Positions 1 through 35,263 of a DNA stretch of 35,263 nt are shown piece by piece. The position numbers and the translations under genes were made by a program. This DNA is from a virus (Duplodnaviria > Caudoviricetes): IMG/VR virus record IMGVR_UViG_3300027373_000012, positions 1 through 35,263 of that record. The stretch is one strand, 5' to 3'. The notes beneath the pieces were generated by a model. It worked only from the letters and a program-made list of their open reading frames with translations, was not told where the DNA came from and did no database searches. Each line of letters opens with the position of its first letter. The stretch's first letter is position 1.

Positions 1-249
1 CTCAGGGGCGGACCTCTCAGGGGCGGACCTCTCAGGGGCGGACCTCTCAGGGGCGAACCTCTCAGGGGCGGACCTCTCAGGGGCGAGCCTCTCAGGGGCG
101 GACCTCTCATGGGCGGACCTCTCAGGGGCGGACCTCTCAGGGGCGGACCTCTCAGGGGCGGACCCCTCACGGGCGGACCTCTCAGGGGCGGACCTCTCAG
201 GGGCGGACCTCTCAGGGGCGGACCTCTCAGGGGCGGACCTCTCAGGGGC
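1..249 (+). repeat. 15-bp tandem repeat CTCAGGGGCGGACCT, 16 full units plus a partial unit
   Basis: Directly visible; only a few single-base variants (gcgaac, gcgagc, tcatgg, ccctcacgg). Confidence 0.97.
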
Positions 250-499
250 TACTGTACGCGATAAGACCCTAGAAGGGAAACAGCCCATTCTCTTCATCGG
301 ACCCATAGGTTCCAGACAAAGCACACTTACAGCGTACAGAACTACTGAAGGGATCTACATAAAAGCCGGTTGTTTCTTTGGAAGTGTCCAAGATTTCACC
401 AGTGCAGTAACCAAAACCCACACAGGTACTAAGTTTAAGCAAAGCTATACAGCAGCTATCGAGTTCATAAAAATACACTTGGGGGAACATCATGAGTAA
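2..499 (+). CDS. Pentapeptide-repeat protein, 5'-truncated by the window edge
   Basis: Frame from position 2 reads (SGADL)n, i.e. A(D/N)Lxx pentapeptide repeats, followed by a C-terminal domain ILFIGPIGSRQSTLTAYRTTEGIYIKAGCFFGSVQDFTSAVTKTH...YTAAIEFI typical of phage pentapeptide-repeat proteins; TAA at 497-499. Absent from the ORF track because the start is missing. Confidence 0.9.
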   Translation, partial: SGADLSGADLSGADLSGANLSGADLSGASLSGADLSWADLSGADLSGADLSGADPSRADLSGADLSGADLSGADLSGADLSGATVRDKTLEGKQPILFIGPIGSRQSTLTAYRTTEGIYIKAGCFFGSVQDFTSAVTKTHTGTKFKQSYTAAIEFIKIHLGEHHE

Positions 500-662
500 A
501 CCACGTAAGAAGCTGCACTGGAGGGCATTCTACCAGATCACTGAGGATGTAGTACTGGGCCTGCGTAAACAAGGCATCACCATCGGGAGCCGTTACCGGT
601 TCGGGCACAAGCCCTTTAGTTCAGCGTTACAGAACTTCAAGGTTATCGGGGGTGGTAAGTGA
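492..662 (+). CDS. Hypothetical 56-aa basic protein
   Basis: ATG 492 after GGGGGA, overlaps upstream stop; MSKPRKKLHWRAFYQITEDVVLGLRKQG...GGGK*; stop overlaps the next GTG. Confidence 0.6.
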   Translation: MSKPRKKLHWRAFYQITEDVVLGLRKQGITIGSRYRFGHKPFSSALQNFKVIGGGK

Positions 663-802
663 GTCCCATACAGAGAAACCTGAAGGCTGAAGCATTAAAG
701 CAGTTGAGACGTGAGGGCACAATTGACTGTGTACTTTACATGGAACTTAAGGGTGCCGGTATGTGCCCAGAAAAAATCATGGAGGACTTTAACAATGAGT
801 AA
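659..802 (+). CDS. Hypothetical 47-aa protein
   Basis: GTGA overlap with the upstream stop; MSPIQRNLKAEALKQLRREGTIDCVLYMELKGAGMCPEKIMEDFNNE*; fills the gap in an operon-like chain. Confidence 0.55.
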   Translation: MSPIQRNLKAEALKQLRREGTIDCVLYMELKGAGMCPEKIMEDFNNE

Positions 803-1226
803 CAAACCTATTGATACCATGTCTATTTTACACAACATGGGCATTAAAGCGTTTCGGGCAAGGGTGGCTATACAGAACTACCAACTGATGCACCAGATGC
901 CTATGCAAGCGGTACTGGGCCGGTTGGGTCACAGTTTGGGTACAGCCATAGCTGCTGAGCCTGATCACATACGTAACATGACAACCAAGATTGAGTCCCA
1001 TCAGCCAAACTTTTGCTACTGCGGTGAGACCTTATATGAAATGTCGGCCTTTGTGTTCTCTAAAGACCAGCTGAAGGATTTCGCACAACAGGTGCTGTCG
1101 GCTTACGGAAACAACTACGCTGATGCACGTATGGAAACCCTTCAGAAGGTACTTAAGGTTCGCCTTAAGTCAGAACTTACGTGTGCCGTGTCTGATGTTG
1201 TAGATGAAGTTGTAGATGACCTGTAG
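795..1226 (+). CDS. Hypothetical protein (143 aa)
   Basis: ORF 711..1226; the better start is ATG 795, preceded by GGAGGA at 781-786. Confidence 0.7.
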   Translation: MSNKPIDTMSILHNMGIKAFRARVAIQNYQLMHQMPMQAVLGRLGHSLGTAIAAEPDHIRNMTTKIESHQPNFCYCGETLYEMSAFVFSKDQLKDFAQQVLSAYGNNYADARMETLQKVLKVRLKSELTCAVSDVVDEVVDDL

Positions 1227-1288
1227 TGAGGGTATTGGTTGCTTGCGAGTATTCCGGCACTGTACGGGATGCTTTCAGGCCAGAATAA
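1226..1288 (+). pseudogene. N-terminal relic of a phage DNA (cytosine) methyltransferase-like gene
   Basis: GTG overlapping the previous stop reads MRVLVACEYSGTVRDAFRPE*, matching the recognisable MxVLVACExSGxVRDAF start of phage methyltransferase-like proteins, then stops. Confidence 0.7.
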
Positions 1289-1397
1289 ATTAGGCCCATC
1301 GGCTGACCGGTGAAAGATACGCAGTAAAACATATCAAGGTATAGCAAACGCTATGGCCTCACAGTGGGGCTAAACCACAAGTAAAGGAAGGAGTATC

Positions 1398-2090
1398 ATG
1401 TCAGAAAAGAAACCTAAAGTTCCCCGTTATACTACACCAGCAGGGGTAGCCGCTTTCGTGTGGCTGAACACCCCAGACACCAAGTTTAAAGCTGATGGTG
1501 AGTATACCGTAAGCCTGATCATGGATGCTGAAGCAGCACAACCACTGATCGAAACCCTGGAGGCGGCTCTTAAGGAAGCACACGATGTAGCCGTAGCCTC
1601 TTACATGACCAAGCTGGAGGAAGCCAAGGGGCCACAGAAGGCTAAACTCAAGGCTAAGGGTGAGGTCAATACTGGTGACTTCTACACCCCGTACTATGAT
1701 GATGATGGGAATGAAACCGGTGAGGTCATCTTTAAGTTCAAGATGAATGCCAGCTTCGTTAAGAAGGAGAACGGTGAAGACAAGGTAATCAGAATGTCGC
1801 CACAGATGTTTGATGCCAAAGGGGTTAAGCTAAACTCTCCCCCTAATGTGGCTCCTGGTTCCATCCTGAAGATCAACTTCAGCCCGAACCCGTATTACGT
1901 GGATGCTACCCACACTGCCGGTATCCAACTGCGGCTGAACGCTGTTCAGATCATTGAGCTTAAGACCTTTGGTGGTGGTGGTGACGCTGGCAGCTACGGG
2001 TTCCAGGCTGAGGAGGGCTATGAGTCCAACCCTGAGAACGAAGCTGGGTTTCGTGATGAGTATGCAACCAAAGGGGCTGATGATTTCTAA
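1398..2090 (+). CDS. Single-stranded DNA-binding protein (T7 gp2.5-like)
   Basis: YTTPAGVA..WLNTPDTKF, FKFKMNASF, GSILKINF, LRLNAVQIIEL and an acidic C-terminus ending DDF; RBS AAGGAG. Confidence 0.93.
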   Translation: MSEKKPKVPRYTTPAGVAAFVWLNTPDTKFKADGEYTVSLIMDAEAAQPLIETLEAALKEAHDVAVASYMTKLEEAKGPQKAKLKAKGEVNTGDFYTPYYDDDGNETGEVIFKFKMNASFVKKENGEDKVIRMSPQMFDAKGVKLNSPPNVAPGSILKINFSPNPYYVDATHTAGIQLRLNAVQIIELKTFGGGGDAGSYGFQAEEGYESNPENEAGFRDEYATKGADDF

Positions 2091-2093
2091 CTA

Positions 2094-2498
2094 ATGCCGA
2101 TACCTCGCTATAAATCGGCAGCAACTAGGGCGTGGGCTAAGGGTTACAGATCGGGACTGGAGGAGCGGATTGCTAAGGAGCTTGAAGCTGCGAAAGTCCC
2201 TGTTCTCTATGAAGTGGACAAGATCACGTATACCCAACCAGCCAAGGTACGCACATACACCCCTGACTTCAAGCTGCCCAACGGTATCTATGTTGAAACC
2301 AAAGGGCGTTTCCTACCTGAAGACCGCATGAAGCACCTGTTAATCAAAGAGCAGCACCCAGACATTGAGATACGCTTTGTGTTCTCCAATAGTAAATCCC
2401 CAATCACCAAGGGTTCCAAGACAACGTATGCACTTTGGTGTGAGAAGAACGGGTTCACTTATGCAGACAAGCATATTCCTATGAGCTGGATTAAGTAA
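2094..2498 (+). CDS. Endonuclease I / Holliday junction resolvase (T7 gp3-like)
   Basis: GYRSGLE, YTPDF, VETKGRF, DRMKHLLIKEQHP, SKTTYALWCEKNGF motifs. Confidence 0.96.
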   Translation: MPIPRYKSAATRAWAKGYRSGLEERIAKELEAAKVPVLYEVDKITYTQPAKVRTYTPDFKLPNGIYVETKGRFLPEDRMKHLLIKEQHPDIEIRFVFSNSKSPITKGSKTTYALWCEKNGFTYADKHIPMSWIK

Positions 2499-2502
2499 AC
2501 AC

Positions 2503-2814
2503 ATGAAAGGAGAACGTTTGTCAGTTATTCAACCCAAAGCACTCATCCAAGACCAAGTGTTACAGCACCTGGAAATGGCTGGTGACATCACCGCTGTTAT
2601 TGCCACAAAGGAATACGGTACGTGTGACCTACGGGATCAAATCTATATTCTCAGAAAGCGGTTACGTGCTGAAGGTAGGGGTCGGTGGATACGCACTACA
2701 TTTCACAGATCACCTGTAAAGAACGAGAGGTACGCTAAGTACACCCTCATGACCAAAGCAGGTAAACCCTACTGTAAACTCCAAGGAGGAGTGAATGTTC
2801 AGAAGTCCTACTAA
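2503..2814 (+). CDS. Small winged helix-turn-helix DNA-binding protein
   Basis: QVLQHLEMAGDITAVIATKEYGTCDLRDQIYILRK...ERYAKYTL resembles the phage wHTH pattern IL.HL...GSIT..EA...YG...L..RI..LR. Confidence 0.65.
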   Translation: MKGERLSVIQPKALIQDQVLQHLEMAGDITAVIATKEYGTCDLRDQIYILRKRLRAEGRGRWIRTTFHRSPVKNERYAKYTLMTKAGKPYCKLQGGVNVQKSY

Positions 2815-3103
2815 GGAAGCAGACAAGCTGGTCCAACTGTTTGACAGCATGCCAACACGTTTAGCTAAAGCTGAAGAAGCCTTGAACAAGGGTATTCAAC
2901 GTGATGAGCAGGCTCAAAAGTTAATCTCAAGTATCGCCAAAGCTGCTGCTCAGGTGGTTGTGTGGGTTATCGAACGGTTAGCAGCTCTTGAAGATAAGGC
3001 ACGCTGGTTTATCGGTGACCGCCTCCTGGATAAGCGTATCTCACGGGCGAGCATTCGCTACCGTAGGGCACATATGATGACGGCTACCGGTGACAATGCC
3101 TAG
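2795..3103 (+). CDS. Hypothetical helical protein
   Basis: 102-aa ORF with RBS AAGGAGGAG, overlapping its neighbours. Confidence 0.7.
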   Translation: MFRSPTKEADKLVQLFDSMPTRLAKAEEALNKGIQRDEQAQKLISSIAKAAAQVVVWVIERLAALEDKARWFIGDRLLDKRISRASIRYRRAHMMTATGDNA

Positions 3104-4745
3104 AGGTAAGCAGGAGGATGACAGTATCTTCCTGTTTCACGAACCCTGCGACTGTGGTTCATCCGATGGGAGGGCAGTATACAGCAACGGTAACAAATAC
3201 TGCTTTGTGTGTAAGAACTGGTTTGGCGGGGAGGGTGAACCACCCAAGCAACACTCACGTAGTAAACGTGTTACCAACCTGATCAGTACCGGTGAGTTCA
3301 AATTCCTGAAAGCACGTGGCATAGCTGAGGCTACCTGCCGCAAGTATAACTATCAGGTAGGAACCCATGAGGGTAAGTCCGTTCACATTGCCAACTATTA
3401 CCGTAAAGGTGAAGTGGTAGCTCAACATCTGAGGTTCAGTACCAAGGATGTAGGGATGCCGTGGCTTGGTGAAGGTAAGAACGTAGAGCTGTTCGGTCAA
3501 CAACTGTGGCGCAACTCTGGTGGTAAACGGATCGTGATAACTGAGGGTGAGATTGACACACTCTCAGTGGCTCAGGCGTTCAACCTTAAGTGGCCGGTGG
3601 TGGGTGTACCTGGAGCTGAGTGGGCGATCAAGAACCTGCCGAAGCACCTTGAGTTCCTTGAGTCATTTGAAGAGGTGGTGTTGGCCTTTGATAATGATGA
3701 GCCAGGGCGGGATGCTGCCAAGGCATGTGCTACCTACTTCAGCCCTAACAAGGTGCGGATTGTACAGTGGCCAACAGGTATCAAAGATGCAAATGATATG
3801 GTTCAAGCTGGACGCATTGGTGAGATCTCAGACCTCATCTGGAACTCTAAGGTATTCAGACCTGATGGGTTGGTATCCATAGCTGACATTGCTGATGAAG
3901 CCATGAGACCTACCCAGATGGGCCTACAGTGGGTTTTCCCTGAGCTGACCAAGTTGACCTATGGGAGACGCTTCGGTGAGATCTACGGCTTTGGTGCTGG
4001 GACCGGCATTGGTAAGACTGACCTCCTGACACAGCAGATGGCTTTTGATCTGGACGTACTCAAGCAGCGGGTTGGGGTGTTGTTCCTAGAGCAGCGTCCC
4101 ACAGAGACTGCCAAGAGGATAGCCGGTAAGATTGACGGCAAGATGTATCATGTACCTGATGAGGATTGGAAGGCTGAGGAACTTGCGGCTACCATTCGGG
4201 GGCTTGAGGATCGGGTTGTGCTGTATGACAACTTTGGTCAAACCGATTGGGACATCGTTAAGACTCAGATCAGGTACATGGTGCAAGGCTATGACATTAA
4301 GTTGATCTACCTGGATCACCTGACTGCTATGGCTGACCCATCCTCAGAGAAGGAATCAATAGAGCTGATCATGAAGGAAATGGCTGCTCTTGCTAACGAG
4401 CTTGGTTGCATCATCCACTTCGTATCCCACCTGTCTACACCCGATGGTAAACCTCATGAAGAGGGTGGTAGGGTCATGATCAGGCACTTCAAGGGGAGCC
4501 GCAGTATCGGCTTCTGGTCCTTCTTCATGTTCGGCTTGGAGCGAAACCAACAGGCCGATGACCCAGAAGAACGGCAGTCTACCACCTTCAGGGTTCTTAA
4601 GGATCGCTACACAGGCCGCAGTGCTGGCAAGACCATTGACCTTGGCTATGATTCCGAGACGGGAAGGCTCTACGTTAAGGGTAACCCAGCACCATTCACT
4701 AACGAAACATCATCAACAACATCAAAACGGAAGGAGGACTTCTAG
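3090..4745 (+). CDS. DNA primase/helicase (T7 gp4-like); alternative start ATG 3096
   Basis: N-terminal Zn ribbon HEPCDCGSSDG...YCFVC, TOPRIM ITEGEID and AFDNDEPG, Walker A AGTGIGKT, IYLDHL, VSHL, GKPHEEGGRV, VLKDRYTG. Confidence 0.97.
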   Translation: MTMPRGKQEDDSIFLFHEPCDCGSSDGRAVYSNGNKYCFVCKNWFGGEGEPPKQHSRSKRVTNLISTGEFKFLKARGIAEATCRKYNYQVGTHEGKSVHIANYYRKGEVVAQHLRFSTKDVGMPWLGEGKNVELFGQQLWRNSGGKRIVITEGEIDTLSVAQAFNLKWPVVGVPGAEWAIKNLPKHLEFLESFEEVVLAFDNDEPGRDAAKACATYFSPNKVRIVQWPTGIKDANDMVQAGRIGEISDLIWNSKVFRPDGLVSIADIADEAMRPTQMGLQWVFPELTKLTYGRRFGEIYGFGAGTGIGKTDLLTQQMAFDLDVLKQRVGVLFLEQRPTETAKRIAGKIDGKMYHVPDEDWKAEELAATIRGLEDRVVLYDNFGQTDWDIVKTQIRYMVQGYDIKLIYLDHLTAMADPSSEKESIELIMKEMAALANELGCIIHFVSHLSTPDGKPHEEGGRVMIRHFKGSRSIGFWSFFMFGLERNQQADDPEERQSTTFRVLKDRYTGRSAGKTIDLGYDSETGRLYVKGNPAPFTNETSSTTSKRKEDF

Positions 4746-4748
4746 GTT

Positions 4749-4817
4749 ATGAAAGCATTTCTGGCGAAGGTTCTCTGTGGCTATCAACTCCCGTGGCTAC
4801 TGGTGTGGGCCTATTAA
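4749..4817 (+). CDS. Putative 22-aa peptide upstream of the polymerase
   Basis: Strong AAGGAGGA at the end of gp4 precedes ATG 4749; MKAFLAKVLCGYQLPWLLVWAY*; stop lies 3 nt before the polymerase TTG. Confidence 0.35.
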   Translation: MKAFLAKVLCGYQLPWLLVWAY

Positions 4818-4820
4818 GTA

Positions 4821-6758
4821 TTGGCCCTCATATTTGACTTAGAAGCTAACGATCTTCTGATGGGTGTAACCAAGATGCACGTCCTGTGTACCTATGACAC
4901 AGTGACTGGTAAATACACCCGCTATGAGCATCAAACCTTACTGGATTGCCTTAAGGTATTATCAGAAGCTGATGAACTCATAGGTCACAACATCATTGGG
5001 TATGATCTGCCAGCCCTCAATAAACTCTATGGTCTGAACGTTACCGGCAAAGTTCGGGACACACTCGTTTGGGCACGCCTTGTCTATGGTGACATCAAGA
5101 CTAAGGACATGGGGTTATGGAAGGCTGGTAGGCTACCTGGGCAGCTCATAGGCAGACACTCTCTGGAATCCTATGGGTATCGCCTGGGTGTCCTTAAAGG
5201 TGACTACTCAAAGGGTAAGACAGCGGAAGATGCGTGGGCTGTGTGGTCACCGGAAATGAGTGACTACTGCGAACAGGACGTGGCAGTAACGGTGGCTCTC
5301 CATGAGAAACTGAAGGGCATCGAAACATCTGAAGAAGCCCTTCAGCTGGAACATGATGTAGCCACTATCATTCAGCGGCAGGTGGCCTATGGTTGGCAGT
5401 TCAACGTGACTAAGGGCTGGAAGCTGTACGCTGAGATCATGAGCTTACGGGAGAATCTGAAGCTCAAACTGCAGGGGGTATTCCCTCCATTCTGGTTACG
5501 GGATGGTAAGGATGTTACCCCTAAGAAAGACATCGGCCCACCCAAGGCTAAGAACTCCAAGACCCTTCACGAATGGATAGGAGCTGATGGGCAACTGCTC
5601 AAGGCACGAGCTTTGGAAGGCTGCAGTTACACCAAGATTAAACTGGTTGAGTTCAACCCCTCAAGTAGGGACCACATAGCCAACAGACTGAAGCATCACT
5701 ATAAGTGGCAACCGGTGGAGTTCACTGAGGATGGTAAAACCAAGGTGGATGAAACGGTGCTATCGAACCTACCGTACCCTGAAGCAAAACTACTGTCTGA
5801 ATACCTGATGCTGGACAAAAGGATCGGACAGTTGGGGGATGGTAAGGAGGCGTGGCTCAGGTGTGTTTCTCCTGAAGGTAGGATCTTTGGCAATGTGAAC
5901 CCATCAGGTGCTGTAACACGCCGTATGACCCACAGCAAACCCAACGTAGCCCAAGTACCTGCTGTAAGTAAGAACAAGGCTGGAGAGGTGCTGCTAGGTA
6001 TTGAGGGCGGCTTTGGTGCTGAGTGCCGTGAGTTGTTTGAGGTACGCCCGGGTTGTAAGCTGGTGGGTGGTGACGCTTCAGGGTTGGAATTGAGGTGTCT
6101 GGGTCACTACATGGCAAGGTGGGATGATGGAGCCTACATCAAGGTCATCCTAGAGGGTGACATTCACTCAGTCAACCAACAAGCAGCACAACTAAGTACA
6201 CGCGACAAGGCAAAGACATTTATCTACGCCTTCCTTTATGGAGCAGGTGATGAGCTTCTGGGCGTTATCGCAGTTGAGGGTGACGGTAAGGTGTACAACT
6301 CCAACCAACTCAGGAAGATTGGCAGGGAGCTTAGGCAAAGATTCACCACCAACCTGCAGGCCCTTGGTTCATTGATTGATGCTGCTAAGGCTAAGGTCAA
6401 GCAAGGGTTTGTCTTCGGCTTGGACGGTGGGAAGATCCCCATACGTCATGAACATGCAGCCCTGAACACCCTCCTGCAGTCAGCCGGTGCTTTGGTGATG
6501 AAGAAGGCTCTGGTTATCCTTGATGGGAAACTGAAGGCTTTGGGCCTGCAACCGTTCAATGTGGCTGATGGTACAGGGCACTATGAGTTTGTTGGAAATA
6601 TCCACGATGAGTTTCAGCTTGAGGTCTTGGAACAACATGCTGAACTTGTGGGTAAGACTATCGTGGAATCCATACGGGCAGCTGGTGAACACTTTAACTT
6701 CAGGTGTCCCTTGGATGGGGAGTACAAGATCGGTAACAACTGGAAGGAAACCCACTAG
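4821..6758 (+). CDS. DNA polymerase family A with 3'-5' exonuclease (T7 gp5-like)
   Basis: Exo motifs IFDLEAN, GHNIIGYDLP, YCEQDV; polymerase motifs DASGLELR (A), RDKAKTFIYAFLYGAG (B), IHDEFQ (C); TTG start. Confidence 0.97.
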   Translation: MALIFDLEANDLLMGVTKMHVLCTYDTVTGKYTRYEHQTLLDCLKVLSEADELIGHNIIGYDLPALNKLYGLNVTGKVRDTLVWARLVYGDIKTKDMGLWKAGRLPGQLIGRHSLESYGYRLGVLKGDYSKGKTAEDAWAVWSPEMSDYCEQDVAVTVALHEKLKGIETSEEALQLEHDVATIIQRQVAYGWQFNVTKGWKLYAEIMSLRENLKLKLQGVFPPFWLRDGKDVTPKKDIGPPKAKNSKTLHEWIGADGQLLKARALEGCSYTKIKLVEFNPSSRDHIANRLKHHYKWQPVEFTEDGKTKVDETVLSNLPYPEAKLLSEYLMLDKRIGQLGDGKEAWLRCVSPEGRIFGNVNPSGAVTRRMTHSKPNVAQVPAVSKNKAGEVLLGIEGGFGAECRELFEVRPGCKLVGGDASGLELRCLGHYMARWDDGAYIKVILEGDIHSVNQQAAQLSTRDKAKTFIYAFLYGAGDELLGVIAVEGDGKVYNSNQLRKIGRELRQRFTTNLQALGSLIDAAKAKVKQGFVFGLDGGKIPIRHEHAALNTLLQSAGALVMKKALVILDGKLKALGLQPFNVADGTGHYEFVGNIHDEFQLEVLEQHAELVGKTIVESIRAAGEHFNFRCPLDGEYKIGNNWKETH

Positions 6759-6930
6759 ATGAAGAAGTAAGAAAGCAACAGAACCCTGAACGCCTCTCTA
6801 TGGCCTGCACTGGAAGCGCACCATTCGGGGTCACTCTAAGCCGTCAATCCTGCAGGGGAGAGGCGGTTTTCTTTTAAAGCAATACATCTTTCTGATGCAA
6901 CTCACATACATAAAACATAAGGAGAACACA

Positions 6931-7125
6931 ATGCTTTCCACTGGTATCTCAAAAATGGCAGCTGCCCTTGCCATGCTTAAATTCAAGTACCTACTCCCAA
7001 GGATGGTTAACGCACAGCCTGTGGTTAAGACCGCAAGGGACCGCTCCGTAAACCCCCGCTACCCAAAACGGTTTCAGGGTGTTCAGGAGTGTCAACGTAG
7101 GTTGCAACAGAAAGGGGTGCTGTAG
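6931..7125 (+). CDS. Small basic hypothetical protein (64 aa)
   Basis: Best start ATG 6931 with AAGGAG RBS and an AC-rich leader. Confidence 0.7.
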   Translation: MLSTGISKMAAALAMLKFKYLLPRMVNAQPVVKTARDRSVNPRYPKRFQGVQECQRRLQQKGVL

Positions 7126-7799
7126 TGATTATTGGTCTTCATGGTAAGGCTGGCTCAGGTAAGTCAACATTTGCTGAAGCTGCTGTACAGAACCTGGGGG
7201 CAGTTCGGCTGTCATTTGCCACGGCACTTAAGAAGGAAGTTGAGGAGGTACTGCAAGATGTAGGGGTTCCTCACCTGCCTGAACAGCTCTATGGTGATGC
7301 TGTTGCTAAAGAAGTACCACTGGTGTTTGTTCCACGGGATATGAGTAAGCTACAGGATAGTGGGGCCATTGGTTTCGGACTGCTCAGAACTATCCTTGTA
7401 CACAGGGGTATGTACTCTGGTGGGGTCTGCACGATAACTCCACGGGTTCTCCTCCAGGAGTGGGGGAACCTTAAGCGTAAACTTGAGGGGCCTGACTACT
7501 GGATCAATAAGCTACTCCTCCAATGCACTGACCACTCTCAGCTCTACATCATTGATGACGTGCGTTACCTGAATGAGGCCCATCTTGTAAAGGAGCGTCT
7601 GGGTGGTTACCTCATCAAGATCGTGCGCCCCAACACTGCAGCCATATCTGGTGCTGATCATGTTTCAGAGACTGAGCTGGATACATTCGAGGATTGGGAT
7701 GTAGAAACCCTTAACTGTGCCGCTGAGGATGTCTTTAAAATGCAGGCATCACTCATTGTTCTGAGCCTTCAGAATCACTTCAGGGATAACCTGCTGTGA
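7125..7799 (+). CDS. Deoxynucleoside monophosphate kinase
   Basis: IIGLHGKAGSGKST P-loop, SFATALK, TPRVLLQEWG, IIDDVRYLNE, HVSETELD. Confidence 0.9.
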   Translation: MIIGLHGKAGSGKSTFAEAAVQNLGAVRLSFATALKKEVEEVLQDVGVPHLPEQLYGDAVAKEVPLVFVPRDMSKLQDSGAIGFGLLRTILVHRGMYSGGVCTITPRVLLQEWGNLKRKLEGPDYWINKLLLQCTDHSQLYIIDDVRYLNEAHLVKERLGGYLIKIVRPNTAAISGADHVSETELDTFEDWDVETLNCAAEDVFKMQASLIVLSLQNHFRDNLL

Positions 7800-8596
7800 A
7801 ACTTCTGATTGACGCTGACATTCTCTGCTTCAAGTTTGCTTGTATCAATGAGCAGAATATTGATTGGGGGGATGACATCACATCAGCCGTGGTGAATGAA
7901 CGTAAAGCCATAGCAGATATGAGTTCCTATGTGGAACACCTTAAGAAGAAGTCAAACTGTTCAGAAGCTATCCTGGTGCTGTCCGGTAGTAATAACTTCA
8001 GGTACAACGTACTGCCCACCTACAAGCATCACAGACCACCTAAGCCTGCACTGGTTCCGGTTCTCAAGCAGTACATCATTGATAACTTCAGGCATGAGCT
8101 GTGGGATAACCTTGAGGGTGATGATGTTATTGGTATCATGATGACGCAATGCCCTGACCAATACGTGTGCTGTACCAAGGATAAAGACCTCAAGCAGATA
8201 CCAGGGACTCACTTTCACATGGATCGTGAGGAGTTCTTCTATGTAGCTGAAGAGGACGGACAAGCCTTCTTCTACACGCAGATACTCACAGGTGATGCTA
8301 CCGATGGCTACTATGGGTGCCCTGGGGTTGGTAAGGTTGCTGCTGCCAAGATCCTTGAGAGTCCGTATCTGCTGGTGCCCTATGAGTATGAGTTCAAACG
8401 GGGTAAACGGCAGGGTGAAATTGAGGTTCGCTATAAGGAGGAGCCTACTGACAACCTGTGGGCAGCTATCGTTTCTCAGTATGAGGCCAAAGGTTTGACT
8501 GAAGCAGATGCACTGCAGCAAGCCCGTGTAGCCAAGATACTTACAGCTTCAGATTATGATGCAACCAAAGGGGAGGTTATATTGTGGAACCCGTAG
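7796..8596 (+). CDS. 5'-3' exonuclease (T7 gp6-like)
   Basis: LLIDADIL, NFRY..LPTYK, LEGDDVIGI, DKDLKQIPG, QILTGDATDGYYGCPGVG, C-terminal LWNP. Confidence 0.95.
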   Translation: MKLLIDADILCFKFACINEQNIDWGDDITSAVVNERKAIADMSSYVEHLKKKSNCSEAILVLSGSNNFRYNVLPTYKHHRPPKPALVPVLKQYIIDNFRHELWDNLEGDDVIGIMMTQCPDQYVCCTKDKDLKQIPGTHFHMDREEFFYVAEEDGQAFFYTQILTGDATDGYYGCPGVGKVAAAKILESPYLLVPYEYEFKRGKRQGEIEVRYKEEPTDNLWAAIVSQYEAKGLTEADALQQARVAKILTASDYDATKGEVILWNP

Positions 8597-8630
8597 AACC
8601 AAAGCTGTGTGTTGAATGTGGTTGTTCTAA

Positions 8631-9575
8631 ATGTCAACCGATAAAGTAAAGCAGTTCAGACCCATGAAGGCACCCACAGAGTCTATTACTGATGATCAGT
8701 TGGAGAACCTTAAGTACCCCGTACTGTGTTCACCTAAGATTGACGGCATACGTGCTGTGGTCAAGGGTGGGGTGGTGTTATCCAACTCCCTTAAGCCGAT
8801 ACCTAACCAGCACATTCAAGCTCTCCTGAAGGACATGGAGGGTTGTGATGGTGAGCTGGTAGTGGGGCTACCCTACAAGGCACACCCTGAAGATGAGGTC
8901 TTTAATAGAACCACAGGGGCTGTCAGAAGGGTTGATGGTAAACCTAACTTTACCTTCTGGGTATTCGATGACCTGAGAAGCCCTGAGAAGCCCTACAAGG
9001 ATCGGGAGTTTGGCCTGACCTTTGACGTTATCAATACTGGTGCCCCTGTTGAGGTAGTTGGGGTATGGTACTGCAGCTCACCTGAAGAAGTCAAGATCTA
9101 TGCCGCACAGATGCTGTCTAAGGGCTATGAAGGCATCATGATACGTGACCCTTACGCTCCCTACAGGTACGGACGTTGTACTACCAAGGAAGGGTATATC
9201 TTCAAGTACAAACCCTTTGATGATGTTGAGGCTGTAATCGTGGGTTTTGAAGAACAGATGGAGAACCATAACGAAAAGGTGGTGTCTGAGTTGGGCACTT
9301 CTAAGCGTTCTTCTCACAAAGCCAATAAGACCCTCAAGGGTACACTCGGAAAGTTCATCCTGAAGGCTGACAAGTGGCCTGATACCTTTAAATGTGGAAC
9401 GGGAGTAGGACTCACAGCTAAACTGAGGAAGGAGATCTGGGAGGACCGAGAGGGATACCTTGGCAAGGTTGTTACCATTAAGTATCAGAAGTATGGGAGT
9501 CTGGATAAACCACGTATCCCAATCTTCAAAGGCTTCAGGGATTGCTACGACATATCACCACCGGAGACACCTTAA
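8631..9575 (+). CDS. ATP-dependent DNA ligase
   Basis: Motif I SPKIDGIR, DGEL, FWVFD, GYEGIMIR, KYKPFDD, C-terminal OB domain GTGVG...PRIPIFKGFR. Confidence 0.95.
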   Translation: MSTDKVKQFRPMKAPTESITDDQLENLKYPVLCSPKIDGIRAVVKGGVVLSNSLKPIPNQHIQALLKDMEGCDGELVVGLPYKAHPEDEVFNRTTGAVRRVDGKPNFTFWVFDDLRSPEKPYKDREFGLTFDVINTGAPVEVVGVWYCSSPEEVKIYAAQMLSKGYEGIMIRDPYAPYRYGRCTTKEGYIFKYKPFDDVEAVIVGFEEQMENHNEKVVSELGTSKRSSHKANKTLKGTLGKFILKADKWPDTFKCGTGVGLTAKLRKEIWEDREGYLGKVVTIKYQKYGSLDKPRIPIFKGFRDCYDISPPETP

Positions 9576-9739
9576 ATAACGGAACGCTAGTGTATACAAC
9601 GGTGTTCTAACAATATGGTTGACAACTGTGGTCAATAACTCCTAGTGTGATAACGTACCACTACTGGAGGTCAGCACCTGTCTGCACTACCGACAACGTT
9701 AGGTAGGCACAAAGTCAGGAATAATGCGGCCTCCAGTAC

Positions 9740-9779
9740 CTTTTTACCGAATACATGCCCACTTTAGGAGAAAGAAGAA
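9740..9779 (+). promoter_or_regulatory. Putative phage RNA polymerase promoter (start of the late region)
   Basis: CTTTTTACCGAATACATGCCCACTTTAGGAGAAAGAAGAA, 39/40 identical to 30756-30795; the CACTTTAGGAGA core parallels T7 CACTATAGGGAGA; intergenic, just before the virion genes. Confidence 0.8.
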
Positions 9780-9829
9780 TTGAATGAAAAAATGTACTAA
9801 AGTTAAACCTTAAGGGAGAACTTAAAGTT

Positions 9830-10027
9830 ATGCCCACAACTGAAGCTGAAGATGCCTTAGCGTATCCAGGCTTTACTACTGATCAGATTGATTACCTCAC
9901 CCACGTATTCCCATCCCCTTTAGTATCCCCGCATAGCACCCACCAGGACTTACTGTTCGCTGGTGGTTCCCATCAAGTTGTCCTACACATCAAAGCCTGC
10001 GAATCATTCTTAAGATCCACAGAGTAA
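9830..10027 (+). CDS. Small hypothetical protein at the T7 gp6.5-like position
   Basis: 65-aa ORF, RBS AAGGGAG, first gene after the late promoter. Confidence 0.7.
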   Translation: MPTTEAEDALAYPGFTTDQIDYLTHVFPSPLVSPHSTHQDLLFAGGSHQVVLHIKACESFLRSTE

Positions 10028-10049
10028 CGAAAGGAGTACATAAGAAACT

Positions 10050-10259
10050 ATGTGTTCTGGAGGCGGATCACCCGCACCTGCACCAGCCCCACCACCCCCT
10101 GCAGCACCTGTACCTGAATCCCCACTCAAGATCGGTGGAGAGAACATTGATGCAATGAATGCTGCCCTTGCCCGAAAGAAGACAGGTAAGGCCAAGCTGA
10201 CAGTTCCTCTTGATGCTGTATCCGGTTCAACCGGTCCCGCGCTCACCATTCCCACCTAA
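10050..10259 (+). CDS. Small Pro-rich virion-associated protein (gp6.7/7.3-like position)
   Basis: MC start, Pro-rich stretch, KKTGKAKLTVPL; directly upstream of the portal; RBS AAGGAG. Confidence 0.75.
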   Translation: MCSGGGSPAPAPAPPPPAAPVPESPLKIGGENIDAMNAALARKKTGKAKLTVPLDAVSGSTGPALTIPT

Positions 10260-10294
10260 GTTGTACCCTACAAAATAAACCTACGGAGTAACCT

Positions 10295-11890
10295 GTGGCT
10301 GAAACCATAGCTGCTATCTCAATGGGTGTAGAAAGTTCTAACTCTGAGGGTTCCCTTAAGTCCAGGTTTAACTCCCTGGATGCCAAGCGGACTCAGGTAT
10401 TGGAACGTGGACGGCAGTGTTCAGGACTAACTATACCAGCTCTACTTCCCCCAGCAGGTTTCTCTGAAGATCAGGAGTTAATTACTCCCTATCAAGGGAC
10501 CGGAGCCTGGGCGGTAAACAATCTGGCATCAAAGATCGTACTGGCACACCTTGCACCAAACACTCCATTCTTTAAAGAAACACTTGATGTCAAAGCTGCT
10601 CAGGAACTTAAGGATGAAACCGAAGTCCTTGATCAGATCAACTCTACCTTTGCGGTAATCGAACGGGCAACGCTTCAGGAGATTGAGGAGCAAGCCTTAA
10701 GGGTTCCCTACCTGCTCACCATTAAGTATCTCATTGTGTGTGGCTATGCACTGCTCTACCTACCTGATGAGGGGGGTGCTATATCGTATCGTCCTGACCA
10801 GTTCGTAGTGGTTCGTGACCCTATGGGTGATGTACTTGAGCTGATCATCAGGGAGCGTATTCACGTATCACTGTTACCACCTGAAGTTCAAGCCACAGCT
10901 GTAACCAAAGCTGCACGTGATGATCAAACTGTTGAAATGTACACCCAGGTCAAACGTAAGAAGCGTTTGTGGTACGTGGTTCAGGAGGTCTGTGAAGAAC
11001 TCATAGAGTCCTCCCGTGGGACATACCCCTTGGATGAGTGCCCTTGGATTGCACCACGCTGGTCTACAGTGGCTGGTGAGCATTACGGTAGGGGTCATGT
11101 GGATGAGTACATTGGTGATATCAGATCTGCTGAATCACTCACCCAATCCATTGTGGAGGGAACTGCAGCAGCAGCTAAGGTTCTCTTCCTGAATAACCCC
11201 AATGGGACCACTAACTCAAAGAAGGTATCCCAAGCCAAGAATGGTGACATAATCAGCGGCAATGCTACTGACATAACCACCCTTCAGGTTCAGAAGTACA
11301 ATGACTTCAAGGTGGCCCTTGATACCCTTGAGCGTTTGACACGGGCTATTGAGCAGGCATTCCTTCTTATGGCTTCTGTCCAACGTAACGCTGAACGTGT
11401 CACTGCTGAAGAGTTCAGGTCAATGGCAAGTGAACTTGACTCAGCCCTTGGCGGAGTATATTCCCTCCTCTCAGCTACCCTACAGTTACCACTACTGCGG
11501 CGTATTCAAGCGCGTATGCGTAAGCAGGGTAAACTACCACAACTCCCTTCCAAGTTTGTCAAGCCGGTTATCACTACCGGTATTGATGCCCTCTCAAGAT
11601 CATTCGAGCTGTCACGTATCGAACAGTTTCTCGCCGGTCTACCACCAGAAGCCCTTAAGCGTATCAAGTGGGAAGTCTACCTGAAGCGTAGGGCCACAGC
11701 CTTGAACGTAGATGTTGAAGGTATGGTCATGACTGATGCTGAATACTCGCAGATGCAACAGCAGGAAACACTTATGAGTATCGCCCAGGGTGCTGCACCA
11801 GGGGCGATACAAGAACTCACCAAAGGAGCTATGAACAGTGGCACAGGAGCAAACCCAGAAGCAGCCCAAGGCACCGAAGCAGGAGCCTGA
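10295..11890 (+). CDS. Portal / head-tail connector (T7 gp8-like)
   Basis: LTIPAL, PYQGTGAWAVNNLASK, GEHYGRGHVDEYIGD, QRNAERVTAEE, LGGVYSLLS. Confidence 0.96.
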   Translation: MAETIAAISMGVESSNSEGSLKSRFNSLDAKRTQVLERGRQCSGLTIPALLPPAGFSEDQELITPYQGTGAWAVNNLASKIVLAHLAPNTPFFKETLDVKAAQELKDETEVLDQINSTFAVIERATLQEIEEQALRVPYLLTIKYLIVCGYALLYLPDEGGAISYRPDQFVVVRDPMGDVLELIIRERIHVSLLPPEVQATAVTKAARDDQTVEMYTQVKRKKRLWYVVQEVCEELIESSRGTYPLDECPWIAPRWSTVAGEHYGRGHVDEYIGDIRSAESLTQSIVEGTAAAAKVLFLNNPNGTTNSKKVSQAKNGDIISGNATDITTLQVQKYNDFKVALDTLERLTRAIEQAFLLMASVQRNAERVTAEEFRSMASELDSALGGVYSLLSATLQLPLLRRIQARMRKQGKLPQLPSKFVKPVITTGIDALSRSFELSRIEQFLAGLPPEALKRIKWEVYLKRRATALNVDVEGMVMTDAEYSQMQQQETLMSIAQGAAPGAIQELTKGAMNSGTGANPEAAQGTEAGA

Positions 11891-12008
11891 GAAGACCGAA
11901 CAACCGAAGCAGGAGCCTGAGAAGACCGAACAACCGAAGCAGGAGCCTGAGAAGACCGTAATGGAAAACCATTACGAATCCCGCGGCTTCACGATCACTA
12001 CCCGATAA
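11838..12008 (+). CDS. Small 56-aa protein with a 10-aa tandem repeat, overlapping the portal 3' end
   Basis: AAAGGAG RBS then GTG 11838: MAQEQTQKQPKAPKQEPEKTEQPKQEPEKTEQPKQEPEKTVMENHYESRGFTITTR*. Confidence 0.65.
   Translation: MAQEQTQKQPKAPKQEPEKTEQPKQEPEKTEQPKQEPEKTVMENHYESRGFTITTR
11873..11958 (+). repeat. 30-bp tandem repeat ACCGAAGCAGGAGCCTGAGAAGACCGAACA, about 2.9 copies
   Basis: Directly visible; contiguous copies with no spacers. Confidence 0.93.
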
Positions 12009-12020
12009 GGTTACCCCACA

Positions 12021-12833
12021 TTGAATATCGTACAAGTTCCAGTACAGACTTCAGCACCAACATCGGACCCCTTCTATGAGCAGCGTATGATTGCCAAGGC
12101 TGAGGGTAAACCTTTTGTTGAGCCTAAGTCTGAACCAGAAAAGGCAGCACCAGCTGAAGTTCCTGCAAAGGAAACCCCAAAAGAACCCACCACACCTGAG
12201 CCTGACTACAAGAAACTGTACGAGGAGCTTACGGCTAAACAGCAAGTAACCCCCAAGGAGTCACCTACAAAGGAACCCACGGCTCCGCCAGCTGAAGGTG
12301 ATGATGAAGCAGCTAAGGCCCTGCAAAGTGTGGGCTTGAACATGGCTGACTTCCAGAATGAGTTTGAGGCTTCAGGTACACTTTCCCCTGAGTCATATCA
12401 AGCTCTGGCAAAGGCTGGCATTGATGAGTCCGTAGTCAACAACTACATCGAAGGTCAGAAGGCACGTGCTGAGGTACAGGCTCAAAGACTCTTTGGTGTA
12501 GCTGGTGGCGAGGATAAGTTCAAAGAGGCTGTTGAATGGGCAAAGACTAACCTCACCCATGAGGAGATTCTGAAGTTCAACGCTGAGGTGACTACTCACA
12601 ATGCTGCTACTGCTGAAACCGCTGTGCGTGGATTGATGTCCCGTTTCACCGACAATATGGGTGAACCACCAGCGGGCCTCCTCAAAGCCTCTGAAGCGGC
12701 TCTAAATGCTTCTGGTGACGTATTCAAGTCTCGATCAGAAATGATTGCAGCCATGAGTGACCCACGTTACCACCGCGATCCAGCCTACCGCAAAGAGGTT
12801 GAGGCAAAAGTGGTTCGCTCGAAACTCTCCTAA
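12021..12833 (+). CDS. Capsid assembly scaffold protein (T7 gp9-like)
   Basis: Acidic, Pro-rich N-terminus; GTLSPESYQALAKAG, YIEGQKA, AGGEDKF..WA, C-terminal FKSRSEMIAAMSDPRYHRDPAYRKEVEAKV. Confidence 0.93.
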   Translation: MNIVQVPVQTSAPTSDPFYEQRMIAKAEGKPFVEPKSEPEKAAPAEVPAKETPKEPTTPEPDYKKLYEELTAKQQVTPKESPTKEPTAPPAEGDDEAAKALQSVGLNMADFQNEFEASGTLSPESYQALAKAGIDESVVNNYIEGQKARAEVQAQRLFGVAGGEDKFKEAVEWAKTNLTHEEILKFNAEVTTHNAATAETAVRGLMSRFTDNMGEPPAGLLKASEAALNASGDVFKSRSEMIAAMSDPRYHRDPAYRKEVEAKVVRSKLS

Positions 12834-13021
12834 GCAGTACCCCCAAGCAGAAACCGCAAGTCACACCTGATGTTACCAACCTGAACGGTCTCCATGCGTG
12901 GACACCTGAAGGGCACACGTGCGTCCTGTCTGTGACCTCTGCGGTTTCTCCCTCCATTCCTCAATTATTCCAAACACATAAACCCAACATACACACACAC
13001 AAAACTTAAGGAGAAACACAG

Positions 13022-13999
13022 ATGTCTGATTTTACCGCCTCCCGTATTGGTCAACAGAACGCAACTGGTGATGTACTCGCTAACTTCCTGAAGGTGTTTG
13101 CTGGCGAAGTCCTGACCGCCTTTGAAGTCAACAACGTCATGCTGGCACGTCACCACGTCCGCACTATCCAGAACGGTAAATCTGCACAGTTCCCTGTAAT
13201 GGGCCGCGCTACTGCTGGCTATCATACCCCAGGTACTGAGCTGAAGGGCCGCACCATTAAGCATAACGAGGAGATCATTACCATTGATGGCCTGCTGGTT
13301 GCTGATGTGTTCCTGAGTAACCTTGATGAGGCCATGTCCCATTATGACGTGCGTGGTCCCTATGCCAAGGAGTTGGGTAATGCTCTGAAGACTGCCTATG
13401 ACAAGAACGTTATCCAAGAGGGTATCCTGGGTGCTCGTGCATCCAACAAGATCAATGACCTCCCTGGTGGTACTCAGATCAAGAATGACAAATTCCGTAT
13501 CTGCACTGGTGGTGCTGCTGATGTTGCTACCAAAGCTAAAGCTATGGCTGAGGCTCTGTATCTGGCTGCAGAACGGTTGGCTACCAATAACGTTACTGAA
13601 CAGGCTTACTGCTTGATGCGTCCTGCTGAGTACTTTGCTCTGGCTCAGAACTTGGATGCTATCAACAGCCTGTACGGTGGCAATGGTTCTTATGCTGATG
13701 GTAAGTGTGTGAAGATCGGTGGTATTGAGCTGCTGATGTCCAATAACGTACCTTCTACGGACCTGACCGGCACCGTTGATTTCCACGCTGGTGACTTCTC
13801 CAAGACTATCGGCCTTGTGTTCGTGGAGTCTGCAATTGGTACGGTCAAGCTGATGGACCTGTCTATTCAGGTGGGTGCTTTCGATAACCGTTACCAGGGT
13901 CACCTGACGACTGCGACATACGCAATGGGTCATAAGTTCCTGCGTCCTGATGCCCTGATCGAACTGGCTCTGGATACCGTAACCAACGCTACTGCTTAA
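13022..13999 (+). CDS. Major capsid protein (T7 gp10-like)
   Basis: FLKVFAGEVLTAF, RTIQNGKSAQFPVMGR, ITIDGLL, YDVRGPYAKELGNAL, YAMGHKFLRP. Confidence 0.97.
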   Translation: MSDFTASRIGQQNATGDVLANFLKVFAGEVLTAFEVNNVMLARHHVRTIQNGKSAQFPVMGRATAGYHTPGTELKGRTIKHNEEIITIDGLLVADVFLSNLDEAMSHYDVRGPYAKELGNALKTAYDKNVIQEGILGARASNKINDLPGGTQIKNDKFRICTGGAADVATKAKAMAEALYLAAERLATNNVTEQAYCLMRPAEYFALAQNLDAINSLYGGNGSYADGKCVKIGGIELLMSNNVPSTDLTGTVDFHAGDFSKTIGLVFVESAIGTVKLMDLSIQVGAFDNRYQGHLTTATYAMGHKFLRPDALIELALDTVTNATA

Positions 14000-14012
14000 T
14001 AGTTGAAACATC

Positions 14013-14050
14013 AAGGGGACACTTCTGTTTATCAGGGGTGTCCCCTTTTT
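14013..14050 (+). terminator. Intrinsic terminator after the capsid gene (T-phi-like)
   Basis: AAGGGGACACTTCTG / CAGGGGTGTCCCCTT stem followed by a T run. Confidence 0.88.
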
Positions 14051-14130
14051 GCAACCTTGTGGGACTTGTGGCGTTTACTTCAGTTCAACCCTGAAGAGTC
14101 CCTAACTACATGAACGAAAGGAAAGTAACC

Positions 14131-14715
14131 ATGTCTGACGCTACCATGACATCTGAATTGGAAGCGGTAAACATCCTACTGCGGGGGATTGGTGAGCGTC
14201 CTGTGGTAACTTTGGATGGTCTGTCTAACGTAACCAAAGCCTCACTAGCACGCGAGACGCTTCACCGTGTCTCCAGGCAGTTACAGATAACCGGTTGGTC
14301 CTTTAACAGTGAGACCGGATTCCCACTAACACCTGACAGTTCCACTATGAATATCCAGCTACCGGTGAATACCCTTAAGTGTGACCCTGTAGATCAAACT
14401 CAGGACTACGCCAACAGGGGCGCCCGCTTGTATGACCGTACTAACCACACGTACACCTTCAGTAGCACCGTGTTGGTGAACATTGTGTTCTTCCTTACGT
14501 GGGATGAACTCCCTGAGCATGCCCGTAACTACATCACCGTCAAAGCCGCACGTATCTTCCAGAAGGAGACCGTAGGTGCAACTGACCAGAACACACTGAT
14601 GGAACGTGATGAGCAGAGAGCCTGGGTTGATTTTGTTAATACTGAGTCAGACTTGGATACCCCCAACATTCTAACCACCATACCAGCCTTGAACAGATCA
14701 GTGAATCCAAGATAA
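14131..14715 (+). CDS. Tail tubular protein A (T7 gp11-like)
   Basis: SELEAVNILL..IGERPV, GWSFNSE, RLYDRTNHTY, WDELPEHARNYITVKAAR; ATG 14131 follows AAGGAAAG (the track starts it at 14110). Confidence 0.93.
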   Translation: MSDATMTSELEAVNILLRGIGERPVVTLDGLSNVTKASLARETLHRVSRQLQITGWSFNSETGFPLTPDSSTMNIQLPVNTLKCDPVDQTQDYANRGARLYDRTNHTYTFSSTVLVNIVFFLTWDELPEHARNYITVKAARIFQKETVGATDQNTLMERDEQRAWVDFVNTESDLDTPNILTTIPALNRSVNPR

Positions 14716-17351
14716 TGCAGTTCACACGGGATATTACAGGGTTTACTGGTGGAGTCAGCCAGCAGCCCGCACCTCTACGGAGTGACACCCAATATCAAAG
14801 TGGAGAGAACTGTTGGCCGTCCTTAACTTATGGCAACGCTAAAAGACCGCCAGCTTCTCATGTGGCTGTTCTGGCTTCTAAAGTGACTGCCGGAGCCTTT
14901 ACACATCCTATATTCAGGTCAACAACTGAGGAGTATGTAGCTATCATCACAGGCGATACTGATGAGCCTATTGAGGTGTACAAGCCGGATGGTACTAAAT
15001 GTGTAATAAGATATGGGCACCTTGACGAAGATTTTGTTTATACAGCAGATGCTGATGTTAAGAGATATGCGACAGCACTATCAGGTAACACAGCAGGTTC
15101 AGTGTTTAAAGCTGTAACCATTGCTGACCATACCCTGATAGCTAACACACTGGTAACGTGCGCTATGACCGACACAGTGGACACTATAGAGCAGAACCAT
15201 GAGGGTGTAGCCTATATCATGAGGGGCGTGGCTGGTACTACTTATAATATTTACCTGAATGATACACTGTTAGCTACCTACGCATCAGGTGAGTCCACCA
15301 ACTACAATTCATACAAAACATCCACAATTGCTGCAAACTTAGCGGCTTCATTAGGGGCTGGTATAAATGTGACCATAGATCCCACACCTGATGTGTACAC
15401 CTATCAAGTTGGGTTTATGCCAGCTGGTGTTGTAACTGTAAGGCTCAATGACACAATTCTACCAAGCACGCACTATGTGTGGTCACAGAATAACAATATT
15501 TGGACCATAACGTTTAATTCAGGGTTGGTGAGTTTTACCGATGGGGTTTCCCACGTGGACGAAAACACGGGTTTAACTGTTGTAGATACGCCACCTGATA
15601 CTATATTCATCGCTGGTAGTTCTCCGGCTGGATATTCGGTGCTACAGCAAGACAGCTTAGTGCGTGTAAATCGTGCTGATGGTGCCCCGTTTAAATTCAG
15701 GGTTTCAGACAGCTGGGGTGATCAGGCATCACTGGGTATCTACCGTAAGGTTCAAGATTACGAATCTTTACCTCCACGTTACTTTGCAGGTTCCATATTA
15801 GAAATATCTGGCGATCCTTCAAACAGCTTCGATAACTACTGGATACGCTACAACAATGATACGGGTTCTGCATCAGGCACTTGGGAGGAAACAAGAAAGC
15901 CTGGAATGAAGAATATATTGGACCCAGCCACATTGCCACACAGGTTAGTCCGTACCGGTACTGCTGAGTTCACGTTTGCGGATATTGAGTGGACAGAACG
16001 TAAGGTTGGGGACGAGATAAGTTGTAGTGAACCATCGTTTATTGGTAAAACCATAAATGACATCTTCTATTACCGTAATCGGTTGGGTTTATTTGCTGGG
16101 GAAAACTTAATCACTTCCAAAGCTGGTGACTATTTCAACTTCTGGCCCACCACGGCTACGGATACTCTGGATGATGACCCTATAGATGTATCGGCCAACG
16201 TGTCTGACGTGACACTCCTGAAGTACGCACTACCGTACGAGAAAACCTTGTTAGGCTTTGGTGATAGGGTGCAGGTTGAGTTCAGCACAGGGAGTGCCAG
16301 CATCTTGTCAGGTAAAACAGTGGTATCAAACGTGGCTACCAAGTACCCTACCTCTCATAAGTGTAAGCCGGTACTTGTTGGGTCCAACGCCTTCTTTGCC
16401 ATTGAGGATACCCGCTACACCACCATCCGCGAATACTTCATACAACCTGACGGCGTTTCCTATGACGCTGCCGATGTTACTGCACACTGTCCCCAGTACT
16501 TACCTGCCAACGTCACCAAGCTGGTGGGTAGCTCGGCTCATGATCTCTTATTTGCTTTCAGCCCTGATGACCCAACTGCAGTGTATGTCTATAAGTACTA
16601 CTGGCAAGGGGATCAAAAGGCGCAGTCTGCATGGGACCGGTGGGTGTTCCCATTCGATTTAGTCACCATTGAGGTACTGCAGGGTCAGCTCTATTTGATC
16701 ACCAATCATGCCAACACAGCGAACCTATGGAAGATAGACCTAGGTGCGATAACACCTGAAAGCTGGTTAGCGTTAAACTCATTCATGGTGTGCTTAGATG
16801 GTAAGTGTTCACTCCAGGGGCAGTATGACTTAGCGTCAGGTACAACTTCGTGGACCCTTCCATACACTGACACCACAGACCGAGAATATACTGCAGTGGG
16901 GGTTACAGGTTTCCCTGTGGTTAAACTCACCAAGTCGGGCTCTACGGTGTCGGCCCTGGGGGATCACACGTCCGGTTTGTACACAGTGGGCCTTACCTAT
17001 AACCACAAAGTACACCTCTCTAAGTTTGTCCTGAAGGATGGAAACAATAGGCCCTACCTACATGGGTATACCACACTCAGAACTCTAGCTGTTGGCTATG
17101 CTGCTACTGCTTACTTTGCGGTGGTCGTTACGGTTTTGGGCAGGGAGCCTGATGTCTATCTCCACTCACCTATTACGGCAGGTTGCGCCTTAAATACCCT
17201 CCTGACAGATAGTGGTGTGTTTACTGACACCTTACTTATGGGTGATTCTGAGGAGGTAGATGTGACCATTCAAAACGACACTTGTTACCCTTCAATTTTC
17301 GTGAATGCCTCTGTGGAAGGCACGTTCACTTCAAGAGCGAGGAAGATATGA
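14715..17351 (+). CDS. Tail tubular protein B / nozzle (T7 gp12-like)
   Basis: GGVSQQP, KRPP, WEET, LPHRLVR, VGD...PSFIG, YRNRLG, DDDPID, QSAWDRW. Confidence 0.95.
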   Translation: MQFTRDITGFTGGVSQQPAPLRSDTQYQSGENCWPSLTYGNAKRPPASHVAVLASKVTAGAFTHPIFRSTTEEYVAIITGDTDEPIEVYKPDGTKCVIRYGHLDEDFVYTADADVKRYATALSGNTAGSVFKAVTIADHTLIANTLVTCAMTDTVDTIEQNHEGVAYIMRGVAGTTYNIYLNDTLLATYASGESTNYNSYKTSTIAANLAASLGAGINVTIDPTPDVYTYQVGFMPAGVVTVRLNDTILPSTHYVWSQNNNIWTITFNSGLVSFTDGVSHVDENTGLTVVDTPPDTIFIAGSSPAGYSVLQQDSLVRVNRADGAPFKFRVSDSWGDQASLGIYRKVQDYESLPPRYFAGSILEISGDPSNSFDNYWIRYNNDTGSASGTWEETRKPGMKNILDPATLPHRLVRTGTAEFTFADIEWTERKVGDEISCSEPSFIGKTINDIFYYRNRLGLFAGENLITSKAGDYFNFWPTTATDTLDDDPIDVSANVSDVTLLKYALPYEKTLLGFGDRVQVEFSTGSASILSGKTVVSNVATKYPTSHKCKPVLVGSNAFFAIEDTRYTTIREYFIQPDGVSYDAADVTAHCPQYLPANVTKLVGSSAHDLLFAFSPDDPTAVYVYKYYWQGDQKAQSAWDRWVFPFDLVTIEVLQGQLYLITNHANTANLWKIDLGAITPESWLALNSFMVCLDGKCSLQGQYDLASGTTSWTLPYTDTTDREYTAVGVTGFPVVKLTKSGSTVSALGDHTSGLYTVGLTYNHKVHLSKFVLKDGNNRPYLHGYTTLRTLAVGYAATAYFAVVVTVLGREPDVYLHSPITAGCALNTLLTDSGVFTDTLLMGDSEEVDVTIQNDTCYPSIFVNASVEGTFTSRARKI

Positions 17352-17821
17352 CAGCTACACACAGGCCGATGGTTGAGTCTGATATAGATGCCGTTTTGGG
17401 TATGAAGCTGTGCCCTGAAGATGAAGCTGAACTGACAGCCCTCACCGGACAAGACACAGAAACGGTATTGATTGAATCACTCACGGCTACTAATGAGCCT
17501 TGGGTAGTCTTACTAGATGGGCGTATTGTTGCGGTATACGGGGTTTCACACGCAGCTACCGAAGCTGGTTGCTCATTCGGAATGCCCTGGTTACTCTCTA
17601 CCGGTGAGTTAAAGTTATTCAGTAGGAAATTTTTACGTGAATCCAAAGCTGTAATAGCAAAGTTTCACCAACACTACACAACGTTATCCAACTTGGTGGA
17701 CATCAGACACACACGTGCAATCCGATGGTTGAAGTGGTTGGGGTTTGAGTTCCTGGAAGGCGAACTGTTGGGACACGATACTACTGTTCCATTTAAGCAG
17801 TTCGTAAGGTGCAAATCATAA
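17348..17821 (+). CDS. Internal virion protein A (T7 gp13-like, GNAT-like fold)
   Basis: ATGA overlap with gp12; PWLLST, LSNLVDIRHTRAIRWLKWLGFEF. Confidence 0.85.
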   Translation: MTATHRPMVESDIDAVLGMKLCPEDEAELTALTGQDTETVLIESLTATNEPWVVLLDGRIVAVYGVSHAATEAGCSFGMPWLLSTGELKLFSRKFLRESKAVIAKFHQHYTTLSNLVDIRHTRAIRWLKWLGFEFLEGELLGHDTTVPFKQFVRCKS

Positions 17822-18357
17822 TGTGTCCTCCAACCGCATACGCTATTGTTTCAATAGTAGCAACAGTGGCTTCTGGTGTAGCATCCTATGTATCCCAAAA
17901 GAATGCAGCCGAACAATCAGAGAATATCGCTAATGTGGAGGCTAAGAACGCACAGGCGGCAGCAGCATCTGATTATCAACAGCAGCAGTTACAGCAAGAG
18001 CAGATCAACGCGGCAGCAGCTCAGGATCAAACCGAACGGATACGCCAGAGTTTGAAGGAGAGGGCCGCACTTCGGGTGGCCTCTGCTGAGGCAGGCCTAC
18101 AGGTGGGACGTGAGGAGCTATCCTCATATCAATCAGCATCAAGAGACATAGCCGTCATGGAGGCCAACCGGAAAGCTGGGGTCAACCAGACTCAAGCCCA
18201 GAAGGAGGCCACCCATGCTACCGCTCAGGGCAGGATTAACTCTGCTATGTCTAGGGTGCAAGCAGCTCCCAACCCATACATGGCTGGACTTCAGATAGCA
18301 ACTTCAGCTGCTGCATCAGGGATGTCTGGGTATGCTGCTGGTAAATCCTTAGAGTAA
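17821..18357 (+). CDS. Internal virion protein B (gp14-like)
   Basis: MCPP start, hydrophobic N-terminus, Ala/Gln-rich helical body; syntenic. Confidence 0.8.
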   Translation: MCPPTAYAIVSIVATVASGVASYVSQKNAAEQSENIANVEAKNAQAAAASDYQQQQLQQEQINAAAAQDQTERIRQSLKERAALRVASAEAGLQVGREELSSYQSASRDIAVMEANRKAGVNQTQAQKEATHATAQGRINSAMSRVQAAPNPYMAGLQIATSAAASGMSGYAAGKSLE

Positions 18358-18366
18358 GGAACAAAC

Positions 18367-20082
18367 ATGCCAGAATTTGCCAGTACCGCACGTACTACCC
18401 GTAAGCAGATAGACCCACGGGAATACTTCAGTTGGACCACACCGAACCGTAAAGTTACCGCTCAAGCAACAGACCCTTTCGTAACAGCAGGAAACATCCA
18501 GAGACAGCCTGACCCAAACCTGATGGCCTTTGTTGACTCCATGAAGAACATTTCAGATTTAACCAACGGGTACATCCAGGTTCAGAAGTCATACGGTAAA
18601 GAGAATCAGCAGAAGGCTGTAGCAGATGCTGTTACCGGTAAGCCTCAAGCTACAGAACATGAGGGTCTGTTCAATGGTGGATATGGCTACAATGAAGCCT
18701 ACAATGTCACTATAGGTGAATCCAAGGGTCTCGCCTTCCATAAGGAATACCTAACCAAACTTGAGGAGAACCAGTACTTCCAGAATCAGCCTGACCCTCA
18801 AGTTGCCCACAAGAAGTTCTTTGATGACCTGTATCAGCACCACTTCCAAACTGTAGGTGATAACCCTCAGATCCTCTTCGGGGCATCTGAGCGGCTAAAA
18901 CAGGCGCAGGTTGAAGGTAGTGTGGCTATGCAGTCAGCAGCTCACAGGGTATCCAAAGAAACATTCATGAACAGCATGAGTACTCTTCAACAGGATCATT
19001 TGTTCACGTATGCCCGAAGTGACAAAAGCACCACCTCTCTGGAACAACTACGGAAAGCCTTGAATGATGATTGGGACTTTAAGGCCAAACCCACCAACCT
19101 GCTAAGCCGTGATGAGTACACCAAGACTGTGATTCAGAACATAGCTCACACTGCAGTTCAACTGGCTGAAGACCCTAGAGAGGGAACCCATGAAGCTGTT
19201 GATAAAGCCTACAAGCTGCTGGAACTCTTTGATGTAGCTGACCCTGATACCAAACAATCATGGGCTACTATGGTTGACGGTAAGGGGGAACTTAAGTTCA
19301 GAGGGACCATTGATCATGTAACTGAACAGATAGGGAAGATTCAGAATAAACGGGAGGCTGATGATCAGCGGAAAATGCTTCTTAAGCAGGAAGCTGAACA
19401 GCGAAGCCTGTTTGTGGATATCGTACTCAACCCTGATATGACCGTTTCAGAAAAGGCACAGCTCATAACGTCCAATAAGTATCTTACCTCAGCTCAGATT
19501 GAAAAGCTGGTTGATAAGGCTACCGCGTATCACAAGGCTGAGCATTTCGTTTCTGAAGATCATCACACGGTGGTTGGACTCAGGGCTGGTATTGAAATGA
19601 CAGCCTCCATAGGTGAACTTGAGGGTCTACGCCGTAAGGTGATGAGTGAGTATGGCCGTACTCTGAAGTCTGGGACTGCTACAGACCTGCTGACAAGGAT
19701 TACCTCAAGGATTGACCACATAAACTCTGAGGGTAGGGCTAACGCTCAGTTATCACTTGAGCAGAAGAAGCTGGGCTATGACATGCTTACTAAGGTTGTA
19801 GGTTCGCCTTCAGCCTTGGATGAGGATGGAACCCAGGCAGCCCTGCGTATGAACACGTATGGACGTATGTTCTTTGGTAGGGTAGGCCAGGGTGAGGAGC
19901 CTACACAGGTGGGGGCAGACCTCATTGAACACTACAGCAAGATCTCACAGCGTACCCAGAAGACCACCTTTGGTCCCTCTAAATACAAGTCCCGTGAACA
20001 GATCAGGGATGCTGTGCATTCTGGTAAGATAAGGGCCGATGAGGGGCTACTTGAGTTGAAACGCTTTGATGGTGTTGAGTAA
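18367..20082 (+). CDS. Internal virion protein C (gp15-like)
   Basis: 571-aa helical ORF between gp14 and gp16; assigned by synteny. Confidence 0.7.
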   Translation: MPEFASTARTTRKQIDPREYFSWTTPNRKVTAQATDPFVTAGNIQRQPDPNLMAFVDSMKNISDLTNGYIQVQKSYGKENQQKAVADAVTGKPQATEHEGLFNGGYGYNEAYNVTIGESKGLAFHKEYLTKLEENQYFQNQPDPQVAHKKFFDDLYQHHFQTVGDNPQILFGASERLKQAQVEGSVAMQSAAHRVSKETFMNSMSTLQQDHLFTYARSDKSTTSLEQLRKALNDDWDFKAKPTNLLSRDEYTKTVIQNIAHTAVQLAEDPREGTHEAVDKAYKLLELFDVADPDTKQSWATMVDGKGELKFRGTIDHVTEQIGKIQNKREADDQRKMLLKQEAEQRSLFVDIVLNPDMTVSEKAQLITSNKYLTSAQIEKLVDKATAYHKAEHFVSEDHHTVVGLRAGIEMTASIGELEGLRRKVMSEYGRTLKSGTATDLLTRITSRIDHINSEGRANAQLSLEQKKLGYDMLTKVVGSPSALDEDGTQAALRMNTYGRMFFGRVGQGEEPTQVGADLIEHYSKISQRTQKTTFGPSKYKSREQIRDAVHSGKIRADEGLLELKRFDGVE

Positions 20083-20109
20083 TTTGGAAGGTACAGGAGG
20101 ATATGCCCT

Positions 20110-23100
20110 ATGGGTTCTTTAACCCGCAGGTATCAGAATAAAGCGGCTCAAGCCTATGAACAGCGACAGCTGGCACAGTTTGATGAGCTGTATCAAACAA
20201 AAGCTGCAGAACCCGTATCGGCAGCCCCAGCTGTTTCTAAGCAACCTGAGCGTGGAACTATGGGTAACATAGCGGCTGGCTCTTGGCATGGTGGTAAGAA
20301 GGCTGTCTATGAGTTATTCAACAGTCTGGATGAACTCTCTACCTGGACCGGTAAGACCCTCCACCTGAGTGATGGTACTGAACGTCACGCCTTTGGAAAC
20401 CTCTTGGAGAAGACCACAGGGATCAAGCAATCCCTTAAGGATGATGTAGCTCCCACCACTACAGATCTGATCCAAGGTAAAAAAGAGCATGATCACGGGA
20501 CCGCTTACAATGTGGCCTCTAGTATCACCCAATTTGTTACTGCCTTTATACCAGTGAGCAGGGCTGCTGGAGCTTTAACCAAGGGCTCCAAAGTACTTCA
20601 GGCCGGTGCTAAAGCTCTGGGGAAGGCTAAACCCATTGTGTCTGGTGCTGTTACCGGTGGTGTGACCTCAGCGGTGGCATTTGACCCTTACGAAACACGC
20701 TTGTCAAACTTGGTGGAAACTGTACCAAGCCTCAAGAACCCTATCACAGAGTACCTTCAAGCATCCCCTGATGATTCAAAGGCTACAGCACGCTTAAAGA
20801 ACGGGCTTGAGAATAGTTTAATGGGTATTGGTGTGGACCTGTCTCTGGCGGGACTCAAGGGCCTGTATCATTCCGTGAAGGCATTCAAAGCTGCCAAGAC
20901 CCTTAAGGACGCTGGTGGGGCCGGTAGTGAAGCTCTGCAGGCTGCTCAAGAGGTTATGGCACGTGAGTCTAAAGTGATACGTGACCTGCAACCCATGACT
21001 GAAGTGGATGCTGCAGTACAACCTAAAGCAGCAACTCAGGTGGTAGACCCTGCAGCACCGTACGTGGGAGCAACAGAAGTGGATGCTTCGGTTAAGCCTA
21101 AAGCGGTAGACCCTGTGGTTAACCCTGAAGTGCTACCTGAAGCAGCACCAACAGAATCCACAACCCCACTTACCCCTGCTGACATAGACCAAAGGCTTAC
21201 TGAGGCTACCAAGCAGGGTAGAATTACAGCACTCTCAAAGCTGGAGCCTGGACGCAGTATTGATGATATTACCAGAGAAGTTGACAGCCAACTATCACAG
21301 GCAGCTGATATGCGTGCTGATGGTATGGAGATTGAGGTTATTCCTGGATATAAGCCTAAAGCTACCAGTATTGATGATGCAAGGTTACCTAAGACCGGAT
21401 CACTGGATATACCTGAGTTGCTACCTAAGTGGGCTGATGAGGGTGTTACAGCTGAGACTCATACTGGCCTTGTGGACCCGCAGGGACAACCTTTAGGTAT
21501 TGATACACTACCGGTTACTGATGAGCTACTTCTGCCACCCACACTCCAGCGTATTGCGGCTGAGAATAATACCTCAGTTCACGGTTTGGTGGACTCTATG
21601 GGTAAGCTCTTAGGTAATCAACAGGGTTCAGCTTCAATGGGTGTGGTAGCTCCTTTAGGTTCAACCTCAGCTGGTGCGGCAAGTGGTCTGTTCGTAGACT
21701 ATAACGGTGATGGTAAAGTTGGTTCTTGGGATGACCTGAGCCTGGGTATGCTGATTGGTGGGGCAGGGTATGTTTCAGCCAAGACCCTGCGGGGCTTCTT
21801 GAATGGTTCAACTGAAGAGAAGGCTCTGGCCTCTACTGAGATACGCAACCAACTTGAGCAGCAGATTAAAGACTTCACCAATATGGAAGAGGCATATGTC
21901 AATACCCTTAAGGGGAACCTGACATCAGAAACCAAGTCCAAGGTGGAGGCATCCCTTAAGGTCATCCGTATGTCCCGTGATGCTCTGGTTAAGTATGGTG
22001 ATGATCCTGCAAAACTGGATACTGTACTGAACAAGGCGTGGGTGAGGGAACGCTACAAGCCATTGGTAAAGATCCCTGAAGGTAAAGCTGAGGCTCTGGT
22101 GACTGCGTTAAGGAACGGCAGTATATCTGAGGTGTCAACCGCTGTGGGTAAGGATTTCAACCTAAGTGGTATCAAGGCTCCTGAAGACCTTAAGGAAGCC
22201 CTTGATAGTTTGACCAACCTCATATCAGAACACATACCTGAAGAGACCGCTAAGGCTACCCGTGGGGTTGTATCGTGGGAGCAAACCGTAGCTGGTGCCC
22301 ATGAATTAGGTGTGAACCTACATAACGTAAACATGCTCAGTCAGGATACCAGAAAGCTGGGGGAGCGTTTGTTGGCTGCACGTGTAGCAATGAACTCCAT
22401 CAAGACCCCACTGGTTGAGCTTACTGATCAGATCCTTACCAACCCAGAACCACCCGCTGAGTTGCTCCTGAAGTTCAAGGAGCTTACATCCCTTGCAGCT
22501 GCTGTTCAAGCCCAGGTGAAGGGGAGTCAAACTGAGGTGGCACGTGCCCTCAACTCCATGAAGATAGCAGCTGACACGGTGCGCATGGATTTTGATTCAG
22601 TGACCCGTATGTTGGATCAACAGGGCGGATCACGGCAGATGGTATCCGCTGTACAGAAACTCAAGGATATCATGAAAGAGGGAGATCAGGTTCAAGTCAA
22701 CCGGTACATACGTGGTTTGGCCCAGAACCCCAGCCTGAGATTCCTGAATGAGCTGCACCGCACTGTCCTCCTGTCCAATCCCGTAACCCATGTGTCCAAC
22801 ATGAGCGGTAACATGCTTACCTCCATACTGAATACCGTTGAGGTGGCTGCTGAAGGTGTCATGTCGGGGAGAGGTACGGGTGACATTAAGGCTGTGCTTG
22901 AGGGTCTTACCCAGGCTGACACGTGGCGTGATGCGCTGAGGTTTGCCAAACGTGCTTGGACCAGCTCACAGTCAACCATTGACCCACTCATTTCCAAGGT
23001 GGATGGTCTGGACTTAGGCCACGGGATAACTTACGCCACGTTCAAGGAGACATGGTTTGGTAGTGGTGTTGATTACTTAGCTACCGCTATGGGTATGGAT

Positions 23101-24519
23101 GGTGCTTTAGGTAAAGGTGTGGATGCTACAGGTAAACTCCTGAGAACCACCTTTGATGCCCTTGGTGCTGAGGATGAGTTCTTTAAGGTGTTGAACTACA
23201 GGGCATCCCTACATCGTGAAGCCTATCTGGAAGCCCACCGCATTGCCGTAGGTGAGGGTCTTACCGGAGACACCTTAGCCAAACGTATTGGGCAACTGAA
23301 GGCTGAACTGGTGGACACACCTTCTGAGGCCCTATTTGAAAAGGCACTGCATACCACACGGGTCAATACCTTTACGGATAACCCAGGGGGTATGCTAGGT
23401 GGTATGAACACATTTGTAGCACAGCATCCAACCCTTCAGCTGTTTATCCCCTTCACTAAGACACCTACCAACTTGATCAACTACGTTCTGGATCGTGTAC
23501 CTGGGGCTTCTGCATTATACAAGCAGGAGATCAGGGATGTCCTTAAGAATGGCACACGGGAGCAACGTGCAGAGTTGGGAGCAAGGTGGGCGGCTGGTGG
23601 TATGCTTATGATGACAGCTTATGGTATGGCTGCTTCAGGTATCATAACCGGTGGTGAAGCTAAGGGGATGTCCAGTAAGCAGGTTTCAGGGTGGCAACCC
23701 TACTCAGTAAAGGTGGGGGATACCTACTACGCATTCAACAGGCTGGACCCTATCTCTTCATTCTTGGGGTTGGCTGCCGATTTCCACGACATCCAGAAGT
23801 ATGCAATGGATGATGAAGATACAGCAAAGGCGGCGGCTGCAGCTATGATAGCAGTTACCAGAAACATCACCTCAAAGACTATGCTGAAGGGCTTTACTGA
23901 GCTGCTGGACGCACTTTCAAGAGGTGATGCTAACATGACTACCTTTGTTAAGAACTATGGCCTCTCATGGGTTCCTGCAGGGGTTGGTGCTGCTGAGAAA
24001 GCCTTGGACCCTGTGGTTAGAGATTCAGTTACCTACATGGATCAGATCAAAGCCAAGATCCCAGGTTTATCAGCAACGCTCCCACCACGCAGGGATGTGT
24101 TTGGGGAGCCTTTGGTACATGAGGGTGCCCTTGGGCCTGACATCTTATCACCGATCCAGGTATCAAAAGATAAGGGAGACCCTGCACGTCAACTCTTCAG
24201 TGACCTGGGTGTTGATACCAAGCGTGACCTTAAGAGTATGGAACACATAGATGGTGTGGCACTAACAGCTGATCAGCACTCACGGTTTGTTGAAATGCGG
24301 GGTAAACTACTTAAGACCGCTGTGGACCGTTTGGTTGGTAATGAGAGCTTCAATAATCTTCCCTCAAAGAATGATGTCCAATCCAAGGAAAAGATCATAT
24401 CAGCCATTATGGGTAAGACCAAACATTCAGCACGTGCCAAGCTCCTGCAGGAACACCCTGAATTGATGGATGCAGTGAGGAGTAGAAGGACTGAACAGGT
24501 AGAAGCACTCAGACAGTGA
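20110..24519 (+). CDS. Large internal virion (ejection) protein D (gp16-like)
   Basis: 1469 aa; C-terminal AEDEFFK, FIPFTKTPTN, GWQPYSVKVG, RLDPISSFLGLAAD, LPPRRDVFGEP segments typical of podophage large internal proteins. Confidence 0.8.
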   Translation: MGSLTRRYQNKAAQAYEQRQLAQFDELYQTKAAEPVSAAPAVSKQPERGTMGNIAAGSWHGGKKAVYELFNSLDELSTWTGKTLHLSDGTERHAFGNLLEKTTGIKQSLKDDVAPTTTDLIQGKKEHDHGTAYNVASSITQFVTAFIPVSRAAGALTKGSKVLQAGAKALGKAKPIVSGAVTGGVTSAVAFDPYETRLSNLVETVPSLKNPITEYLQASPDDSKATARLKNGLENSLMGIGVDLSLAGLKGLYHSVKAFKAAKTLKDAGGAGSEALQAAQEVMARESKVIRDLQPMTEVDAAVQPKAATQVVDPAAPYVGATEVDASVKPKAVDPVVNPEVLPEAAPTESTTPLTPADIDQRLTEATKQGRITALSKLEPGRSIDDITREVDSQLSQAADMRADGMEIEVIPGYKPKATSIDDARLPKTGSLDIPELLPKWADEGVTAETHTGLVDPQGQPLGIDTLPVTDELLLPPTLQRIAAENNTSVHGLVDSMGKLLGNQQGSASMGVVAPLGSTSAGAASGLFVDYNGDGKVGSWDDLSLGMLIGGAGYVSAKTLRGFLNGSTEEKALASTEIRNQLEQQIKDFTNMEEAYVNTLKGNLTSETKSKVEASLKVIRMSRDALVKYGDDPAKLDTVLNKAWVRERYKPLVKIPEGKAEALVTALRNGSISEVSTAVGKDFNLSGIKAPEDLKEALDSLTNLISEHIPEETAKATRGVVSWEQTVAGAHELGVNLHNVNMLSQDTRKLGERLLAARVAMNSIKTPLVELTDQILTNPEPPAELLLKFKELTSLAAAVQAQVKGSQTEVARALNSMKIAADTVRMDFDSVTRMLDQQGGSRQMVSAVQKLKDIMKEGDQVQVNRYIRGLAQNPSLRFLNELHRTVLLSNPVTHVSNMSGNMLTSILNTVEVAAEGVMSGRGTGDIKAVLEGLTQADTWRDALRFAKRAWTSSQSTIDPLISKVDGLDLGHGITYATFKETWFGSGVDYLATAMGMDGALGKGVDATGKLLRTTFDALGAEDEFFKVLNYRASLHREAYLEAHRIAVGEGLTGDTLAKRIGQLKAELVDTPSEALFEKALHTTRVNTFTDNPGGMLGGMNTFVAQHPTLQLFIPFTKTPTNLINYVLDRVPGASALYKQEIRDVLKNGTREQRAELGARWAAGGMLMMTAYGMAASGIITGGEAKGMSSKQVSGWQPYSVKVGDTYYAFNRLDPISSFLGLAADFHDIQKYAMDDEDTAKAAAAAMIAVTRNITSKTMLKGFTELLDALSRGDANMTTFVKNYGLSWVPAGVGAAEKALDPVVRDSVTYMDQIKAKIPGLSATLPPRRDVFGEPLVHEGALGPDILSPIQVSKDKGDPARQLFSDLGVDTKRDLKSMEHIDGVALTADQHSRFVEMRGKLLKTAVDRLVGNESFNNLPSKNDVQSKEKIISAIMGKTKHSARAKLLQEHPELMDAVRSRRTEQVEALRQ

Positions 24520-24527
24520 GAACTTAG

Positions 24528-24558
24528 GGGGAACTAGAAATGGTTCCCCTTTAGTTTT
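24528..24558 (+). terminator. Intrinsic terminator after gp16
   Basis: GGGGAACTA-GAAA-TGGTTCCCC hairpin followed by TTTAGTTTT. Confidence 0.7.
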
Positions 24559-24588
24559 GAACATAGCAACCAAAACAGGAGGTATGTC

Positions 24589-25038
24589 TTGTCAAGTAAT
24601 GTTGAACACGATGGTATTGTAGTACACCACTCCCTCACCAATGATGGCACTGTAAAGGATTGGCCTGCAATCCGTAGGTATCACATGCAGGAGAACGGTT
24701 GGGCTGATATTGGCTACCACTACGGGGTTGAGGAGACACCTGACGGGGTAGCTATCATGGCTGGCCGCAGGTTGGGAACGCTAGGGGCACACACAAAGGG
24801 TCATAACTCCATGATCGGGATCTGCGTGGCGGGTAACTATGACTTAGGACCAGCTCCTGAAGATCACCTGCACGCTTTAGTACATCTGGTGTTGGCTCTG
24901 TTGGGTGAATATACCAGTATGACCCCTGATGATATTCACAGACACTCTGAATACGCCCAAAAGAGCTGTCCAGGTAAGCTGTTTCAGTGGGATGAGTTCA
25001 TGAAGAGGGTTAGGGCAGGCTGGAAAGGTAGGGCATAA
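24589..25038 (+). CDS. N-acetylmuramoyl-L-alanine amidase endolysin (Amidase_2, T7 lysozyme-like)
   Basis: IVVHHS, GWADIGYHY, GAHTKGHN, IGICVAGNY, HSEYAQKSCPG Zn ligands; TTG start after AGGAGG. Confidence 0.92.
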   Translation: MSSNVEHDGIVVHHSLTNDGTVKDWPAIRRYHMQENGWADIGYHYGVEETPDGVAIMAGRRLGTLGAHTKGHNSMIGICVAGNYDLGPAPEDHLHALVHLVLALLGEYTSMTPDDIHRHSEYAQKSCPGKLFQWDEFMKRVRAGWKGRA

Positions 25039-25043
25039 ACAGT

Positions 25044-26840
25044 ATGTATCAATCCGCAAAACCCATAACGGATGGTATCAACAGGATCTTTGCCGTACCA
25101 TTCCCTTATCTGGATAAGTCACACGTAAAAGCCTACGTAGATGACGTATTAGTGTCTCTGACATTCCTTAACAGCTCCACAATACAGCTGTCAGAAGTAC
25201 CACCGGCGGGTAGCAACCGTTTATCAATACGTAGGGAAACCGCTATGGATAACCCTGTAGTGGTATTTGAGGGTTTAGCTAGTCTTGATCCTAAGAATCT
25301 TGATACCGCCAACAAACAGATCCTTTACTATAACCAAGAGCAACAGGAGATGGGCACCTGGGCCTTGGCCTCAGCGGGAGAAGCCAAAGTGAGTGCTACT
25401 GAAGCGGCTAACAGTGCTGAAGAGGCTCTACAACATGCGAACGAAGCTCAGGATCAAGCTGCAGAGGCGTTGGTTCAGGCTCAGGCTTGTGCTGCAGCTC
25501 AGTTACAGGCGTCTGATGATCAACTTATAGCTTCCAATGCAAGTATAGCTGCACAACAATCGGCTGCAGCTGCTTTAACCAGTGCTACTGAAGCGGCTAA
25601 CAGTGCTACTGAAGCGGCTAACAGTGCTACTGAAGCGGCTAACAGCGCTGAAGAGCTAACTGGTTACTTTGTTGAGGGTGTTCTTCCAGTGGCTCATGGT
25701 GGTACTGGTAATGATAAAAAGAAGTTTGTGGATATTGACTCCCAGCAAACCATTGATGCAACTAAGCTGTATAACTCACAACAGCTGTTCTCACCCACAG
25801 GTACTAAGGAAGCACCAGCGGTGGCATTCCAAGGTGATATAGAAACTGGTATGTACAGACCTGCTGCGGGGGGTATGCTGGGCTTTGCTGTAGCTGGTCG
25901 AGAGTGCTTGGCTCTGGATTATACTGGTAAAGTTAGGTTTGGAACAACCAACAACTACGCAAAGCTCAACATCGGTGACGCCACTACACTTGTGTCAGGA
26001 CCTTTATCTACAACTACAACAAGCAACCAGCTATCCTGTGTCACTCTGCAAGCAGTTACTTCTGGGGTAACGTTTAACAACCGTACAGTTACGGTACTTA
26101 ACACAGATGCTGGTAATAGTACGCAGTCAGTACAAAGTTTACGCGCTGATATTGAAGTTAACGGCACCACAGCAGGAGCTACTGTATATAGTAACAGCAC
26201 TATATACGGCCAGTTAAACTGGAACAGTGCTACTACAACAAGCACTGCTAATCAATTAGCTGGCAACTTTGTGGCTAGTATTTATAACGGTGCGCCCAAC
26301 ACAATGATTGGTTGTCAGGGGACAACAATCTACCGAGGAGTTGCAACAGGTACAGCAACACTAGGAGCAGCCGTAGGGGTACTTGCTACCTCTTATAACA
26401 ACAAGGTTGGTTCAACTGTAACTGTTCAAACTGGTATAAGCGCGTCGGTAGGGCAAAGTTCAAGAGCTGTTAATACTATAACTAATATGCATGGTGGGCA
26501 GTTCGATATTCAGCCTGGAGACGCAACAGTAGGTATAGCTTGCGGTGTTAAGGTAGCATGTAATGTACTTATGGGGGATACCACAAATATAAGTACTTTG
26601 TATGGGTTTTACATTGATCAAGCTAATCTGGTGCAAGGAGCAGGTGTAACTACAAAGTACGGAATATACCAAGTGGATACCGATGCACCTAACGTGCTGA
26701 ATAGTAGGGTTGATATGCTGAAAGGTGCAAAACTTTCTGGGCTGTCTGTACACGCTGATAACGCCTCAGCAATTTCTGGAGGTAAGGTAGCTGGTGATGT
26801 GTATAGGACAAGTACTGGTGTGCTGATGGTGGTGTACTAA
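25044..26840 (+). CDS. Tail fibre (T7 gp17-like N-terminal adaptor, coiled coil, beta-rich receptor-binding region)
   Basis: FAVPFPYLDKSHVKAYVD...IRRET...QILYYNQE N-terminus; Ala-rich heptads; LPVAHGGTG; Thr/Gly/Asn-rich C-terminus. Confidence 0.9.
   Translation: MYQSAKPITDGINRIFAVPFPYLDKSHVKAYVDDVLVSLTFLNSSTIQLSEVPPAGSNRLSIRRETAMDNPVVVFEGLASLDPKNLDTANKQILYYNQEQQEMGTWALASAGEAKVSATEAANSAEEALQHANEAQDQAAEALVQAQACAAAQLQASDDQLIASNASIAAQQSAAAALTSATEAANSATEAANSATEAANSAEELTGYFVEGVLPVAHGGTGNDKKKFVDIDSQQTIDATKLYNSQQLFSPTGTKEAPAVAFQGDIETGMYRPAAGGMLGFAVAGRECLALDYTGKVRFGTTNNYAKLNIGDATTLVSGPLSTTTTSNQLSCVTLQAVTSGVTFNNRTVTVLNTDAGNSTQSVQSLRADIEVNGTTAGATVYSNSTIYGQLNWNSATTTSTANQLAGNFVASIYNGAPNTMIGCQGTTIYRGVATGTATLGAAVGVLATSYNNKVGSTVTVQTGISASVGQSSRAVNTITNMHGGQFDIQPGDATVGIACGVKVACNVLMGDTTNISTLYGFYIDQANLVQGAGVTTKYGIYQVDTDAPNVLNSRVDMLKGAKLSGLSVHADNASAISGGKVAGDVYRTSTGVLMVVY
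25581..25643 (+). repeat. 21-bp tandem repeat AGTGCTACTGAAGCGGCTAAC x3 (SATEAAN), with a fourth copy at 25392-25412
   Basis: Directly visible exact copies. Confidence 0.92.
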
Positions 26841-27133
26841 TGGATTGGACAACGCTACAACATGCGCTGATTGCTTTAGTGTGTCTTGGCATAGGGTGGA
26901 TGTTAGGTAATCCAGTAGCTGGAGCAGCAGTAGGTATCACGGTATTTGTTGTACGTGAGTTGACCCAAGCTGAATACAGATATATCGCCACTCATGGGGG
27001 TCTGAGGGCTAACCTTCCATGGTGGGGAATGTTTTACTACAAGGTGTGGGATATTGGAAGCTTAACTGATTGGCTGGTTCCATCAGTTGTAGTAGTGTCA
27101 GCCCTAATACTTATGTTTAGGTTAAACCTTTGA
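26840..27133 (+). CDS. Small membrane protein
   Basis: 97 aa with two to three hydrophobic segments and RELTQAEYR...RANLPWWG...SLTDW; TAATG coupling to the fibre gene. Confidence 0.75.
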   Translation: MDWTTLQHALIALVCLGIGWMLGNPVAGAAVGITVFVVRELTQAEYRYIATHGGLRANLPWWGMFYYKVWDIGSLTDWLVPSVVVVSALILMFRLNL

Positions 27134-27372
27134 AGATACTTAACGATTGGCTTACGGGGGTGGATGGTAAAACCCATGACCCTGCCAGGGCTGGACTGCT
27201 GCTTGGTATTATAACCTTTCTGTTCTTGGCTGTGTGGGCGGTAGTAATGCTCAAACAAACATGGTCCCCCCAAGAGTTCGGTATTGGGCTTGGTGGGTTG
27301 TTGGCTGGGGGTGGTGCCGCAATTGGGCTTAAGGCTAAGACTGAACCGCCCCCCTGTGGAAAGGAAGGATAA
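27130..27372 (+). CDS. Putative holin (two hydrophobic segments)
   Basis: 80 aa; LLLGIITFLFLAVWAVVML and FGIGLGGLLAGGGAAIGL segments, charged C-terminus; lysis-module position. Confidence 0.55.
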   Translation: MKILNDWLTGVDGKTHDPARAGLLLGIITFLFLAVWAVVMLKQTWSPQEFGIGLGGLLAGGGAAIGLKAKTEPPPCGKEG

Positions 27373-27379
27373 CTCAGAT

Positions 27380-27940
27380 ATGGACCCCTTATATAAGAAG
27401 GTTCTCGGAGGGGCGGCATTGGCTGCCCTTCTTCTTTTTGGAGGATACGCAGGGTGGAACTTGTGGAACCGTTTTAAGCCTGTTGCCCCTTCAGTTTCAT
27501 CTTGGGTGGCACCACCAGCTGCTGTGACCGCTACTGAGGTTATCAAGAAGGGACCGCTTACGGTTGTCACTCTGGACAAAGCTGAAGTCTCCAAGAAGCT
27601 GAAGCTACCGGATAACATCACCAAGCAGCCTGCAGTGGAAATTATAGGCACAGCTAAGGCTGTTGGGCTTGATGACACATTCTCAGTAGTCTCCTTCATG
27701 AACATGAGTACAGGTAGATCTGGGATCATCACCAGGGCCGAACCTAAGCCGTTCCTGCGGTTTGAGAATAAGCGGGAACTGGGTGTCCGGTATGACCTGC
27801 TTAAACTGGATAGCCCCGTTCCTACTACGGTTTATGGTAGGTGGAAGTTTGCCGGTGTGGGTCCGGTTGATGTTGGGGTTTACGGTGAGCTTACCAATGG
27901 TAAATCTAAAGTTATGCTAGAGGGTTCGGCATCTTTCTAG
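27380..27940 (+). CDS. Membrane-anchored protein, candidate spanin-like lysis factor
   Basis: ATG 27380 after AAGGAAGGA; KK followed by a hydrophobic anchor, Pro-containing linker, and a beta-strand C-terminus ending in F. Confidence 0.6.
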   Translation: MDPLYKKVLGGAALAALLLFGGYAGWNLWNRFKPVAPSVSSWVAPPAAVTATEVIKKGPLTVVTLDKAEVSKKLKLPDNITKQPAVEIIGTAKAVGLDDTFSVVSFMNMSTGRSGIITRAEPKPFLRFENKRELGVRYDLLKLDSPVPTTVYGRWKFAGVGPVDVGVYGELTNGKSKVMLEGSASF

Positions 27941-27963
27941 CTGAAAGGATTGAACTTTAATAA

Positions 27964-28161
27964 ATGGATACCCTGATGAGTATGTTTCAGCTGTTAGGCA
28001 CCGTTGCGTCTGGTCTAGCGGCTTACCTTATGAAGGCTACCAAAGATGAGATCTCCTCACTGAGGGGTGACCTGCGGGATGAACGGGATGCAAGGGGAAA
28101 CATTGAAACCAAACTGGCCGCGCATGTGGCTATGTGCGCAGAACGTCATAGTAAGGAGTAA
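27964..28161 (+). CDS. Small protein with an N-terminal hydrophobic helix and a coiled coil
   Basis: 65 aa; possible lysis accessory or holin-like protein. Confidence 0.6.
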   Translation: MDTLMSMFQLLGTVASGLAAYLMKATKDEISSLRGDLRDERDARGNIETKLAAHVAMCAERHSKE

Positions 28162-28166
28162 CCATA

Positions 28167-28424
28167 ATGGCTGTTGATCGTTTTAAACGTAAGGTAGCTC
28201 TTGAGGATAAGCTGTTTGTTCTGATGGAGAAGACCGTTGAGCTACTGACTACACGTGTGGAAAGTGGTGAGTGTTCGGCTGCTGACCTTCAGGTTGTAAC
28301 CGGATTGCTGAAACACAACAAGGTTGACCTGGAGTTTGCCGGTAACAAAGGTAATGACCCTGACTTGCCCGCTGAGGATGAACTGCCGTTCACTGAAGGG
28401 CCTCTGGTGTCATGCGAACCATAG
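28167..28424 (+). CDS. Terminase small subunit (T7 gp18-like)
   Basis: LL.RVESGECSAADLQVVTGLLKHNKV and C-terminal ELPF; upstream of the large subunit; RBS AAGGAG. Confidence 0.8.
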   Translation: MAVDRFKRKVALEDKLFVLMEKTVELLTTRVESGECSAADLQVVTGLLKHNKVDLEFAGNKGNDPDLPAEDELPFTEGPLVSCEP

Positions 28425-28951
28425 TTGTCAACCTGTTCGCTGGTCCTGGAGCGGGCAAGTCCACACTGGCGGCTGGTGTCTTCCATAGGTTGAAACTTGA
28501 GGGTATCAACTGTGAGCTAGTTACCGAGTATGCCAAGGACTTAACCTGGGAGGGACGTACTGATTTACTTCAGCGAAATCAGGTTCTGGTATTGGGGGAA
28601 CAGTATGAACGGCTTTCACGGCTGGTTGGTAAGGTGGATGTAATTGTAACTGACTCACCACTACTCATGTCCAAGGTATACAGCTTACAGTTAAACGCAC
28701 TGGATGCCCTAGTGGATGAGCTGTGGGGTCAGTTTGATAACATCAACTTCGTTGTCACACGTACCAAGCCTTATAACCCTGTAGGTAGGAACCAGAGTTT
28801 ACCTGAAGCTCTCCTGTTGGATGGTCATATCACAGACATGCTGGATGCTTGTGGTGCTGCCTATGAGTCTGTGTGCTGCGATCAGGTGGATATAGTTGCA
28901 CGTGATGCTAAGTTACGCATGATGGCAAACAGTAAAGGCTTCACAGGATGA
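28412..28951 (+). CDS. P-loop NTPase / kinase (NadR/Ttd14 AAA-like)
   Basis: VNLFAGPGAGKST, ELVTEYAKDLTW, VDVIVTDSPLL, YNPVGRNQ. Confidence 0.8.
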   Translation: MRTIVVNLFAGPGAGKSTLAAGVFHRLKLEGINCELVTEYAKDLTWEGRTDLLQRNQVLVLGEQYERLSRLVGKVDVIVTDSPLLMSKVYSLQLNALDALVDELWGQFDNINFVVTRTKPYNPVGRNQSLPEALLLDGHITDMLDACGAAYESVCCDQVDIVARDAKLRMMANSKGFTG

Positions 28952-29048
28952 GCAGGAGCCTCTACAAGGCACTTTTAGGTCTTACCTACTACCTTTGTAT
29001 TGGTTCTGGGTTAAATGACCTGTAAACGCTTTGTAGGCCCTCACAAAT

Positions 29049-30740
29049 TTGAATACAGCTAATACCCCTAAGAAGACCAGGGAGCAACTACTAGCAGCAG
29101 ACTTTAAGAACTTTCTGTTTGCAGTGTGGCGTTTCCTTGGCCTTCCTCCCCCAACACCCATTCAGTACGAAATAGCGGATTGGCTGCAGTCTGGGCCACG
29201 CCGTAAGATGGTTCAGGCTTTCCGAGGGGAAGGGAAGTCTTGGATTACCTCAGCCTATGTCCTGTGGGTACTCAGGTACAAGAACAGGAACTTCAAGTTT
29301 GAAATTGTGTCAGCTTCTAAGGCGCGTGCTGATGACTTCACCACGTTCACCAAGCGGCTGATAGCTGAAATGCCTGAGCTTAAGTGTCTCAAGCCTAAGA
29401 ATGATCAGCGTGACTCTATGGTTGCCTTTGATGTGGCCGGTTGTACAGCTGCTCACGCCCCTTCAGTTAAGTCTGTGGGTATCTTCGGTCAGCTTACAGG
29501 GTCCCGTGCAGATGAACTGATTGCTGATGACATTGAGGTAGCACAGAACTCGGCCACGCAAGATGCCCGTGAGAAGCTGGAGAAGGCTACCAATGAGTTT
29601 GAGGCTATCATTGTACCTGGGGGTAAGATTACCTACCTAGGCACGCCTCAATCAGAAGAGTCTGTCTATAACAAGCTCCCACCTAAAGGGTATCACATAC
29701 GTATCTGGCCAGCCAGGGTTCCTAAAGAGTCCCAAGCAGCTAAGTATAATGGTGAGTTGGCACCCTCTGTGCGGGCTTTGATGGAGCAACTGAAGAGCGG
29801 CATACCCACAGACCCTACACGGTTCACTGATATTGACCTGATGGAACGGGAAATGTCTTACGGGAAGGCTGGGTGGTTACTTCAGTTCATGCTGGATACC
29901 TCACTGGCCGATGCTGAAAGATACCCCCTCAAGACTGCTGACCTGATTGTAATGAATCTGCTACCAGACAAGGCTCCAATATCCGTTTCATACGGTGCAT
30001 CCCCTGAGTTGCAGATTAAGGACTTGGCTAATGTTGGTTTCTCAGGTGACAGATATTACAGGCCAATGTTTGTGGACAAGGAGTGGGCACCTTATGAGGG
30101 TTCGGTCATGTTCATTGACCCTTCAGGACGCGGTAAGGATGAGACCGGATACGCTGTTGTGAAGCAGCTACACGGTAAACTCTATGCTACAGCTGTGGGT
30201 GGTATGAAGGGTGGATATGATGATGATACCTTGGTGGCTCTGGCTAGGATCGCTAAGGAACAGCTGGTAAACCTGATCATCATTGAACCTAACTTTGGTG
30301 ATGGTATGTTCCTGAAGCTGTTTACCACAGTACTCAGGACCATTTATCCATGTACCTGTGAGGATGCCAAACGTGCAATGGCCCAAAAAGAGAAGCGTAT
30401 CATTGATACCTTGGAACCGTTGCTCAATAAACATAAGCTGGTAGTGTGCCGTACAGTCATTGAAGCTGATCTGAAGACTATTGAGGATGACCCTAAGTAT
30501 TCCCTGATGTATCAACTGACTCATATCACCAAGGATCGGGGGGCACTCAAGCATGATGACCGCTTAGATGCTCTTGCAGGGGCTGTGGCCTACTGGCTGG
30601 ATAGCATGTCCAAGGATGAAGAGGAGTCTAAGGATACCTTCAAGGAGGCACAGTTGGATGCTGCTCTGGGTCAATTCATGGAACACTGTGTAAATGGCCT
30701 TTTTGGAAGTAGTAAAAACGGTCTTAACTGGTTAAGATAA
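29049..30740 (+). CDS. Terminase large subunit (T7 gp19-like)
   Basis: QAFRGEGKSWIT, GQLTGSRAD.LIADDIEV, YLGTPQ, IDPSGRGKDETGY, EPNFGDGMF, HDDRLDALAGAV. Confidence 0.97.
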   Translation: MNTANTPKKTREQLLAADFKNFLFAVWRFLGLPPPTPIQYEIADWLQSGPRRKMVQAFRGEGKSWITSAYVLWVLRYKNRNFKFEIVSASKARADDFTTFTKRLIAEMPELKCLKPKNDQRDSMVAFDVAGCTAAHAPSVKSVGIFGQLTGSRADELIADDIEVAQNSATQDAREKLEKATNEFEAIIVPGGKITYLGTPQSEESVYNKLPPKGYHIRIWPARVPKESQAAKYNGELAPSVRALMEQLKSGIPTDPTRFTDIDLMEREMSYGKAGWLLQFMLDTSLADAERYPLKTADLIVMNLLPDKAPISVSYGASPELQIKDLANVGFSGDRYYRPMFVDKEWAPYEGSVMFIDPSGRGKDETGYAVVKQLHGKLYATAVGGMKGGYDDDTLVALARIAKEQLVNLIIIEPNFGDGMFLKLFTTVLRTIYPCTCEDAKRAMAQKEKRIIDTLEPLLNKHKLVVCRTVIEADLKTIEDDPKYSLMYQLTHITKDRGALKHDDRLDALAGAVAYWLDSMSKDEEESKDTFKEAQLDAALGQFMEHCVNGLFGSSKNGLNWLR

Positions 30741-30755
30741 CTGAGGAAAGTACCA

Positions 30756-30795
30756 CTTTTTACCGAATACCTGCCCACTTTAGGAGAAAGAAGAA
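30756..30795 (+). promoter_or_regulatory. Putative phage RNA polymerase promoter at the right end (phiOR-like position)
   Basis: 39/40 identical to 9740-9779; immediately after the terminase large subunit. Confidence 0.8.
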
Positions 30796-30815
30796 GGTTG
30801 GTATAGAGAGTATAT

Positions 30816-30872
30816 AACTAAAGGGTAACCTAAAGTTTAACTTAAGGGTGAACTTAAAGGGTAACTTAAGTG
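30816..30872 (+). repeat. Short degenerate repeats AAC(C/T)TAA(A)G, about five copies at 11-12 bp period
   Basis: aactaaagggt aacctaaagttt aacttaagggtg aacttaaagggt aacttaagtg; similar to the CCTAAAG short repeats near T7 genome ends. Confidence 0.7.
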
Positions 30873-30928
30873 TTGCCCTTCATCACCCTCCTCACTGATC
30901 AATACCACCCCAAGGGAGATACGTTAGA

Positions 30929-31120
30929 GTGTTTGTAGTTAAGTTCATTTATGATGGGTCAACCCTTTACGTTACAGCTAAGGGTGGACCTACAGAGCAT
31001 ATTGCTGGAGCCAAACGTTTCTCTGATAAAGATGAGGCTGAGCGAGTCATGGAGTCTTACCAGAGGAGTGCTATCTGGGGGGAATACGGTGGTCACGCTG
31101 TTGTTCCCCTGAAGGCTTGA
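30929..31120 (+). CDS. Hypothetical 63-aa protein
   Basis: GTG start after AAGGGAG. Confidence 0.6.
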   Translation: MFVVKFIYDGSTLYVTAKGGPTEHIAGAKRFSDKDEAERVMESYQRSAIWGEYGGHAVVPLKA

Positions 31121-31382
31121 CCTTATACCTCTCTTCCCTGGTTAGGTCATAGTACCTGATGAGTAAACGCTTAAGGCCCTCCTCATGTTCATCCACAGTA
31201 GCCTGTAGTGTTCTCAACTTCATATCCCTGTAGCTGTCCATTAGGGTTAGGTGCTGAACCCGATCCTCTAATGTCTTAACTTTGGTTACCAGCTCGGAGT
31301 AACTTAACTCAGCAGCCAACGACAGAGACACTGAGGTAGCAACGAGGGACATTGACAGGAGGAGAACTTTGAGTTTGGACAT
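31071..31382 (-). CDS. Putative secreted coiled-coil protein (103 aa), the only credible minus-strand gene
   Basis: ATG at 31382 after AAGGAA; MSKLKVLLLSMSLVATSVSLSLA signal-peptide-like start, then heptad-rich ELVTKVKTLEDRVQHL. Confidence 0.55.
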   Translation of the reverse strand: MSKLKVLLLSMSLVATSVSLSLAAELSYSELVTKVKTLEDRVQHLTLMDSYRDMKLRTLQATVDEHEEGLKRLLIRYYDLTREERYKVKPSGEQQRDHRIPPR

Positions 31383-31649
31383 GAGGGGTTCCTTAAGGGG
31401 CTTGTAATCAACACAACTGTGACTCTTTGACCAGAATACCACAAAAATGTGAAGAGGTATACGCTAGTGTCCCTGTTCGGTTTTACCCCCGTGGGGGGTC
31501 TCTTGAGGGTATGCCCTATGTGTTCAGCTCCTGGGGTACAATACACACATGACCTCTTCACGTTTGAGCGGGAGACATGCACTAAAGTAGACACATGCAG
31601 CTGTAACACACTGTAATAAAAACAATTACGCCGGATTGATAGTCTGGTG

Positions 31650-31835
31650 TGAGGGTATCTTGTGGTTTAACCTAGGGGTGCTTCCTATATATTGTATAGG
31701 GGGTGCCCCTATTTTTACTATATGTGGTATATGTAGTATGTGTGACCACTATATATTGTGTATGTTAAATATCATCTGTGCGTTTTGACACAACATATGG
31801 TATACCCTTTAGTTCCACCATACTACATCTTGTGG
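31650..31835. promoter_or_regulatory. Array of NrdR-box-like palindromes (five full, one half)
   Basis: 16-mers starting 31682 TTCCTATATATTGTAT, 31715 TTACTATATGTGGTAT, 31746 CCACTATATATTGTGT, 31788 ACACAACATATGGTAT, 31820 ATACTACATCTTGTGG, and half site 31650 (..ATCTTGTGG); compare consensus acaCwAtATaTwGtgt. Confidence 0.72.
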
Positions 31836-32007
31836 TTTCTCCCTTATCCCATTTCACTATTATCAATAGCTTTTCAGGGGTGACCACTTTGGTTGCTCCT
31901 GGCTGTAAATATTATGGGTGATACCTCCAGTTTAAACACAAAGCACCAGCCTATAGCCTTTCAACTCAACTCTTAACCCCAATCATTACTGAATGTTGTA
32001 ACATTGT

Positions 32008-32073
32008 TTCCCACATGGTAATTATTTTATTGACAAGCTGTACTAAAATCAATTATCGTTCCCACATGGTAAC
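32008..32073. promoter_or_regulatory. Two copies of a pseudo-palindromic operator TTCCCACATGGTAA flanking the early promoter
   Basis: Exact copies at 32008-32021 and 32059-32072; a third at 33585-33598. Confidence 0.75.
32030..32059 (+). promoter_or_regulatory. Host sigma70-type early promoter
   Basis: TTGACA at 32030-32035, TATCGT at 32054-32059 (18-bp spacer), AT-rich upstream sequence; precedes the early genes. Confidence 0.65.
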
Positions 32074-32104
32074 TAAATTATAGTTAAAAGGGAGGGCACA
32101 TACC

Positions 32105-32203
32105 ATGATCAAGGTTATTACCAAATTTGGCACCACAGACATTATTAAGACTGACTTACTTAAGCACTTCATCAAGACCGGTTATGTGGTTGCAGTAGCT
32201 TAA
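32105..32203 (+). CDS. First early gene, 32-aa peptide
   Basis: GGGAGG RBS; MIKVITKFGTTDIIKTDLLKHFIKTGYVVAVA*. Confidence 0.6.
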   Translation: MIKVITKFGTTDIIKTDLLKHFIKTGYVVAVA

Positions 32204-32233
32204 TACACTTTAGTTAAACGAAAGGGGCACATC

Positions 32234-32422
32234 ATGACACCATTGTACAGGGCCATAGTAGAAGTCAGAACTTACAGTGAGGGGGTGCTAGTACAAAAGC
32301 AAGCACACATACGTACTGTATACAGTAACAATACCCATCGGTTCGTAGTTCACAAGGGTAAGCGCGTTCAATTATTTGGTGGTACACGCACAACTGGATA
32401 TTGGGCCAGTATTTACAACTAA
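32234..32422 (+). CDS. Early hypothetical protein (62 aa)
   Basis: RBS AAGGGG; leader resembles that of 32105. Confidence 0.7.
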   Translation: MTPLYRAIVEVRTYSEGVLVQKQAHIRTVYSNNTHRFVVHKGKRVQLFGGTRTTGYWASIYN

Positions 32423-32439
32423 AGAGGAGGACTAACAAC

Positions 32440-32652
32440 ATGAAAACTATGTACATGGCAATAGATCAATATGGCACCACGCACCACGGACTTACTCACC
32501 CCGCAAAAGACCTATGCAATAAGTTAGGATACAGCAAGGCACGCCGTATGTTTATTGATGATCTAAACGGGAGTTCTTTCCATGTTGGGTACATTGTAGG
32601 GCCATTCTGGCTAACACTTTATGAAATAAAACCATATAGGAAGGGGGTTTAA
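32440..32652 (+). CDS. Early hypothetical protein (70 aa)
   Basis: ATG 32440 after GAGGAGG; MKTMYMAIDQYGTTHHGL...HVGYIVG. Confidence 0.75.
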   Translation: MKTMYMAIDQYGTTHHGLTHPAKDLCNKLGYSKARRMFIDDLNGSSFHVGYIVGPFWLTLYEIKPYRKGV

Positions 32653-32654
32653 TC

Positions 32655-33581
32655 ATGAAAACAGTATTTGACAATCGTATGGTTGCCCACTTGTTCGCTC
32701 ATCAGTCCCAAGAGTATGCCCGCAATGGTGGTGGTTCTTTCAGCTTCAGAGGTCAGGAGCTAATCAGCTACAACACAACCATAGGGTATCACTTTGGTAA
32801 CATGGTACTGCTATCAGCTGGTACTATGACACCTACCACAGGGAAACAACTCACATACACACTACAAGCCTGCAGACACCTGGACACGCTTTACGTACAC
32901 GGTCTTTTTGAATATGGTCACAGGCTCTATAGTCCAGACCTTGAGCAGATACAAAGGCGGCTAAACGCTGCATTTACTCAAAGGGTAGAACGTTTGCTTG
33001 GCACTTCAAAGAGATCTACACGTAAACGCCTGGACCTGCTGCATGAATTAAGGAGTATCCAGCGGGCTGTTGAAGTCCTTGAGCTTCAATACACAACTGA
33101 AAACCTTGAGCTGGTCCCTGTAATAAACGCAGCTCTTGAGGATGAAACGAACGCTTTGGATGAACTTAAGGCCAAACGTGATGCTGCAAGGCTAGTTGCC
33201 CTTGAGAAGCAACGTAAAGAGGACCTTGATAAGGTACAGCAGTGGCTCTCCGGCTTGCCGGTACAGTTCCCTAGATCCCACCAACAAGGGGGCTTTGCAT
33301 TGTTAAGAGTCAATGGGGATCTAGTACAAACATCATTGGGGGTAGAGGTGCCACTTTCCCATGCAATCAAAGCACTTAAGTTCTACCATGCAAAGGTTGA
33401 CACTGGTGTTTTACCTTGGTTCAAGAATGGGGAGACCTGCAGGGTAGGACACTTCCAGTTAGACAGTATTAGCACCACAGGCATTGTGAAAGCTGGTTGC
33501 CATACGATTACACCTGAAGAGATTGAACGTTTTGAACTGGTGCTTGCTTCAGTAGCATCTCCAGGACTTCTTGCGGCCTGA
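32655..33581 (+). CDS. Early hypothetical protein (308 aa)
   Basis: Long ORF with AAGGGGG RBS; globular N- and C-terminal parts joined by a helical segment. Confidence 0.85.
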   Translation: MKTVFDNRMVAHLFAHQSQEYARNGGGSFSFRGQELISYNTTIGYHFGNMVLLSAGTMTPTTGKQLTYTLQACRHLDTLYVHGLFEYGHRLYSPDLEQIQRRLNAAFTQRVERLLGTSKRSTRKRLDLLHELRSIQRAVEVLELQYTTENLELVPVINAALEDETNALDELKAKRDAARLVALEKQRKEDLDKVQQWLSGLPVQFPRSHQQGGFALLRVNGDLVQTSLGVEVPLSHAIKALKFYHAKVDTGVLPWFKNGETCRVGHFQLDSISTTGIVKAGCHTITPEEIERFELVLASVASPGLLAA

Positions 33582-33583
33582 TA

Positions 33584-33599
33584 GTTCCCACATGGTAAC
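33584..33599. promoter_or_regulatory. Third operator copy GTTCCCACATGGTAAC
   Basis: Exact 16-bp match to 32058-32073; intergenic. Confidence 0.72.
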
Positions 33600-33629
33600 C
33601 TTTACAATTAACGAAAAGGAGCGTACAAA

Positions 33630-34244
33630 ATGGAAACATACGAAGAAAGAATCTTAAGGCAACGTGAAGAGAAACTAGCAAAGGAACGTGCAAACCTCCA
33701 AACCGTCCAGGCTATAGCAGTGTTGATGGGCGGCTCTGTAGCGGCTCCACAGTGGGAACCTGATCACTGGACTATAGGGTACAACAACCAATTTACGGTT
33801 ATCCTTGAGGACCAAAAAGGTCTGAGCTTAGGCTTTGACACTTATGGCAGAAAGGACCGTGTTTGTATTTCAGGTGTTTATCCTAAAGGGACACACGGGC
33901 TAGCCTCTGCAATAACGGTTTCCACATCAAAAACACCTGAGCAGATAACCAAGGATATAACACGCCGGTTCATGCCTGAGTACGAAAGAACCCTAGTGGT
34001 AGCACTACAGGAGCAAGCTGAGCGGGATGACTACAAAAGCAGGACTGAGGGGTACAAAGATCAGCTCTGTAGTGTCCCAGGCGTCACCCGTAATACCTAC
34101 AATGAGGAGCTATCCGTTCGCTTGAGTGGTGGAAATTATGGTGCAATCAAGTGGGTAACAGGTGATGGCACCGCAAAACTTGAACTGTCAAGCCTGCCGG
34201 TCAGTAAGCTCCTTAAGGTTCTGGGGGTGCTGGGCAATGGCTAA
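33630..34244 (+). CDS. Early hypothetical protein (204 aa)
   Basis: AAGGAG RBS; long ORF. Confidence 0.8.
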   Translation: METYEERILRQREEKLAKERANLQTVQAIAVLMGGSVAAPQWEPDHWTIGYNNQFTVILEDQKGLSLGFDTYGRKDRVCISGVYPKGTHGLASAITVSTSKTPEQITKDITRRFMPEYERTLVVALQEQAERDDYKSRTEGYKDQLCSVPGVTRNTYNEELSVRLSGGNYGAIKWVTGDGTAKLELSSLPVSKLLKVLGVLGNG

Positions 34245-34339
34245 CAATATACAGAGTTTGACTATCGTTGGGGGCCTTTGTGCCCTCTACGGTCTTATCA
34301 ATAGTTTTTCGATTAAAGGGACTACAGAGGGCACTCATA

Positions 34340-34564
34340 ATGGAACAGGCAACAGTTTCAAGACTAATGGAGTTGTACCTTACACGTCCAGCGAGTTCGC
34401 AACTAATGGAAACACTGCTCTACAGGCTAGACTCATCCGAAAGCTACAACGTGAGGGTAGAAGCCGCAGCGTTCCTCCTGGCGGCAACCGTGGGATGGGT
34501 AGGGCATGAAGGCTTAGAGTTCAGAAGGACACTACAAAAGGCTTTGCAAACACTGACTGTATAA
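34340..34564 (+). CDS. Early hypothetical protein (74 aa)
   Basis: ATG 34340 preceded by GAGGGCAC, the same leader motif as the early genes at 32105 and 32234. Confidence 0.6.
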   Translation: MEQATVSRLMELYLTRPASSQLMETLLYRLDSSESYNVRVEAAAFLLAATVGWVGHEGLEFRRTLQKALQTLTV

Positions 34565-34592
34565 AACATTGAGTTAAACCACAAAGGAGGTT

Positions 34593-34988
34593 ATGATGCA
34601 CCCTTTAGGTAAACCACGATTGGGCGGACTAACTGTGAGCGAGTTACGGACCATACTCAAAGTTTTGCATTGTATGCGTGAGGTTGATAACACAATGCCA
34701 GTGAGACATCTGGAGGCACTGCTTTACGTGTATGACAAAACTGACCAATTTAATGGTGTATCATTAAGTCAGATCAGTCAGGCCATAGACCTGAGTTCAG
34801 CTGCCACTTCACGTATTATAGATAAGCTGTCTAATGGTTGGTTAAATCCAGCTACATCCAGAATAGTGGGAGGTCACAAACTCTTAACAAAGTCCATATC
34901 ACATACAGATGAGCGAACCCTTGAGATTAAACTTACAGACAAGGGGCGGGAGCTGATGGGTAAAATTGAAACACTGCTGGCGGGGTGA
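34593..34988 (+). CDS. MarR-family winged-helix transcriptional regulator
   Basis: LEALLYV, GVSLSQISQAIDLSSAATSRIIDKL (HTH), DERTLEIKLTDKGRELM (MarR wing, DxR...LTxKG); RBS AAGGAGG. Confidence 0.85.
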   Translation: MMHPLGKPRLGGLTVSELRTILKVLHCMREVDNTMPVRHLEALLYVYDKTDQFNGVSLSQISQAIDLSSAATSRIIDKLSNGWLNPATSRIVGGHKLLTKSISHTDERTLEIKLTDKGRELMGKIETLLAG

Positions 34989-34991
34989 CCT

Positions 34992-35263
34992 ATGGCTAAA
35001 CATAGAGTTACCACTACAGGCGTGGCTAATCTGTACCGTAGGGGCACCTCCAGAGTCTTGTACATGAAGTTTTATTTCATGGGTAGGCTAGTGCATAGGT
35101 CCACTGGTACAGATGACCCTGAGTTGGCACAATTAGCGATACAGCAGGCCCAACGTGAGATCTACAAGGAGGTGATGACCGCTGATACCCCAAAAGTATC
35201 ACAGATAACACTCTCCAAGGCTGTCCAGGAGGTGTATACCGAACGGTGGCAGACCAATACAGC
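34992..35263 (+). CDS. Probable tyrosine integrase, N-terminal part (3'-truncated)
   Basis: MAKHRVTTTGVANLYRRGTSRVLYMKFYFMGRLVHRSTGTDDPELAQLAIQQ...ITLSKAVQEVYTERW resembles arm-binding N-termini (LYxRG...RxSTGTxD...A) of phage integrases; open to the window edge; catalytic residues not visible. Confidence 0.65.
   Translation, partial: MAKHRVTTTGVANLYRRGTSRVLYMKFYFMGRLVHRSTGTDDPELAQLAIQQAQREIYKEVMTADTPKVSQITLSKAVQEVYTERWQTNT

Follow-up and report, generated by a model that had tools for sequence, protein, structure and literature searches.

The window analysed here, i.e. the whole stretch of 35,263 nucleotides, is a phage record of 86% completeness, from which the RNA polymerase region is missing. 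Annotation with PHROG gives a T7-like genome (gp2.5, endonuclease, primase-helicase, polymerase, dNMP kinase, portal, capsid, tail tubes, TerS and TerL); behind these come early genes, then a MarR-like regulator and the beginning of an integrase. The T7-like single-subunit RNA polymerase, absent from this incomplete record, is present in a complete relative (G001). By the same annotation, the gene for the terminase small subunit (TerS) lies at 28167-28424 and that for the terminase large subunit (TerL), of the T7 gp19 type, at 29049-30740 on the plus strand. The temperate module occupies 34593-35263, also on the plus strand, with the MarR-like regulator at 34593-34988 and a tyrosine integrase starting at 34992. 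Besides the dNMP kinase gene (7125-7799), a second nucleotide kinase gene, thymidylate-kinase-like, is found between TerS and TerL (28412-28951). Two tandem repeats were seen elsewhere: 15-bp units coding for LSGAD at 1-250, which form the end of a pentapeptide-repeat gene, and a 30-bp unit present three times at 11875-11960, spanning the stop of the portal gene.

A metagenome contig (L211) with an identical TerL runs through the full integrase into a tRNA-Leu and a trigger-factor gene. On this contig (11944-13689), the same phage is integrated at the tRNA-Leu, and the host trigger-factor gene follows directly. The best named matches of the trigger-factor protein are from Geobacter sp. (84%) and Trichlorobacter (78%), and the best named match of the window TerL (81%) is likewise from Geobacter. 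Judged from these genes, the window is a temperate T7-like prophage, and its host is Geobacterales-like, since both the trigger-factor and the TerL matches point to Geobacter. NrdR is listed in 9 of 9 Desulfuromonadales and in 0 of 10 Desulfovibrionales genomes in the supplement of PMC5343134; from this order-level survey, the host may possess NrdR.

Several elements follow TerL. A phage RNA polymerase promoter, similar to T7 phiOR, is predicted at 30765-30787 (plus strand), and a nearly identical copy precedes the head genes (9749-9771). The two belong to a near-identical duplicate of about 40 bp (9737-9780 and 30755-30796), likely a phage RNA polymerase promoter, of which just two copies were found. 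Next come short CTTAAGGG-like repeats with a 12-bp period (30822-30874, plus strand), presumably similar to the T7 right-end short repeats, and then a conserved genome-end motif, AAAAATGTGA ... CCCCCGTGGGG (31443-31495, plus strand), which spans the left genome end in phages LUZ100 and ProddE. From these two phages, the left end of the genome is predicted at about 31468-31472. The order of parts (predicted promoter, then 12-bp-period repeats) is that of a T7-type junction. A direct terminal repeat of about 300 bp is predicted, from cultured phages, at 31470-31773; it contains a terminator-like element, an inverted repeat with a T run behind it, at 31673-31711 (plus strand). From the annotated ends of cultured phages, the motif ATCTGT at 31774-31779 (plus strand) is predicted to be the pause motif of the concatemer junction and to mark the right-hand limit of the repeat.

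Further right, an early promoter of sigma-70 type (32008-32072, plus strand; TTGACA at 32030, TATCGT) is flanked by two identical 14-bp operators, TTCCCACATGGTAA. This quasi-palindrome has three identical copies in all (32008-32021, 32059-32072 and 33585-33598), the third of which precedes the gene at 33630. A phage repressor, for example the MarR-like protein, likely uses them as operators; the first 40 kb of the relative G001 contain no match to them.

The NrdR-type box array

A first-pass annotation of this DNA had pointed out six aligned 16-mers, starting at 31650, 31682, 31715, 31746, 31788 and 31820, as sites similar to those of the repressor NrdR; their positions and their offsets (32, 33, 31, 42 and 32 bp) were confirmed, as was the presence of the dNMP kinase gene and of the early promoter it reported. 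We scored the sites with a palindromic NrdR matrix trained on 67 upstream regions of bacterial ribonucleotide reductase (RNR) genes, phage sites being excluded. Training yielded 47 sites in 31 of the 67 regions, spanning 11 to 22 bits; these regions are from Pseudomonadota and Actinomycetota. One locus of an unpublished genome (L316) was left out of the analysis. The top motif of the first de novo run was rejected: it was a one-base-shifted register, and the in-register motif scored higher when refined.

Among the 35,248 positions of the window, the five full sites rank 1 to 5. Box 3 (31746-31761, 21.1 bits) comes first, followed by box 4 (31788-31803, 18.8 bits), box 5 (31820-31835, 17.2 bits), box 2 (31715-31730, 12.1 bits) and box 1 (31682-31697, 11.2 bits), a weak box; the inverted repeat of 31673-31711 holds it in its loop. 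All these scores are inside the 11-22 bit range of the training sites. The five sites had been said to share a core, and they are indeed the sole positions of the whole window with 6/6 core letters and at most five mismatches to the quoted consensus. Five to six boxes had been proposed; five stand, and the element at 31650-31665 is in phase with the array but matches by its right half only (-4.6 bits, rank 756), and is therefore counted as a half site. Scoring against shuffled DNA, run with the RNR-promoter matrix, gave at most 2 sites of 10.5 bits or more for the array and at most 3 for the intergenic stretch in 5000 dinucleotide shuffles, compared to the 5 observed.

The whole-turn phasing of the array also held. 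The spacers between the five boxes are 17, 15, 26 and 16 bp, and all four fall inside the optima of 14-17 and 24-27 bp described for four NrdR proteins, which kink DNA by about 90 degrees at each box (PMC12051234). At the bacterial RNR promoters of the training set, 13 of 16 neighbour distances are 31-33 or 42 bp. Judging by motif and spacing, five of the six sites are genuine NrdR-type boxes.

We compared the array with bacterial NrdR operators (E. coli nrdAB, nrdHIEF and nrdDG; L. monocytogenes nrdAB, with two pairs; S. pneumoniae, with long spacers). It resembles them by its 16-bp palindrome, its 15-17 and 26-bp spacers and scores in the range of real sites; unlike them, it controls no RNR gene, counts five phased boxes and lies at a predicted terminal-repeat boundary rather than at a promoter. 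As the first-pass annotation had stated, no RNR gene is nearby: no RNR large subunit, NrdD or ATP-cone was found in the 86%-complete record, and PF02867 and PF13597 had no match in the complete relative G001, so that the array lies outside any nrd operon promoter. The description of NrdR-type boxes far from nrd genes and near the left genome end is thus supported. BLASTN of the region against cultured phages gave no match. A structured RNA was considered and discarded, the fold z-score of -2.9 being explained by the palindromic boxes and the 31673-31711 hairpin, and the single Rfam match (mir-302) being below threshold and due to chance.

Position of the array relative to the predicted packaging cut

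In T7 and T3, the concatemer junction consists of a phage promoter, short repeats, the terminal repeat and a class II pause, ATCTGTT, recruiting gp18/gp19. ATCTGTT is described as the class II signal at the T7 junction (bioRxiv 2021.01.11.426313), where the paused polymerase recruits terminase (PMC3276506). The window has the same order of parts after TerL, and ATCTGT at the predicted repeat end; it differs by its motif, ATCTGTG, which keeps 6 of the 7 letters of the class II consensus, and by the boxes on both flanks, whereas T7, T3 and K1F have no boxes, and T7 strengthens the pause by its lysozyme, gp3.5.

Is ATCTGT a reasonable landmark for the end of the repeat? Of ten cultured records whose terminal repeat is annotated (an assumed length being used for the T7 repeat), eight have ATCTGT within 2 bp of the repeat end; the exceptions, LUZ100 and ProddE, are both temperate and have no ATCTGT at the repeat end. 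The record of BA14 itself annotates this end as the concatemeric junction. In eight cultured enterobacterial T7-like phages with a pair of boxes, the second box starts 28-29 bp before ATCTGT, and the terminal repeats annotated in four of these eight carriers all end at ATCTGT. In the window, box 3 starts 28 bp before the ATCTGT at 31774, a geometry reached by 666 of 200,000 shuffles; the 12-bp linker between box 3 and the motif is unrelated to that of the enterobacterial carriers. As this ATCTGT sits in the sole 26-bp spacer of the array, boxes 1 to 3 would be inside the predicted repeat, and boxes 4 and 5 just past the cut. The array is therefore predicted to straddle the concatemer junction, i.e. 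the packaging cut.

An unannotated NrdR-type pair lies in the terminal repeat of BA14, Ro45lw, Ro103C3lw, EV136_1, Oda, KP32 isolate 192 and Mysterion. The window phage shares with these carriers a pair 32-33 bp apart and the 28-29 bp distance to ATCTGT; they are lytic and enterobacterial and have two boxes, whereas the window phage is temperate, has a Geobacterales host and carries five boxes, two of them right of the cut. K1F (L571) and Vec13 (L584) hold degenerate GACTAT words in the last 40 bp of the terminal repeat, where sister Kayfunaviruses carry full boxes, a natural loss or a precursor state.

We then searched IMG/VR for a pair plus ATCTGT at the window distance, and found 99 stretches, compared to 17 when the motif was moved by 5 bp. 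T7-like markers were present in 60 of the 80 examined among the 99, and in 0 of the 17 controls. These 60 matches are kin, and the geometry amounts to one independent match, the window phage, plus a partial one, the relative L002, which has ATCTAT at 28 bp and ATCTGT at 38 bp. Where the search pattern leaves box positions free, they fit the matrix in 13 of 15 T7-like clusters, with conservation about equal in spacers and in free box positions (52% vs 56%). ATCTGT is unevenly distributed between the strands of the window (2 vs 19; a rank of 27 among 3962 hexamers, where a Markov model expects 5) and of G001 (6 vs 12), a weak avoidance that does not go beyond codon effects.

NrdR pairs in relatives and in other phages

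A look for phased arrays at the left ends of related phages had been advised. Such arrays were found in part: L002 (TerL 80% identical) keeps a 32-bp pair aligned with boxes 2 and 3 of the window within diverged surrounding DNA, but only 4 of the 39 distinct regions downstream of a related TerL have a pair (this phage, L083, which is the same as L002, L069 and L061). Upstream coding controls of those TerL regions had none. Position varies: L085 carries a single strong box, about 190 bp past the end motif; in L077 the pair is located at the TerL stop, and in L061 on the TerL side of the end motif. The pair of L061 (9917-9980) is followed by two matches to the DnaA box, and in L069 one such match (12016) overlies the early promoter, which would place two sensors of the replication state next to each other at one phage end.

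A pair was found in 9 of 28 cultured phage ends, i.e. 27 records plus L328, identical to Cronobacter phage GW1 at 100% of 291 bp; as 6 of the 9 carriers were picked by a BLAST match to a box-bearing end, this ratio is no frequency. The other 19 ends have no pair, and some of these negative records may not contain the true genome end. T7, T3, K1F, Vec13 and most marine relatives are without the pair.

Across IMG/VR, motif and spacing together indicate that phased NrdR pairs are common in phages: strict pairs at 32 bp are found in about 550 IMG/VR stretches, compared to 2 at 37 bp. A side count gave about 280 stretches at 30-bp spacing. An RNR large subunit gene lies within 4 kb of 2 of 68 distinct pair loci, the same as for random positions. 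The link of these pairs to terminase and portal genes is borderline. Adjacency concerned 14 of 68 pair loci vs 7-8 of 68 random ones, which is not significant (p 0.08-0.12), and a test by protein for packaging genes gave 18 of 127 vs 9 of 127 (p 0.05), with a control that favours long genes. Proximity to contig ends gave no significant difference either (11 of 68 pair loci vs 8 of 68, p 0.31). Individual cases were seen in phages that are not T7-like: strict pairs lie in the TerL-portal gap of L341, L361, L364, L378 and L379, before TerS in L351, L359 and L386, and before an HNH gene in L335 and L338. An unrelated viral contig, L380, has fourteen NrdR-like boxes within 600 bp (about 3700-4300).

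A possible checkpoint on packaging, and its alternatives

Five boxes flank the predicted packaging cut, and NrdR is a transcriptional repressor that binds DNA when loaded with dATP together with ATP or ADP (PMC12176259). Our main reading, to which we give roughly one chance in two, is that host NrdR loaded with dATP gates the start of packaging according to the dNTP supply. The phage RNA polymerase would start at 30765-30787, cross the terminal repeat (about 31470-31773) and pause at the ATCTGT at 31774, where terminase would make the first cut. NrdR tetramers would sit on boxes 2 and 3 and on boxes 4 and 5, on either side of the cut, or alternatively on boxes 3 and 4, bridging it across the allowed 26-bp spacer and kinking the DNA. 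NrdR would act on polymerase pausing and on the first terminase cut, because the geometry relative to that spot is fixed; and being on DNA only at high dATP, it would make packaging sensitive to the dNTP supply. Its role would be that of a modulator and not an essential one, since T7, T3 and K1F do without boxes. Several observations weigh against this reading: the geometry counts a single independent match, the annotated repeats of LUZ100 and ProddE end without ATCTGT, the pairs of LUZ100, L061 and L077 are placed elsewhere, the motif of the window is imperfect, and few regions behind a related TerL carry a pair.

The sign of this effect is uncertain. As a brake, NrdR would block terminase at high dATP, so that genomes stay in the replicating pool, until replication drains the dNTPs, NrdR leaves and packaging begins. 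With the same anatomy, it could instead be a helper, which strengthens the pause or bends the site, the cut being licensed once dNTPs suffice for rebuilding the repeat. We lean slightly towards the brake, because boxes 2 and 3 are in the path of the polymerase, 12 bp from the cut, because boxes 3 and 4 can be bridged across it, and because a delay is sensible while precursors last. The helper is nearly as good, because box 4 begins about where the paused polymerase would stand, because the motif is imperfect, and because rebuilding the terminal repeat consumes dNTPs.

A precedent of a kind exists in the integration host factor IHF, which acts at the lambda cos site. There too, a host DNA-bending protein is placed at a phage packaging site; unlike the constitutive, architectural IHF, NrdR binds depending on dATP and ATP, and would thus add a metabolic switch.

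An improbable alternative, though it agrees with the known function of NrdR as a transcriptional repressor, is that it regulates transcription here, at the rightward early promoter, at a leftward promoter or by prophage read-through, tying the start of lytic or lysogenic development to dNTPs. The first-pass annotation had suggested such a coupling of early transcription or of the lysis-lysogeny decision to dNTP pools. In LUZ100, the pair lies 52 bp right of the repeat end, outside the repeat, and ends 24 bp before the -35 of the mapped host promoter P1 (NrdR goes unmentioned in the main text of the LUZ100 paper, PMC10134795); L069 has its last box about 75 bp away from a promoter; and L328, a GW1-like Kayfunavirus, carries a second 32-bp pair (4000-4047) between the gp0.7 kinase gene, which it directly follows, and the polymerase region. 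In the window, however, 195 bp separate the last box from the -35 of the early promoter, which has its own 14-bp operators, and in relatives the corresponding distance can be as short as 24 bp or reach several hundred. For a leftward promoter, two weak matches place their -10 in boxes 2 and 3, and L002 has one in a like position, but such matches are at chance level (5 found vs 5.2 expected) and arise because the box contains TATAGT. Moreover, lytic phages too carry the pair, inside the repeat. Of that suggestion, the sensing of dNTPs survives, with the packaging junction as its likely target, and control of the early promoter or of lysogeny appears doubtful.

The decoy proposed in the same annotation, in which the array would titrate NrdR during genome amplification and derepress the host ribonucleotide reductase, is less probable still. 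It fits with the lack of an nrd gene in the phage record and in G001, with five boxes where a pair is usual, and with the rarity of RNR genes near strict phage pairs (2/68). ProddE, whose host order is without NrdR, has nrdDG and no pair, which fits any NrdR-dependent role equally. A sponge needs no fixed site, yet the pair keeps its 28-29 bp to the junction motif, and a prophage supplies a single copy. T7-type shut-off of host transcription occurs before replication, so that derepression would come too late, and the lytic carriers encode a gp0.7 kinase annotated as inhibiting host transcription. T7, T3 and K1F are not known to carry nrd genes, and do without boxes as well. Infection by pneumococcal phage can induce the NrdR regulon, the cause not being shown in what is reported (PMC6755750); in the opposite direction, an nrdR insertion is mentioned among phage-resistant mutants of E. 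coli BL21, with the phage not stated there (review PMC13670838).

We also consider it quite unlikely that the phage borrows NrdR for its injected linear DNA, to cap or organise the ends as protection from end-attacking nucleases or as help in entry, instead of timing packaging. Boxes inside the repeat would occur at both ends of virion DNA, and the kink of about 90 degrees per box could serve such a purpose; but left-end boxes are at 120-350 bp from the tip, a varying distance, whereas that to the inner repeat boundary is fixed, and boxes 4 and 5, as well as the LUZ100 pair, fall outside the repeat. Least probable of all is binding by a phage protein, for example the small terminase, to sites with a mere resemblance to NrdR boxes: the sites lie where binding by terminase would be expected, in the packaging region, and K1F and Vec13, which have no full box there, hold related GACTAT words instead, but the same 16-bp motif with 31-33 or 42-bp spacing occurs in phages with TerL less than 50% alike and differing short repeats, and the strict phasing in unrelated phages points to a conserved host protein as the binder.

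The NrdR box itself was known; the 28-29 bp rule, the predicted repeat boundary inside the array and the Geobacterales case are worked out here. Among the openly accessible papers listed on NrdR together with phage, prophage, terminal repeat or packaging, none was found to describe phage-borne NrdR boxes at genome ends. More broadly, and tentatively, many T7-like phages, both lytic and temperate, of Proteobacteria and Desulfobacterota may use NrdR as a checkpoint on the packaging cut, dATP-loaded NrdR shutting the junction until precursors are low, and the pairs near terminase and portal genes elsewhere may act alike.

How phages switch from copying their DNA to packaging it is poorly understood. 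A nucleotide sensor placed on the packaging cut, if true, would be a direct answer, and the first job of NrdR other than at a promoter. The boxes are present in cultured E. coli phages such as BA14 and Ro45lw, and missing in their close kin T7, K1F and Vec13. Even a different role of the boxes would explain an unannotated feature in the terminal repeat of many well-studied phages.
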